Part shown: positions 1 through 64,000 of the stretch, piece by piece
How the letters are laid out: every line of letters starts with the position of its first letter
Numbering within the stretch: position 1 is the stretch's first letter
NCBI GenBank assembly: GCA_965231815.1
Contig: OZ246890.1
Coordinates: 2,747,351-2,811,350, forward strand
Direction of reading: 5' to 3'
Length of the DNA stretch: 64,000 nt
Source of the DNA: Acidimicrobiia bacterium
Lineage (GTDB): Bacteria; Actinomycetota; Acidimicrobiia; Spongiisociales; Spongiisociaceae
Position numbers and translations under genes: made by a program
The notes under the pieces: generated by a model
Databases searched by the model: none
What the model saw: the letters and a program-made list of their open reading frames with translations, nothing else
Told to the model about the DNA's origin: nothing

Positions 1-561
1 CCGTTCGGTGGGACGATGTCTCTGGACGCCGGAACCTACCTGGCTGTGTTGATGGACCTGGGTCGCTCCCTCGCTCGGGCATCCTTCCGGCGCTTGTTCA
101 TTGTCAACGGCCACGGCGGCAACCACGAGTTGATAGGGGTGGCCGCCCGGGACCTAGCCCTCGAAGAGGGCCTGGAGGTTGCGGCATGCTCATGGTGGGC
201 CCTGGCGTCCGACGAGTTGGCCGCGGTAGGCGCCGCCGAGATCGGACGGACCCCCGGCCACGCAGGGGCCTTCGAAACGTCGGTGGTCCTAGCCCTGGAC
301 GACAGCCTCGTTCGTGAACCGCTCCCGCACCGGCCCGACTGGGAGAGTTCGCTCATCGGTACCGTCGACGCGCCTCTACGGATCGAGAGACCTGGAAGTT
401 GGCAGGCCACCGACGGGTTCACCGATAGTCCCTCCAACGGAACAGCCGAGTTGGGACATGCCTTTTTGAAAGTCGGCATCGACGAGGTCGCCGCTGCCAT
501 GGCCGAGTTCTACTACGGTTCCAGCACCGCTCCGGCGACCCGGACGGTCACGCAATCCTAG
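1..561 (+). CDS. Creatininase/creatinine amidohydrolase family protein, 5'-truncated by the window edge
   Basis: Frame open from base 1 (PFGGTMSL); NGHGGN and HAGAFETS family motifs. Confidence 0.85.
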   Translation, partial: PFGGTMSLDAGTYLAVLMDLGRSLARASFRRLFIVNGHGGNHELIGVAARDLALEEGLEVAACSWWALASDELAAVGAAEIGRTPGHAGAFETSVVLALDDSLVREPLPHRPDWESSLIGTVDAPLRIERPGSWQATDGFTDSPSNGTAELGHAFLKVGIDEVAAAMAEFYYGSSTAPATRTVTQS

Positions 562-578
562 TTTCGGGAGGAGTAGGA

Positions 579-1751
579 ATGACGGAGTTATTCGAGCGGG
601 CCGCGGCCGCCATCGACACGAGACGGGTGGTCGACCTCGCTCGTGCTCTGTGCGGCGTGCGTTCCGACGACCCGACGGCCGAGGGACCACGCGCCGAGAT
701 CATCGCCGACGTTCTCGACCGAGCCGGTGTCGACGTGCACATCGCCGACGTGGTCCAAGGACGCCCCAACGTGATCGCCCGTATCCCGGGAGAAGGCAAG
801 CGCGCTCCGCTCGTGCTGCAGGGCCACATCGACGCCTGGATCTATCCGTCCGGCTGGACCCATGACCCGTACGACCCATGGGAGGACGGCGCCAAGCTGT
901 ACGGAGGCGGCGTTACCGACATGCTGGGAGGGGTGGCGGCTATGGTGGCAGCCGTTGAAGCCGCCCCGGAGTTCGGTCCTCTTCCCGGAGACCTGATACT
1001 GCACGCCACCATGTATCACAACGGCAGCGGGTTGGGAGCGAAGTACGCGCTGGCAACGGAAGGCCCGTCCGACGGCTACGGGATCTGCGGAGAACCGTCG
1101 GACCTCAGCATCCACACCGCCAATGGCGGCTGCTTCAAGTTCGAGATCCTGCTCACAGGAACACCCGGACACGTATCCCGGATGGAATCGGCCGTGGACA
1201 CTCTCCGGCCGGCGGTCGCTATCTATGACAAACTCGTCGACCACCGATTCGCCCACGATCCCGAGCCCCGGCTGCCGGACCTGCCGCGCCTGCTGATCGG
1301 CCAGTTGCAAGCCGGCGAGGCGCCCGGCGCAGTGGCCGACTCGACCGCCATCCGCGGTGACCTGCGGTGCGTGCCCGGAATGAACAGGTCAGGTGTCAGG
1401 CAGGAGATCGTAGATATCGTCGAGAGCGTCGTCCCCGACGATGTAGATCGACGAGTGCGCATAATCGGGCTTCACCAACCGTTCCTCGGCGCCACTTCCG
1501 GCCCGCTCGTCGACGCCATCACGGCTGCGCAGACCCGGATACTCGGCAGTGTCCCGCGCGTAACCAACGAGCTTCCCGGCCAGGCTTTCGTCACCGACGC
1601 GGCAGACCTGGCCGCGGCGGGTCTCGAGACCGTCGTGTACGGTGTCGGCGCCTGGCATTACGCCCCGGACGAGTGGGTGTACATAGATCATCTGGCGGGG
1701 TCGGCCCGCGTTTATCTGGCTGTCGCAGCCCTGCTCGGGGCGGATTCCTGA
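579..1751 (+). CDS. M20/ArgE/DapE-family deacylase with an atypical active-site segment
   Basis: GRPNVIARIPG, GHIDA, LYGGGVTDMLGG, GEPS, C-terminal HYAPDEWV; GGAGGAG RBS upstream. Confidence 0.8.
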   Translation: MTELFERAAAAIDTRRVVDLARALCGVRSDDPTAEGPRAEIIADVLDRAGVDVHIADVVQGRPNVIARIPGEGKRAPLVLQGHIDAWIYPSGWTHDPYDPWEDGAKLYGGGVTDMLGGVAAMVAAVEAAPEFGPLPGDLILHATMYHNGSGLGAKYALATEGPSDGYGICGEPSDLSIHTANGGCFKFEILLTGTPGHVSRMESAVDTLRPAVAIYDKLVDHRFAHDPEPRLPDLPRLLIGQLQAGEAPGAVADSTAIRGDLRCVPGMNRSGVRQEIVDIVESVVPDDVDRRVRIIGLHQPFLGATSGPLVDAITAAQTRILGSVPRVTNELPGQAFVTDAADLAAAGLETVVYGVGAWHYAPDEWVYIDHLAGSARVYLAVAALLGADS

Positions 1752-1789
1752 TCCCGGGATCCGAGACGGCGGCCTGAGGATAGGCGAGA

Positions 1790-2641
1790 GTGATCGTCGA
1801 CTGCCACACCCACGTCGGGGCGTTGGAACACTTCAGCCCGACTTTCGTTGCCGAGATGGTCCGGGCCTGGGGTGAGATGAGATGGCCCGCCGACGACCTC
1901 GGCGCCCACCAAGCGGCCATGTCCGGAGTGGACAGAGCGATCGTCGTCGCCATGGACGCTCCCGCGGTTGGAATGGTCGTGCCCAACGAGTACGTGAGCG
2001 CCTACGTCGCAACCGACCCGGGCAGGCTGATCGGATTCGCCAGCGTGGATCCCAACCGGTCGGACGCTATCGAGCGGCTGGATTTCGCGGTCGAGGTACT
2101 CGGGCTCAAGGGTCTCAAGGTGGGCCCCATCTACCAGCACTTCGATCCGACCTCACCTCAGGCCATCAAGGTCTTCCAACGGGCGGAGGAATTGCACCTT
2201 CCTGTACTGTGCCATCAGGGCACGACCTTCGTGTCCGACGCACCTCTTCGCTGGGCGAGGCCCTTCCTGATCGACGACGTGGCGCGGGGCTGTCCCGACT
2301 TGAAACTCTTCATCGCCCACCTCGGGCATCCCTGGTGCGAGGAGACGATGGCGGTGATCCGCAAGCATCCCAACCTCTACGCGGATGTGTCGGCCCTCCA
2401 CACCCGACCGGCGCAGCTGTACATGGCACTGCTGTCTGCTATGGAATACCGGGTCACGGACAAGCTGCTGTTCGGAACCGACTTCCCGTTCGCCACCGCT
2501 GCACAGACCGAAGCGGCATTACGCGGCGTGAACGAAGCCGTCGGAGGGGGTTGGCCATCGATACCGAGCGAGGTGATCGAGGGAATCATCCATCGTCCGA
2601 CATTGCAGATACTCGGACTCGAAGATAGCGGTGGTCCGTGA
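1790..2641 (+). CDS. Amidohydrolase_2 family metal-dependent hydrolase
   Basis: DCHTH, LKGLK, HQG, AHLGHPW, LFGTDFP motifs. Confidence 0.85.
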   Translation: MIVDCHTHVGALEHFSPTFVAEMVRAWGEMRWPADDLGAHQAAMSGVDRAIVVAMDAPAVGMVVPNEYVSAYVATDPGRLIGFASVDPNRSDAIERLDFAVEVLGLKGLKVGPIYQHFDPTSPQAIKVFQRAEELHLPVLCHQGTTFVSDAPLRWARPFLIDDVARGCPDLKLFIAHLGHPWCEETMAVIRKHPNLYADVSALHTRPAQLYMALLSAMEYRVTDKLLFGTDFPFATAAQTEAALRGVNEAVGGGWPSIPSEVIEGIIHRPTLQILGLEDSGGP

Positions 2642-2800
2642 AATGATTCTCCGTACCTTGCCTACCTTCGACGCTCCTCGCCGCGTTCCGCCTTTTCGGC
2701 ATACCGCTGCGCGTGCGCCTTCGTCGGCGGGCCTGCCGGAGGGCGCGGATTCCGCTGCGTGCCACGCCGCCGCTTCACAGACACACCATGAGGAGCGAAG

Positions 2801-3919
2801 ATGAGGATCAAGCGAATCCGCACCACGCCCGTCGCCGTACCGATGGCCCCGGAACGGATCATCTCGGGGTCCGGCGGCACGCATGACCGGTCTCCCTTCC
2901 TGATTGTCGAAGTAGAGACCGACCAGGATCTGGTGGGACTCGGCGAAGTGTCTTGCACACCCGTATGGAGCGGCGAGGACTCCACCACGGCTGCTCACGT
3001 CATCGACTCTTACATCGGACCTGCCGTGGCCGATCTCGACCCACGCGCGCCGGAGGCGGCCTGGCCTGCCATCGAGGGGGCGATTGCGGGACATAAGTTC
3101 ACCAAAGCCGCGGTGGAGATGGCGCTTTGGGACATCGCGGGCAAGGCGGTCGGTCTCCCGGTTCACAGGCTGCTCGGCGGTCCCGTGATGCCCGAGATAC
3201 CGACCAAGTTCTCGGTGACCGGCGCCACTCCCGGCCACGCCGCGGAGGTAGCTTCGTGGGCGGTCGCCCGAGGATTCCCGGCGATGAAGGTCAAGGTGGG
3301 CCGGGGTGGGGTGGCGGACGATGTAGCCCGGGTAACGGCCGTCCGAGAAGCGATCGGAAACCATATCGTGCTGGGAGTCGACGCCAACTGCGGATGGGAC
3401 CGGGCCGAGGCGATCCTGGCGGGTCGGCGCCTCGCCGGGTTGGACGTTTCCTTCATGGAGCAGCCGGTCGCGGCGCGAGACTACGCGGGCATGGCGGAGG
3501 TCCGGCGCCGAGTCGAGATGCCGGTGGTCGCCGACGAGTCGGCCGGTACCGCCGAGGACGCAGCCCTGCTGGCGATCAACGAGTCTTGCGACATCCTCTC
3601 CATCTACGTCGGAATGTCCGGTGGAATCGCTCCGGCGCGCCGCATCGCCGCGGTGGCAACCTCGTTCGGTCTGGGATGGACGATCGGGAGCAACCTTGAA
3701 CTCGGCATTGCCCTCGCGGCGCACATGCACATTGCCGCGTCTACCCACGGACTCGACCGGCGCGTGCCGGCAGACATCCTGAGTCCCTTCTACTACGAGG
3801 GTGATGTGATCTCCGAGCCTCTGGATGTCCGGGCCGGCGTCGCTCTACCGCCGGAAGGGCCGGGACTCGGTGTACGGCTGGATAGGGATGCGCTTGACAG
3901 ATACCGGGACGATGATTGA
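2801..3919 (+). CDS. Enolase superfamily (muconate cycloisomerase/mandelate racemase-like) enzyme 1
   Basis: VEMALWDIAGK, KVKVG, VDAN, EQP, ADES, GPGLGV motifs. Confidence 0.88.
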   Translation: MRIKRIRTTPVAVPMAPERIISGSGGTHDRSPFLIVEVETDQDLVGLGEVSCTPVWSGEDSTTAAHVIDSYIGPAVADLDPRAPEAAWPAIEGAIAGHKFTKAAVEMALWDIAGKAVGLPVHRLLGGPVMPEIPTKFSVTGATPGHAAEVASWAVARGFPAMKVKVGRGGVADDVARVTAVREAIGNHIVLGVDANCGWDRAEAILAGRRLAGLDVSFMEQPVAARDYAGMAEVRRRVEMPVVADESAGTAEDAALLAINESCDILSIYVGMSGGIAPARRIAAVATSFGLGWTIGSNLELGIALAAHMHIAASTHGLDRRVPADILSPFYYEGDVISEPLDVRAGVALPPEGPGLGVRLDRDALDRYRDDD

Positions 3920-3952
3920 GACCTGACAGTTCCGAGACCGAGGTCACGCCGC

Positions 3953-5068
3953 TTGAAGATAGTCGAGATAACCGCGACGCCGGTTGAGGTCCCCCGGCTG
4001 GCGCACCTCCTCCCCAAGACGGCTCACGGCGAGGTCTCGGCCAGCCGCTACGTTATCCTCGAGATAGAAGACAGCTCGGGAATGGTGGGGATCGGCGAGG
4101 TTACCTGCTCACCCGCCTGGAACGGCGAAGAGGCGCTGGAGACATCCCGGCTCGTAGCAGGCCCGCTCCGATCGGAACTCCGGGGCGCCGATCCTCGCTC
4201 ATGGCCCGATGTATCCACCGGATTCGACGGAGCGGTCCGCAATCGCCCGTTCCTGCGGGCAGCGGTGGAGATGGCCTGCCTGGATCTCGCGGCGAGGCAC
4301 CTCGCTTTACCTGCCCACGCGCTGCTCGGTGGCGCCTACCGAACGACCATCGCCACCAAGATCGTACTTCCGGCCCGCGATATCGAAACTGTGCGGGCGA
4401 TGGCCGAGGGGCTGGCCGGGCTCGGAATAGCGACGGTCAAGGTCAAAGTCGGACTGGACGTCGACCAGGATATCGCCCGGGTCGCCACGGTGAGGAAAGC
4501 CCTCGGACCCGAGGTGAGGATCACGGTGGACGCCAACGAGGGTTGGTCCCTCGCGGAGGCGAGATCGGCCATGGGCCCGCTCCGGACGCTCGGAGTGGTG
4601 GCAGCAGAACAGCCCCTTCCTCGCCACGCGTGGGAGGCGTCGGCGGAGTTAAGGCGGGCCGGTGGCATGGCGGTGATGGGTGACGAGTCCATCTGGACCC
4701 GAGAAGACGTGATCAGAGCCGCCCGAACCGGCGCCTTCGACACCGTAAGCCTGTATCCCGGCAAGTGCGGAGGGCTACGCAGAACGATCGCGCTAGCCGA
4801 CCTGGCGCACGGACTCGGGTTAGCCGTCTCCTACGGGTCGAATCTGGAACTAGGGATAGGCGCCGCGGCGATCGCACATACCGTCGCAGCGACCAGGCGA
4901 CTCAGCTCGCTGGTTCCGGCGGACCTGATCGGCCCTCTGTACTTCGAGTCGACCATAGTAGAGGATGCCGGATTCGTGGGTTGGGCCGGAGCGACGGTCC
5001 CGCCGGGTACAGGTCTCGGCGTAGCGCTCGACCGGACTGCCCTTGACCGTTACCGGATCCGCTCATGA
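3953..5068 (+). CDS. Enolase superfamily (muconate cycloisomerase/mandelate racemase-like) enzyme 2
   Basis: VEMACLD, KVKVG, VDANEGW, EQP, GDES, GTGLGV; paralog of the preceding gene; TTG start. Confidence 0.88.
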   Translation: MKIVEITATPVEVPRLAHLLPKTAHGEVSASRYVILEIEDSSGMVGIGEVTCSPAWNGEEALETSRLVAGPLRSELRGADPRSWPDVSTGFDGAVRNRPFLRAAVEMACLDLAARHLALPAHALLGGAYRTTIATKIVLPARDIETVRAMAEGLAGLGIATVKVKVGLDVDQDIARVATVRKALGPEVRITVDANEGWSLAEARSAMGPLRTLGVVAAEQPLPRHAWEASAELRRAGGMAVMGDESIWTREDVIRAARTGAFDTVSLYPGKCGGLRRTIALADLAHGLGLAVSYGSNLELGIGAAAIAHTVAATRRLSSLVPADLIGPLYFESTIVEDAGFVGWAGATVPPGTGLGVALDRTALDRYRIRS

Positions 5069-5083
5069 CGGGAGCGAAGTTCC

Positions 5084-5824
5084 CTACGCTCGCAGCGTGA
5101 GCCTCGGGTTCATAGTCGCGACACGTTCAAGCAGGGAGGGCGCCAAGGCCATCATCTCGTCCTTGGTCCACCGGTAGGACGGTCCGGTGATCGATAGCGC
5201 CACCTCGTCTCGATTGGCGCCCAACCGGAGCGAGAATCCCAGGCAGCACACACCCGGACGACCCTCCTCGAGGTCGACGCTATACCCCCGTTCCCTGGTA
5301 CGCATCACCTCCGCCCTGAGCGCGGTCGCGTCGGTTGTCGAGTACGGGGTCATTTTCTCCAGATGTAACTGATCCAGGACCGAGTCCAGTTCGGGGTCGG
5401 ATAGCGCCGCCAGGTATGCCTTGCCGAGAGCAGACGCATGCAGGGCGTCTCTGGTACCGAGTTCGCACGAAACACGGAGCGGGTTGTGGCTGTCCACCCT
5501 GCCTACTATCAGCATCCGCTGACCGTGTGGCACGGCGATGTGCACCGTCTCTCCGGACATGTCCCGAAGCTCTCCGGCAAGTTGGAGCGCTTCCTGGAAG
5601 GAGGTTCCGGCAGCTGCGGCCTGGCCCACCGCTATCAGGTGCGGACTGACCATGTAGGTTCGGCGGTCATCCAGCACGATCCAATCCAGTTCCCGGAGGG
5701 TGTTCAGCAGGCGCAGGGCATTGGACTTGTGGACCCCCAACTCCCCGGCAACGTCATCCAGCCTCACCCTGCCCTCGCGGGCGACGAACTCGACAGCTCG
5801 TACTACCCGTGCCACGGTCTCCAT
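5084..5824 (-). CDS. IclR family transcriptional regulator
   Basis: N-terminal HTH (DVAGELGVHKSNALRLL), HASALGKA, RGYSVDLEE. Confidence 0.92.
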   Translation of the reverse strand: METVARVVRAVEFVAREGRVRLDDVAGELGVHKSNALRLLNTLRELDWIVLDDRRTYMVSPHLIAVGQAAAAGTSFQEALQLAGELRDMSGETVHIAVPHGQRMLIVGRVDSHNPLRVSCELGTRDALHASALGKAYLAALSDPELDSVLDQLHLEKMTPYSTTDATALRAEVMRTRERGYSVDLEEGRPGVCCLGFSLRLGANRDEVALSITGPSYRWTKDEMMALAPSLLERVATMNPRLTLRA

Positions 5825-6014
5825 CAGAGCACTTTCCCCCTCACAGACAATCTCGCGAGACTAGCGGCGGGGCAGGGAACCGCGACTGCCCGGTCCTTGA
5901 AGCCCGCAGGTCCGACCGCTCGGCGGATAGGCGCCGGCGGGTGAGCGCACACGGCTTCGAACGGTTCCGGCCGAACAGACCATCTGGACCTCGCGATACC
6001 AGCCCGTATACCAC

Positions 6015-6076
6015 TTGACACCCTCTATTAGGCGTGACAACAATGATATTCGCAAAGCGGTTGCGCTCAGCGCAAC
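6015..6076 (+). promoter_or_regulatory. Putative promoter and operator of the ABC operon
   Basis: TTGACA at 6015-6020; 17-bp palindrome GTTGCGCT-C-AGCGCAAC at 6060-6076, between the divergent iclR and ABC genes. Confidence 0.5.
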
Positions 6077-6124
6077 ATCATACACACAGTGGAGACTTGC
6101 CTCTCCACGGAGGAGGAGGACGCG

Positions 6125-7285
6125 ATGGCGATACGAAGACGGGTGATCGGCGCGGTCATAGCTCTCTTTCTCGTAGCCGCCGCCTGCGGTGGCGACGAAC
6201 CGGCGCCCACGACAGCTGCGGCTACTACAGCGGCAGCCGAGGAGATGAGCGTGTGCGAGGGGACCACGCTGAGCTTCATAGGGCTCGACGGTGAAGCCGG
6301 AGAGGTCGAACTCGAAGCATGGCGGGAAGAGAACAACGTCACCCTCGAGACCAACTGGCCCGGTAACTGGCCACAGTTCGTCACAGCGATCAAAGTCGGG
6401 GACGTCTACGACCTGGCGACCATCGCCTACTTCCAGGCTCAACGCCAGATCGAGGCCGGTCTCTTCCACCCGATCGACACCAGCCGGCTCTCGAACTGGG
6501 ACAAGATGTTCGCGGGCCTGCGTGAGAACGTGTCGTTGCGCGGTACCGACGGTCAGGTGTACGGCGTGCCGATCGCCTGGGGGGACGGTCCTTACATCTA
6601 TCACCCCGAACGTGTCCCCAACCCGCCCGTGTCGATCCTCGAGCTGGCGGAGCCGGAGTGGGAGGGCCGCTTTACCCTGTTCGACTCCGCGATCTGGCTC
6701 TTCTCGATGCTGGCCGTCGCCCTTGAATTCGACGACGGGGTCGGTGAGTTGACCTACGTCACGGACGAACAGATGGAATCGATCAAGGAAGAAGCGATCA
6801 AGATCGTGAGAAATGCAGCCGGTTTCACCAACGGCTACCAGGAAGCCACCGACGTGATCGTCGCGGGCGACTCGGACCTCAACATAAACGGTTGGGAAGC
6901 GATGCTCACCTGGGCCGAGGAGCAGGGCGAGACCCTCGACTTCGACTTCTTCGTGGAGTCGGGCGGAGGCGGCTGGTGGGACGGCCTCGCCATTCCCGTA
7001 ACCGCCGACGACATCGACTGCGCCTACGAGTACATCGACCTGATGATCTCCGACGAGATCAACGCCCAGGTCGGCGAGAACCTGGTCTCGGGGGTCGTCA
7101 ATGAGGTGTCGGCCGAACTGGCCGGCCCGGGCGCCCAGATATATGACTACGACCTGGTGAGGCCGGAAGTGCCGGAGGTGTCGTTCCGGGATCAGTCCCC
7201 ACCCGAGGACGACGATGCCGAGGAAGGCATCGCATCGTACTCCGACTGGCTGGAGACCTGGGAAGAGGTGAAGGCAGAGCTGTAG
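6125..7285 (+). CDS. PotD/PotF-like ABC transporter substrate-binding lipoprotein
   Basis: GGAGGAGGAGG RBS, lipobox VAAAC, YGVPIAWG, WWDGLAIP; very acidic protein. Confidence 0.85.
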   Translation: MAIRRRVIGAVIALFLVAAACGGDEPAPTTAAATTAAAEEMSVCEGTTLSFIGLDGEAGEVELEAWREENNVTLETNWPGNWPQFVTAIKVGDVYDLATIAYFQAQRQIEAGLFHPIDTSRLSNWDKMFAGLRENVSLRGTDGQVYGVPIAWGDGPYIYHPERVPNPPVSILELAEPEWEGRFTLFDSAIWLFSMLAVALEFDDGVGELTYVTDEQMESIKEEAIKIVRNAAGFTNGYQEATDVIVAGDSDLNINGWEAMLTWAEEQGETLDFDFFVESGGGGWWDGLAIPVTADDIDCAYEYIDLMISDEINAQVGENLVSGVVNEVSAELAGPGAQIYDYDLVRPEVPEVSFRDQSPPEDDDAEEGIASYSDWLETWEEVKAEL

Positions 7286-7322
7286 GGGGAACGCTCGGGG
7301 GTAGCGTTATCCTGAAGCAAGA

Positions 7323-8255
7323 GTGGCTGGTCTAGGGACAGTCGACCGTATAGAGCCTCCGCGGATTGACGACTCCGTGTCGTTAGCAGCGGAGGCTCTC
7401 GGCCGTAAGCGACGACGAGACCGGATCGTGGCCTGGCTGCAGTTGCTGCCGGGATCAGCCTTCTTCTTCGCCTTCTTCCTGCTACCCCTGCTGGGCTTGC
7501 TGGCGATGAGCTTCTTCAGCCTGGTCGACTTCGAGCCGGTTGTGGACTTCACCATCTCCAACTATGCCGAGGTCCTGACCAGCAGCGTGCACGCCCGGCT
7601 AGCGTTGCGCACGGTCCAGGCGGCGACGATCGTCACGGCCATCGTCCTCCTCGTCAGCTTCCCGTTCGCGTACACTCTGAACTTCGTGTTCCGGCGCCGG
7701 CGCCAGTTGCTGTTCTTCCTGGTCCTGGTCAGCTTGTTCGGCGGTTATATCGTCCGTATCTATGCCTGGAGGAGCATCCTCGGGAACCAGGGAGTGATCA
7801 ACCAGGGTCTCATGGCCTTCGGCATCGTAGACGAACCGGTGAGGGAACTTCTCAACAGCATGTACGCGGTAGGAGCCTCGCTGGTCAACTTCCTCGTCCC
7901 GCTTGGCGTTCTCCCGATATACGCGGCCATGCAGAACGTGTCGCCGGGAATAGCCGAGGCCGCCCGTGATCTCGGCGCGTCGCGACTCCGGGCCGCCCGC
8001 CAGATCGTTCTACCCCTATCGATGCGGGGGGTACGAGCGGCGGCGGCATTCGTCTTCATCGCCACACTGGGTGAGTGGGTGACGCCTCGCCTGCTGGGCG
8101 GGACCGAGGATCTTCTGATCGGGAACCGTATCGAGTACTACTTCGGGGCTTCGCTGGATTGGCCGGCCGGCGCCGCTCTCGCCATCACGCTCATAGTGGC
8201 CATGGGCGTCGCCGCGTACGCGATCATGTCCCTCATGAAACGGTTGGCGCGATGA
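7323..8255 (+). CDS. PotB-like ABC permease
   Basis: TM helices, VRIYAW, EAARDLGA loop. Confidence 0.9.
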   Translation: MAGLGTVDRIEPPRIDDSVSLAAEALGRKRRRDRIVAWLQLLPGSAFFFAFFLLPLLGLLAMSFFSLVDFEPVVDFTISNYAEVLTSSVHARLALRTVQAATIVTAIVLLVSFPFAYTLNFVFRRRRQLLFFLVLVSLFGGYIVRIYAWRSILGNQGVINQGLMAFGIVDEPVRELLNSMYAVGASLVNFLVPLGVLPIYAAMQNVSPGIAEAARDLGASRLRAARQIVLPLSMRGVRAAAAFVFIATLGEWVTPRLLGGTEDLLIGNRIEYYFGASLDWPAGAALAITLIVAMGVAAYAIMSLMKRLAR

Positions 8256-9088
8256 CCGCGACCACCGTATCCCCGCCGTCACCTGGAGGTTGGCGACGAG
8301 GCTTGGCGAAGCTACGGCGGCGTCCCATCGCCTCGTCCGGTTTCGTCGGGGTGGTGCTGGTCTACCTGTTCGCGCCCCTCATCGTGATGGTTGCCTTCTC
8401 GTTCAATTCCTCCCCCCGGCTCAGTTTCCCCTTCTCCGGCCTCTCGTTACGATGGTACGAGGAGATCTTCACCGACACCCTGGTGCTCCGGGCCTTCCGC
8501 AGAAGCGTGCAAGCGGCGGTGGTGACCGCCGGCATCACCGGGGTTCTGGGACTGCTGGCTGCGCTGGGAATCCTCAAGATCGCGAAACGCGCCAGAGGGT
8601 TCATCCTGGCCATCTCGGCTGCGCCACTCGCGGTACCGGGGCTTCTCTTCTCGATCGGTTTGGCGATCATGTATCGACAGATAGGCTTCGAACGCTCCAT
8701 CTGGGCAGCGACCCTGGGGCATGCGTTGATCGCCCTTCCATTCGTATTCCTGGTGGTCGGAGCGTCGCTGGAGCGATTCCGGTTCACGCTGCTGGAAGCG
8801 GCGCGAGATCTGGGTGCCTCACGTTGGCATGCGTTCCGGACGATCACGCTCCCGTTGATCCTTCCGGCCGTCATGGGTGCGATGCTCCTAGCCGCGGCGA
8901 TCTCCATCGATGACTTCGTGATCGCGTTCTTCACGGCCGGGCAGGACAAGACGCTGCCCCTGATCATGTACGGACGGGTCCTGAAGGGCATCGACCCGAC
9001 CCTGAACGCGATCGGTACAGTGATGCTATTGCTGACGACGAGCCTGGCATTCATGGCGGCGCGTCGAACGACGATCGGTGAGCGATGA
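8252..9088 (+). CDS. PotC-like ABC permease
   Basis: ATGA overlap with the previous gene; FSFN, SLRWY, LEAARDLGA, SIDDF. Confidence 0.9.
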   Translation: MTATTVSPPSPGGWRRGLAKLRRRPIASSGFVGVVLVYLFAPLIVMVAFSFNSSPRLSFPFSGLSLRWYEEIFTDTLVLRAFRRSVQAAVVTAGITGVLGLLAALGILKIAKRARGFILAISAAPLAVPGLLFSIGLAIMYRQIGFERSIWAATLGHALIALPFVFLVVGASLERFRFTLLEAARDLGASRWHAFRTITLPLILPAVMGAMLLAAAISIDDFVIAFFTAGQDKTLPLIMYGRVLKGIDPTLNAIGTVMLLLTTSLAFMAARRTTIGER

Positions 9089-10215
9089 GCAGCGTATCAA
9101 GAGAAACCGGGCCGCCGGCCATCCGCCTCGACCGTGTTACCAAACGGTTCGGGGGTGTCCTGGCTGTCGACAACGTCAGCCTCGAGATCGAAGAGGGCGA
9201 GTTCTTCTCGCTCCTCGGACCCAGCGGGTGCGGCAAGACCACCACACTACGGATGCTGGCCGGCTTCGAGACCCCCGACGAGGGGTTGGTCTACCTGCGC
9301 GGGAAGGACGTAACGCTGGTCCAGCCCAACAAGCGGGCCACCAACATGGTCTTCCAGAACTACGAGCTGTTCCCGCATATGACGGTGTCCAACAACGTGG
9401 CCTACGGACTGAAGCTCAAGAAAGTCCCGAAACGCGAGATCACCCGGCGGGTCGACGAGATGCTGGAAGCGGTCGGTGTCGGCGGCCTCGGCAAGCGCGC
9501 CGCTGATCAACTCTCGGGCGGCCAACAACAGCGGGTAGCTCTGGCGCGCGCCCTTATCAACCGCCCCGCCGTGCTCCTGCTCGATGAACCTCTGAGTGCT
9601 CTCGACGTGAAGCTTCGGAAGCGGATGCAGTTGGAGCTGAAGTCCATCCAGGAAACTCTCGGGACCACCTTCGTGTACGTAACCCACGACCAGGAGGAGG
9701 CCTTGCTGATGTCCGACCGGGTCGGGATCATGAATCACGGCGTGCTGCTGCAGGTCGCGACGCCTCGCACCATCTACGAGCAACCGGCCGACGACTTCGT
9801 GGCCGACTTCGTGGGGACTTTGAACGAGATCACCATCCGGATCGAGAACCTCGACGCCGGGCGAGGTCTGGTGGCCTCCGGCGACCGGGAAAGGATCTGG
9901 ATTGACGCGCCCGGCGGTATGTCAATCGGCCAGACCGTCAGACTGGCCGTACGGCCCGAAGCCCTCAAGATCACCCATCAGGACCGCTGGGACGGGGCGA
10001 CCGATCTGAGCTACGCCTGCGGCATCGTTTCCGATGTCATATACCTCGGCCCTTTCACACAATTCCTCATCGAGAGCGAACGGCTCGGGAGAGTGGTCAG
10101 CCAACAAGTGAGCGACGCCGGGGCAGCGGCGATCCAACCCGGCATGCAAGTGGTCGTCAGCTGGCATCCCGACACGGCATTCATGCTGGCCGGGCCTGCG
10201 AGTGAAGGTCGATGA
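9085..10215 (+). CDS. PotA-like ABC ATPase
   Basis: [24 protein letters not shown]-terminal TOBE-like region. Confidence 0.95.
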
Positions 10216-11141
10216 CGGGTGGCGGTGACGGCCCCATCCTCTCCATCAACCGCGATCTAGTCGGCTACAGCTACACGTCCCGGCTCGCTCCCCGCCTGAC
10301 CGTGGCGCCAGGCGCGACCGTCCGGTTCGAGACTTGGGACGCGCGGGCGGGCGCCCTTCTCGACCGAGTAGCCGGAAGACCGTTCGATCTGCCACCCCCC
10401 ATACCAGGACGAGGGAATCCGCTGACCGGTCCGCTGGCCATAAGGGGCACCGAACCCGGCGATGCACTCCTGGTGACGATCGACGAAATAGAGTGCATCT
10501 CCCCCGGATGGTGCGGAGGTCACGCGCACGTTGGGCCGCTCCCACCCGGCCGTGTTCCTCGCCCACTGGGACGGGTATGCACCCACGACGGCGAGTTCGT
10601 CCACTTCGGCGGAGACGTGCGATTGCCGCTCTCGCCGATGATCGGATGCATCGGGACCGCGGTGACGGGTGACCCACCGAACGCGGGCCTTCCGGGGAGG
10701 CACGGCGGCAATCTGGACCACCCCGTCATCGCGACGGGGGCGGTGGTGTACCTTCCGGTCTTCGTCGACGGGGGGCTCCTCTACATAGGTGACGTTCACG
10801 CCGCCCAGGGCGACGGCGAACTGTCAGGGGTCGGCCTCGAGATCCCGGCCGAGGTCACGGTTACGGTGGATATCGACCGCGGGCGGCGCCTCAGGTGGCC
10901 GTGGGTCGTGAACGAGGATCGCGTGATCGTCATGACCTCGGCCCTCGAGTTCGCGGACGCCAGGCGGGAAGCCGTCGAACAGGTCGTTCGCGTTCTCGAG
11001 ATGCAACTCGGCTACGAGCCGGCAGATGCTCTCGGCCTCATCTCCGTCGCCGGCAACCTCCGGATCGGCCAGGCGTTCGGCGGGATGGAGATAACCCTGC
11101 GCCTCGAGATGCCGAGATCTCTGGGGATCGTTCCCGCCTAG
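10212..11141 (+). CDS. Acetamidase/formamidase family protein
   Basis: NPLTGP, HGGNLD, GDVHAAQGDGELSG motifs. Confidence 0.9.
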   Translation: MTGGGDGPILSINRDLVGYSYTSRLAPRLTVAPGATVRFETWDARAGALLDRVAGRPFDLPPPIPGRGNPLTGPLAIRGTEPGDALLVTIDEIECISPGWCGGHAHVGPLPPGRVPRPLGRVCTHDGEFVHFGGDVRLPLSPMIGCIGTAVTGDPPNAGLPGRHGGNLDHPVIATGAVVYLPVFVDGGLLYIGDVHAAQGDGELSGVGLEIPAEVTVTVDIDRGRRLRWPWVVNEDRVIVMTSALEFADARREAVEQVVRVLEMQLGYEPADALGLISVAGNLRIGQAFGGMEITLRLEMPRSLGIVPA

Positions 11142-11326
11142 GATTCACTACGGAGATTGGATTCTCACCTTTGAGCGGGCATGAATCAACAGAGAAGACG
11201 AAGGCCTACGAACGTCGGTGGGGAAGGCCGAGAGGGCTACACATTCACCATCGAACGTGGAGTGTCGCTCGGTTGAGTAACTTTCAGGTTGATTATGTAT
11301 ACTGTGGTTTCATTTTCGGGTGAAGG

Positions 11327-11620
11327 ATGGCAATGACATCTACCAGTGAATTACTGACCGGCAGCGGCGGTTACCCGCGCGATCTCATCGCAGCATGGGC
11401 TAGCGCCGCTATCTCTCATGCTGAAGTGGAGCCGATCCAAGACCCTAATGGGTACTTCGCCACGGTTCCGGGGGCGCTCGGCGCCTGGGGATTCGGAGAG
11501 ACCATCGCCGAGGCGATAGCCGAGTTGGAGGAAGTGCTAGTTGATTGGGCAACATTGAAGTTATCCAACGGCCGCAAGGGTATTCCTGCGATGGGCGGTA
11601 TCCATCTCGTCAGTGGATGA
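11327..11620 (+). CDS. hicB: HicB family antitoxin
   Basis: YFATVPGALGAWGFGETIAEAIAELEEVL is the HicB N-terminal fold pattern. Confidence 0.85.
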   Translation: MAMTSTSELLTGSGGYPRDLIAAWASAAISHAEVEPIQDPNGYFATVPGALGAWGFGETIAEAIAELEEVLVDWATLKLSNGRKGIPAMGGIHLVSG

Positions 11621-11844
11621 GTAGGCGACTTGCGCCAGTCAGCCACCGTGACCTCATCAGGCGGATGCGGCGGCTCGGTTGGAAAGGTCCGATACAAGGG
11701 TCCAAGCACCCTTACATGACCAAAGGCAGCATCGACGTGCGTATCCCGAACCCGCACTCCCATCAGGATGTGGGCATCGGTCTACTCAGGGGGATCCTGC
11801 GAGAAGCCCGGATATCCCGTAATGAGTGGCTAGGGCTCTCGTAG
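11617..11844 (+). CDS. hicA: HicA family mRNA interferase toxin
   Basis: ATGA overlap with hicB; LGWKGPIQGSKHPYM, IPNPH, GLLRGILREA. Confidence 0.88.
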   Translation: MSRRLAPVSHRDLIRRMRRLGWKGPIQGSKHPYMTKGSIDVRIPNPHSHQDVGIGLLRGILREARISRNEWLGLS

Positions 11845-12229
11845 TTGGAGATAACGGTTGGTTCCGTTGTTCGAACTGCTACTTAGATCGGCTTACTTCG
11901 GCGGCATGGAGATGACGCTGCGGCTTGAGATGACGAGATCACTGGGCATAGTTCCCGGATAGCACGGACCTCCCGGATCGAACTCCCCTTCTGTCGACCT
12001 CCGCTGCCTTCAAGATGAAGGCTATAGGGGCTGTTATTCGGAATGAGTCGGCCTATTCATTCGCGATCCCATGCCACTTAACTGTCGATGACTCCTTCGC
12101 CGATTCCACGCTCGAATCACTCGCCGACCGGATCGGCGCCAACGGCGGTTCCAGGACCGGACGATAGAATGTCTCGGGATAGGATGCACCCCCCACCACA
12201 GCCTTGCAGACAGATATAGGAGACCTCTC

Positions 12230-12622
12230 ATGCCTACCGCTCGCGGACCCTTCGACGTCACGATAGAGGCCGAGCCTCCTTTCCTGGAACGGGACGGCAT
12301 CAAGCTCAACCGGAACATGGTCCGCAAGCAGTACTCCGGAGACATGGTCGGAAGGTCCGAGGCTCAGATGGTCGCGGCCTACACGGCCATTCCGGGCTCG
12401 GCCGGATACGTCGCCATCGAGCACTTCACCGGCGCGGTCGGCGGCAGGTCGGGCTCGTTCGTCCTTCAGCACCACGGTTTGATGGATAAGGGCGTGGGCA
12501 CGTTGGCGGTGACGATCGTTCCGGACTCCGGCGCCGGTGAACTTGCCCGGATATCGGGTAGCCTCGAGATCCGCAACGTCGATGGAGAGCACTCCTACGT
12601 CCTTGAGTACGAGAATCGATGA
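12230..12622 (+). CDS. DUF3224 family protein
   Basis: AGYVAIEHFTGAVGGRSGSFVLQH, IVPDSGAGEL; AGGAG RBS. Confidence 0.85.
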   Translation: MPTARGPFDVTIEAEPPFLERDGIKLNRNMVRKQYSGDMVGRSEAQMVAAYTAIPGSAGYVAIEHFTGAVGGRSGSFVLQHHGLMDKGVGTLAVTIVPDSGAGELARISGSLEIRNVDGEHSYVLEYENR

Positions 12623-12908
12623 GCGAACGCTATGTGATGTTGCTTCAGGGCATCAACGTCGGGAGCCGCAATCGGGTACCGACGCCGGAACTCAGGTCGA
12701 GGCCGACCGACGCGGGCGACGCCTTCGGGGTCAACGTTCCCTGTGCCGTGTGAACGGCGGGCCAGGTGCGGGGGTGCTCGATCACAATACGTTGCGGGAA
12801 GTCGTCTCCGGCCCGTCGCGCTACCGGGTGAACGTCCTCTCGGAGAAGCCCGATCCCGAGGGGGTTGGACGCTGCTGGCGGAGGACCAACCACTACCACC
12901 GTTTTTGA
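12619..12908 (+). pseudogene. DUF1697 family pseudogene
   Basis: Starts MSERYVMLLQGINVGSRNRVPTPELR (family pattern YVALLRGINVG), early stop near 12753, further remnants in another frame. Confidence 0.65.
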
Positions 12909-12916
12909 GCATTCTC

Positions 12917-13942
12917 CTACGCGCGCTGCGCTACGACGGCGATGTGTTGGCCCTGCTGCACCGGCGCGCGCCAAGCGGCGGCTATAAGGTAACCGTCCAA
13001 GCCGGCGCGTACCTGCCAGGGATCGTCATCGATGCGACTGAAATCGTGTAACAACCCGATGACTTGGCCCTCCACGACTTCGGATCCGCATTCGAGGAGT
13101 GGTTCGTAGTGTCCGGGCCACGGCGCCGGGATGTAGCACTCCGGGTCAACCGCCTGGACAACACGCTGGGTTCCGGCGGCATGATGGGCTATTCGTTCCA
13201 CTTCGCCTTTCATCTGGCCTGCCAGAACTGCAGCAGCGATCACGCCGTGACGGGCGTAGCGAACCCCATCGGCGCTCACCGCCCCTCCCCAGCCGAACTC
13301 GCCGCCCACCGAGATATTTCCAGATCTTTCGGCATCGCTGGTCAGCAATCCGGGAGTGAGGTCCTGGTAGGTGAGGATGAAAGGCACACCGAACCACCGC
13401 GCCATCTCGAGCATCGCAGCCGCCCGGCTCTCGTCGGAGACAGTATGGAAGCTGGTCAGGGGCGCGAACCGGGCTACGTCGCCTCCGGCGTGGAGGTCGA
13501 CGACAACATGTACGTTGGGCCAGATTCGGGTTCTCACGAAGTCGGCTATCCGGTGGGTGATCCCTGAGACACCCGCGAAGCGCCCGGCTCCGTCGACGAA
13601 GGCCCGGTTGAGGTTGACACCGTCGGCGTCGACGCTCTCCCTCCGGCCCGACCGGAAGGACGGGGGGCTCAGGACCGGAACCAGCACCACCCTTCCGGTC
13701 ACTGCGGTCTGGTCGATCTCACGGATAAGGTGCTTAAGGGCTACCGGTCCCTCGTACTCGTCACCATGGGTGGACCCGAAGGCCACCAAGCCCTGACCTT
13801 CCCGGGCATCGGGCCCGACCCAGACGGTGAGCGGTACCAGCCATTCACCCCAGATGGAGTCGTGCGGAAGGCCCACCCAGTAGTCACGGCGTCCGGGTGA
13901 TTCGAGGTCCAGGCCGCAGGGCCTGATTATCTGCCTAGCCAT
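12917..13942 (-). CDS. Succinylglutamate desuccinylase/aspartoacylase (DoeB-like) deacylase
   Basis: HGDEYEG, NLNRAF, DLHAGG, EFGWG motifs. Confidence 0.88.
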   Translation of the reverse strand: MARQIIRPCGLDLESPGRRDYWVGLPHDSIWGEWLVPLTVWVGPDAREGQGLVAFGSTHGDEYEGPVALKHLIREIDQTAVTGRVVLVPVLSPPSFRSGRRESVDADGVNLNRAFVDGAGRFAGVSGITHRIADFVRTRIWPNVHVVVDLHAGGDVARFAPLTSFHTVSDESRAAAMLEMARWFGVPFILTYQDLTPGLLTSDAERSGNISVGGEFGWGGAVSADGVRYARHGVIAAAVLAGQMKGEVERIAHHAAGTQRVVQAVDPECYIPAPWPGHYEPLLECGSEVVEGQVIGLLHDFSRIDDDPWQVRAGLDGYLIAAAWRAPVQQGQHIAVVAQRA

Positions 13943-14013
13943 GCATCCTCCGGGAGTGCCGCATGGAACGATCTCGTGATCGCCCTGTCGTCGCATACCG
14001 ACGGACCGGCCCG

Positions 14014-14290
14014 CTAGTTGACACGGTGCTGCTCCACGAACTCGATGTCCACATACACACCCAGCCCGGGCGCGTCGGGCGCCGTCAGCGTCCCATCTGC
14101 GTTCAGAGACATCTCCCCGCCGGTCACACCGCGGCTCAGCCGGCTCTGCGCGGCGTTGAACTCGACGTAACGCCCTCCGGGGAGGGTAGACATGTAGTGA
14201 AGGCTGTAAGCATGCAAGAGATCAGAGATCCACGAGTGCGTGACCACATCGACGTTTCGCTCGGCAGCCAGACGGATGGTTATTCGAGGG
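14014..14290 (-). pseudogene. C-terminal fragment of a mandelate racemase-like enzyme
   Basis: VVTHSW, VEFN, APDAPGLGVYVD; no room for the N-terminal part before the next gene ends at 14298. Confidence 0.75.
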
Positions 14291-14297
14291 TGTCGGA

Positions 14298-15269
14298 TCA
14301 GCAGTCGACCGCGGATTCGAGCAGATCGAAGAGGCGGTCCACCTCGGCGGTCGTCTCCGGATCGAGCCGGAAACCGACCGGACCCCGGACCCGCGTGCTG
14401 TCGAATATGCCCTGCCTGACCAGGAGGTGTTTCTCGACGGCGATGAAACCGTCGAGTCCGGACTGCATCGACACGAGAGCGGTCAGCGGTCCGTTGATGG
14501 CGTTGATCCGCGCCTCGTCACCAGCCTCCAAGGCGCCCCACAAGGCCACGATCGCCCAGCAGACTTCCGCTCCCGGCATGGTCCCGACGATCCCCCGCCG
14601 GTAGCTGTCAACGAGAGCGATACCGCCCGACCCCTCGAACACCCTCGCGGCCCCTTCGGTCGCCTCGCGCAGTTCCGTAAGTCTGGGTCCGATAGGGACC
14701 GCCTCCGGCTTGAACAGGACCCTTTCTCGGTACTCATCGAGCAGTCGAGCCTGGAGACCGATGGACATGGGCCGGCCCACGTAACCGCTGGCGTCCTGGA
14801 TGACCAGCGGGACCTCGGTGGCGTCGAGCAACGACCGGTAGTAATCGGCGAGTTGATCATCTAGGCAGGGCACGGTCGCCGGTGGTATAGCCATTAGGGC
14901 GGACGCTCCGGCGCCCTGCGCGTGGAGTGCGTACTCGACGGCGACCTTCGTACTCTCCGCCCCGACGCTGATGATGACCGGTCCGAAGGAAAGACCTATA
15001 TCACAAGCCGTTTCGGCCAGCTTGCGACGTTCCTCGCCCGACAGCCTGAGCGTCTCCGACACCATCGCCATGACGATGCCGTTGACTCCGCATCCGTGCA
15101 TCCATCGAATCTCATCCTCCAGCACGCCCCGGTCGATGGAGTCGTCGTCGCGGAACGGTGTCTGGAACACCGGAAACACCCCGGTCAGCGCCTCCGCTCG
15201 CGTGTCCGGCGCCGGTCCGGCACTCCGTCCGCTCACCCGTGGCATCCGCCGGATCTCGGGACGGCGCAA
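14298..15269 (-). CDS. Dihydrodipicolinate synthase/N-acetylneuraminate lyase family aldolase (start uncertain)
   Basis: GVFPVFQTPF, LSGEER, AIPP, IQDA, FKPE Schiff-base Lys, GTMPG. Confidence 0.88.
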   Translation of the reverse strand: MRRPEIRRMPRVSGRSAGPAPDTRAEALTGVFPVFQTPFRDDDSIDRGVLEDEIRWMHGCGVNGIVMAMVSETLRLSGEERRKLAETACDIGLSFGPVIISVGAESTKVAVEYALHAQGAGASALMAIPPATVPCLDDQLADYYRSLLDATEVPLVIQDASGYVGRPMSIGLQARLLDEYRERVLFKPEAVPIGPRLTELREATEGAARVFEGSGGIALVDSYRRGIVGTMPGAEVCWAIVALWGALEAGDEARINAINGPLTALVSMQSGLDGFIAVEKHLLVRQGIFDSTRVRGPVGFRLDPETTAEVDRLFDLLESAVDC

Positions 15270-15285
15270 GCTGCCGCATCACGGG

Positions 15286-16071
15286 TCACGGCGCGATCAC
15301 CCCATCCGGATAGCGATCGAAGACCTTCACGTCGTGGATGGGCACGATGTGTCGGGCAGTGTTCCGGACCCTCTCGTAGCATTCCAAGGCCTCGTAAATG
15401 TTCTCACAAAGGCCGAGCATCTCACCGTCCTCCACGTTCTCGTAGAAGAAGTAGGAGTCCGAGATCGCCACGACACCGACCGAGGTGTCCACCTCGACCA
15501 CGATCGACTCGCGATGGTGCGCGCCCGACCACCAGGTACGCAGTCCGGGAGCGATCTCGTCCTCGTCCTCCAGCAGGCGAACCCTATCCCAGCTGTCCGT
15601 GACCAGATCAACCAACGTGTCCTTGGGTATCGATCTCCACCGATCGTCGTGAGGGTGGTCGTGCGTGGTATGAAAGTGAATCCAGCCTCGCTTGGCGATG
15701 CATATCTGCGCGGTCCTGAAGAGGTGGAGAGTTCCGGTGGTGTATAGCTCGAGGGGTGTGAGCAGGATGTGGGTGATATCGCCCGGGGTCAGGCCAACCG
15801 CCGCCAGCGCTCCGGTCATGTATTGGTCTGGCCGCCGCCGGAGGTCACCCTTGGGAGCATCGTGGAGGTATCGCATCTGCGGCCAACCCTGCTCGACCAT
15901 GGTGGTGTCGTCCGGTGGCGATGCGTTCACCAGTGCAGTGACACCTCCGCCCTGGATCAGCGTGACGTTGAACCCCAACGGGTAGACCTCACTCCAGCGG
16001 CTCATCCAGAACACCTCCGGCCCCGCGATCAGCGACTCACCCACGCTCAGAACCCGTACCGCGTAATCCAT
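15286..16071 (-). CDS. Metallo-beta-lactamase-fold (AHL-lactonase-like) protein lacking HxHxDH
   Basis: GLTPGDITHILLT, EIAPGL, GAHH, AISD, IVPIHD; TPLELY sits where HxHxDH is expected. Confidence 0.7.
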   Translation of the reverse strand: MDYAVRVLSVGESLIAGPEVFWMSRWSEVYPLGFNVTLIQGGGVTALVNASPPDDTTMVEQGWPQMRYLHDAPKGDLRRRPDQYMTGALAAVGLTPGDITHILLTPLELYTTGTLHLFRTAQICIAKRGWIHFHTTHDHPHDDRWRSIPKDTLVDLVTDSWDRVRLLEDEDEIAPGLRTWWSGAHHRESIVVEVDTSVGVVAISDSYFFYENVEDGEMLGLCENIYEALECYERVRNTARHIVPIHDVKVFDRYPDGVIAP

Positions 16072-16139
16072 GTCCTGCCTCCTCTCATGCGAACCAGGCT
16101 CCGGCAGCCGATTGTCGGCAGGCCGTGATAATCCGGCGG

Positions 16140-17159
16140 CTAACCGAACCTACCAGCCGAGCCCTCGAACTCGGTGAGGTCTACCGGTCGTCCCTCCTCG
16201 ATCGACCTGTCCATCGCGAGCGCGGCCAAGAGAGCGGCGCGGGCATCGGCCAGGGTGAGCGGCCAGGCTCGCCCGTCCCGCACCCGGCCGAGAAAGAAGG
16301 CGTCCTCGGAAGGCAGCGCTCCGTAGGGAACCCCGTTCGGGTACGAGTAATATCCGGAGTGGATTTGTTCGATGCCGTCCTCGCTGAAGACCACCGCCGG
16401 CGAATCGCGGGTCTCCACGTAGGCGCTCCCTCGCGTTCCGAAAACGGCTAGACGATGGTCGCTGCGGAGTCCCGAATCGGAGGGCAGGATCCAGTTGTGG
16501 TCGAGAGCACCTACGGCGCCGGAGACAAACCGTACCGTGGCCACCGCCGCATCCGGCCCGGGCCCCACAACCTCGTGTCGCGCCGCCTCCGCATATACCC
16601 GCTCGATATCACCCACGAGCCACCTCATCACATCAAGGTCGTGAATCGCCATCTCCTGCGGTATGGTGGTACGCCCGGAGATGATCCTGCCCTCGTAATC
16701 GGGCGCATTCCATCGCGCCGACAAATGCACGATCTCGCCGAGCCTTCCCGTTACTACCGCTTGGTGGACCGCGACGTAGTTGGGATCGAAGCGCAGGGTG
16801 TGCCCGATGACCAGGCTGCCGGTGGTTGACGCGTCTAGCTCGATCATCCGGTCGGCATCGTCGAGCGAAGAGGCGAACGGCTTCTCGCAAAAGACATGCA
16901 GCCCGCGGATCATCCCTGCATCCACCACGGGCAGATGGACCTGTTGGGGAGTGCAAACCCAGAGTGCTTCCAGACCTTCCGTGTCAAGGGCGTCATCGAG
17001 GTCAGCCGTGAACCGGATACCCGCCGGTACTCCCGCAGCGGCCGCCGGGTCCGTGTCGCAGATTACGGTGAGATCGGCCATCGGGTTCGCGGCCAGAATT
17101 CTGGCGTGTTCACGACCGATCATCCCGTGACCGACGAGTGCACATCGGACTGGTTGCAT
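16140..17159 (-). CDS. Gfo/Idh/MocA family oxidoreductase
   Basis: VGHGMIG, CEKP, GHTLRF, IHDLD motifs. Confidence 0.92.
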   Translation of the reverse strand: MQPVRCALVGHGMIGREHARILAANPMADLTVICDTDPAAAAGVPAGIRFTADLDDALDTEGLEALWVCTPQQVHLPVVDAGMIRGLHVFCEKPFASSLDDADRMIELDASTTGSLVIGHTLRFDPNYVAVHQAVVTGRLGEIVHLSARWNAPDYEGRIISGRTTIPQEMAIHDLDVMRWLVGDIERVYAEAARHEVVGPGPDAAVATVRFVSGAVGALDHNWILPSDSGLRSDHRLAVFGTRGSAYVETRDSPAVVFSEDGIEQIHSGYYSYPNGVPYGALPSEDAFFLGRVRDGRAWPLTLADARAALLAALAMDRSIEEGRPVDLTEFEGSAGRFG

Positions 17160-17217
17160 CTGTCGTCCCCTCGTCGTCCGATCACTTAACCGCTGGATCA
17201 GTGACCGTTGATTCTAG

Positions 17218-17327
17218 GAGGGTGCTGAGAAACCCCGCACAAAGGGGTTCAGCCGTTAACCCGCAACCCTCTGACCGGGCGCTTTACCAACCACAGAACC
17301 CCGAAAGACTCGTTTTTCAGGACTCTC
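17218..17327 (+). mobile_element. MITE copy 1 (110 bp, IS5-like ends)
   Basis: Ends GAGGGTGCTGAGAAAC / GTTTTTCAGGACTCTC, flanked CTAG...CTAG; similar to copies at 24184, 30203 and 37056. Confidence 0.8.
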
Positions 17328-17348
17328 CTAGTGGTCGAAGAGAATGCC

Positions 17349-19289
17349 CTACAGTTCCAGCCTCCCGATAGCCTCGACCGCCGCCGGGTTTTCGAGGCTG
17401 GTCAGGTCTCCCGGGTCCTTTCCCAAAGCCCGGGCGCGGACAACCCGGCGCATGATCTTTGCCGAACGAGTACGGGGCAGGTCGTCGACCAGCCTTATGT
17501 CGGCAGGTCTGAATGCCTTACCGAGACTGCCCACTACGGCGTCGGACAGTTCACGTTTCAATCCTTCCCTGCCCATCGGGGGATCGCTGGTCACTGCATA
17601 GACCGCGATGACTTCGCCCTTGACCGGGTGGGGGACCCCGATCGCAGCCGCCATGACCACGCGGGGGTGTGCGACCACCGCCGATTCGATCTCAGCCGGT
17701 CCGATGCGCTTGCCTGCGATGTTGAGGGTGTCGTCGGATCGCCCGTGAAGGTACCAATACCCATCCCCGTCGATCAATGCCCAGTCGCCGTGTACCCATA
17801 CGTCCGGCCAACGCGCCCAGTACGTCTCGTGGTAGCGATCATCATCGCCCCAGAAACCTCTCGTCATCCCCGGCCACGGCTTGGTACAGACCAATTCCCC
17901 GACTTCGTCCCGAACCGGCTTCCCCTCCTGGTCGTAGACATCCACCGCCATCCCGAGGGCGGGTCCACCCAGGGAAACGGGTTTGATCCCCTGGAGAATG
18001 TGTGCGGTCAGCAGGCACGCTCCCACCTCGGTTCCTCCCGAGATATTGATGATCGGGCGCTTTTTGTCCCCTACCTCGTCAAACAACCACCACCAGGGGT
18101 CCGGGTTCCACGGTTCACCGGTGGAACCGAAGGCCCGCAGAGTCGCCAGGTCGGACTCAGCGGCCTCTCGGGCGCCGTGCGGTTGGAGGGCGCGGATAAG
18201 GGTGGGGGAAATACCGAGGACGGTTATCCCCAGGGACTCGACCAGCCGCCATGTCCGACCCGGAGTCGGATAGTCGGGCGCCCCGTCGTAACATCCGAGC
18301 GAGGCCCCGTTCGCCAACCCGGCCACAACCATCCAGGGTCCCATGATCCAACCCATGTCGGTCATCCACATCACTCGGTCGCTCGGTCTCAACTCGAACT
18401 GGAAGGCGCCCTCCACCGCCAGCTTCACTGTCAAGCCACCCTGAACATGAACTACACCCTTCGGTTTACCGGTAGTACCCGACGTGTAGGCGAGCAGTAC
18501 CGGATCTTCAGCGCTGGTGGGAACGGGCCCCATCGCTTCGGCATCTTCTAGTGCGTTGTCCCACCACCGATCCCTGCCCGGGATGACCGGAGTATCGGTT
18601 CTTCCAAGATTGGAAACGACCAACACCGTGGGATCGGCGCCGGACATCTCGATAGCCCGATCAGCAGTCTCCTTCATATCCACCGGTTTGCCGCGCCTGG
18701 TGTAGGCATCCGCGGTGACAACCACCGCAGGATCGGAGGCGGCCAGGCGCGATGCGACAGCTTCAGCGCCGAATCCCGAAAAGATCGGGACATAGATGGC
18801 TCCGATACGGGCAGCGGCCAGCATCGACACCACCGCCTCCACCGTCATCGGCAGATACACAGCCACGGTATCGCCCTTCGATGCCCCCGCTTCGGTGAAG
18901 GCCCCGGCTGCCTTCTCGACGGAGGCAAGGAGTTCTCCGAAGGTGTAGGAACGCTGATAGCCGTCCTCGCGCTCAGCAATGAGGGCCACCCGGTGGGGAT
19001 CGATACTTGCCCATCGGTCCACGCAGGCTTCCGACAGATTGACCTCCCCTCCCGAGAACCAGCGCGGGAAAGCTATGCCGTCGGCGGTGTCGAGAATGGT
19101 GTCATACGGTTTCGAGAACGGGATCCCCAGGTATCGGACGGCCGCGTCCCAGAACCACTCGATCTCAGCGATCGAGCGGTCTACCAGCCGGGGGTAACTA
19201 TCGATTCCATGCAATCCCATGAACTCGACTGTTCGAGAGCGAGCCAGATCCCTCTTAGCGGCCCGCCAGGCAAGTTGTTTCGTTTCCAT
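17349..19289 (-). CDS. Acetate-CoA ligase-like AMP-forming acyl-CoA synthetase
   Basis: YTSGTTGKPKG, SGGTE, GRSDD, LPRTRSAKIMRR; AGGAG RBS before METKQ. Confidence 0.9.
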   Translation of the reverse strand: METKQLAWRAAKRDLARSRTVEFMGLHGIDSYPRLVDRSIAEIEWFWDAAVRYLGIPFSKPYDTILDTADGIAFPRWFSGGEVNLSEACVDRWASIDPHRVALIAEREDGYQRSYTFGELLASVEKAAGAFTEAGASKGDTVAVYLPMTVEAVVSMLAAARIGAIYVPIFSGFGAEAVASRLAASDPAVVVTADAYTRRGKPVDMKETADRAIEMSGADPTVLVVSNLGRTDTPVIPGRDRWWDNALEDAEAMGPVPTSAEDPVLLAYTSGTTGKPKGVVHVQGGLTVKLAVEGAFQFELRPSDRVMWMTDMGWIMGPWMVVAGLANGASLGCYDGAPDYPTPGRTWRLVESLGITVLGISPTLIRALQPHGAREAAESDLATLRAFGSTGEPWNPDPWWWLFDEVGDKKRPIINISGGTEVGACLLTAHILQGIKPVSLGGPALGMAVDVYDQEGKPVRDEVGELVCTKPWPGMTRGFWGDDDRYHETYWARWPDVWVHGDWALIDGDGYWYLHGRSDDTLNIAGKRIGPAEIESAVVAHPRVVMAAAIGVPHPVKGEVIAVYAVTSDPPMGREGLKRELSDAVVGSLGKAFRPADIRLVDDLPRTRSAKIMRRVVRARALGKDPGDLTSLENPAAVEAIGRLEL

Positions 19290-19390
19290 GATGAGAGTTC
19301 TCCTCATTCTCGGCTCCGTAATGCGGGTATTCCACCCTATCGGCCGGTTTCCCTGGCGCTGAACGCCTCGCTTCCCCGGAACGTGACACC

Positions 19391-20539
19391 TTGGATAGTA
19401 GGATCGAACTCGTGGAATCCCTACCCGTTGACCGTGACAGAATGCCTGCCTGGATTCCGAGGCTGCTCGGTCTGGTAGTAGCAACGGTCCTGGGCGCCCT
19501 GGCTCTGGTATGGGTGCTCGGCCGGTTGCGCAGCCTCCTGCTGGTGCTGCTCCTGTCTTTCTTCATATCTTTCGCCCTAGAGCCCGGAGTTACCTTCCTG
19601 GCTAAACGTGGTTGGCGACGAGGGTTGGCAACCGCGGTCGTTTTCTCGTTGACGCTGCTAGCCGGGCTGCTCTTCGTGGCTGTGACCCTTCCACCCCTGG
19701 TGGGTGAGATAGCATCCCTGGCTTCCAACGTTCCCGATTGGCTGCGGACCGGAACCGAGTACGTGTCCGAACGGTTCGGAGTGGAGATCAACCTCGCCAA
19801 CCTGTCAACAGATGTCAGCGACCTGCAGGGAACCCTCCAGACATATGCGGCCTCTCTGGCGACAGGGATCCTTGGTCTCGGAGGCAAGGTGCTGGGATTG
19901 GTGGTGCAGTTGTTCACCATGGCTCTCTTCACGTTCTACCTGCTTGCCGACGGTCCCCGATTCCGTCGGCTGATCCTTTCCCTGTTCCGTCCCGAACGGC
20001 AGGCCGAGGTGGTTCACATCTGGGAGATCGCTATCCAGAAAACCGGCGGTTACGTTTTCTCCCGGGCTCTGCTGGCGCTCGTTTCTTCCATCTTCACTTA
20101 TGTAGCCCTTCTGATTATCGGTGTCCCCTTCCCCCTTGCTCTGGGGATCTGGGTCGGGGTGATATCCCAGTTCATCCCAGCCGTTGGAACCTACATCGCG
20201 GCAGTGGTCCCCATCATGGTCGCTCTGACTGTCAGCCCGCTAACGGCCCTGATCGTGATCGTGGTGTTGGTCGTCTACCAGCAGTTGGAAAACATCGTCC
20301 TGGCGCCCCGCATCACGGCTCGGACCATGGCGCTTCATCCGGCGACAGCCTTCGGTTCGGTCCTCGTAGGTACGGCTCTGCTCGGAGTGGTGGGAGCATT
20401 GGTGGCTCTACCGGCCGCGGCCATCATCCAAGCCTTCATCTCGACCTACGTGGAGCGACACGACGTCGATCAGCCTGATGTGGATGAACCGTTAACCGGT
20501 GTCGGGACGCCTGCTGAGGCCGAGGTCCGGGAGTCCTGA
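19391..20539 (+). CDS. AI-2E (PerM) family transporter
   Basis: Multiple TMs, FIPAVG, YQQLENIVLAPR, LHPA, ALPAAA. Confidence 0.9.
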   Translation: MDSRIELVESLPVDRDRMPAWIPRLLGLVVATVLGALALVWVLGRLRSLLLVLLLSFFISFALEPGVTFLAKRGWRRGLATAVVFSLTLLAGLLFVAVTLPPLVGEIASLASNVPDWLRTGTEYVSERFGVEINLANLSTDVSDLQGTLQTYAASLATGILGLGGKVLGLVVQLFTMALFTFYLLADGPRFRRLILSLFRPERQAEVVHIWEIAIQKTGGYVFSRALLALVSSIFTYVALLIIGVPFPLALGIWVGVISQFIPAVGTYIAAVVPIMVALTVSPLTALIVIVVLVVYQQLENIVLAPRITARTMALHPATAFGSVLVGTALLGVVGALVALPAAAIIQAFISTYVERHDVDQPDVDEPLTGVGTPAEAEVRES

Positions 20540-20674
20540 ACCACTACCTCTCTATAAACCAATGGATCTCCCTGAGTAGACCTTTTCCCCTCTCGCTCCA
20601 AGATGCGAGGGCCGTCGATCCTCCCGTAGTCTGTTAATATAGGACATACGTCCCTTTGTAAAGGAATTACGGAC

Positions 20675-21790
20675 ATGCTGTTTCAACCTCCCCGTCCGGA
20701 CGATCTGGAGACCCATGTGATTGAGTCGATCGCGCAGGTCCGACGGGACCTCCGCCATCTACTCTACGAACCCCGTCGATGGCACGGATTGCTCCGGAGG
20801 TTGGTAGCAGCCGGGAATACACGTGCCTCAACGGGCATTGAGGGGCACCACGTAAGCCACGACGACGCAGGTGCGGCCGTGGATGGGGCAGAGCCATTCG
20901 AAGCGACCGGCAATGATTGGGACGCAGTTCGTGGCTACCAAGAGGCTATGGACTACATCATCAATCTCTCGAGGGATCCCCACTTCATCTACAGCGACGG
21001 GTTGATACGCAGCATCCACTACATGATGATGAAGCATGATTCTCAATGCCTGCCCGGCATGTATCGACCGGGTGCCATCTTCGTCGGTCAGTACGAGGGT
21101 CCCCGGTCCGAAGTTGCGCCCGGTCTGGTCCGTGAACTCATGGCTTCCCTGAACGAAGAGGATGAAACGACTCCATTACCGGTTCGGGCCGCAATGGCAC
21201 ACCTTAACCTGCTGATGATCCACCCATTCAAGGATGGAAACGGTAGGATGTCACGAGCACTCCAGACTCTGGTACTCGGACGGGATGGAATCCTCGACCC
21301 CCGTTTTTCGAGTATCGAAGAGTACCTGGGGTACAACACGGCTGCTTACTATCGGACCCTCGCCGAGGTCGGGGGAAGTTGTTGGAACCCTGAAAGAGAC
21401 ACCCGGCCGTGGATCCGTTTCATCCTTACCGCCCATCACTTCCAGGCTCATCAGATGGCGTGGAGGGTGAAGCAAGCCGATCAGGTGTGGGCGTCGATCT
21501 CGCAGCTGAGGTCTCAGAGCGGTCTGCACGAGAGGAACATGGGCTCAATGTACAACGCGGCTGTTGGGTTCCGGGTGCGTAGGTCCGACCATATCGACTA
21601 CGCAGAGGTGAGCGATCGGGTAGCAACACGCGACCTGAGGAAACTGGTTGAAGCAGGCTTCCTGCAGGCGGTGGGAGAGAAGCGCGGACGGTACTACGTG
21701 GCTACCCCGTTGCTTCCCTCGTTGGCGGATAGGAAGCCCCCCGCGATAGATGACCCTTTCAGTCCGCACAGCAACTCGGATCTTGCCTGA
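20675..21790 (+). CDS. Fic family protein with C-terminal HTH-like region
   Basis: Canonical HPFKDGNGRMSR motif, STGIEG, ATRDLRKLVEAG. Confidence 0.92.
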   Translation: MLFQPPRPDDLETHVIESIAQVRRDLRHLLYEPRRWHGLLRRLVAAGNTRASTGIEGHHVSHDDAGAAVDGAEPFEATGNDWDAVRGYQEAMDYIINLSRDPHFIYSDGLIRSIHYMMMKHDSQCLPGMYRPGAIFVGQYEGPRSEVAPGLVRELMASLNEEDETTPLPVRAAMAHLNLLMIHPFKDGNGRMSRALQTLVLGRDGILDPRFSSIEEYLGYNTAAYYRTLAEVGGSCWNPERDTRPWIRFILTAHHFQAHQMAWRVKQADQVWASISQLRSQSGLHERNMGSMYNAAVGFRVRRSDHIDYAEVSDRVATRDLRKLVEAGFLQAVGEKRGRYYVATPLLPSLADRKPPAIDDPFSPHSNSDLA

Positions 21791-21874
21791 AGGCCCACAG
21801 GCAAGCAGGTGGAGGAAAAATGAGTTAGATCGTTAAACCCTAAGAATGACGTGACAATAGCCTGAGCACCGTTC

Positions 21875-22051
21875 CTAACGTAAGATGGCGATAGTCAGCC
21901 CGGCGACGGCTAGGTTGAATCCGATGATCCAAAAGGCGATCTGGATGATGCGCCGTTCAAGCGAGTGCACCGACTCCGCGATGTCGGTTCGGACCTCCGC
22001 CTGGCGGGCTTCGTCTTTCGCGTCCACAAGTCCTTCGGTCACTACAGTCAT
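21875..22051 (-). CDS. 58-aa small protein, coiled coil plus C-terminal TM (not in the ORF track)
   Basis: Manual translation MTVVTEGLVDAKDEARQAEVRTDIAESVHSLERRIIQIAFWIIGFNLAVAGLTIAILR; GAGGAG RBS; AT-rich upstream region. Confidence 0.6.
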   Translation of the reverse strand: MTVVTEGLVDAKDEARQAEVRTDIAESVHSLERRIIQIAFWIIGFNLAVAGLTIAILR

Positions 22052-22338
22052 GGAGGACTCCTCTTGCTTGCGTCCTACTATAGTTGTGTATAGAATATAT
22101 TAACATACTTTATAGTTATCAACTACGGCCAACTAATCATCGTCCTCACCAATCGACAATCCTAACTCCTCCCGTGGAGAGGCCGCAGGATTCGGAGATC
22201 CCTTCGCACGTAGGAGGTGGTTGAATCCAAAACTCCACGTCGGTCGTCTGTCGCCGGCAATCCGGGGGAGAGTGGCCGGATTCACTCTCCACGCACACCT
22301 GTTCTACTGTTGCCTTGAACGAGCAGGAAGGATGAGTC

Positions 22339-22554
22339 GTGGCGCAATTCGATATGGACGCGATGCTCGATCGATTCCGCGATCGAGCCGAGGCGGTACG
22401 CAAGCGGGGTCTGCCACCGGTGGCGGGCGAGGGGAGGAGAGCCTTCATAGAGCAGGCAGAACGGGACTATACGGACTTCGCTTTGATAGGAAACGCCGCT
22501 TGGGCCGTGGAGGATGATCACTTGGTCCTGCGTATCCCGCTCGCGGGTGGTTAA
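22339..22554 (+). CDS. Small hypothetical protein
   Basis: 71-aa ORF with AGGAAGGA upstream, ending 2 bp before the next gene. Confidence 0.7.
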   Translation: MAQFDMDAMLDRFRDRAEAVRKRGLPPVAGEGRRAFIEQAERDYTDFALIGNAAWAVEDDHLVLRIPLAGG

Positions 22555-22556
22555 CC

Positions 22557-23297
22557 ATGGACTTCACCGGTTGGATCGAGGGTCTTCGTACGGAAGGTGT
22601 GCGGATGGCCGACGTGACCGAACAGTTAAGTCCTGACGAGTCGGCGCCGAGTTGTCCGGAATGGACGGTACGCGACCTGCTACGCCATACCGGATGGGTA
22701 CATCGCTGGGCGTCGCTCATGATATCGAAAGGCCTGACGGAACCGCCGAACGACCCCAAACAGATCGTTCCTGACGGATGGCCCGCCGACTCGAGGCTGG
22801 CCGACTGGTTCCGGGAGGGACACGAGCGACTGGTACAGGCTCTGGAAACCGCACCGGTCGACCTCCGCTGCTGGACGATCATGAACACCCCCGGTCCACG
22901 GGACTTCTGGGCCCGGCGCCAGGCGCACGAAACCGCTATCCATCGAGTCGACGCTGAACTGGCGGCCGGTAGCCTTACCGGTTTCGATCCGGCATTTGCC
23001 GCGGATGGTATCGACGAACTCATCGTATGGTTCATTAGCCGTCCCGGACGCGCTCCTACCGCCCCGACGGACATGACCCTGGCAATACGGGCCACAGACG
23101 TGGGCCGAGCTTGGACTGCAACATTCGGACCGGAGTCCGCCCATGGACGTCGGGGGATGCACCAGGCGGACTGCACGGTGTCAGGCGACGCGTCAGACCT
23201 GTATACAGGTCTATGGAGCCGCACCCGAGTGGACGAACTTCAGGTTGAAGGTGACAGGGCGGTGTTCGGGCATTGGAGAGAGTCAAGCGCGTTCTGA
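22557..23297 (+). CDS. Maleylpyruvate isomerase family mycothiol-dependent enzyme (MDMPI/DinB-like)
   Basis: [36 protein letters not shown]. Confidence 0.9.
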
Positions 23298-23385
23298 CAT
23301 GGTCGGCGGAACAGGCGCAACCCATTGTCACAAGATCCCGAGCGTGGCAACTAAGTTTATTCGAGGACCATACTTCGGAGGGGTG

Positions 23386-24183
23386 ATGCAGCAATACCTG
23401 GACTTGCTGGAAGAGGTCAGGGAGCGCGGAATCTTCAAGGAAGACCGCACCGGGACCGGGACCTACAGCCTGTTCGGACGGCAGATCCGTTTTAGCCTCG
23501 ATGAGGGTTTCCCTCTGCTGACCACCAAGAAGGTCCATGTTCGTTCGGTCATCCACGAGTTGCTCTGGTTCCTGTCGGGCGATTCGAACGTGGCCTACTT
23601 GAACCGGAATGGGGTGTCGATCTGGGACGAGTGGGCCGATCCCGTCACCGGCGATCTCGGGCCGGTATACGGCGTGCAATGGCGCTCATGGAAGGGGGCC
23701 GACGGGCGTACCATCGATCAGTTGACCGACGTGGTCGACCGTATCAGGACCACCCCCCATTCCCGGCGCCTGGTGGTTTCGGCTTGGAACGTTCCCGACC
23801 TTCCACATATGGCGCTGCCTCCATGCCATGTTTTATTCCAGTTCTACGTGACCGGTGATCGGCTGAGCCTCCAGCTATACCAGCGGAGCGCCGATATATT
23901 TCTCGGGGTTCCGTTCAATATCGCTTCTTACGCGCTGCTCCTCATGATGGTGGCGCGGGTCACAGGAAAGAGGGCCGGGGAGTTCATCCACACTTTCGGG
24001 GATGTCCATCTCTACCGGAACCATCTCGACCAGGCCGACCTCCAGCTGGCGCGAGCCCCCAAGCCGCCGCCTCGTGTGGAACTCGCCGCAGGTCCATCCG
24101 ACCTTTACTCCTTTGCTTATGAGGACTTTAGGGTGGTGAACTACGATCCCTACCCGGCCATTCCCGCCCCCGTAGCTGTCTAG
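23386..24183 (+). CDS. thyA: Thymidylate synthase
   Basis: [33 protein letters not shown]. Confidence 0.97.
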
Positions 24184-24292
24184 GAGGGTGCTGAGAAACC
24201 CCGCACAAAGGGCTCCAGCCGCTAACCCGCAACTCTCTGACCAGACGGTTTGCCGACTACCGAACCCGTAAGATTCGTTTTTAGGGACCCTC
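24184..24292 (+). mobile_element. MITE copy 2, directly after the thyA TAG stop
   Basis: GAGGGTGCTGAGAAAC...TTTTTAGGGACCCTC, flanked CTAG/CTAA. Confidence 0.8.
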
Positions 24293-24416
24293 CTAAACCG
24301 GCCTTCTGGAGAGAACCTTCGGATTCCCGGATCCGGTTTTGGTTAACCGGGATCAACCGGAGACGGGTGGGGATCGGTTGGCGCCCGAAGGTCGATCACC
24401 TTCCTAAGATGGCCGT

Positions 24417-24737
24417 GTGCTAACTCTGTTGAAAGCTCTCCGAGGGTTTCTCGTCCTGGTTGCCCTGCTGCTGTCTATCGTGCCACCGGCCTTTCTAGTG
24501 GATTTGCTTAATGGCGGAACCGGATACGGGCTATGTCCCGAGGGCTTGGCAAGTTGCAGCACGGCTTACCTGGCCGGACCGACCTTCGCCCTAAGAATCC
24601 TCGGTGGGCTGTTGCTGGTCATGGTGGGAATCCGGCTGCTCTCACGTATCATCAGCCAGATAGAAACCAGCCACCTGTGGGACCAGGTAGCCGACTACTA
24701 CGACACCTTGCGGGAGGAAACCACAACCGAGCCGTAA
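24417..24737 (+). CDS. Hypothetical two-TM membrane protein
   Basis: Two hydrophobic segments with a Cys pair in the loop. Confidence 0.6.
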   Translation: MLTLLKALRGFLVLVALLLSIVPPAFLVDLLNGGTGYGLCPEGLASCSTAYLAGPTFALRILGGLLLVMVGIRLLSRIISQIETSHLWDQVADYYDTLREETTTEP

Positions 24738-24777
24738 CCAGACCTGATGATTCCTTTGGACCCGACGATGTGTCAGC

Positions 24778-25287
24778 TTATTCGGACATTTCTCCGGTGC
24801 CGCTTGACCCTTCCATCAACTCGGCGACAGTGTGGCTCACCAGATACAGACCTGAGGCGGTTACAGAAGCAGCGCCGTCACCGGCGTCGAGTTCACCGCT
24901 GATCGTCAACCTGCGACCGCGACGTTCCTCCACCCGGGCTCGTAGCCGGATCGGTCCCTGCAGGTTTCTGACCGGCCGGCCGTAGCGAAGCTGGAGGCGA
25001 GCCGTCACCGTCAGCACCTTTTCCTGAATGATGCCCGCCCATACCAAGATCTCGTCCAGAGCCGTAGCTGCGATCCCACCGTGCAGATGGTTGATAAGGC
25101 CCTGCAGGTCAGGTCTGGCCACAAAACGCGCCAGCACATCGCCGTCCCGTTCCGTGAAATCATCAATATGAAGGCCGATCGGGTTGGCCAACCCGCACGC
25201 GAAGCATCCGTTCCCGGTGTGTTCCCGGAGCCGGTCGACTATCAGGGAGATAGGAACCGTGTCGTCAGCCAAACCGGACAATCCCAC
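24778..25287 (-). CDS. PaaI family (hotdog-fold) thioesterase
   Basis: CFACGLANPIGL, HGGIAATALDE, VTARLQLRY. Confidence 0.88.
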   Translation of the reverse strand: MGLSGLADDTVPISLIVDRLREHTGNGCFACGLANPIGLHIDDFTERDGDVLARFVARPDLQGLINHLHGGIAATALDEILVWAGIIQEKVLTVTARLQLRYGRPVRNLQGPIRLRARVEERRGRRLTISGELDAGDGAASVTASGLYLVSHTVAELMEGSSGTGEMSE

Positions 25288-25831
25288 CCTCCAGGGAAGC
25301 GATGCTCACCACTGCCCAAACCGGCCATCCCCGGGCTTCCAGTAATCGTCGCCCGCCCGTCCACGCCTTTTCGATAACGAATACGGCGCCCAGCATCCGG
25401 CAACCCAGTTCCTCGATGATCTCGCCGAGGGCAAGGGCGGTTCGTCCTTGAGCCAGGAAGTCGTCAACCACCACGACCCTCCGGCCGGGTTTGAGAACCC
25501 GGCGTCGGATCTCGATCGTGTACTCGAAACCCTTGGTAGCGGAGGCGACCTCCCGACTCACGGCCTGTCTGGGACCGGGCAAGACGTATTTCTTGGCGTA
25601 GACCATCGGTACTCTCATCTCGATTGCCGCGGCTAGGGATGGGGCTATACCACCGGCTTCAGAGGTCACGAGCACCTCCGGACGCAAGGGAGCGGCTATC
25701 TCAGCGACTCTCCGTCCTACTTCCTCCATGAAGGCCGGGTCCACCCGATGGTTGAGGAAGGTATCGACATTGATGATCTCACCGCTTACGGTCGCCTTTT
25801 CGTTGATGTAGTCGCCAATGTTCATCGTCAT
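25265..25831 (-). CDS. xpt: Xanthine phosphoribosyltransferase
   Basis: VDTFLNHRVDP, TSEAGGIAP, VVVDDFLAQG, VIEK. Confidence 0.88.
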   Translation of the reverse strand: MTMNIGDYINEKATVSGEIINVDTFLNHRVDPAFMEEVGRRVAEIAAPLRPEVLVTSEAGGIAPSLAAAIEMRVPMVYAKKYVLPGPRQAVSREVASATKGFEYTIEIRRRVLKPGRRVVVVDDFLAQGRTALALGEIIEELGCRMLGAVFVIEKAWTGGRRLLEARGWPVWAVVSIASLEGGIVRFG

Positions 25832-25965
25832 GGCAACGTTACCCGACCGGATGGGCCCGATTATTCATGGATGGAGGTTTGGAGGATGAAATGGAGTAGA
25901 CCGTATTCGCGTCCTGACCGGGAAATGCAGCTATCGGTGTTTTCCATCCCGCCCGGTAGAGAGAT

Positions 25966-26655
25966 TCACCTGTCCGGTGAACGCGTCTTGGGTTCAAAGG
26001 GACACAGGTTCCTGATGTCACACTGCCAGCAACGCGGCCGCCGCGATTCGCATATGTCCCGGCCGAACTGGATGATACGCATGGAGAGTCGCCTCCATTC
26101 GTGCCTCGGCACCAACGCCTTCAGGTCCTGCTCGATCTTCACCGGATCGGTCTCTCGGGTGAGGTTGAGACGGTTGGTAATCCTTTTGACATGGGTGTCG
26201 ACCGCAATGGCGGGCTGTCCGAAGGCTTCCGCCAGAACCACCGAAGCAGTCTTGCGACCCACGCCCCTCAGGGTAACCAACTCGGCCATTTCTCCTGGTA
26301 CGACCCCTTCGTAGTGATCGACCAGATCCTGGGACAAACTGATAATCGAGCGGGTCTTCTGCCGGTAGAAACCGGTGGAGAAGATCACCTTTTCTACTTC
26401 CTCGGGATTGGCGTCGGCCAGATCCTCGGGATCAGGCCACCGAGCGAACAATCCGGGAGTAGCTCGGTTCACATTCTCGTCCGTAGTCTGAGCGGAAATA
26501 ACGGTCGAGACCAGCAACTCGAAGGGGTTGGTGTAGTTCAACGCGGTGCCGATATCCGGATACCGGCGCGCCAGACGGTTGACTACGCGCCTGGCAAAGC
26601 CCCTCTCCCCGGGAGTGGGTACCGTACCGTTCGCCCGCTTCTCGCCTCGTGCCAT
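25966..26655 (-). CDS. nth: Endonuclease III
   Basis: SAQTTD, LRGVGRKTA HhH, VDTHV, CESRRPRCWQCDIRNLC 4Fe-4S motif. Confidence 0.96.
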   Translation of the reverse strand: MARGEKRANGTVPTPGERGFARRVVNRLARRYPDIGTALNYTNPFELLVSTVISAQTTDENVNRATPGLFARWPDPEDLADANPEEVEKVIFSTGFYRQKTRSIISLSQDLVDHYEGVVPGEMAELVTLRGVGRKTASVVLAEAFGQPAIAVDTHVKRITNRLNLTRETDPVKIEQDLKALVPRHEWRRLSMRIIQFGRDICESRRPRCWQCDIRNLCPFEPKTRSPDR

Positions 26656-26747
26656 GTAGATCAGAGACTAACCCTGATTCCGAACCCCTGACCGCTACAC
26701 GGCGGTATACATCCGTGTCCGTAGCCGGTCATAAGCTATCGGTGGGC

Positions 26748-28031
26748 ATGTTTCGGGTAAATGACGACGACCGGGTAATCCTGAGGCTGGCGGTTCCGGC
26801 CTTCGGAGCGCTGGCCGCCGAACCGCTCGTCGCGCTGGTGGATACGGCGTTTGTAGGCCGACTGGGGGAGGAACCCCTGGCTGCTCTAGGGGTCGTGACA
26901 TCGTTACTCGGCTTGGCTTTCTTCGTTTTTGTCGCTCTGGCGTATGCCAGTACACCGTTGTTGGCCCGGGCAATCGGAGAAGGAAATCACTCTCGGGCCG
27001 AGGTGCTAACCGGCCAGGTATTGATGATCGCCCTCATGCTGGTGGTGATCGGCGTAGTGGTGTTCGAAACGGCGCCGACCGGATTGGTGCGGTTGATGGG
27101 CGCCGACCCCGAAGTGGAAGCCTTGGCTGTTTCCTACCTGCGTATCCGAGGGCTCGGCCTCCCCGGAATCCTGGCCGTCACGGTCGGGCATGCCATCTAC
27201 CGAGGTGTGGGTGATACCCGCACACCCATGTTCGTGAGCCTCGGCCTGAGTCTGGTCAACGCCATCCTCGACGCGGTGTTCATCCACTGGTTCGGGTGGG
27301 GATTGGCCGGAGCGGGCTTCGCCTCGGTGATAGCCCAGTCATCCGGCGGGGCAATTCTTGTTTACCTGATCCTGGCGGGTCGGACCGGTCTTACGGTAAG
27401 GTGGACGGCTCCCCGCGTTCGAGAAATGAGCGCCTTGATCGGAGCCGGTTCAGCGCTGTTCGTGCGCACCTTTGCTCTGGTTGCCACCTTCACGGTATCA
27501 ACCTCGGCAGCGGCGCGCCTGGGGGTCACCGAGGTGGCCGCCCACCATGTGGCGATCCAGATCTGGAGCCTCCTCTACATGGTGGTTGACTCGGTGGCGA
27601 TAGCCGCTCAGCACCTAGTCGCGACCCACCTGCCCAGCCACCGGGAAACCGCCGCCCGTCTCGCCAGACGCATGCTCGCCTGGGGAGTGATCTGGGGAAT
27701 CATGCTCGCGGTGATCTTCTGGGCCCTTCGATATGAGCTGCCCGGATGGCTTACCCATGAACCGTCGGTAGTGATCCTGGCCTCCTCGCTGATGCCTTTT
27801 GTGGCGGTTTCCCAGCCGCTGAACAGCGTGGTGTTCGTTCTCGACGGAATCATGATCGGCGCCGCGGATTTCCGATTCTTGGCAGTGGCCATGATCGGAG
27901 CTTCGTTGCTCACCAACGTGATGCTGGTCTCCGCCGGTTCTCTGAACGGAATATGGTGGGCGATCATGACCTTGATGGTGGCTCGTTTCGTTCCGCTCGG
28001 CTGGCGTTACTTGCGGATCATGGCTGATTGA
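26748..28031 (+). CDS. MATE family efflux transporter (DinF-like)
   Basis: AEPLVALVDTAFVGRLG, RGVGDTRTP, multiple TMs. Confidence 0.92.
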   Translation: MFRVNDDDRVILRLAVPAFGALAAEPLVALVDTAFVGRLGEEPLAALGVVTSLLGLAFFVFVALAYASTPLLARAIGEGNHSRAEVLTGQVLMIALMLVVIGVVVFETAPTGLVRLMGADPEVEALAVSYLRIRGLGLPGILAVTVGHAIYRGVGDTRTPMFVSLGLSLVNAILDAVFIHWFGWGLAGAGFASVIAQSSGGAILVYLILAGRTGLTVRWTAPRVREMSALIGAGSALFVRTFALVATFTVSTSAAARLGVTEVAAHHVAIQIWSLLYMVVDSVAIAAQHLVATHLPSHRETAARLARRMLAWGVIWGIMLAVIFWALRYELPGWLTHEPSVVILASSLMPFVAVSQPLNSVVFVLDGIMIGAADFRFLAVAMIGASLLTNVMLVSAGSLNGIWWAIMTLMVARFVPLGWRYLRIMAD

Positions 28032-28064
28032 TGGACTCGGTACAGTCACGCGGCGCGTCTCAGC

Positions 28065-29279
28065 TCAGCGCATAGGGCCGCCCAGGGTCTCCGGGATCAG
28101 GGTCTGTACGAACACAGCGAGCAGGACAGCCGACCCGAGCATGGCGACCGTCGCCGGTAGCCCCCAAAGGTCGATGGTGTAACCGGCGATGAACAGTCCG
28201 AGCATCGAACCGAGTACCGCGATTGCGTGCAACCATTGGGAGGCGGTGGTCCGCATGTCAGTGGGGAAGAGCTCGGTGCGTTGCGTTGCGCTCACCGGAT
28301 GGGCGATCGAACTCGCTAGAGCGGAGATGGTGGCTGCCGCCAGCAATAGGCGAGGACTGGACCACCAGTAGAAGGCTATCCCACCACCGATACCGGTGAC
28401 CAGCCCCATGACAATGGCCGGTTTGCGTCCTAGGGAATCGGCAAGGCGCCCTCCCAGGAAGAATCCGATACCGCCCACGGTTCCCCCCACCAGCATTATC
28501 CGAGCCGCATCAGAGGTGGCGAAGCCCAGTCCGTTAACCATGTGCTCGAAAGCGAAGGTGACGGCGACCGCGGAGAAGGCACTGACCAATAACCCGTAAA
28601 TCGCCACCAGCCAGAAACGACCGGCATAGCGGCCATAGAGTGGGGACAGGAAGCCAACCGGTCGGCGTGGTCGGCCGAAGAGCGGACTCTCCTCAACTTG
28701 GCTCTTCAACAAGAGGTACAGGGGCAAACCGAGTACCGCAATAGCGAACAGCCAACGCCAGCCTTGTTCGTCTAGTTGGGCAATGGGGAGAGCAACCAGT
28801 CCGGCGCCCGATCCGAGCGCCACGGCCGTCGTGTAAATGCTGATACCCCATGCCCGGTTGTCCCACCTCAGTTGCTCGGCAAGAAGGACTGTAGCCAGCA
28901 TGGCTGCCGCAGCCGCACCCATCCGGGCCAGTACCTGGAAGGCGACATAGATTGAAGGCGAGACCGCCACCGCGGTGGCGCCGGTAGCCAGGAGCAACAC
29001 CAGGTACGCGAAGAGGAACGGACCGCGACGTCCCCAGCGGTCCCCCAATACCGCGTAGACGACTGCTAGCAGCGCGCCGATCCGGGCTATCGCGAACAGG
29101 CGACTCATCTCGGAGCCGGTCAGGTCGAAAGCGATCCGTACGAACGGGAGCGTGTTCACGGCCTGCGTCTGGGCATAGCCCTGGAAGAGACCCGCCAGAT
29201 ACATCAACAAAAGCAGGCGGCGATCTTGGGGACGGAAACTCGCAACCGGCCCGAAAAGCCTCACCAGCCGCTTCAGCAT
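28065..29279 (-). CDS. MFS transporter
   Basis: LGDRWGRR and LADSLGRK motif A, ELFPT. Confidence 0.9.
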   Translation of the reverse strand: MLKRLVRLFGPVASFRPQDRRLLLLMYLAGLFQGYAQTQAVNTLPFVRIAFDLTGSEMSRLFAIARIGALLAVVYAVLGDRWGRRGPFLFAYLVLLLATGATAVAVSPSIYVAFQVLARMGAAAAAMLATVLLAEQLRWDNRAWGISIYTTAVALGSGAGLVALPIAQLDEQGWRWLFAIAVLGLPLYLLLKSQVEESPLFGRPRRPVGFLSPLYGRYAGRFWLVAIYGLLVSAFSAVAVTFAFEHMVNGLGFATSDAARIMLVGGTVGGIGFFLGGRLADSLGRKPAIVMGLVTGIGGGIAFYWWSSPRLLLAAATISALASSIAHPVSATQRTELFPTDMRTTASQWLHAIAVLGSMLGLFIAGYTIDLWGLPATVAMLGSAVLLAVFVQTLIPETLGGPMR

Positions 29280-29449
29280 GCTCGCACAGCGGACAGTTCC
29301 GGAAGGTGACGAGTGATACTTCGGCCCGAGGCGCCGCGGAGAGTCGGAGTCGCGTGGGCCATTTTCCGTAGACTAGCCCTGATTATTTATGTTTCCACAC
29401 GCTGCGGACATATCATGCCATAAGACGAGCAACGTCAGTGAGGAGGAAC

Positions 29450-30202
29450 ATGGAGCCAGCTAGCTTCCTGAGCGCTCTGGTGTTCGGCGTTCTTTCATTC
29501 GTGTCGCCGTGCGTTCTTCCACTGCTGCCCGGATATCTCGGATTGATGTCCGGTTACTCGGTCGTCGAACTCCAGGAGGGGAAGGCATCGAGCCTCCGGA
29601 TGCTGCGGGTCACCCTGCTGTTCGTCCTGGGGTTGACGATAGTGTTCGTGTCTCTGGGTGCGGGGGCCACCTCCATCTCCGGTATCTTGATCCGCAACAA
29701 GACCGTCATAACCCAAGTTGCCGGGTGGCTGATCGTGTTGTTCGGGTTGGTGATCCTGGCTATGGCACTGAGCAACTCACCATGGCTGGCCTTTCTCGCC
29801 AGGGAGAGGAGACTTGACTTCAAACCGTCCCGGATGGGCGCTTGGGCGCCCATCCTCATGGGAATGGCGTTCGGATTCGGATGGACCCCCTGCATCGGAC
29901 CGGTCCTCGCGGCCATCCTGACTCAGGCCGCCACCCAGGACACGGTGGTGAGAGGAATGTTCCTGCTGTTCCTGTTCTCGATGGGCATGGGCATTCCGTT
30001 TGTTATCGCCGGTTTGGGTGTTACCAAGCTGTATGCCGGAATCGGCCTGCTCCGACGTCACCTCCGGACGATCAACGTGATGTCCGGTCTATTGATGATC
30101 GTCTTCGGATGGTTGTTCATCACCGGGAGAATCACCGACCTGTCCAGCCTCATCAGCGAGTGGATGATCCGCCTCGGTCTGGAGAGGCTGGCGGAGATAT
30201 AG
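29450..30202 (+). CDS. ccdA: Cytochrome c biogenesis protein CcdA
   Basis: SFVSPCVLPLLP and GWTPCIGP motifs; AGGAGG RBS. Confidence 0.93.
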   Translation: MEPASFLSALVFGVLSFVSPCVLPLLPGYLGLMSGYSVVELQEGKASSLRMLRVTLLFVLGLTIVFVSLGAGATSISGILIRNKTVITQVAGWLIVLFGLVILAMALSNSPWLAFLARERRLDFKPSRMGAWAPILMGMAFGFGWTPCIGPVLAAILTQAATQDTVVRGMFLLFLFSMGMGIPFVIAGLGVTKLYAGIGLLRRHLRTINVMSGLLMIVFGWLFITGRITDLSSLISEWMIRLGLERLAEI

Positions 30203-30309
30203 GAGGCTGCTGAAACAGCCCGTGCAAAGAGGTTCGCGCCCTGTATCGGAGTATTCACCACGTAGTCTGCCGGACTGCGAATCCCGCTAGATCATTTCTT
30301 AGTACCCTC
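30203..30309 (+). mobile_element. MITE copy 3 (diverged), directly after the ccdA TAG stop
   Basis: GAGGCTGCTGAAAC...TTTCTTAGTACCCTC, flanked ATAG...ATAG; 107 bp. Confidence 0.65.
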
Positions 30310-30345
30310 ATAGCAACCGGTAAACGGGCGTCCGATAGGAGGAAG

Positions 30346-31014
30346 GTGGCCGTGGCCGAAGTCGGTGTGAGGAAGCAGTTGGCTGAATTGGCGGTGGAAG
30401 CCAGCGGCTGTACTTCGTGCCGTCTGAGCGAAACCCGAACCCGAGTTGTGTTCGCCGACGGTACACCCCCTGCGGACCTCATGTTTATCGGGGAAGGACC
30501 CGGCTATTACGAGGATCGTGAGGGAGTGCCGTTTGTCGGTAGAGCGGGCCGGTTGCTGGACCGTCTGCTGGTTCAGGTCGGTTTGAATAGGAAAGACGTC
30601 TACATAGCCAACGTCGTCAAGTGTCGACCTCCCGGCAACCGGGACCCACGCCCTGACGAGATCGATGCCTGCAAGCACTTTCTGGTCAGCCAGATCAGGC
30701 TGGTGGATCCGATTGTGGTGATGACCTTGGGCAATTTCGCCACCAAGCTGCTGCTGAAGACCGCCACGGGTATTACCAGAACGCGGGGAACCACCTATCC
30801 CTGGTGGAATCGGGTGGTCATACCGACCTTCCATCCGGCAGCTGCGCTACGCAGCGGACCGACCATGGCGGAGACGATCAGGGGCGACTTGGAGCTGGCG
30901 GTCCGGGAAATCCAGCGGCACAAAACGGAATCCCTATCCGATGAGGGACGGCTCGTGGATACCGCCGCCGACCCCGTCCGGCAGCCACCGGAACAGCTCG
31001 GGTTGTTCGGATGA
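30346..31014 (+). CDS. Uracil-DNA glycosylase family 4
   Basis: CTSCRL, GEGPG, PFVGRAG, KCRPPGNR, FHPAA. Confidence 0.93.
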   Translation: MAVAEVGVRKQLAELAVEASGCTSCRLSETRTRVVFADGTPPADLMFIGEGPGYYEDREGVPFVGRAGRLLDRLLVQVGLNRKDVYIANVVKCRPPGNRDPRPDEIDACKHFLVSQIRLVDPIVVMTLGNFATKLLLKTATGITRTRGTTYPWWNRVVIPTFHPAAALRSGPTMAETIRGDLELAVREIQRHKTESLSDEGRLVDTAADPVRQPPEQLGLFG

Positions 31015-31490
31015 TTATCCTGGAAGCCCCCACGGCCGCCGATACTCGCAGGCTGGGAAGGGCGCTGGCCGGACTGGTACGCAAGGGCGACATTATCCTC
31101 CTGACCGGAAGCCTCGGAACCGGCAAGACCGTCCTCGCCGCCGGGGTGGGAGAAGGCCTCGGAGTTTCCGAGCCACTCGTATCTCCGAGTTTCGTGCTGG
31201 CCCGGAGTTACACGGACGGGTTCATGCCGCTCGTGCACGCCGATGTCTACCGCCTCGGGTCATCGGCTGAGTTCGAGGACCTGGACTTGCTCGAGGCGAG
31301 CCGAGACGGACTGCTGATGGTCGAATGGGGAGATTCGGTGGCGCCGTTGCTGCCGGACACCTATCTGACGGTGGAGCTTTCCGGAACCGGCGACGAGGCG
31401 CGGGTAGTCCGTCTCAAGCCCCGAGGCACATGGTTGGACCGCTCGTTGGGTGAGTTGGTTGAGGTGTCCGAGTTGAGGTACCTATCATGA
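31011..31490 (+). CDS. tsaE: t6A biosynthesis ATPase TsaE
   Basis: GSLGTGKT, SPSF, HADVYRL, VEWG. Confidence 0.95.
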   Translation: MIILEAPTAADTRRLGRALAGLVRKGDIILLTGSLGTGKTVLAAGVGEGLGVSEPLVSPSFVLARSYTDGFMPLVHADVYRLGSSAEFEDLDLLEASRDGLLMVEWGDSVAPLLPDTYLTVELSGTGDEARVVRLKPRGTWLDRSLGELVEVSELRYLS

Positions 31491-32188
31491 AGGTCCTCGG
31501 GATCGAAACCGCGACCGGAGCATCTTCGGTGGCGCTCGTGGAGGACCGCAAAGTGGTGGCTTTCGCAAGCCGAGAAGGCAGGACCAAACATGAGCGCTTC
31601 CTCGTTCCCGCCCTGGACTTCTGCTTCGACCAAGCCGGGTGGAAGCCCGAAGACCTCGATGGCATTGCCGTCGACATAGGACCCGGCCTGTTCACGGGTA
31701 TTCGTGTGGGCATCGCGACCGCCCAAGGGATGGCCGCCATGCTGGGGATACCTCTGATGGCGGCATCATCCCTCGACGCCCTAGCTATACGTGCCGCTAC
31801 CCGACACCGGCACATATGGTCGATAGTCGATGTGCGCCGGGGAGAAGTAGCCGTTGCGAGCTATCACCCGATGCCGGGTGGAGCGGTGATGGACTCACCA
31901 CCTGAATTGGCGAGCTACGACAATCTGCGGGGAATCCTTGCATCCGACGCCCGAGACGTTCTGGTGGTTGGCGACCACGAGGCTCTGCCTGCGGCGGTTC
32001 TCCGTGGGATGCACCGGGTCAAGACCGGCCTGCCCCGATATCCGTCGGCTTCGGCGCTCGCTCAACTGGTAGCCCGCAGAGGCGAGCGAGGCGAGTTCGA
32101 CCGAAGCGAGGTTAGGCCCATGTACATGCGGGAGCCGGACATCCGGTTGGGTTCGGTTCACCTCCGGGAGACCAGCCCATGGGCATGA
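31487..32188 (+). CDS. tsaB: t6A biosynthesis protein TsaB
   Basis: LGIETAT, GPGLFTGIRVG, VDVRRGEV, PMYMR. Confidence 0.95.
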   Translation: MKVLGIETATGASSVALVEDRKVVAFASREGRTKHERFLVPALDFCFDQAGWKPEDLDGIAVDIGPGLFTGIRVGIATAQGMAAMLGIPLMAASSLDALAIRAATRHRHIWSIVDVRRGEVAVASYHPMPGGAVMDSPPELASYDNLRGILASDARDVLVVGDHEALPAAVLRGMHRVKTGLPRYPSASALAQLVARRGERGEFDRSEVRPMYMREPDIRLGSVHLRETSPWA

Positions 32189-32679
32189 CCCGAAGTCTAT
32201 CGGTCCGGGAGATGAACCCTCAGGACCTCTCTCAAGTCATGGAACTGGAACGTTCTACCTTCCAGACCCCTTGGACCAGGGAGATATTCGAAACGGAGAT
32301 GGACAATGCGGGGCGGTGCTACCTGGTGGCTGAGCATTCCGACCGGATAGTGGGGTTCGGGGGGCTGATGGTGGTCGATGTAGACGCCCACATCAACACT
32401 CTGGCTACGGTACGCCCGGCGCCCGTACCGGCCATCGGAACGCGGTTGATGCTCGCTCTCGTTAACCGGGGGCTTGAGCAGGAAGCCGAGTATCTGAGCC
32501 TGGAAGTCCGGGCTACAAACCATCGAGCACAAGAGTTCTACCGAAAGTTCGGCATGGCGCCGGTCGGAGTGCGGAAGTTCTACTACCAGGACGAGGACGC
32601 CCTTATCATGTGGGCCCACGACATCGGCGGACTCGAATACCGAGAACGACTGGACCGTATCGAGAAGGCGCTGCCGTGA
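32185..32679 (+). CDS. rimI: Ribosomal protein S18 alanine N-acetyltransferase
   Basis: GNAT fold, LEVRATN, RKFYY..EDALIM; conserved position between tsaB and tsaD. Confidence 0.92.
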   Translation: MTRSLSVREMNPQDLSQVMELERSTFQTPWTREIFETEMDNAGRCYLVAEHSDRIVGFGGLMVVDVDAHINTLATVRPAPVPAIGTRLMLALVNRGLEQEAEYLSLEVRATNHRAQEFYRKFGMAPVGVRKFYYQDEDALIMWAHDIGGLEYRERLDRIEKALP

Positions 32680-33680
32680 GCGAACCGGTAGTCCTGGCAT
32701 TCGAAACCTCATGCGATGAAACGGCGGTAGCTGTGGTTCGGGGCCGGGAAGTTCTTTCGAACGTTCTGTCCTCGCAGGTCGAAATCCATGCTCGATTCGG
32801 TGGGGTGGTACCCGAGGTAGCGGCCCGCGCCCATGTGGAAGCTATCCGGTCCCTTACGCATACGGCTTTGAGTGAGGCCGGGGTGCATCCTGATGACCTG
32901 GACGGAATCGCCGCCACCCGAGGACCCGGCCTGGTTGGCGCCCTGTTGATCGGCTTCTCGTTTGCCAAGGCGATGGCTTGGAGCCGCCGTCTCCCCTTCA
33001 TCGGGATCGATCACATGGAGGGTCACCTCTTCGCACCTACCCTCGACTACGAGGACTTCCAGCCCCCTGCTGTGGTGCTGCTGGCTTCCGGTGGCCACAG
33101 CCAGGTGGTGCTTGTGGAAGATTGGGGAAACTACCGGGTGCTGGGCCAGACCATCGACGACGCCGCCGGTGAGGCATTCGACAAGCTGGCCAGGTTCATG
33201 GGACTCGGTTTCCCGGGCGGACCGGCCATCGACTCCTTATCGGAGAAGGGCGACCCGGACAGAATCAGGTTCCCTCGGGCTTTGCCGCAGCGACGCTACG
33301 ATTTTTCTTTCTCCGGCCTCAAGACATCGGTGGTCACCAGGTTGGAGAAGGATCGGGCTTCCGGCGCCCTACCTAGCAGGGAAGACGTAGCGGCTTCCAT
33401 CCAGGAAGCGATCGTCGATGTCCTGATACAGAAGACCATGAATGCTGTTGAAGATCGCCGGGTCGCAACGGTGGGAGGAGGCGGGGGAGTTCTCGCCAAC
33501 CGTAGGCTGCGCAGCCGACTCCGGGAGGAAGCCGACCGGCGCGGCATCGGCCTTTTCCTTCCCCGTCCGATCATGTGTACCGACAACGCCGCCATGATCG
33601 GAGCCGCCGCGGGTTTCCGATTGGGGAGAGGCGAGTTAACCGGATGGGGTTCCCCGGTTGACTCATCGATGTCCCTCTAA
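32676..33680 (+). CDS. tsaD: t6A transferase TsaD
   Basis: ETSCDET, GGVVPEVAAR, HMEGH, SGGH, DDAAGEAFDK, TDNAAMI. Confidence 0.97.
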   Translation: MSEPVVLAFETSCDETAVAVVRGREVLSNVLSSQVEIHARFGGVVPEVAARAHVEAIRSLTHTALSEAGVHPDDLDGIAATRGPGLVGALLIGFSFAKAMAWSRRLPFIGIDHMEGHLFAPTLDYEDFQPPAVVLLASGGHSQVVLVEDWGNYRVLGQTIDDAAGEAFDKLARFMGLGFPGGPAIDSLSEKGDPDRIRFPRALPQRRYDFSFSGLKTSVVTRLEKDRASGALPSREDVAASIQEAIVDVLIQKTMNAVEDRRVATVGGGGGVLANRRLRSRLREEADRRGIGLFLPRPIMCTDNAAMIGAAAGFRLGRGELTGWGSPVDSSMSL

Positions 33681-33709
33681 GGAGCGAACTACCCCACCCG
33701 TAACTAGTG

Positions 33710-33764
33710 CTAGCACTCTCTCTTCAAGTCTGCTAAGTTAACACTCGTTTGGTGTGACTGCTAA
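33710..33764 (+). promoter_or_regulatory. Tandem CIRCE (HrcA operator) elements
   Basis: CTAGCACTC-N9-GTCTGCTAA (33710-33736) and TTAACACTC-N9-GACTGCTAA (33738-33764) versus consensus TTAGCACTC-N9-GAGTGCTAA, upstream of groES. Confidence 0.9.
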
Positions 33765-33830
33765 CTGCCCGCATCGGGTGGTCGGCCCGCACCGAGGAAG
33801 AATTATTCACCCGTTCAAGGAGGACTTCGG

Positions 33831-35802
<1,972 letters not shown>

Positions 35803-35832
35803 GCACAGGGAGTTCACTTCCAAAACACTGAC

Positions 35833-35866
35833 CGGGTGGGCCCGTCCGCGAGGACGGGCCCACCCG
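35833..35866 (+). terminator. Stem-loop after groEL, probable terminator
   Basis: Perfect 15-bp stem CGGGTGGGCCCGTCC-GCGA-GGACGGGCCCACCCG; no U-tract. Confidence 0.7.
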
Positions 35867-35941
35867 CGTCCTGAGGATGCCGGTCGTCCGGCTTCGGACC
35901 GGAGGCCGACACAAGGTTCCCTGAGGTCTATAGTGCCCTCA

Positions 35942-36931
35942 ATGCAGCATTTACCTTTCACCCAGTCCCTGCCCAGAGTCGACTTGGCTCTCAAACCAAC
36001 CCCGCTTCAGGAGTTTCCCAGGCTGAGAGAAACCTGGGGTGGACCCCATGTCTGGGTCAAGCGAGACGATTTGACCGGCTTCGGATTGTCGGGCAATAAA
36101 GTACGTAAACTGGAGTTTCATCTGGCGGCAGCCCGGGAAGCGGAAGCCGACACGGTCATCACCTGCGGAGCGGTCCAGTCCAACCATTGCCGGGCTACCG
36201 CTCTTGCCTGTGCCCGGTTGGGGTTCAAGGTACATCTGGTACTTCGCACCCAGGATGGCGCCGCACCCGATAAGGCAGTCGCAAACTTGTTCATCGACAC
36301 GCTGGCCGGCGCCAGTATCCGCTACATATCCGTGGCTGATTGGGAGCATAGGGACGAGATCATGGCGGAGGAGGCGGCTCGGTTGGCCGAGCAGGGCGCC
36401 AAGAGTTGGATCATCCCTCAGGGCGCCTCCGACCGGCTCGGTATGTGGGGAATGCATCTGGGATTCCGGGAGTTGATCGAGCAGATCCCCCAGGAGATCG
36501 GCGCCGACGTGGCCGAGATATGGCACACCGGTTCCTCGGGAGGCACTACGTCGGGATTCGGATGGGCGGCGGACCGGACCGGGTATCAAACACCCATAGT
36601 GGCCCTCTGTATCTCCGAGCCCGCCGAATCACTGGTTGCCCGGATTACCCGAATCTGGAGCTCGGGTGTGGAACTGTTCGGTGGTGAGATGCCCAACCCA
36701 CCACTCGAGTGCATAGACCGCTACCTGACCGGAGGATACGCCCAGGTAACCGAGGAGTTGGTCGAAACCCAAGCCGAAGCCACCCGGCTGACCGGCCTCC
36801 TGTTCGACCCCACCTATACCGGCAAAGCGATATACGGCCTCCGAAAGGAGATCGCGGCGGGTCGTTTCTCCGACGACGATCATGTGGTGTTCTGGCATAC
36901 CGGGGGTGGATTCGGCGCGCTGGTCGGGTAA
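35942..36931 (+). CDS. D-cysteine desulfhydrase/ACC deaminase family PLP enzyme
   Basis: KRDD, SGNKVRKLE, QSNH, DPTYTGKA, WHTGG. Confidence 0.92.
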   Translation: MQHLPFTQSLPRVDLALKPTPLQEFPRLRETWGGPHVWVKRDDLTGFGLSGNKVRKLEFHLAAAREAEADTVITCGAVQSNHCRATALACARLGFKVHLVLRTQDGAAPDKAVANLFIDTLAGASIRYISVADWEHRDEIMAEEAARLAEQGAKSWIIPQGASDRLGMWGMHLGFRELIEQIPQEIGADVAEIWHTGSSGGTTSGFGWAADRTGYQTPIVALCISEPAESLVARITRIWSSGVELFGGEMPNPPLECIDRYLTGGYAQVTEELVETQAEATRLTGLLFDPTYTGKAIYGLRKEIAAGRFSDDDHVVFWHTGGGFGALVG

Positions 36932-37055
36932 CCGGACCCAGCCTCATTCGCCTCCATCAACCGGAAGCAGGGACCGGTATCTCCACTCCGAGGTTGGGCA
37001 TTCCAACGCTTCACATAGCCAGATGGTTTGTTATCAGGTCGATCTCCGGTCTTAG

Positions 37056-37162
37056 GAGGGCCCTAAAAACGAATCTTGCGGGTTCGGAGGTCGGCCAACC
37101 GCCTGTTCAGAAAGTTGCGGATTAGCGGCTGAACCCCTTTGTACGGCGTTTCTCAGACCCTC
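37056..37162 (-). mobile_element. MITE copy 4 (inverted), directly after the TAG stop of the minus-strand ORF
   Basis: Reverse complement GAGGGTCTGAGAAAC...TTTTTAGGGCCCTC, flanked CTAG/CTAA on the minus strand. Confidence 0.8.
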
Positions 37163-37558
37163 CTAGACCAGCGCCGCGGCCTTCTCCATCCAGCCGGATA
37201 AGCGATCCTCATCAATGCCTGTCTGCTCTGCGAGTTCTTTAGCATTTGCGATCGCGAGTTGCTTGACAGTGCTGATACCGGCTGACTCGAGACGCTCGGC
37301 ATCTTCGGATGACACGCCGAGAACATCTACGAGCGTGGTGGAGGGCGGGGGACCTTCCTCCACTTCCGGCGCCTCCTGCTCAGGTGTTGCTTCCGGCGCC
37401 TCCTGCTCTGGCGCAGGTTCCGGTGCCTGAGGCTCCGGCGCAGGTTCCGGCGTCTGGGGCTCGCGGTTCAGCGTCATACCGACTAAGCGGTGCCTCACCA
37501 GCCATCCGACCGCGCCCAGGCCACCGAGGAATGCAAAAAACTTAAGTAACCGCTTCAT
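37163..37558 (-). CDS. Membrane-anchored protein with Pro/Glu linker and C-terminal helix-hairpin-helix-like domain
   Basis: N-terminal TM, PEPQAPE/PEQEAPE repeats, VLGVS..AERLESAGISTVKQLA. Confidence 0.75.
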   Translation of the reverse strand: MKRLLKFFAFLGGLGAVGWLVRHRLVGMTLNREPQTPEPAPEPQAPEPAPEQEAPEATPEQEAPEVEEGPPPSTTLVDVLGVSSEDAERLESAGISTVKQLAIANAKELAEQTGIDEDRLSGWMEKAAALV

Positions 37559-37691
37559 GACTCGCCTCTATCCTCCAGAATCCACTTGGTCGTTGATCGA
37601 CACTCAAGTGCGGCCAATGATACCCGTCGCCGAGGCCTACCGTCACTCGCTGGGATATCCGCTAGCCTCTTTCCGACAAAGGAGAGCCGGA

Positions 37692-38714
37692 TTGAAGATC
37701 GACTTTCATCTCCCCAGCGGTCCCCTCACGACGGTTCGACGCCAAACCGCTCGGGCTCGCAGCATCGGATATGACGGCATCTTCACTTCCGATACCGCCC
37801 ACGACCCGTTTCTCCGAGTCGCTGTCGCCGCCGAGGAGGCTCCCGACCTGGATATCGGCACGGCGGTGGCGGTAGCCTTCGCCCGTTCTCCGATGACCGT
37901 AGCGCAGGCGGCGTGGGACCTCGCCACCCTTACGCAAGGCAGGTTCCTGCTGGGGCTGGGAACCCAGGTCAGAGCACATATCGAACGTAGGTTCTCCATG
38001 CCCTGGGGATCGCCCGCCCGTAGGTTGGGGGAATACATAAGGGCGTTGCGCGCCATATGGACTGCCTGGCAGCAAGGTGAACCCCTCCGCTTTAGAGGCG
38101 AGTTCTACTCGTTCACGCTGATGACGCCGTTCTTCGATCCGGGACCGATCGACCACCCGGACATCCCGGTCTACATCGCCGGGGTAGGACCCCGAATGGC
38201 GCGTCTGGCCGGGGAGTCGGGCGACGGGTTTCACGTACATCCCTTCCATACCGTTCGGTTCCTTCGCGAGGTGACGCTACCCGCGATCAGAGAAGGAACC
38301 GCGCAAGCAGGCAGGAGTCCGGATCAGGTAGAAATGGCATCCAGCGTGTTCGTCATCACCGGCCGCGACCGCAAAGAGATGGAGACGATGCGTAGCCAGG
38401 TCAGACGACAGATCGCCTTCTACGCATCGACCCCGGTCTATCGACGAGTTCTGGAACTGCATGGATGGGGCTTCGGCCCACGCCTGACCGCAATGTCAAA
38501 ACGGGGACAATGGGAAAATATGGCCGAGCGGATAACCGATGAGGTGGTTTCGAAGGTAGCTGTGGAAGCTCCTCTCACCGAACTGGGTGATGCACTCCGC
38601 TCCCGCTACGAGGGCATCCTCGACCGGATCGGCTTGTACAACCTCGACATCGATGATTGCGGGATCACCGACCGGGAACTATCGGTCATCCTGTCGGCGG
38701 TACGCGGCTGCTAA
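37692..38714 (+). CDS. F420-dependent LLM-class oxidoreductase
   Basis: HDPF, AVAFARSP, LGLGTQVRAH, LMTPFF, FYASTP; TTG start after AAGGAG. Confidence 0.9.
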   Translation: MKIDFHLPSGPLTTVRRQTARARSIGYDGIFTSDTAHDPFLRVAVAAEEAPDLDIGTAVAVAFARSPMTVAQAAWDLATLTQGRFLLGLGTQVRAHIERRFSMPWGSPARRLGEYIRALRAIWTAWQQGEPLRFRGEFYSFTLMTPFFDPGPIDHPDIPVYIAGVGPRMARLAGESGDGFHVHPFHTVRFLREVTLPAIREGTAQAGRSPDQVEMASSVFVITGRDRKEMETMRSQVRRQIAFYASTPVYRRVLELHGWGFGPRLTAMSKRGQWENMAERITDEVVSKVAVEAPLTELGDALRSRYEGILDRIGLYNLDIDDCGITDRELSVILSAVRGC

Positions 38715-38932
38715 TCCGGACGCCGTACGAAACGGTTGCCGGCGCCGGACCTATGGCCGGCCAGGAAGGTCCATCACTGACTGCCACCAAACTCTCCTAT
38801 CAATCGCGAGCGGAATGTACACGTCCTGGTAGTCGACAAAACCATGACCTGGTCAGCCATTTCTCATATCCGGAGGCACCCCATGACCCGATTCCATATC
38901 GGCGGCGGGCGCTTCGGTGTAGGGTGCGGCGC

Positions 38933-39436
38933 ATGGCTAAGGGGCTCAACGAAAGGTCCGCCACTAGGAACCGGACCCACCTTCGCATGCCGATGAGAGG
39001 CGGCTTCGAGTTGTCCGCCGACCTCTACTACCGAGAGTCCTACGATCCCTCCCCGGCGATCATCAAATATCATCCCTACCGCAACGAGGACCTGCTACGG
39101 GATCCAACCTCTGATCGCGCCAACCGCTACGCCGCCCACGGGTACAGCACCACCCTGCCCTGCCTAGCTCACGCCCGCCCAAGCTCCACCCAGCCTGACC
39201 GCCGTTCTCGATCTACCGCGAGTGGGGCGGCTACGAGAACAACCATCAAGGCGACCACTCTCATCATCGGTGGCCGGCGCGACATCGTCGTTCCCGGTCC
39301 CTCCAACATGTACATGAACTCGAATCCAGACGTTGCCGAGTATGTGATGTTCGACCCATACCTGCGCCTCGCTCTCACCGACAGGTTGCCCGATCTCGCC
39401 CGCCGGAATGCCTCGACGCCGAGTGGCTCCCTGTGA
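38933..39436 (+). pseudogene. Remnant of a CocE/NonD hydrolase N-terminus joined to other debris
   Basis: MPMRGGFELSADLY..PAIIKYHPYR..YAAHGY, then an unrelated alpha/beta-hydrolase-like IKATTLIIGGRRDIVVP; no GxSY motif. Confidence 0.6.
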
Positions 39437-40818
39437 CCATCGACGCGAATTACGGATCGGCGCTCGATCAGGACCGCTCCCACATCATCCATCCGTTCAG
39501 CCAACTCGCCACCACCGAGGTCACTTCGGATGACATGTACGTTAGGGGCGCCGGGTGCTATCTGGAAGATGCTCGAGGGAACCGCCTGTTCGACGCCAAC
39601 GCCGGGCTTTGGTGTGTCAACATCGGTTATGGGCGGGGCGAGATGGTCGAGGCTATCCGGGAACAGGCGGCCCGGATGAGTTACGGGCAGATCTTCGCGC
39701 GGAACGCCAACCTGCCGTCTGCCGAGCTAGCCGCTCGCATCGCCGATCTAGGCCCCGCAGGAATGAACCGGGTCTTCCTGGGCACCGGTGGGTCGATCGC
39801 CAACGAGACCGCTATCCGGACCGCTCATCACTACTTCAGACTCCAAGATCGCGACAGCAAACGGTTGGTGCTTAGCGTCGACGGGTCCTACCACGGCTCC
39901 ACCTACCTGGCTGCCTCGCTGACCTTCTCCGGCAACTACCACGAGACGTTTCATGTGGCTGAAGTGGCCCGCTCGATCGCCGCGCCCTACCCGTACCGGG
40001 CACCGGATGGATTGGAAGGGAACCTGTTCGTAGACTACTTGGGGAACGATCTGGAACGGGCCATTGCCCGATTAGGTGTCGACAACATCGCCTGCTTCAT
40101 CCTCGAGCCTGTCCTGGGGGCGGGAGGGGTCATCGTGCCGCCGGAGGGCTACCACGCCCGCATGGTGGAGGTCTGCCACGCCAACGACATACTCGTGATC
40201 GCCGACGAGGTGGTGACAGGATTCGGTCGGCTGGGCCACTTCATGGCCGCCGAGCCGGTATTCGGAATGCAGGCCGATCTGGTCAGCCTTGGAAAGGGGA
40301 TCAGTTCCGGATACCAACCCCTGTCCGCAACCCTCGTGTCAGACCGTATCCACGAGGTCATCAGCGGATCCAAGGAACCGGATCGCATCTACGCCCACGG
40401 ATTCACCCACTCGGGACACCCGATATGCTGCGCAGCCGGTCTGGCCAACATCGACATCATGGAACGCGAGGACATCTGCGGCCACGTCATCCGGGTGGGC
40501 GCCACATTCCAGGACGGCCTGAAGGAACTCTACGGGTCCCCCCTGGTGGGGGAGGTAAGGGGCATGGGTTTCATGGCCGCGGTCGAGCTCGTAGCGGACC
40601 GGGACACCAAGGAGATATTCCCCTCCGAAGTGGACATTTCAGGTCGGGTCGAGGCGCATTGCCGGAACCAAGGCCTGATCGTGCGACCCCTCCGCCAGCA
40701 CATCATCCTGTCGCCTCCCTTGATAATGACAGCAGAAGAGGGTGACCGGGTGGTCGGCGTGGTCGGCCGGAGCTTGGAGCGGGTGGAGTCGGACCTGCGG
40801 AAAGAAGGATTTCTGTGA
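39433..40818 (+). CDS. Class III (omega-amine/beta-amino acid) aminotransferase
   Basis: AGLWCVNIGYGR, YHGST, ADEVVTGFGR, LGKGISSGY, HGFTHSGHP. Confidence 0.95.
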   Translation: MTIDANYGSALDQDRSHIIHPFSQLATTEVTSDDMYVRGAGCYLEDARGNRLFDANAGLWCVNIGYGRGEMVEAIREQAARMSYGQIFARNANLPSAELAARIADLGPAGMNRVFLGTGGSIANETAIRTAHHYFRLQDRDSKRLVLSVDGSYHGSTYLAASLTFSGNYHETFHVAEVARSIAAPYPYRAPDGLEGNLFVDYLGNDLERAIARLGVDNIACFILEPVLGAGGVIVPPEGYHARMVEVCHANDILVIADEVVTGFGRLGHFMAAEPVFGMQADLVSLGKGISSGYQPLSATLVSDRIHEVISGSKEPDRIYAHGFTHSGHPICCAAGLANIDIMEREDICGHVIRVGATFQDGLKELYGSPLVGEVRGMGFMAAVELVADRDTKEIFPSEVDISGRVEAHCRNQGLIVRPLRQHIILSPPLIMTAEEGDRVVGVVGRSLERVESDLRKEGFL

Positions 40819-41044
40819 CCCGGGGGGACGCAATCGCATCCACCGGAGATCGCCGGGAACGGTCGCGCCGTTCGGTCTGCCCCAGACCGGGACCACCCCG
40901 CGCCAAGACGTAGGAACCGTAGCGGGATCGCAGCAGACCGGTTCTCACCCGCCCACTCTCCACGTTTCCGCGCAGCCTCAGCTATGGCCGCCACTACGCT
41001 CGAACCGATAAGATCCGATCTCTACGATGAGGAGCTTCCGGCTG

Positions 41045-42130
41045 ATGAACTTGATCCAGACGGTTACCGGACCGCTGCATCCCGACGATTTGGGCGTCGT
41101 ATCCCTCCACGAACACGTCTACTCGGGTGGTGGGCCCGCCCTCTATGCAGACCGGGAGGACTATTCGGACTTCCCCTACTGGGACCTTCCGATCACCATC
41201 GACATCCTCGGCGCCCTCCGTAGAGGGGCCCCAAATCGTGAGAACATGTCCCTCAACGACGAGGGGATCGCCACCGAGGAACTCGGCTACTTCGCCGCCT
41301 TGGGTGGAAGGACGGTGGTCGACAACACAGGCCTAGGCCTCAACCGCGATCCGGAAGCCCTTCGCCGGATCGCCGAGGCCACCGGACTCAACATCATCAC
41401 GACCACCGGGTTCTACAAACACGACATGCACCCTCCATGGGTCAGGAAGATGAACGCCGATCAGGTGGCCGATCTTATGGTGGAGGAGATCGAAGAGGGG
41501 ATCGCGGGCTCGGGCATCCGGGCCGGATCCATCGGCGAGTGCGCCTGCTCGGAGGATCCGCTTCCCTACCACCCTGAGGAAGAGAAGATCCTGAGGGCGG
41601 CATGCCGGGCCCAGATCCGGACCGGGGTGGGCTTTACCATCCACCCCTCGATCTTCAATGCCCGTCAAGGCGGCATCGCCACCGTTGGCGAGGCATATGT
41701 AGACCTGATCGAGGAGGAGGGCGCCGACCTCGGCAGCTTCTACCTGAGCCACTGCGACCTGAGCCTGGACCATCTCGACTATCACCGCAGGCTCCTCGAC
41801 CGGGGCGCCACGATCTCCTACGACACCTTCGGGTACGAGGGCATCAACTCGCCTGAGTTCCTGGGGGGATGCCGCATGCCCTCCGACATCGAACGGGTGA
41901 ACTGCATAGCCGCCCTCTGCGAGGAGGGTTACGACCGCCAGATCGTGATGGCCCAGGACGTGGGGATGCGGATGCTCTGGAAGCGTTACGGCGGGTCGGG
42001 GTACTCGCTGGTGCTCGAATGGGCGGTGCCCTTGCTACGGCAGCAGGGAGTCACCGAGCAGCAGATCCACAACATGCTGGTGGAGAACCCCAAGCGGATC
42101 CTGACCCCCACCCCGGGTGGTACGGGGTAG
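41045..42130 (+). CDS. Phosphotriesterase family amidohydrolase
   Basis: IQTVTGP, LHEH, GLNRDP, RAGSIGE, SHCD, AQDV, ENPKRIL. Confidence 0.92.
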   Translation: MNLIQTVTGPLHPDDLGVVSLHEHVYSGGGPALYADREDYSDFPYWDLPITIDILGALRRGAPNRENMSLNDEGIATEELGYFAALGGRTVVDNTGLGLNRDPEALRRIAEATGLNIITTTGFYKHDMHPPWVRKMNADQVADLMVEEIEEGIAGSGIRAGSIGECACSEDPLPYHPEEEKILRAACRAQIRTGVGFTIHPSIFNARQGGIATVGEAYVDLIEEEGADLGSFYLSHCDLSLDHLDYHRRLLDRGATISYDTFGYEGINSPEFLGGCRMPSDIERVNCIAALCEEGYDRQIVMAQDVGMRMLWKRYGGSGYSLVLEWAVPLLRQQGVTEQQIHNMLVENPKRILTPTPGGTG

Positions 42131-42156
42131 GCATCGGAGCGACCAGAGGACCGGTG

Positions 42157-45100
42157 ATGGATACACAGGAAACAACCCGGGTCACCGAAGGCGCCGGATG
42201 GCAGTTCTGGATCGACCGGGGCGGCACATTCACCGACGTGGTGGCCCGTACGCCGTCGGGCGACATTCTCACCGGCAAGCTCCTTTCGGAGAACCCGCGC
42301 CACTACCCGGATGCCGCCATCGAGGGGATCCACCGGATCCTCGGCGAGACCGGGGTGGAGGCACCGATCGAGTCTGTGAAGATGGGCACCACCGTGGCGA
42401 CCAACGCTCTGCTGGAGCGCCAAGGGGAGCCGACCGTGCTCATCACCACGCAGGGCTTTAGGGATGCGCTGGTGATCGGGTACCAGACCCGTCCGGACCT
42501 GTTCGACCTCGACATCGCATTGCCGGAGATGCTGTACGAGTCGGTGATCGAGATTGACGAGCGGGTCGGCGCCCGTGGGGAGGTCATCGTTCCCCTGGAC
42601 GAGGCCGTGGTAGAGGCTGATCTGTCTGCTGCCCGGGACCGGGGGATCGATTCGGTAGCCATCCTGTTCATGCACGGCTACCGCCACCGCGAGCACGAGA
42701 GCCGGGTGGCCGCGATCGCCCGGCGGCTCGGATTCGGTCAGGTCTCGGTCAGCCACGAGGTGAGCCCGCTCATGAAGCTCGTGGCGCGGGGCGACACCAC
42801 GGTGGTGGACGCCTACCTCTCGCCGATCCTGCGGCGTTACATCGACCAGGTGGAACGCCAGCTGGCGTCCATCTCGGAGCAGCGCCCCCGGGTCATGTTC
42901 ATGCAGTCGAACGGGGGACTGGCCGGCGCCCATGCCTTCGCGGGCAAGGACGCCCTGCTCTCCGGACCGGCCGGAGGGGTGGTGGGAATGGTCCGGACCG
43001 GACTGGCAGCCGGCTACGACCGTCTCATCGGGTTCGACATGGGCGGAACCTCAACTGACGTGTCGCACTACGCGGGTGAACTGGAACGCACCTACGAGAC
43101 CGAAGTCGCCGGGGTGAGGGTCCGGGCGCCGATGATGCTGATCCATACGGTGGCCGCCGGGGGCGGTTCCATCCTCCACTTCGACGGCAGCCGACTCACG
43201 GTGGGGCCTGACTCAGCTGGGGCGGATCCGGGGCCGGCCTGCTACGGGAACGGTGGCCCGCCGGCTATCACCGACTGCAACGTGATGATGGGAAGACTTC
43301 AAGCCGACCTGTTTCCCAAGGTCTTCGGACCGGGTGCCGACCAGCCGCTCGATGTCGAACGGACCCGGTCCCTCTTCGGTGCCCTGAGCCACGAGATTTC
43401 CGCGGCCACCGGCGTCCTCCAGACGCCCGAGGATGTCGCCGAGGGGTTCCTGGCTATCGCAGTGGAGAACATGGCCAACGCCATCAAGAAGATCTCGGTG
43501 CAGCGGGGCTACGACGTGACCGGCTACACGTTGGCGTGCTTCGGCGGCGCCGCCGGCCAGCACGCCTGCCGGGTGGCCGACAGCCTGGGTATCGGCCGGG
43601 TGCTGAGCCATCCCTACGCCGGAGTCCTGTCCGCCTTCGGCATCGGGCTGGCCAACGTGCGGGTGGTAAGGGACCGGGCCGTGGAGGGCGAGCTCGACCA
43701 GGCTCTGCTGGACAGCCTCGAAACCGACTTCGAGGACCTGGCAGCCGACGGCACTGCCGCGATCCGGGCCCAGGGGGTCGGTCCGGAACGGACCGCCGTG
43801 GTGCGGAGAACGCGGATCAGGTACCGGGGCTCCGACACCTCGCTGGAGGTGACCGCCGGATCGGTGGACGAGGTCGTGAGGGGTTTCGAGACCGCTCACC
43901 TAGCGCGCTTCGGGTTCCTCTCCCCCGGTACGCCCCTGGAAGTCGAATCGATCCAGGTCGAGGTGGTGGGACGCAGCCACGAGGTACCGCTCGGCCAGCC
44001 TCCGGCAGCCGTAGGGGAGCCCAGCCCGATGGACATCCACCGCACCTACGTGGACGGAGAGTGGGTGCCGACGCCGTTCTTCGACCGGGCTGCGATCCCC
44101 GCCGGGTATCCGGTGAGCGGACCGGCCGTGATAGTCGAGACCACCTCCACCGCGGTCGTGGAGCCGGGCTGGCAAGCGGTGATCACAAACTCGGGTGATC
44201 TGGTGATGGAGAGGGTCGTTGCGCTGACCCGCCAAGCCTCGATCGGTACCGACGCCGACCCGGTACGCCTCGAGATCTTCAACAACATGTTCATGAACAT
44301 CGCCGAGCAGATGGGTCTGGTACTCGAGAACACCGCCGTATCCGTCAACATCAAGGAGAGGCTCGACTTCTCCTGCGCTCTCTTCGATCCCCAGGGTGAC
44401 CTGATCGCCAACGCCCCCCACATGCCGGTGCATCTCGGATCGATGAGCGAGTCGATCAAGTCGATCATCGGCGACCGCGGCGGTCCCGAGGGAATGGCCC
44501 CCGGCGACGTGTACGTCATGAACGCCCCCTACAACGGGGGCACCCACCTGCCGGATATCACGGTCATCAAACCGGTCTTCGACGAATCGGAGAGATCGGT
44601 CATCTTCTACGTGGCCTCCCGCGGACACCACGCCGACATCGGTGGACGCACGCCCGGTTCGGCACCCGCCGACAGCACCACCGTCGAGGAGGAGGGCATC
44701 CTCATCGACAACTTCACCCTCGTATCGGGGGGACGGTTTCGTGAACAGCAACTGCGGGAACTGCTAGCCGGCGGCCTCTACCCGGCCCGGAGTCCCGAGC
44801 AGAACAACGCCGACCTGAAGGCCCAGGTGGCGGCGTGCGAGAAGGGAACCACCGAGTTGCGGGCCGTGATCGACCACTACGGTCTCGACGTGGTCCACGC
44901 CTACATGGTCCATGTGCAGAACAACGCCGAGGAGTCGGTTCGCCGGGTGCGCTGGACGCCCTCACCGACTCGTCCTTCGTAGGGCACATGGACGACGGGA
45001 GCCGCATCGTGGTGAGGATCACCGTGGACCGGGAGAACCGTTCCGCAGTCGTGGACTTCACGGGCACGAGCGGGATCCATCCGGGCAACTACAACGCTCC

Positions 45101-45794
45101 TCGAGCGGTGGCCCACGCCGCGGTGCTCTACGTGTTCCGCTGCCTCGTGGACGCGGACATCCCACTCAACGAGGGATGCCTCAAGCCGGTGACCATCGTG
45201 CTACCGGAGAACTCCATGATCAACCCGGAGTACCCGGCCGCGGTGATCGCCGGCAACGTCGAGACCAGCCAGCAGATCGTCGACACGTTGTTCGGAGCGC
45301 TAGGGGTGGTGGCGGGATCGCAGGGCACGATGAACAACTTCATCTGGGGCAACGACCGCTACCAGTACTACGAGACAATCTGCGGCGGGGCGGGAGCGAC
45401 CCCGCGCCGAGACGGCCGCCGCGCGGTGCACACCCACATGACCAACTCTCGCCTGACCGATCCCGAGGTCTTGGAGTGGCGCTTCCCGGTCCGGTTGGAC
45501 AGCTTCGAGGTACGGGTAGGGTCAGGAGGCCGGGGCAGGTACTCGGGTGGCGACGGCGCCGTCCGCCGGGTCCGGTTCGGGGAGGAGATGACCGTCAACA
45601 TCCTGTCATCCCGGCGGGTGATCGCGCCCTTCGGCGTCGATGGAGGCGAACCCGGCGCGGTGGGCCGCAACCGGATATTCCGCTCCGACGGCCGGGTGGA
45701 GGAGATGGCCGGCAACTCGCAGGCCGAAGTAGGACCGGGGGATGTGTTCGAGATCGCCACCCCGGGCGGGGGAGGCTACGGACCGCCCGGTTAA
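42157..45794 (+). pseudogene. Fused hydantoinase A/B (5-oxoprolinase-like) gene with a +2 frameshift near 44950
   Basis: WQFWIDRGGTFTD, DMGGTSTD, IKERLDFSC, SQGTMNN, TPGGGGYG; deleting 2 nt from GCGC at 44949-44952 restores RRVLDAL and 1211 aa; may be a sequencing error. Confidence 0.85.
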
Positions 45795-45990
45795 CGCTTC
45801 CGCTGAAGCGCTCGATGTCGCCGACGAAGGGCCCGCAGCCGTGGCCGCAGTTGCCGACCAACTCGGTGGTCACCCCCTGGTAGATCTGGCTCTGGGCCCT
45901 GGGTCGACGAGCAGCGTGAAGTCCGAGTGGCTGTGGATGTCGACGAAGCCGGGGGCGACCACCATTTCGGCGACGTCGAGCGTGAGCGAC
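45791..45990 (-). pseudogene. N-terminal fragment of an N-acyl-D-amino-acid deacylase
   Basis: VVAPGFVDIHSHSD and QGVTTELVGNCG split across frames. Confidence 0.75.
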
Positions 45991-45993
45991 GCC

Positions 45994-46974
45994 TCACCAC
46001 GCATCGTCGTAGAAGTTGCGAGGCCACGAGTGGTCCCGCAACTTCTCGAGCACCTCGGACACCAACAGCCGCCCGTCTGAGACGGCGCAATTCTGGCCCA
46101 CATGAGCCGGCGAGCGCATCCCCGGGATAACGGTGGACACCGCGTCCTCGCTGAGGCAGAAGCGCAGTGCGCCTTCGGCGAGGCTCGAGGCGTGCTCGGC
46201 GAGGGTCTCCGCTACTGCTCCGGCCCGGGCTACGGTCTCGGCCAGGCGGCCGCCTTTGAAGTAGCCGCGGCGCCAGTCACCGGCCGCAAACACGGTGTCG
46301 GAGCGGAGGGCACCGGTGAGGCCGCCCTCGTCGAATGGAGAACGGGCGATCACGCCGATGTCGAGTTCCTCGCATCGGGGCAGCAGGCGTTCGTGTGCCG
46401 ACTGGTCGAAGAGGTTGTAGATCACCTGCACGGTGTCCACCAGTCCCGATTCCAACAGGCGCAGCACCGAATCGGGCTCATGATCGTTGGTGGACACCCC
46501 GAAGAACCGGATCTTGCCCTCATTCTTGAGCGCCGACACCGCGTCCGCCCACTGGCCCTGGTCGGTCCAGGAGTCGGCCCAGAAGTGGAATTGCTGGAGA
46601 TCGATGTGGTCGGTGCCGAGACGGCGCAGGCTCTCCTCGGTGCACGATCGAATCCACCCCGGTGAATAGCAGTCCTCCACCGCCATGTCGTCGGTAGCGG
46701 GCCAGACACGTGTCTCGAGCGGGATCTTGGTGGCGACGATGGGTGTGACATCCGGTCGGCTTACGAGGACCTCGCCTATCAGCTCCTCCGACCGGCCTTC
46801 GCCGTATCCGTACGCCGTGTCGATGAAGTTGACGCCCAGGTCCAGAGCGTGATGGAGGGCTTGCTTGGACCGCTCGTCGTCTCGCTCGCCCCAAGCCAGC
46901 CCGCCGATGCCCCACGTCCCGATGCCGACTTCCGACACTTCCAGCCCGGTACGCCCGAGCTTTCGGTAGCGCAT
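45994..46974 (-). CDS. Aldo/keto reductase
   Basis: YRKLGRTGLEVS, FIDTAYGYG, SLRRLGTDHIDL, VIPGMR. Confidence 0.95.
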   Translation of the reverse strand: MRYRKLGRTGLEVSEVGIGTWGIGGLAWGERDDERSKQALHHALDLGVNFIDTAYGYGEGRSEELIGEVLVSRPDVTPIVATKIPLETRVWPATDDMAVEDCYSPGWIRSCTEESLRRLGTDHIDLQQFHFWADSWTDQGQWADAVSALKNEGKIRFFGVSTNDHEPDSVLRLLESGLVDTVQVIYNLFDQSAHERLLPRCEELDIGVIARSPFDEGGLTGALRSDTVFAAGDWRRGYFKGGRLAETVARAGAVAETLAEHASSLAEGALRFCLSEDAVSTVIPGMRSPAHVGQNCAVSDGRLLVSEVLEKLRDHSWPRNFYDDAW

Positions 46975-46975
46975 C

Positions 46976-47680
46976 TCAACCTTCCGGGGGGAGCGGATTC
47001 CACTCTTCGTAGGTCATCCCGACGGCTTGTCGAGGCTCCTTGGTGCGGACGTGGTTGTAGATGTACAGGTACGGCCGGTAGACATGGAGCAGGGAGCGAA
47101 GCTCGCCGACGGCGTCGGACGCGTGGAAGTCGATGCGCAGATCGATGTCGGGAAACGTATCCGTCTCGGCCACCACCAGCGTGGCCGAGCGCTCGTAGAG
47201 GTCCCCGCCCTGGCCTCCGGCATCGCGACCGGCCTCCAGGCCGGCCACCAAGCGGTCCTCCACAGGATTCCCCGCCGCCGACTCGAACGCATCGGCCATC
47301 GCTTCGACCACCCCTTCGCCCTCGAGGGAGTTCCCCGTGGCGATGTAGCCGTCGCCGATGACGTGGCCGGACCAGTGGCCTGTCCTGTCCCCGGTGTGCG
47401 CAGCGGCGACCCCGTCCGGGGTCAGCACTGCGGTCTGGCGAAAGGCGTAGTCGGGATCAACGTCGGCCAACCCGGTGACGACTTCCGCAGGAGAGAGGCC
47501 GCGCTCCAGCATGTCGGTTGCCACGGGGAGCAGCCTGGGGTCGGCATACGCCTGGCTGGCGATCGCGCCGATGCCAGACCGGACCACCTGGCAGTACCCG
47601 CCGGCGGCGATCGAGTGGGTGGCGATGCCGATGCCGACGCGGCCCGTCGCAGAGTCACATCCGAGGATCGTATAGGTCAT
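46976..47680 (-). CDS. DUF1028 (Ntn-hydrolase-like) protein
   Basis: MTYTILG start, GAIASQA, AHTG, GN, AGRDAGG, RSA, DLRID. Confidence 0.88.
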   Translation of the reverse strand: MTYTILGCDSATGRVGIGIATHSIAAGGYCQVVRSGIGAIASQAYADPRLLPVATDMLERGLSPAEVVTGLADVDPDYAFRQTAVLTPDGVAAAHTGDRTGHWSGHVIGDGYIATGNSLEGEGVVEAMADAFESAAGNPVEDRLVAGLEAGRDAGGQGGDLYERSATLVVAETDTFPDIDLRIDFHASDAVGELRSLLHVYRPYLYIYNHVRTKEPRQAVGMTYEEWNPLPPEG

Positions 47681-47892
47681 CTCGCCGTTCCGCCTTTGCT
47701 GGTCATTGCTGGTCCGGGCCGAGCCAGCCGAACTCGGAGACCGTTGACCAGGCGGTGGCATTGCGACCCGTCCATTTCGAGCTTACGGCTCATCTCGGTG
47801 ATGCCGAGCCCGGTGGGGTGATCCACGCGAAGCTCGAGTGCGCGCAGAGAGTTGACTCCGCTCAACTGTCGCGTTCTCTTTGGTTCCGTCAT
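47677..47892 (-). pseudogene. IclR HTH-only fragment
   Basis: RALEL..LGITEMSRKLEMDGSQCHRLV with no effector domain. Confidence 0.6.
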
Positions 47893-47981
47893 GTGGTCGC
47901 GCCGCGTGTAAACCGTTACCTTACCGGTCGCCCTGTTGACTGGGCAAAGAGTTTTGACTCTACTCATTCGGGGTGCGATTC

Positions 47982-48469
47982 ATGGATGCTGAACTGGCTG
48001 GCTGGCTGGCAGTTCTGGATCGATCGCGGCGGCACGTTCACCGACATCGTGGCGCGCACGCCGGCAGGTAGCGTGCTCACGCACAAGCTGCTCTCTGACA
48101 ACCCCAGGCACTACGACGACCCCGCCATAGAGGGCATCCGACGGCTGATCTCCACCGATCCCGACGCCGGCTCCGTCGAGGCGGTGCGTATGGGCACCAC
48201 GGTCGCCACGAACGCGCTGCTCGAGAGAGCAGGCGAGCGCACGTTGTTCGTACGTCAGGATCTCATCTACGGCCAGATCAAGGTGATCGGCAGCATCAGT
48301 GAGTCCAGCTTCGGTGAGGTGGCCGACGACACGGTGGTGCTGGGCCCACACCTGATCCGGGTCGGGTTGGGCGAATACTGGGTCTCGGACCAGGAGCGGC
48401 TAAAGACGCTCGCCCGGTTGTGCGCAGACGGCTACAGCAAGCAGGTCATGATTGCGCACGACCACTGTC
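47982..48469 (+). pseudogene. In-frame chimera: hydantoinase/oxoprolinase N-terminus plus phosphotriesterase-like fragment, cut by IS3
   Basis: WQFWIDRGGTFTD...MGTTVATNALLER, then SDQERLKTLARLCADGYSKQVMIAHDHC. Confidence 0.8.
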
Positions 48470-48554
48470 TGGGGTTCCCCCCGCTGGCCGGACATTCCCA
48501 CAGTGAGCGCGTTTGGTCTCCGACAATGGGACTGCGCTCTGGGAAGGAGTCCTG

Positions 48555-48851
48555 TTGGGAGGGAAACGACCGAGAAGAAGGTTCTCGGATGAGTTCAAAC
48601 GAGACGCGGTAGAGATCGTCCGCACCTCAGGCAAGCCGATCCGCCAGGTCGCCAACGAGTTGGGGATCTATGACTCCACGCTGGGAAACTGGGTACGCCA
48701 GGACGAGCTCAACCGGGGTGAGCGGGAAGGTCTCAACTCCGATGAGCGGGAACGGCTCCGGGAACTCGAGCGGGAGAACGCTCGGCTGCGGATGGAGCGT
48801 GAGCTCTTAAAACGAGCTGTGGCCTTCTGGGTAAGGGAGTCGAACGAGTGA
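48555..48851 (+). CDS. IS3 transposase OrfA
   Basis: RRFSDEFKRDAV HTH, leucine zipper, LKRAVAFW; AAGGAG RBS and TTG start. Confidence 0.93.
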   Translation: MGGKRPRRRFSDEFKRDAVEIVRTSGKPIRQVANELGIYDSTLGNWVRQDELNRGEREGLNSDERERLRELERENARLRMERELLKRAVAFWVRESNE

Positions 48852-49729
48852 CGCTGTATCGCTTTGTCGATGCTCAGAGGGCCGAAGGTTTCCCGGTGAG
48901 GCTCATCTGTTCGGTGGTCGGGGTATCTGCGTCTGCCTACCACGCGTATCGGAAGCGGCCCCAGTCGGGGCCGGCGCAGCTGGCCGAGGCCGCCCTGGTG
49001 GCTGAGATCCGGGGGATCTGGGCAGAGTCGGGCGGGACCTATGGTTCGCCCAGAGTGTGCGCTGAGCTGCGTAGGCGGGGCCGGGTTGTGAACCACAAAC
49101 GGGTGGAACGGTTGATGAAACGCCACGGTATGGCCGGTTTCGTATCCCGCAAACGGCGTGTCACCACCACGTCGGGCACTGCACATCGGCGCCCTGACCT
49201 GCTCAGAGGCGACTTCGCCGCTTCGGCGCCGGACGTCGCTTGGGTCGGCGACATCAGCTACATCAGAACCCGCCAAGGGTTCCTCTACCTAGCCTTCGTC
49301 GTGGACCTGGCATCCCGCCGCGTGGTCGGTATCTCCATGGCACCACACCTCAAATCATCACTCGCCACCGACGCTCTGCGCGAAGCGATCGCAACCCGGG
49401 GCGGCCAGGTACGAGGGGTAGTGTTCCACACCGACCGCGGCAGCCAGTACACCTCTGACGCTACAGCTCAACTGTGCCGGGCGTATGACATCCGCCAATC
49501 CGTGGGCCGGACCGGGGTGTGTTGGGACAACGCCGCCGCCGAGTCGTTCCTCGGCACCCTCAAGAAAGAACTCGTCAACCGGGCCGACTACCAGAACCGG
49601 TACCAGGCCCGCCTATCAATCCGATACTGGATCGAAGCCTGGTACAACCCCCGCTGGCTTCACTCCATGATCGGACAGCAGCCACCAAACGAATGGGAGG
49701 ACAACTACTACCATCACACGGCCGCATAA
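48848..49729 (+). CDS. IS3 transposase OrfB (DDE)
   Basis: YGSPR, WVGDISY, HTDRGSQY, WDNAAAESF; GTGA overlap with orfA. Confidence 0.95.
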   Translation: MTLYRFVDAQRAEGFPVRLICSVVGVSASAYHAYRKRPQSGPAQLAEAALVAEIRGIWAESGGTYGSPRVCAELRRRGRVVNHKRVERLMKRHGMAGFVSRKRRVTTTSGTAHRRPDLLRGDFAASAPDVAWVGDISYIRTRQGFLYLAFVVDLASRRVVGISMAPHLKSSLATDALREAIATRGGQVRGVVFHTDRGSQYTSDATAQLCRAYDIRQSVGRTGVCWDNAAAESFLGTLKKELVNRADYQNRYQARLSIRYWIEAWYNPRWLHSMIGQQPPNEWEDNYYHHTAA

Positions 49730-49889
49730 ACCGAGTGTCCAGCTCACGGGGGGAACTCCAAGCACAGCACGGTCCAAGACCTATGATGACAAGCCGGTAC
49801 AGATGCTGGTCGGATCGCCGGTGGGACACCCTGGGCGAGCCGGACATGTGCTGGCGGCGGACCGGTCACTTGAGAATAAAGGAACGAGT

Positions 49890-52177
49890 ATGGCAACACA
49901 GCGCTTCTCCCACACACAGTACCCAATCAACGCGTTGGTTGAGAACATCGACAGTGGGGAGTTGAGCTTGCCGGATCTTCAGCGCCCATTCGTGTGGAAA
50001 CGGTCACGTGTGCGAGACCTCTTTGACTCGCTTTACCACGGGTACCCGGCCGGGTACTTCCTGTTCTGGTCCACACCGGCACCTGTCGACAGCCACACAA
50101 GGTCGGAACTTCCCCGGGAGTCTTGAAGGGCCTGAAAATGATTGTCGATGGTCAGCAACGGCTAACAAGCCTGTGGGCGGTGATGAAGGGACAACCTGTC
50201 GTCACCGACAAGAACGAACTGCAGCTGATCCGTATCTCGTTCAATCCTCTGAGCGAGGAGTTCGCCGTCGCTGACGCGGCCCGCGAGAACGACCCGGAGT
50301 GGCTGACCAGCATCACCGAGATCTGGACAAGCCCAGACAGCAAGTGGGCTTTCACGAACAGGTTCATCGCGCAGCTCGCTGCAGCTCGTGAGCTTTTAGC
50401 AGAGGAACAAGACCAGATCGGCGCAAACCTTGGCAAGCTTGCGGGGCTGAAGGACTATCAGTTCTCGGCGGTGGAACTTTCTTCTGCCCTTGACATTGCC
50501 GAGGTTGCAGAAGTCTTCGTCCGGATCAATTCGAAGAACACCCCCTTGAACAGTGCGGACTTCATCCTCACCTTGATGTCGGTCCACAGGAAGGAAGCCC
50601 GCCATCAACTGGAGGACTTCGCACGTAGCGCCAAGTCGCCTTCGACAACCGGACCGTCGCCCTACAACCACTTCCTAACGCCGTCCCCTGACCAGCTTCT
50701 TCGAGTGGCGGTTGGGTTCGGTCTCAGACGCGGGGTCCTCCAAAACGCATACCAAGCGCTACGCGGCCAAGACCCCCAGACGAAGATCGTTACCGAGAAG
50801 ACCCGCAACGAGAACTTCGCCCGGCTCCTAGCCGCTCAGGAGCATGTACTCAATCTCACCAACTGGCACAGCTACATAGTTGCTGTCAAACGCGCGGGAT
50901 ACCGCAGCAGCGAAATGCTCACATCTGCCAACAACTTCCTCTACTGCTACATCGTTTTCCTGATCGGCCGCCACGAGTACGGGGTAGGCCAGAGCGAGCT
51001 GCGCGAAGCGGTCGCCCGCTGGTTCTTCATGGCTTCGCTCACGGGTCGGTACACCGGGAGCCCCGAAACCATCCTCGAAGCCGACCTCCGTCGATTCTCC
51101 GAGGCCCACTCGGCCGATGATTTCATCGGGATCATCGACCATGTCATCGATACCCAACTCACTTCGGACTTCTGGTCAGTGACACTGCCAGACCGCCTCG
51201 AATCGTCCTCTGCTTGGAGTCCGAACCTCTTCGGCTACTACGCCAGCCTCAACCTGCTCGACGCTAAGGCCCTGTTCTCGAACATGAAAATCAACGACCT
51301 CTTCGACCCTGGCCTCAAACAAGTCAAAAGCCCAGTCGAGCGGCACCACCTGTACCCGAAGGCCTACCTGTCCTCCATCGGAGTGACCGGCACCACCCGC
51401 ACGAACCAGATCGCGAACTTTGCGTTTGTTGAATGGGCGACCAACATCGCTATCTCTGGCAAGAAGCCCTCAGAGTACTTCCCTGAGTACTTCGAGAAGG
51501 TGCCTCCCACCGACCAGGAGCGAGCCGCGTTCTGGCATGCGCTACCCCCCGAGTGGGAACACATGGACTACTTCGAGTTTCTTCGAGAGCGGCGCAAGCT
51601 TCTAGCCGACGTGGTCAAGGCCGGCTTCGAGCACCTCCGCTCCGGAGGTGTACACGAAGCAAAGGCGAGCCATCACATAGGGCTCCCAACAGTTTCGGAC
51701 CTGCTCCGATCTATGGAGACTCAACGTGTCGAGTTCAAGAAATCCGCCCGCGTCGCTCTCGACAACAACGCCCCAGAGAGAGTGATCAACGAAGGCGTGG
51801 TCAAAACCGTCGCTGCGTTCTTGAACGCCAACGGCGGAACCCTCGGGATCGGCATCACCGACGACGGCGACATCCTCGGGCTGCAACCCGACCTCGACTA
51901 CAAGAAACAGGACCTCGACGGCTACCAGAACTGGCTAACCACACTGCTGATAAACAACATCGGTGCCGGAGTAGTAGGCGCCCATGTGAGCCTACGCATC
52001 GAGCCGGTCGGCTCCGAGGCGGTCTGCCTAGTAGACGTGACCCCATCCCCGGCACCCGTATACGCGAAAACCACCAAAGCCAACACCTGCTTCTACGTAC
52101 GAATCAACAACACCACCCGCATGCTCGAAGGACCACAAATCCTCACCTACATTGACGGCCACTGGAAAACACCCTAA
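49890..52177 (+). CDS. GmrSD-like (DUF262 + HNH) protein fused to a C-terminal Schlafen/AlbA_2 domain; +2 frameshift near 50095
   Basis: LPDLQRPFVW, VDGQQRLT, FVRINS; ERHHLYPK..NQIANF..N; VEFKKS..KTVAAFLNANGGTLGIGITDDG; deleting CA from CACACA at 50094-50099 gives 761 aa. Confidence 0.85.
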
Positions 52178-52192
52178 CCATGTGTCTCGAGG

Positions 52193-53017
52193 ATGTGCAT
52201 GCGGGCTGACCACGACGCCGGGCGGATGTTTCCCTGTACGACCTGCCGGAAGCCGCGGTCAGGTCACACCCGTGCCGACTGGCTGGCGTGCAGGGTCTGG
52301 GAGAGCATGCACTGCATGGTCTGTCGTCGTTCGCACTCCGATCACACCCCTGCCGAGCGGGATCGGTGCGATGCCAGTTGCTTCACCTGCAAGCAGCCTT
52401 CCGACTGGCACACTACCGATCAGACGGCCGAGTGTGCCCGTTTGCGCGAGGAACGCCAGCAGCGCCGGCCAAAGTTGCCGTACTGCGGGGTCTGCCTACT
52501 TGAGTGGGATCACCCCGCGGCGTTCCGCCACGTTGAGTGCATCCGTCGGGCCGAGCTACCGATCGACGTCTGCCACATCTGCGCTCGGCCGATGGAGGAC
52601 CACATCCCAGCCGAGGTGGAGGTTTGTGCATCAGTACCCTTCGATATCTGCCCGGTCTGTGATCGGCCGATGGAGGCGCATACGCCGTCTCAGGTGGAGA
52701 CTTGCGCGGCTGCGTTCGGTGCAACAATGGCAGGCCGACCGTTCCGGGCGTGGCTGCTGCGCTTCCCGCTGAACCCGCGGCTGTGGGCAACGGTCGCCCT
52801 GCTGCTATGCCTCACCGGATGGAGAGCGGGGGCGGGTCTGTGGGCACTGGGCGGGTTCTTGCTGGTTTGTGGGCTGGTCCACACCGTCCTATGGAACACG
52901 GTTAAGAGGCTGCCCGCGGTGGCAGCCCTGCTGGTGGTTGGGCTGCTGGTCGCGGCCGTGGTCTGGGCGGGGCCGTGGCTGGCTACGTGGTGGCCGATCG
53001 GGGTCGCCATCGACTAA
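52193..53017 (+). CDS. Hypothetical protein with six CxxC..H..C repeats and C-terminal TM helices
   Basis: Five exact C-x2-C-x6-H-x7-C units plus one variant, then about three hydrophobic segments. Confidence 0.7.
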   Translation: MCMRADHDAGRMFPCTTCRKPRSGHTRADWLACRVWESMHCMVCRRSHSDHTPAERDRCDASCFTCKQPSDWHTTDQTAECARLREERQQRRPKLPYCGVCLLEWDHPAAFRHVECIRRAELPIDVCHICARPMEDHIPAEVEVCASVPFDICPVCDRPMEAHTPSQVETCAAAFGATMAGRPFRAWLLRFPLNPRLWATVALLLCLTGWRAGAGLWALGGFLLVCGLVHTVLWNTVKRLPAVAALLVVGLLVAAVVWAGPWLATWWPIGVAID

Positions 53018-53166
53018 CCCACGAGAGACCCGCCAGTCTGAGTAACCGCTAAGCGGACTTTATGCTCTCCTGAGTCCCGCGGAGACTGCATCCTGTGGCC
53101 CGCGAGATCTTCGACGTCGCTGAGTAGCCTCAGTAAGGCAGTGGCGGAGTTGGAGGTATCGGGCGA

Positions 53167-53258
53167 ATACCTGCAATACCCGACCTGCCCGAAACCCCCC
53201 GACCAGGTGTTACGTGAAACGCCCGGACGCGTGAAACCTGCGGGATACCTGCAATACC
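53167..53258. repeat. Short direct repeats upstream of the recombinase
   Basis: ATACCTGCAATACC at 53167-53180 and 53245-53258; CGTGAAAC at 53213-53220 and 53230-53237. Confidence 0.6.
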
Positions 53259-53314
53259 TCACCGAACCGGCCATTTACCCGGCGATGTCACTACCGGTGG
53301 GCATACTCGGGGGC

Positions 53315-54143
53315 ATGGGTTCTGTTGTCCACTTCCCCCCACCCGCAGCACCGGAGCCGGATCATCCGGTGCGCCATGTCCCGTCCCTGTCCGGGGCGGT
53401 GGAGGCCTTCTTCGCCCACCGTGACCTCGCCGCGGAGACCCGCCGCAGCTACCGCAAAGCCCTCGATCCCCTCATCGAGGCGGTGGACGACGACAACCGT
53501 CCGGTTACTGACCTCGACCCGAATCTGGTGGCGGCCGTGTTCGCCGAGCGGTGGGATGGTTGCGCGCCGGCGACGTGGAACACCCGGCGGGTCGCCCTCC
53601 AGGCCTTCGCTTCCTGGTGCGGCGATCGGTGGCTCCTAGCTGCTGATCCTCCGACTGGTGTGGCGCCCGGCCGCCGGCAGGCGGACAACACCCGGGCGAT
53701 CCCGCTCGAGGATCTCGAGGAACTATGGCGGAGGAGGACGGTGCCGCTTCGGGAGAAGGCGCTGTGGCGGATGCTGTACGAAACGGCCGCCCGCGCATCG
53801 GAGGTCGTGGCCGTCGACGTGGAGGACCTCGACCGGGCGAGACGGAGGGCCCGGATCCGCTCCAAAGGCGGCAGCGTCGACATGATCCTGTGGGCGGCGC
53901 CCACCGCCCGCCTCTCGTACCGAACAGCCGCCGGGGGAGTTCCAAAAAACACTCCGGAGGGTGGACCCTCCACCAGCTCCGCCACTCGTCGCTTACGTAT
54001 CTGGCCGAGGCGGGAGTCTCCGCGGTGATGCTGCAGGCCAAGAGCCGGCATCGAGACCTGCGTACCTTGTCGTCTATACGCGGCCCGGTGTCGAAGCAGT
54101 CGCGCGGCTCACCGCTAACCACTACGACAGCCCTGGCGGCTAA
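53315..54143 (+). pseudogene. Tyrosine recombinase pseudogene (probable internal deletion, two frameshifts)
   Basis: LYETAARASE (R), SKGG (K), LHQLRH, SRH and YTRP distributed over three frames. Confidence 0.85.
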
Positions 54144-54362
54144 CCAGCGATCCGGCACGCTTCCTGTCTGAGCGCTGGCACCGAACAGTTCTGGGGACGG
54201 GAACCGGCGTGGCGATCGTCCGCCAGACCGTGTAGACGGTCTGGTCCTCGGTTCTTCTTCCAATCCGGCGGTCTGGGGTTCCTCGCCATTGGACAACCTC
54301 AACCTTCCCGGCCCGTTAATCGGCTTCTGGGGCCTCGGGTTTGGGAGATCCGACTAGCTGAT

Positions 54363-55226
54363 TCAGGGCTGGGGGAGTAGCACCAGGTAAGGCTCTAAAT
54401 AGTGCTTCGCAACAATGGTTGCAACAGTTATGCCCCCCCATTTGATCAACAACACGAGGCCCTTGCCCACCTGTTTGGTCACGATGTACACAGCCCGCCT
54501 GTCCTCGTCACGGCGGGAACCAATGTCGGTGGTCTGGCTCCGGACGAGATCGGTTGCTTTGGCTGAGGTGTTGTAATCGTCTTGGAAGGCACCGTCCTCG
54601 AACTCGAGTTCGAGGAACTCAGCTATCGAGAACTTGGGGATCGAGAGGTTAGGTGGTCTGGCTGAGCCGCTGATCATGTCGCGGATTCCTGAGTGCTCGA
54701 ACACGGCAGTAGCGGTGGTGAGTGCGTCGCGGCGGGTTGAGTAGCCAGCCAGGATGGCTGCGTTGCCGAAAAGGTCGGCAATGCCGGGCGGTGTGGCTAT
54801 GCCGATCAAAGCGGGTGCGGCCTCGAACTTGGGCTTGGGGAAAGCAGACACCGGAAACTCGAACTTGGGAAAATCGACACTCAGGGCGAGTGGAGGGGTT
54901 ATCAGCCGGGAGAGGTGGGTGGTCATGCGTTTGTTGTGGTCGAGCATGGCACTCAGGGCGGGTGGAGGGGTTGCCAGCCGGGAGAGGTGGGTGGTCATGC
55001 GTTTGTTGTGGTCGAGCATGGCACTCAGGGCGGGTGGAGGGGTTGCCAGCCGGGAGAGGTGGGTGGTCATGCGTTTGTTGTGGTCGAGCATGGCACTCAG
55101 GGCGGGTGGAGGGGTTGCCAGCCGGGAGAGGTGGGTGGTCATGCGTTTGTTGTGGTCGAGCATGGCACTCAGGGCGGGTGTTGGTGCGAGCTGGCTGGCC
55201 AGGCTGGAGTTGCTGAGTTCGGTCAT
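54363..55226 (-). CDS. Hypothetical protein with four 24-aa tandem repeats and a hydrophobic C-terminus
   Basis: Repeat unit PPPALSAMLDHNKRMTTHLSRLAT; open frame continues through unique sequence. Confidence 0.6.
   Translation of the reverse strand: MTELSNSSLASQLAPTPALSAMLDHNKRMTTHLSRLATPPPALSAMLDHNKRMTTHLSRLATPPPALSAMLDHNKRMTTHLSRLATPPPALSAMLDHNKRMTTHLSRLITPPLALSVDFPKFEFPVSAFPKPKFEAAPALIGIATPPGIADLFGNAAILAGYSTRRDALTTATAVFEHSGIRDMISGSARPPNLSIPKFSIAEFLELEFEDGAFQDDYNTSAKATDLVRSQTTDIGSRRDEDRRAVYIVTKQVGKGLVLLIKWGGITVATIVAKHYLEPYLVLLPQP
54878..55180. repeat. 72-bp near-perfect tandem repeat, four full units plus a partial
   Basis: CACTCAGGGCG recurs at 54878, 54950, 55022, 55094 and 55166. Confidence 0.95.
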
Positions 55227-55315
55227 AGTTCTGCCTATGGTTGTTCTGGCCCCAGGATAGAGGGTGGTGGGAGAAACACCGAGGCAAACGAGGGATGCCG
55301 CGGTTGGAGCAGTTG

Positions 55316-55468
55316 TTGACGCATCTGGCTGAGGCTGGTGTATCGGCGGTGATGTTGCAGGTGAAGAGCCGACATCGGTATCTTCGTACTTTGTCGGTGT
55401 ACACCCGACCAGGTGTAGAGGCGGTGGCTCGGCTTACTGCCGACCAGTTCGATGGTCCGGCACGTTGA
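55316..55468 (+). pseudogene. Diverged second copy of the tyrosine recombinase 3' end
   Basis: LTHLAEAGVSAVMLQVKSRHRYLRTLSVYTRPGVEAVARLTA matches 53992-54143. Confidence 0.88.
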
Positions 55469-55608
55469 CTATGTCAACCCACCGGTTCCAAGGGCCGGTC
55501 CAGCATCGGCCGGATGCCTCGGCGAGTTCGTGAAGGGCCATCGGGTGCGGGAGCGGTGCGTCCTTCGACCATGACCACCTCGGGAAGCTGATCACCTACG
55601 CCGCCGCG

Positions 55609-56160
55609 TTGGAAGTTCGTTGGGCTGTCCTGGTCGCGAAACAGTTCCGCCCCGAGCACCGCTCAGCGCTTACCCGGCTCAATTCCATCTCGGGTAAAGG
55701 AAACGGCTTCTTCGGAATCGAAGTTCAAGCCGTCCGTATCGCGGACTCTCCCACGGCGATCCGACTCGACATGGTTGCCAAACCCGACGACTTCTCACGA
55801 CGGGCACAAGCCGGAGCGACCAACGTATCCGAGACAGGGGGTCGCTACATCGAGTGGTGGGCAGAGTTCCTTCCCGAGTTCCACGCCGCACACCCAGGTT
55901 GGAGCAACGCTCACAAACCGTCGTACGCCAACTGGATGAACTTCCCTAGCGGCAAGGGCGGCGTTCGCTACGGACTCAACTTCGCGTATCCCACCGGCGC
56001 TTCCAACTACAGCCTCTCCGCCCATGTGTACATGGACGACGGCGACTCGGTCTACCCGGCGCTTGAAGCCCAACGCTCGGAGATCGAAGCTACATGCGGC
56101 CTCGCCCTCCAATGGGACCCAGGCGAGAACAAGCAATCCTCGCGAGTCGAAGCGTGTCCA
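55609..56160 (+). pseudogene. DUF4268-like protein fragment truncated by the IS end
   Basis: AKQFRPEHRSALTRLN, FFGIEV, YIEWWAEF, RSEIEA..LQW; runs into the IS3 right-end copy. Confidence 0.65.
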
Positions 56161-56221
56161 GACAAATACTACCATCACACGGCCGCATAAACCGAGTGTC
56201 CAGCTCACGGGGGGAACTCCA
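56161..56221 (+). mobile_element. Isolated IS3 right-end copy
   Basis: 61 bp matching 49700-49760 with one mismatch. Confidence 0.92.
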
Positions 56222-56370
56222 GTCTCAAGGTGCACTTCGCCGAGCACGGCGGCAAGGGATGGGTGTACCCTCTGACCGAGGTGGTTCCGATGCTGCGCGA
56301 GGCCGGGGTCACCGAAGATCAGTTGAACGATATCCTGGTGGAGAACCCGAAGCGGATCTTCGCCGTCTGA
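56222..56370 (+). pseudogene. 3' end of the interrupted phosphotriesterase-like gene
   Basis: LKVHFAEHGGKGWVYPLTEVVPMLREAGVTEDQLNDILVENPKRIFAV*, homologous to the end of 41045-42130. Confidence 0.85.
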
Positions 56371-56378
56371 GGGTTGAG

Positions 56379-56747
56379 ATGATGAAGATCGGCGCGGTCA
56401 TGCTCTACGTCGACGATTTCGACACGGCACTCGAGTTCTATCGCGACACCGTAGGCCTGGATGTTGCCGACATAGAGCCCGGAGTCGGTTACCAGCCGTT
56501 GGTCGACTTCGCATTCCTGACGTCGGACCGAGCAGCGCTTGAGGTATTCGATCGCGCCACCCACGGCTCCGGCATCACGGACGATGAGGCAGGGCGGGTG
56601 CACATCGGGCTGGAAGTGGCCGATCTGGCAACGGAAAGGGACCGCCTCGACGCGATGGGCGCTACCGAGACCCGCGACTGGGGGACGTACTTCGTCCTGT
56701 CCGACCCCGAAGGCAACCGGCTACAGGTCTACCAGTTCGCAGGATGA
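56379..56747 (+). CDS. VOC/glyoxalase family protein
   Basis: LYVDDFDTALEFYRDTVGL, HIGLEV, SDPEGNRLQV. Confidence 0.88.
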   Translation: MMKIGAVMLYVDDFDTALEFYRDTVGLDVADIEPGVGYQPLVDFAFLTSDRAALEVFDRATHGSGITDDEAGRVHIGLEVADLATERDRLDAMGATETRDWGTYFVLSDPEGNRLQVYQFAG

Positions 56748-57985
56748 TCGACCTCACCGACGCCGGCGTAGTCGACTTCCATGCCCACATGTCGCTCCAG
56801 ATCGGTGTGGGCGAGCTGATCCGGCGCGACGTGACCGCTCAACTGAACCTCTTCCACGGCACGCCGGGCACGTCATATCGCTGGGACGATCTTGAACCGG
56901 CCCCCGACTACGAGCGCGGCATGGCGCAATGGGCCCACCCGCTCAACTCGCAGTACCGCATGCTGATCAGGTACGTGGCCGGGGCCCTGGGATGCGAGCC
57001 CGATGTCGTGGAGATCGACGAAACGCTCTCTGCCACGATGGAGCAGGGCTTCAGCATGTATCTGGAATCGGTGCTCGACCGGGAGCGTATCGACCTCGTC
57101 GTGCTCGACCTGCTCGGCGAGTTGCGTGACGGGGCCGCCGGATTCCCGGACGACCGTTATGTGTGGATCTACGGAATCACCCCGTTGCTCTCTCCACTTG
57201 CCGTGATCGAGAGCGGCATCACTTCGCTCGACGACGCCATCAGGTGGGTCGACGAGTCGATCGACAGTGCCGTGGCGCAAGGGTGCGTCGGGTTCAAGAA
57301 CCTGATGGGCTACTACCGCGCGCTCGACGTCTCGAGGCCCACCGCCGATGAAGCCGCTTCCGGGCTGCGCCAGGTAGCGGCGACGCCCCCGGCCGACGTG
57401 AAAGAGTCGTTCCTGTACGGGCGTGTCGGGATCTACGACGAGGCGGCCGGGCGCGCGGCGCGGGCATACGAGGACTTCGTGATCCGCCACATCGTCGCCC
57501 GCGCCGGCGATCTCGGCCTGCTGCAGCTGATTCACACCGGGGCCCAGTACTCGCCCAACCAGAACCTGCACGCCGCGGATCCGGCACGCTTGTTCTCCCT
57601 TTTCTCGGACCCGGCTTCGAACGGAACGACGTTCGTCATGCTCCATGCCGGGGCGCCGTACCACGAGAACGCCGCCTACATGGCCTGGCAGTTTCCCAAC
57701 GTGTACGTCGACCTGTCCCACACGATGCGGATACCGGGGCGCCTCAATTCGATTCTGAGCACCATTCTGTCCATAGCTCCTGCGCACAAGGTGCTCTACG
57801 GCAGCGATTCCTACGCATCGGCCGAATGGCTCGGCTACAGCGCACACCGGATGCGGAAACATCTGGCACTCGTGCTGAGCGATCTCTCTGCCGACCTGGA
57901 GTGGACCGAGGCGGAGGCCGAACAAGCCGGCCGGATGGTGCTCGGAGACAACGCCAGGGCCATACTGCCCGGTGTCGCTCGGTGA
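56744..57985 (+). CDS. Amidohydrolase_2 family protein (FluG N-terminal-like)
   Basis: VDFHAH, GFKN..YYR.L, IHTG, LHAGAPY, LYGSD. Confidence 0.82.
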   Translation: MIDLTDAGVVDFHAHMSLQIGVGELIRRDVTAQLNLFHGTPGTSYRWDDLEPAPDYERGMAQWAHPLNSQYRMLIRYVAGALGCEPDVVEIDETLSATMEQGFSMYLESVLDRERIDLVVLDLLGELRDGAAGFPDDRYVWIYGITPLLSPLAVIESGITSLDDAIRWVDESIDSAVAQGCVGFKNLMGYYRALDVSRPTADEAASGLRQVAATPPADVKESFLYGRVGIYDEAAGRAARAYEDFVIRHIVARAGDLGLLQLIHTGAQYSPNQNLHAADPARLFSLFSDPASNGTTFVMLHAGAPYHENAAYMAWQFPNVYVDLSHTMRIPGRLNSILSTILSIAPAHKVLYGSDSYASAEWLGYSAHRMRKHLALVLSDLSADLEWTEAEAEQAGRMVLGDNARAILPGVAR

Positions 57986-58034
57986 GCGACCAGGCCCATT
58001 TCCAGGCATGTCAACGGATTTGACTCACTACTAA

Positions 58035-58426
58035 CCCTGATTCTTCATGGGTTGGCTGGATGGGGGGTGTTGAGTAGGACGGGTGTGGTAGACCCGGGGT
58101 GGTTCGGGGTGGTTGCTGGTTGGGGTTTAGGTGAGGGCGTTGATGTGTTGGTGGGCTTGGCGTAGGAGGTGGGCGGTGGGCCAGGTGTGGGGGATGCGGA
58201 TGGTGGTTTGTCGGGCGTGGCGTATGAGCCGGGCTGGGGTGTGCCATAGGTACCGGCGCAGCGTCTTCGGTCTGGCTCCGGTTGGGCGGGTGCCGGCTAG
58301 GCATAGGAGTTGGAACCAGCGGACGAGCGCGTCGGCGTAGGTGACGAGGGTTAGCCAGGCTCGGTTGGCGTCGAGGTTGGTGAAGGGGAAGCGGTTGGCA
58401 CCGCTGTCTTTGAGACGGGCGATGGT
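58035..58426 (-). mobile_element. IS1380 family remnant (transposase C-terminus and right end)
   Basis: IARLKDSG..RFPFTNLDANRAW, PKTLRRYLWHTPARLIRHAR; end-like CCCTGATTCTTCA; strongly skewed G/T composition. Confidence 0.75.
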
Positions 58427-58798
58427 GCGGTGCACACCCACATGACCAACTCTCGCCTGACCGATCCCGAAGTGCTGGAGTGGCGGTTCCCCGTCCGCCT
58501 GGTCAGCTTCCAGGTCAGGAGAGGGTCAGGAGGGCGGGGCAGGTACTCGGGTGGCGACGGCGCCGTCCGCCGGGTCCGGTTCGGGGAGGAGATGACCGTC
58601 AACATCCTGTCGTCCCGGCGGGTGATCGCGCCCTTCGGCGTCGATGGAGGCGAACCCGGCGCGGCGGGCCGCAACCGGATATTCCGCTCCGACGGCCGGG
58701 TCGAGGAGGTGGCAGGCAACTCGCAGGCCGAAGTAGGACCGGGAGATGTGTTCGAGATCGCCACCCCTGGTGGGGGAGGCTACGGGGCGCCGGCCTGA
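58427..58798 (+). pseudogene. Second copy of the hydantoinase/oxoprolinase 3' end (372 bp)
   Basis: Colinear with 45423-45794; HTHMTNSRLTDPE...TPGGGGYG. Confidence 0.9.
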
Positions 58799-58807
58799 CC
58801 TTCTCGT

Positions 58808-59314
58808 TCAGGCCGTCGGATCGCGGAGGCAGCGGCGCTCGGCGCTCGTGTGCAGGAGTCTCGTGTAGGCAGCCAGTCCAGGTTCCGACTCGGACACGCC
58901 GAGCAGTTCCGAGCGGGCCAGGGATGCCCGTGCTGACGCGTCCTCCAAAGACGTGGCGCCCTTCCAGGTTTCGCAGACGGAGCGTATGTCGAAGAGCAAC
59001 TGGTCCTCGCTGATCTCTGCAAAGGTGGTTCCTCCGACCTCCGACGCCAGCTGATCCATCAGACCAAGTGGCGAGGAGGCCGGCTGGTGGTCGCTGGTGG
59101 TCCCGGACGGATCGGGAGCCGGACACCAGGAGCACTCCCCGACTTTCGCGGTGGTGGGTTGCTCCTGGACTATGGCGGTGGTGGTGGGTTGCTCCTGGAC
59201 CTTGGTGGTGGTGGGTTGCTCCTGGAGATCGGCGTCCTCTGTAACCGGCCCGTGGCACCCGTACGACAGCAGGACCACCAGCAGGATCCACGGAGCGAGT
59301 CGGCAGTCCTTCAA
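58808..59314 (-). CDS. Putative lipoprotein with QEQPTT repeats
   Basis: TTGA overlap with the CocE stop; signal WILLVVLLSYGC; three QEQPTT units. Confidence 0.6.
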   Translation of the reverse strand: MKDCRLAPWILLVVLLSYGCHGPVTEDADLQEQPTTTKVQEQPTTTAIVQEQPTTAKVGECSWCPAPDPSGTTSDHQPASSPLGLMDQLASEVGGTTFAEISEDQLLFDIRSVCETWKGATSLEDASARASLARSELLGVSESEPGLAAYTRLLHTSAERRCLRDPTA

Positions 59315-61050
59315 CGGGGGATGACGGGAAGGAGCACGTGGCTGGGCCGGTCCCGGTCGTGGAACACCGTCTGGGTGGCGGTCTGCATGGAGGTCTCGTT
59401 CCACAATTCCCCGCCCATGTTGGGGTTGCGGTCGAAACGCGGGAAGTTGCTGCTCGACACCTCCACCCGGAGCCGGTGGCCGGCCTTGAAGACCTGGCTG
59501 GTCTGCCACATGTCGATGGTGAACCGGTACGGGACGCCGGGCGTCATCAAGGTCGGGTCGGTGACCGAGTCGCGGTAACGTGCCCTCCGGATGCCCTCGC
59601 AAATGATAATCGCCCTACCGTCCGGATAGACATCGCACAGAGTGGCGGTGAAGTCCGTGTCCGGGGCGGAACTGGCCGCATAGAGGGTCATGGTCACCGG
59701 ACCGGTGACCTCTAGATCGCGGTCGAGCGGAGTGCTGGTGAAGACCAGGATGTCCGGGCGCTGCTGGAGATGCGCCCGATCCCTTGGGCCGGCGTTGTCC
59801 AGTATGACGTCGCACCCCCCGAGGGTGGGCACAGGATCGGCCGGGTCGTAGACGAACCGATCGGAAGGCTCGCTCCCCGGTGGACGGAACGACAGGCGCC
59901 CGTTCCCCTTCAGCGACCGAGCGTCACCGTCGCTGCGGAGATAGAGGGCGCGGTACTCGGTACGGGCAAGCGGCCACTCGTCCTCGTCTCGCCACTCGGA
60001 GGCGCCCATTACGTAGATCCGGACGGGTGGCAGATCGTCAACTCCGTTATCGACACCCTTGAGTCGGCGGTCGTACCAGTCGAGATGGAGCCCGGGTAAG
60101 TCAAAATCACCTCCCGACCCCAAGTCGATGTCGCCGTTGCGGTCAGCCCGGTCGAGGTCGTGCGCCCACGGTCCGACGATGATGCGCGTCTGGGACCGCG
60201 CCGCTTCCGATCCTCCACCCCGCTTGAGGCCCGCGTAGGTCTTCATCACCTCCCGCGACAGGTTGTCGTACCACCCGGTAACGAAGTAAGCGGGCGCCTT
60301 GATCATCCCGTACTTGTCTTTCAGTCCATAGGTCCGCCACGACGAGTCGAAGGTCGGGTGGTCCAGGAACGTCCAGTACGGGGGCCGGAAAATCCCGACG
60401 ACCGCCTTCTTGAGCGGCATGTACCGGTAGAGAGCGTCCACGTCCAAGAACTCGAAGCTGGTGCAGTTCATCGTTCGTCGCCCGCCATTGATGCCCCAGA
60501 CGATGTTCTGCAGCTGCAACACCCCCCCGTCCATCAGGAAGTAACCGTAGTTATCCTCCTGGTTTCCCACCGGCAGAGTTCCCTTGAGGGAATGGTGGCC
60601 CGACAGCGCTGCCTGCAACTGTGTGAAGGCCACGTAGGACTGTCCGAAGGTTCCGATATTGCCGTCACACCAGGGCTGGGAGGAGAGCCAGGCCAGCGTG
60701 TCGGCCCCGTCGGACGCCTCGTGGATGTAGGGAACAAAATCTCCGTCCGAGTCGTAGCGGCCCCGGCAATCCTGCATGACCACCGCGTATCCGCCGGAGA
60801 GAAAGCGGGGAACCCACTCCTGAAAGTAGGCCAGGTCGGTACAGATCTCGCCGCTCTGCTTCCCGTAAATGGTGCGACACAGGAGAGTGGGGAAGGGACC
60901 GTCACCGGGTGGCAGGTATACATCCGACGACAGGTCGACGCCATCCCGCATCGGGGTCATTGTATCGATCATGACCGATACTCCTGCCCTGACGTCTTGT
61001 ATGGCCTTCAATCCTTCTCCCTCCGAGCGACCCCGAACCAACGACCTCAT
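59311..61050 (-). CDS. CocE/NonD family hydrolase
   Basis: PMRDGVDLSSDVY, QDCRGRYDSDG, GQSY, GWYD, GPWAH, SSSNFPRFDRN. Confidence 0.95.
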   Translation of the reverse strand: MRSLVRGRSEGEGLKAIQDVRAGVSVMIDTMTPMRDGVDLSSDVYLPPGDGPFPTLLCRTIYGKQSGEICTDLAYFQEWVPRFLSGGYAVVMQDCRGRYDSDGDFVPYIHEASDGADTLAWLSSQPWCDGNIGTFGQSYVAFTQLQAALSGHHSLKGTLPVGNQEDNYGYFLMDGGVLQLQNIVWGINGGRRTMNCTSFEFLDVDALYRYMPLKKAVVGIFRPPYWTFLDHPTFDSSWRTYGLKDKYGMIKAPAYFVTGWYDNLSREVMKTYAGLKRGGGSEAARSQTRIIVGPWAHDLDRADRNGDIDLGSGGDFDLPGLHLDWYDRRLKGVDNGVDDLPPVRIYVMGASEWRDEDEWPLARTEYRALYLRSDGDARSLKGNGRLSFRPPGSEPSDRFVYDPADPVPTLGGCDVILDNAGPRDRAHLQQRPDILVFTSTPLDRDLEVTGPVTMTLYAASSAPDTDFTATLCDVYPDGRAIIICEGIRRARYRDSVTDPTLMTPGVPYRFTIDMWQTSQVFKAGHRLRVEVSSSNFPRFDRNPNMGGELWNETSMQTATQTVFHDRDRPSHVLLPVIPR

Positions 61051-61159
61051 CGGAACAATCGGACGAGGTCTTCCACCCGCCCAACGCTAGCTTCTGGATG
61101 GCAAGGAGGCTGGCTTGGGGTGTACGGTTAAGCCTAGGCGTGAACGAGGGGAGACCGGG

Positions 61160-62050
61160 ATGATCATCGATACGCACGTCTGGCTTTCGAAGCCGGAGCA
61201 TTGGGGTGACCAGGACATCATGGACGACGCCATGTACAAGGCGGGCTGGGCCGCCCGGGGGCTCGGCACCAAGACCGGGCTCACCAAGGGCATCAACGCC
61301 GAGCAGATGGTGGAGATCATGGACGAGGCGGGGGTCGACATGGCGGTCTGCCACTCAGTGAAGGTGCCTCGCCTCAACACCCATGTGCCGACCGAGTGGG
61401 TTGTTTCGGAGTGTGCCAAGTTTCCCGACCGGCTGATCCCGATGGGTAGCGTCGACCTGCTCGGTGGGGTCAAATCCCTCCGGGAGATGGAGGAGATCAC
61501 CGCTATGGGCGGTGTTGGCATGAAAATGACCCCTGCGCCCAGCTACGACATGGCTCTGAACGACGAACGCCTGATGCCGATCTACGAGAAGGCGGCCGAA
61601 CTCGGAATGATCATCCAGATCCACACCGGCTGGTCCGGGTACGGTCGGCTGGCTCTGCAGCATCCCATCCTCCTCGACGACGTGGCGGTGCGCGTTCCCG
61701 AACTGAAGCTGATCGTCGTACACGCCGGCGAGAACTACTACGAAGAAGTCGTCATGATGATGCTAAAGAACCCCAACATGTACGCCGGTACCGGCTGGTG
61801 GGGGTTCCTGCAGCCGCTCGAGACCAACGTACGGTTCCTGAAGTATGCCAAGCACTTCATGGTGCTGGACAAGTGCCTGTGGGGCACCGACAACTTCGAC
61901 TGCCGGGAGGACGTGCCGTACACCAAGTCCTTCCCGAGGCTGGCCAAGGAACTGAACATCGCTCCGGGGTTGCCGGAACTGACCGATGAGGACATCGACG
62001 CCTACCTGGGCGACAACGCGGCCCGGCTGTACGGGGTCGGCGAGGGCTGA
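61160..62050 (+). CDS. Amidohydrolase_2 family protein
   Basis: IIDTHV, IHTG, VHAG, WGTDN, GDNAARL. Confidence 0.85.
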   Translation: MIIDTHVWLSKPEHWGDQDIMDDAMYKAGWAARGLGTKTGLTKGINAEQMVEIMDEAGVDMAVCHSVKVPRLNTHVPTEWVVSECAKFPDRLIPMGSVDLLGGVKSLREMEEITAMGGVGMKMTPAPSYDMALNDERLMPIYEKAAELGMIIQIHTGWSGYGRLALQHPILLDDVAVRVPELKLIVVHAGENYYEEVVMMMLKNPNMYAGTGWWGFLQPLETNVRFLKYAKHFMVLDKCLWGTDNFDCREDVPYTKSFPRLAKELNIAPGLPELTDEDIDAYLGDNAARLYGVGEG

Positions 62051-62067
62051 CCAACCTTCCGCGACCG

Positions 62068-63178
62068 ATGGCCCGAGCCGGTTTGCCATCACCCGGCCTG
62101 GCCGAGGCCGACCTGGATACGCCGGCTCTGGTGGTGGACCTCGACGCGCTGGAGCGGAACCTCGACCGGATGGCCTCCGCGGCGCGGGCGGCCGGGGTAG
62201 CGCTACGTCCCCACGTCAAGACTCATAAGAGCGTCGCCATCGCCCGCATGCAGTTGGAGCGTGGTGCGGTTGGCATCTGCGTGCAGACGGTCTCGGAAGC
62301 CGAGGCCATGGTGGAGGGCGGTATCCGGGATCTCGTCGTGGCCAACGAAGTGGTCGGGACCGGGAAGCTCCGCCGCCTGGCCGACCTGGCTCGGAAGGCC
62401 ACCATCACCGTCTGCGTGGACGATGTCGGAAACGTCGACGATCTGGGTCGTGCGGTCCGCCGGGCCGGTTCGTCGGTCGGCGTGATGGTGGAGATGAACA
62501 CCGCCCCATACCGGGCCGGGGTGCCCCCGGGGAAACCCTTCCTCCAGTTGGCCCAGCGGGTGGAATCGACCTCGTCCCTCCGTTTCGTAGGGATCCAGGC
62601 CTACAACGGGGTAGCCCAACACATAAGGGATCATCCTTCCCGTCAAGCCGCCACAGAGCGGAACACCGCGCTGGTGAAGGAGTCGGTCGACCTGCTGGCT
62701 CCCCACGGTATCCGCTGCGAGGTGGTCACCGGCGGTGGGACCGGGACGTACGACCTCGAGGCGACCTCCGGGGTCTACAACGAGATCCAGCCGGGTACCT
62801 ACGTGTTCATGGACGCGGGCTACCTGGCCAACCGGGATCGGTTGGGGGGGCCGTTCCGGGACTTCGAGGTGAGCCTCTACGTTCTCGCCACGGTGATGAG
62901 CCGTCGTCCCGGTATCGCGATCGTGGATGCCGGCCTCAAAGCCATCTCGCTGGGCAACGGTCTCCCTCTCGTGGAGGGCGGCGGAGCTCTCTACAGGAGG
63001 TTCGCCGACGAGCACGGGGTGCTCGCCCCGTCCGGATGCCCATTACCCCCCCCTCGGAAGTCAGGTCAGCTTGATACCGGTCAACTGCGACCCGACCGTT
63101 AACCTCTATGACCACCTCGTCTGCGTACGCAACAGCGTCGTCGAAGCCGTATGGCCCGTAGACGCCCGTGGCTATTGA
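62068..63178 (+). pseudogene. DSD1/D-threonine aldolase family PLP enzyme with a +1 frameshift in a C8 run
   Basis: LDTPAL, RPHVKTHK, GGGTG, EIQPGTYVFMD, DEHG, CDPTVNLYD; C8 at 63046-63053, and C7 restores 369 aa. Confidence 0.85.
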
Positions 63179-63416
63179 CCGGATCGCCGCGCGCCACAGC
63201 ACTGCCGGATCCGTGGAGACCTCATCCCTGGATCCATCAACGATCAGCGCGAAATCCGGAGCCGCTTGTGTCGGGGCCGTGAATAGCGAAGGATCATGCG
63301 GCAACGGCCCCGACCGCTTGGTCATACCAGCCGGTCGCCGGTGCCGAAATATCCGGAACTGTGTGGCTCCCGGAGAGACCGGGAGCCACACTTTATGTCG
63401 AAGTTGTTCGGGAGTC

Positions 63417-64000
63417 CTAGCCCTGGGGCACGTCTCCGTCGGGACCGGCGCCGGTGCCGAGCGGCGCATTGATCCAGTCCACCAGGTCTTGGCGTTCGAG
63501 AAGGCGGTTGAACCAGACTTCCTGGACCTCGTAATCCTGCCACTCCACGCCTTCGGCGATGTAGCCCTCCTCGCGTCCCGACTCGAAACTGTCGGCTACT
63601 ACGTTGCCGAAGTAGGTGATCTCACCGGGCGTGAACATGTAGTCCTTGGCGTCTGCCAGCAGCGGGAAGTAGTTGAGTTCGGTCATGATGCGGGAAGTCA
63701 CGAGACCGCCGAGGCTGGTGCCGCCGGTCTGGTCTTTTGCCTCTTCACCGACGAACTCGCCCACGATCTCGGGATACTCGTCCAGGTAGCGGGAGGCCCG
63801 ATACCAGATCGCCAACGAGCGAAGAACCGTCTCCGGGTTCTCCTCGAGCCAGTCGGCCCGTACACCCTCGGTCGAGTAGAGGATCGCCGAAGCGCCGAAC
63901 AACTCTAGCGGCGCCGCCACAACATACTCACCGGCCAGTTCCTCGGAGTAGAGCATCCTGGCCTGGGCGGAGAGGTTGCCCGTGTAGTAGTCCGCCTCAC
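63417..64000 (-). CDS. ABC substrate-binding protein (SsuA/TauA-like), C-terminal part
   Basis: VRADWLEENPETVLRSLAIWYRASRYL pattern, acidic; gene continues beyond the window. Confidence 0.55.
   Translation of the reverse strand, partial: EADYYTGNLSAQARMLYSEELAGEYVVAAPLELFGASAILYSTEGVRADWLEENPETVLRSLAIWYRASRYLDEYPEIVGEFVGEEAKDQTGGTSLGGLVTSRIMTELNYFPLLADAKDYMFTPGEITYFGNVVADSFESGREEGYIAEGVEWQDYEVQEVWFNRLLERQDLVDWINAPLGTGAGPDGDVPQG

Follow-up and report, generated by a model that had tools for sequence, protein, structure and literature searches.

A DUF262-Schlafen gene, probably inactivated by a two-nucleotide insertion, on an IS3-family unit in an Acidimicrobiia genome

Introduction

Do two neighboring genes in an Acidimicrobiia genome form a defence system, or have they come together by chance? 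The window analyzed here, a stretch of 64,000 nucleotides from contig OZ246890.1, contains a gene that a sequence-only reading described as a fusion of a GmrSD-type restriction enzyme with a Schlafen RNase domain, followed by a gene for a membrane protein with Cys/His (CCHC) repeats. The two were proposed as a two-gene defence system.

The fusion is already in print: DUF262-Schlafen proteins are a named class of prokaryotic Schlafens, DUF262 fusions making up 1.8% of the 5,930 surveyed (PMC13056530), and the architecture of the window gene is accordingly published and not new. Its suggested defence character is in keeping with the phage-defence activity reported for this class, whose member EcoSlfn7 (E. 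coli UC4224) lowers T7 plating about 540-fold and restricts other phages as well; the data on EcoSlfn7 are plating data only, tRNA cleavage having been demonstrated for RorSlfn5 (PMC13056530). In the available text of the same paper the DUF262-Slfn class is not followed up mechanistically, and the word GmrSD has 0 occurrences (PMC13056530).

Results and Discussion

A frameshifted GmrSD-Schlafen gene

Positions 49890-52177 of the window hold one GmrSD-Schlafen gene on the forward strand, which is split into two reading frames by two extra nucleotides. The gene, its parts and its neighbor are as follows.

49890..50126, + strand: 5' piece of the GmrSD-Schlafen gene, 78 codons (GmrSD_N, E 9e-12; 69/69 identical to P0001 residues 1-69)
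50094..50099, + strand: CACACA run with the 2-nt insertion; the P0001 sequence S-H-K-V-G-T needs a frame switch here
50123..52177, + strand: rest of the gene, 684 codons from TTG (GmrSD_N, SLFN_AlbA_2, HEC-05; 665/684 residues as in P0001)
51338..51445, + strand: HNH-type motif E-R-H-H-L-Y-P...N...N...N (P0001 residues 483-518; invariant H/N positions)
51716..52123, + strand: Schlafen/AlbA_2 domain (PF04326, 57 bits; E-x4-E-x-K at its start, 51716-51739)
52193..53017, + strand: CCHC-repeat membrane protein gene (six Cys/His units; likely true start 52226)

The closest relative of the window gene, P0001, is an intact protein of 761 aa and 97% identical, confirming that the window copy is frameshifted, as the sequence-only reading had noted. 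The reading frame of the 5' piece agrees with the relatives to about 50096 and is then off-frame until a TGA. All 19 differences from P0001 lie in variable columns or occur in the family. Runs X1 and X3 show the same frameshift in their Logan contigs (49731-54932: 0 differences, 0 gaps), which may represent the source strain's own data and so are not independent proof of it. Alignments of the X6 contigs end at 50097, run X5 has zero depth over 50037-50327 and is hence silent on the frameshift, and the share of words present was at most 0.05 in every RNA run.

As judged from its nucleotides, the window copy cannot make the full-length protein. We consider it improbable that the gene is still functional, be it that the 684-residue piece is translated, that ribosomes shift frame, or that the insertion reflects a sequencing error. 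The frameshift aside, every invariant family position is intact, the long open reading frame retains DGQQR along with the HNH-type motif and Schlafen domain, and it might yet be translated from its TTG; but such a product would lack the first 77 residues, which comprise the QRPxxW block, invariant in the family, and a DLFDS stretch that corresponds to the RLFDS nucleotide-binding motif of BrxU. Moreover, all of the relatives listed have a single open frame, no slippery sequence is evident by eye at 50094-50099, and the contigs of two runs (X1 and X3) carry the same letters. We are confident that the best explanation is a recently inactivated copy of a single-gene DUF262-Schlafen phage-defence protein, a judgment that applies jointly to the inactivation, to an IS-bounded cargo unit and to an unrelated CCHC gene, both described below.

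Domains and structure of the fusion protein

The sequence-only reading had placed DUF262 motifs and an HNH-type segment ahead of a C-terminal AlbA_2/Schlafen domain, and had recommended profile searches for DUF262, DUF1524 and AlbA_2 together with structure prediction. The motifs QRPFVW, DGQQR, FVRINS, ERHHLYPK..N..N, EFKKS and AFLNANGG all occur in the translations, and the 684-codon piece contains, in order, the remainder of DUF262 with DGQQR, a helical linker, the HNH-type region and the Schlafen domain. Both named end domains were recovered: Pfam GmrSD_N (DUF262, PF03235) matches both pieces, the longer at E 1.5e-13, and SLFN_AlbA_2 (PF04326) covers residues 532-667 of the long piece (E 3.5e-15, cut-off 25.3 bits), spanning profile positions 1-116 of 118 and counting as full length (>100 aa). 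The window Schlafen motif reads E-TQRV-E-F-K, which fits the catalytic motif defined as E-x4-(E/D)-x-K (PMC13056530; Perez Taboada et al., Nat Microbiol 2026).

The HNH-type segment fared less well. Its motif is present, the PADLOC HEC-05 (BrxU-type) profile spans residues 265-500 (E 2.9e-16), and the region lies within an alignment with BrxU, but Pfam DUF1524 (PF07510) gave no match at E ≤ 0.01 with the long piece or at E ≤ 10 with a 171-aa stretch, and we treat the segment as a motif-level observation only. NCBIfam returned no family for either gene piece.

The structure model has an overall pLDDT of 76.9, falling to only 37-53 over residues 471-520, the HNH-type region. A Foldseek search with the model retrieved BrxU (E 7e-13), and in VIA-align residues 6-585 aligned with the whole BrxU chain (1-582; Z 14.8, 499 residues aligned), while matches to the ParB N-domain had Z 5-5.8. 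Residues 597-761 aligned with the RNase domains of SAMD9 tRNase (Z 12.8-13.3) and SLFN5/11/13/14 (Z 9-10), the range for the Schlafen domain against these and DIP2311 being Z 9-14. Similarly, a PDB profile search returned BrxU (7p9k, E 6.8e-18) as well as SLFN14, SLFN12 and SLFN5 (E 6e-8 to 1e-4).

The family resembles BrxU over the entire chain of the latter, with HEC-05 profiles matching both gene halves and with shared motifs (DGQQR; DLFDS for RLFDS; x-H-[IL]-[YF]-P for DHIYP; BrxU motifs from the available text of PMC8565348). It differs in adding a C-terminal Schlafen domain of about 170 residues, in having no Pfam DUF1524 match, in a structural-alignment identity of 17-18%, and in reading HHL(F/Y)P in place of DHIYP, so that the first motif position is His in the family and Asp in BrxU. 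The phosphorothioate-sensing proteins SspE and DndI share the DUF262-linker-nuclease layout (Z 10.6 for the SspE C-terminal domain and 9.1 for DndI), but the sequence signal is much weaker (E 0.059), and no Ssp or Dnd modification operon was seen adjoining the GmrSD-Schlafen gene in the window. With eukaryotic SLFN11/13/14 and the SAMD9 tRNase it shares the nuclease-lobe fold and catalytic motif; unlike these, it has one lobe-sized domain of about 165 residues, without the helicase part, fused to a restriction enzyme. The likeness to EcoSlfn7 is one of domain composition and motif: both combine DUF262 with PF04326 and E-x4-(E/D)-x-K in a single gene, often near defence genes. In contrast to EcoSlfn7, the window copy is frameshifted and its host is a high-GC genome outside the Enterobacterales; in the window the two domains share one polypeptide only when read across the frameshift, as they do outright in its relatives.

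Fused and unfused members of the family

The GmrSD-Schlafen fusion is real and conserved: among the best 120 relatives, which are about 760 aa long, both Pfam domains are listed for most. NTPase (DGQQR), HNH-type (E-x-HH-L-x-P...N...N...N) and Schlafen RNase (E-x4-E-x-K) motifs that look intact recur throughout the family. DGQQR, H485, H486, N505, N509, N518, E609, E614 and K616 are invariant in 21/21 family sequences. A metagenome set of 80 loci yielded 75 complete open reading frames, comprising 37 long forms and 38 short forms (571-696 aa) without the Schlafen part, the latter 43-49% identical to the fused forms; plasmid homologues also stop at about query residue 582, corresponding to a stand-alone core. 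No long form (37/37) and no short form (38/38) departs from the two His and three Asn positions of the HNH-type motif; DGQQR is kept in 37/37 long and 37/38 short forms, and the Schlafen E/E/K positions in 35, 32 and 32 of the 37 long forms. Because the 37 long forms, defined by length, exceed the 30 loci matched by tblastn with the P0001 Schlafen part, some C-termini must be too diverged for this query.

The family gene is often found within type I restriction-modification (R-M) operons, which is in line with the proposed defence character. Its neighbors include type I R-M HsdR, HsdS and HsdM, Eco57I-type methylases and an HNH gene, and long and short forms occupy similar sites inside such operons. 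Across 11 genome loci no neighbor similarity between loci was detected at E ≤ 1e-5. The largest neighbor clusters across the 80 metagenome loci comprise 9, 6, 4 and 4 loci, and the cluster representatives scanned encode the type I R-M subunits HsdS, HsdR and HsdM as well as a ResIII-type helicase. The genome of the window also carries an intact paralogue of the GmrSD-Schlafen gene, which encodes 763 aa (G000:C1:2622688-2624934).

One or two nucleases in intact members

Intact members of about 760 aa consist of a BrxU-like GmrSD type IV module, a short linker and a C-terminal Schlafen RNase domain. Within the module, a ParB-like DUF262 NTPase (DGQQR) is joined through a helical linker to a putative nuclease region of His-Me/HNH type. 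BrxU cleaves modified (e.g., hydroxymethylated, glucosylated) DNA in an NTP-dependent manner, according to the available text of two reports (PMC8565348; PMC12409352). By analogy, the GmrSD module would bind NTP and recognize phage DNA, probably modified, which the HNH-type site would then cut, and the same event would license the Schlafen domain to cut tRNA, shutting down translation.

One reading, to which we give somewhat less than an even chance, is that intact members are two-nuclease enzymes, a BrxU-like DNA cutter with a Schlafen tRNase as fallback via the same NTP/DNA-dependent switch, the short forms without Schlafen representing, in this reading, the ancestral state. Only slightly less likely is that the GmrSD part is instead a sensor or switch that combines NTP binding with DNA recognition but does not cut, leaving the Schlafen RNase as sole effector. 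The published treatment of fused domains as sensors, with DUF262 a likely sensor and not a second nuclease in the available text (PMC13056530), is consistent with such a role, as are the missing Pfam DUF1524 match, the replacement of the Asp of DHIYP by His, and the low model confidence across the HNH-type region. A mere sensor fits poorly, however, with the HH...N...N...N pattern being as invariant in the fused as in the unfused forms; since it is kept in unfused forms that lack another effector, this is what would be expected of a site that is still catalytic. The "DUF262 sensor" of the Schlafen class corresponds to a whole BrxU-like enzyme with its nuclease-type motif equally conserved whether fused or unfused, and the dual DNA/RNA effector is therefore directly testable. 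If intact members do have two nucleases, direct restriction and abortive infection would be combined within one polypeptide, and a clade with short and long forms would provide a natural comparison with and without Schlafen. Within this genome the finding matters little, because the gene is in all probability dead, its architecture has been published before, and what was proposed as its partner appears to be a chance neighbor.

The CCHC-repeat gene as a neighbor

Much of the original description of the CCHC gene is accurate. The protein contains six C-x2-C-x5-7-H-x6-9-C units (0/2000 shuffles reached six, the maximum being 2) and a hydrophobic C-terminal stretch (211-266), and an ATG does lie 15 nt past the GmrSD-Schlafen stop. 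The start needs revision: relatives P0122, P0123 and P0125 begin at a Met aligned with CCHC residue 12 (position 52226), which would put the likely start 48 nt past the stop, while the N termini of P0121 and P0124 are slightly longer, each in its own way. The protein had no match in PADLOC or NCBIfam and no usable match in the ESM Atlas; its structure model is poor (pLDDT 52.4, pTM 0.28), and a metagenome scan with the CCHC alignment turned up no relative among its 323 pattern matches.

That the two genes form a defence system, in which the membrane metal-finger protein would assist or regulate the GmrSD-Schlafen protein, is in our view very improbable. They are co-oriented, separated by 15-48 nt and carried on one mobile unit, and run X5 has the same junction (52102-52321, 0 differences); this junction is at strain-level identity, and the run probably derives from the same organism. 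Set against this is the scarcity of the CCHC gene, with five relatives among 5.8 billion proteins as opposed to a very large fusion family, and with matches in 3/401 genomes of the order, namely its own genome, one real match in the same genus and one marginal (E 3.9e-4). A survey of homologous neighborhoods, an empty outcome of which the sequence-only reading had itself named as refuting its idea, never placed it beside a fusion homologue: it was found at 0/11 genome loci, the intact paralogue of the same genome included, and at 0/80 metagenome loci, in counts that leave out the contigs of P0001 and of the CCHC relatives P0122-P0125; 24/37 complete long metagenome forms have at least 900 nt of DNA past the stop. 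In the one related genome that has it (G169) the CCHC gene follows a TrwC relaxase-primase, DNA homology to the window is confined to 52234-53038, and the 19 kb examined around it hold no GmrSD gene (no P0001 match). Conversely, a contig from another organism (X6 record 32) diverges from the window at 52184, 7 nt past the stop, and its next 984 nt are unlike the window.

GC content also jumps at the gene boundary, from 0.57-0.60 over 49800-52200 to 0.66-0.67 over 52200-53000, the difference in base composition on which, together with the frameshift, the original caveat of an accidental pairing was founded. That caveat has proved apt, and the CCHC gene is, on the sequence record, separate mobile DNA of different origin, an unrelated passenger and not a partner.

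The mobile unit

The placement of both genes on a transposable unit was verified by comparison with an empty site. The 7,752 bp at 48470-56221 are one insertion, flanked by a GTC duplication; in three genomes of the same genus (L030, L031, and L032) the site is empty and has a single GTC. The unit and its other cargo comprise the following.

48467..48469, no strand: target-site duplication GTC, left copy (empty-site comparison)
48470..49760, + strand: IS3-family insertion sequence (inverted repeat I2; Pfam HTH_Tnp_1 and rve/HTH_21/rve_3)
53141..54171, + strand: tyrosine recombinase pseudogene, read in at least two frames (frame 53141-54028: Phage_int_SAM_1, Phage_integrase)
54363..55226, - strand: open reading frame with 24-aa tandem repeats, overlying a DNA repeat (72 nt x 4.2, 54878-55180)
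55609..56190, + strand: DUF4268 gene, truncated 3' by the solo end of the IS (matches positions 2-102 of the 140-position DUF4268 profile)
56161..56221, + strand: second, solo copy of the IS right end (final 61 nt, IRR included; direct repeat D3, 98%); right boundary of the unit
56222..56224, no strand: target-site duplication GTC, right copy (empty-site comparison)

The insertion sequence, the sole full copy in the genome, consists of IRL (48470-48497), orfA (48513-48851; HTH_Tnp_1), orfB (48848-49729; rve/HTH_21/rve_3) and IRR (49733-49760), with I2 measuring 28 nt at 79%. An HTH orfA with a DDE/rve orfB, terminal inverted repeats and a short target duplication place it in the IS3 family. 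Among the cargo, the recombinase pseudogene matches XerC/XerD models weakly and its C-terminal part runs on in other frames, the repeat-containing open reading frame belongs to no Pfam or NCBIfam family, and the final residues of the DUF4268 gene are those of the end of the IS orfB.

The unit, from IS left end to solo right end, entered a phosphotriesterase-gene remnant in a single piece; this interrupted gene is a 3' remnant only, in the relatives as well. The orfA/orfB pair, TG...CA inverted repeats and 3-bp duplication resemble those of IS3-family and composite or one-ended IS units, but on the right the unit is closed by a solo end of 61 nt and not by a second full IS, and the cargo comprises 6.4 kb of mostly broken genes. 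The locus is a clean, empty-site-verified case of an IS3-family element that has moved 6.4 kb of cargo, with a complete copy on one side and a 61-nt end on the other. Just outside the unit, near 48044-48196, skips and loose ends in the read contigs correspond to hydantoinase-like sequence of other organisms.

A BrxU-like enzyme with an added Schlafen domain

The GmrSD-Schlafen gene (49890-52177) is divided between two overlapping frames:

49890-50126, + strand: 5' piece, ORF of 78 codons
50123-52177, + strand: main piece, ORF of 684 codons, overlapping the 5' piece

GmrSD_N (PF03235) matches the 78-codon frame at profile positions 2-50 and the 684-codon frame at 59-195 (Pfam), complementary ranges which indicate two parts of one domain, while SLFN_AlbA_2 (PF04326) falls on residues 532-667 of the 684-codon piece (57 bits, where the cut-off is 25.3; Pfam). 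PADLOC HEC-05 profiles, whose representative is reported as 99.2% identical to BrxU (bioRxiv 10.1101/2024.01.29.577857), match the 78-codon piece at E 1.2e-17 and the 684-codon piece over residues 265-500 (E 2.9e-16; positions 362-591 of the 600 in the profile). The profile of 21 fusion-family members finds BrxU (7P9K; E 6.8e-18) through its N-terminal half, and its C-terminal 130 residues find SLFN14, SLFN12 and SLFN5 (E 6e-8 to 1e-4).

Foldseek and VIA-align comparisons were based on the AlphaFold model of P0001, the nearest database protein (mean pLDDT 76.9). The model matches BrxU in Foldseek (E 7e-13), and VIA-align pairs its residues 6-585 with BrxU chain residues 1-582 (Z 14.8, 499 residues aligned) and 217-584 with the SspE C-terminal domain (Z 10.6). 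Residues 597-761 match DIP2311 (Z 14.1), the tRNase/DNA-binding domain of SAMD9 (Z 12.8-13.3) and SLFN5, SLFN11, SLFN13 and SLFN14 (Z 9-10). Given these profile and structural matches to BrxU and SLFN/SAMD9, the fusion protein is best modelled as an entire BrxU-like enzyme carrying an extra C-terminal Schlafen domain. The sequence-only reading of a GmrSD-Schlafen fusion with an AlbA_2 C-terminus, and of its likely role, was right.

That the Schlafen domain is an add-on is supported by plasmid-borne homologues, most of which stop near query residue 582 (only 3 of 48 records span at least 80% of the query), and by the short forms among metagenome loci: 80 loci yielded 75 complete ORFs, 38 short (571-696 aa) and 37 long (at least 700 aa), both 40-50% identical to P0001. 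In this sample the BrxU-like clade thus has long and short forms in roughly equal numbers.

Invariant among the 21 family members are QRPxxW, DGQQR, H485, H486, L487, P489, N505, N509, N518, E609, E614 and K616, the last three forming the E-x4-(E/D)-x-K motif given as the Schlafen active site (PMC13056530). The HH-L-x-P of the family resembles the DHIYP of BrxU, whose D474 and H475 are reported as required for DNA cleavage and defence (PMC8565348), but has His where BrxU has Asp. Among the metagenome ORFs, both His and all three Asn are present in every long (37/37) and every short (38/38) form, and the Schlafen E, E and K in 35, 32 and 32 of the 37 long ones. The proposed HNH-type segment holds as a conserved motif, with HH-L-x-P and three Asn invariant, but a firm DUF1524 call does not follow, because Pfam DUF1524 has no match in this region even at E ≤ 10, the P0001 model is weak across the stretch, and His replaces the BrxU Asp.

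Proteins of the DUF262-Schlafen kind are already described. DUF262 fusions make up 1.8% of 5,930 prokaryotic Schlafens, and one, EcoSlfn7, cuts the plating of a broad phage range, T7 by ~540-fold (Perez Taboada et al., Nat Microbiol 2026, PMC13056530); the mechanism worked out in that article concerns a class other than DUF262-Slfn. The texts of PMC13056530, PMC12839542 and PMC3710099 appear to describe neither an HNH-type site in the DUF262-Slfn class nor a dual-nuclease model. A testable idea is that the fused enzymes may have both nuclease sites in use.

Homologues often lie among restriction-modification genes, which fits a defence role. An HsdR end overlaps the start of the family gene in one locus (L014), an Eco57I-type methylase and helicase (L015) or an HNH gene (L022) are neighbours in others, and a metagenome locus (L052) has the order HsdM-HsdS-gene-HsdR. 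Neighbour clusters recur in the metagenome loci (9, 6, 4 and 4 loci), and the representatives scanned from them have domains of HsdS, HsdR, HsdM and a ResIII-type helicase. Clusters common to long and short forms include type I R-M subunit genes.

The window's genome also holds an intact 763-aa fusion paralogue outside the window (G000:C1:2622688-2624934; L003 1459-3750). It is 42-43% identical to P0001 and has QRPFVW, DGQQR, HHLFPK and E-x4-E-x-K, with Pro replacing Glu two residues upstream of the HH pair.

A dead copy

The window copy of the fusion gene is dead, and the frameshift suspected from the sequence was confirmed against P0001, which is uninterrupted at 761 aa. Window and P0001 are identical at 69/69 of residues 1-69 and at 665/684 of residues 78-761; comparison of both frames places two surplus nucleotides of the window in a CACACA run (50094-50099), where P0001 has Ser-His-Lys. 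None of the 19 amino-acid differences falls at an invariant family column, so the break looks recent. Logan contigs of 5,202 nt from two sequencing runs (X1 and X3) equal window 49731-54932, frameshift included, with 0 differences and 0 gaps; these runs may be data of the strain itself, and only if independent of the deposited assembly do they exclude an error there.

The CCHC gene as a passenger

52193-53017: CCHC gene, with six C-x2-C-x5-7-H-x6-9-C units and a hydrophobic tail at 211-266

The six Cys/His repeats proposed for this gene are real (0/2000 shuffles reach six). Three of the five relatives (P0122, P0123, P0125) begin at the Met that aligns with its residue 12 (52226). Pfam, NCBIfam, PADLOC and Atlas have no match for the protein.

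The suggestion that this gene partners the fusion gene in a two-gene system fails in the neighbourhood survey: it is absent from all 11 fusion-family loci in genomes, the 763-aa paralogue locus included, and from 80/80 metagenome loci. Several further lines argue the same way. The protein has five relatives among 5.8 billion proteins, and within the order it matches 3/401 genomes (that of the window, same-genus G169 at 85%, and one marginal). In G169 the gene comes after a TrwC relaxase-helicase-primase of 1,620 aa, inside an element that also has a phage-type integrase; across 19 kb around it the sole DNA common with window 47001-58000 is 52234-53038 (90%), and no P0001 match was found in the smaller CCHC loci of that genome. 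Contigs of another organism (run X6) match window 49761-52184, beginning directly behind the IS and ending 7 nt beyond the stop of the fusion gene, and one goes on with 984 nt that do not resemble the window. At the gene boundary GC goes up from 0.57-0.60 to 0.66-0.67, bearing out the noted difference in base composition. The two genes are separate modules whose junction lies between 52185 and 52233.

In G169 (L028, G169:C1:504000-523000, at 9929-11334) a 168-aa ORF region precedes the CCHC gene; likewise after the TrwC gene, it shows weak similarity (58% over 38 aa) to the CCHC repeats. Further downstream are DUF2971 and T5orf172-helicase genes.

The mobile unit and its cargo

48470-49760: IS3-family element with inverted repeats, HTH_Tnp_1 orfA and rve orfB
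53141-54171: tyrosine recombinase gene, broken across frames
54363-55226, - strand: repeat ORF of 287 aa with 24-aa repeats
55241-55468: second, separate recombinase C-terminal end, 1.1 kb beyond the first
56161-56221: second copy (98%) of the last 61 nt of the IS, cutting a DUF4268 gene

Both genes do ride on a transposable unit. GTC stands directly before 48470 and directly after 56221, and because three same-genus genomes (L030, L031, L032) have the two flanks joined directly with just one GTC, 48470-56221 (7,752 bp) is one insertion. It went into a 3' remnant of a gene of the phosphotriesterase family (PF02126, positions 215-297 of 298), in a region already decayed in relatives. The solo 61-nt end could be what was left when a second IS copy was deleted, or could have come about by another route.

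Besides the fusion and CCHC genes, the cargo comprises two recombinase remnants, the repeat ORF and the cut DUF4268 gene. The repeat ORF has no family match in Pfam or NCBIfam; a 72-nt tandem repeat (54878-55180; 4.2 copies, 98% matches) underlies its 24-aa repeats, and GC skew around it is strong, up to 0.42.

The window IS is the only complete copy in the genome. A partial copy (positions 134-1291, 86% identical) lies outside the window at G000:C1:2698675-2699838, with several smaller fragments elsewhere. At 48377 the window lacks 612 bp present in two other genomes (G169 and G190), a segment which in G169 contains a fragment of a Mutator-family transposase; fragments of hydantoinase and phosphotriesterase genes make up the patchwork flank.
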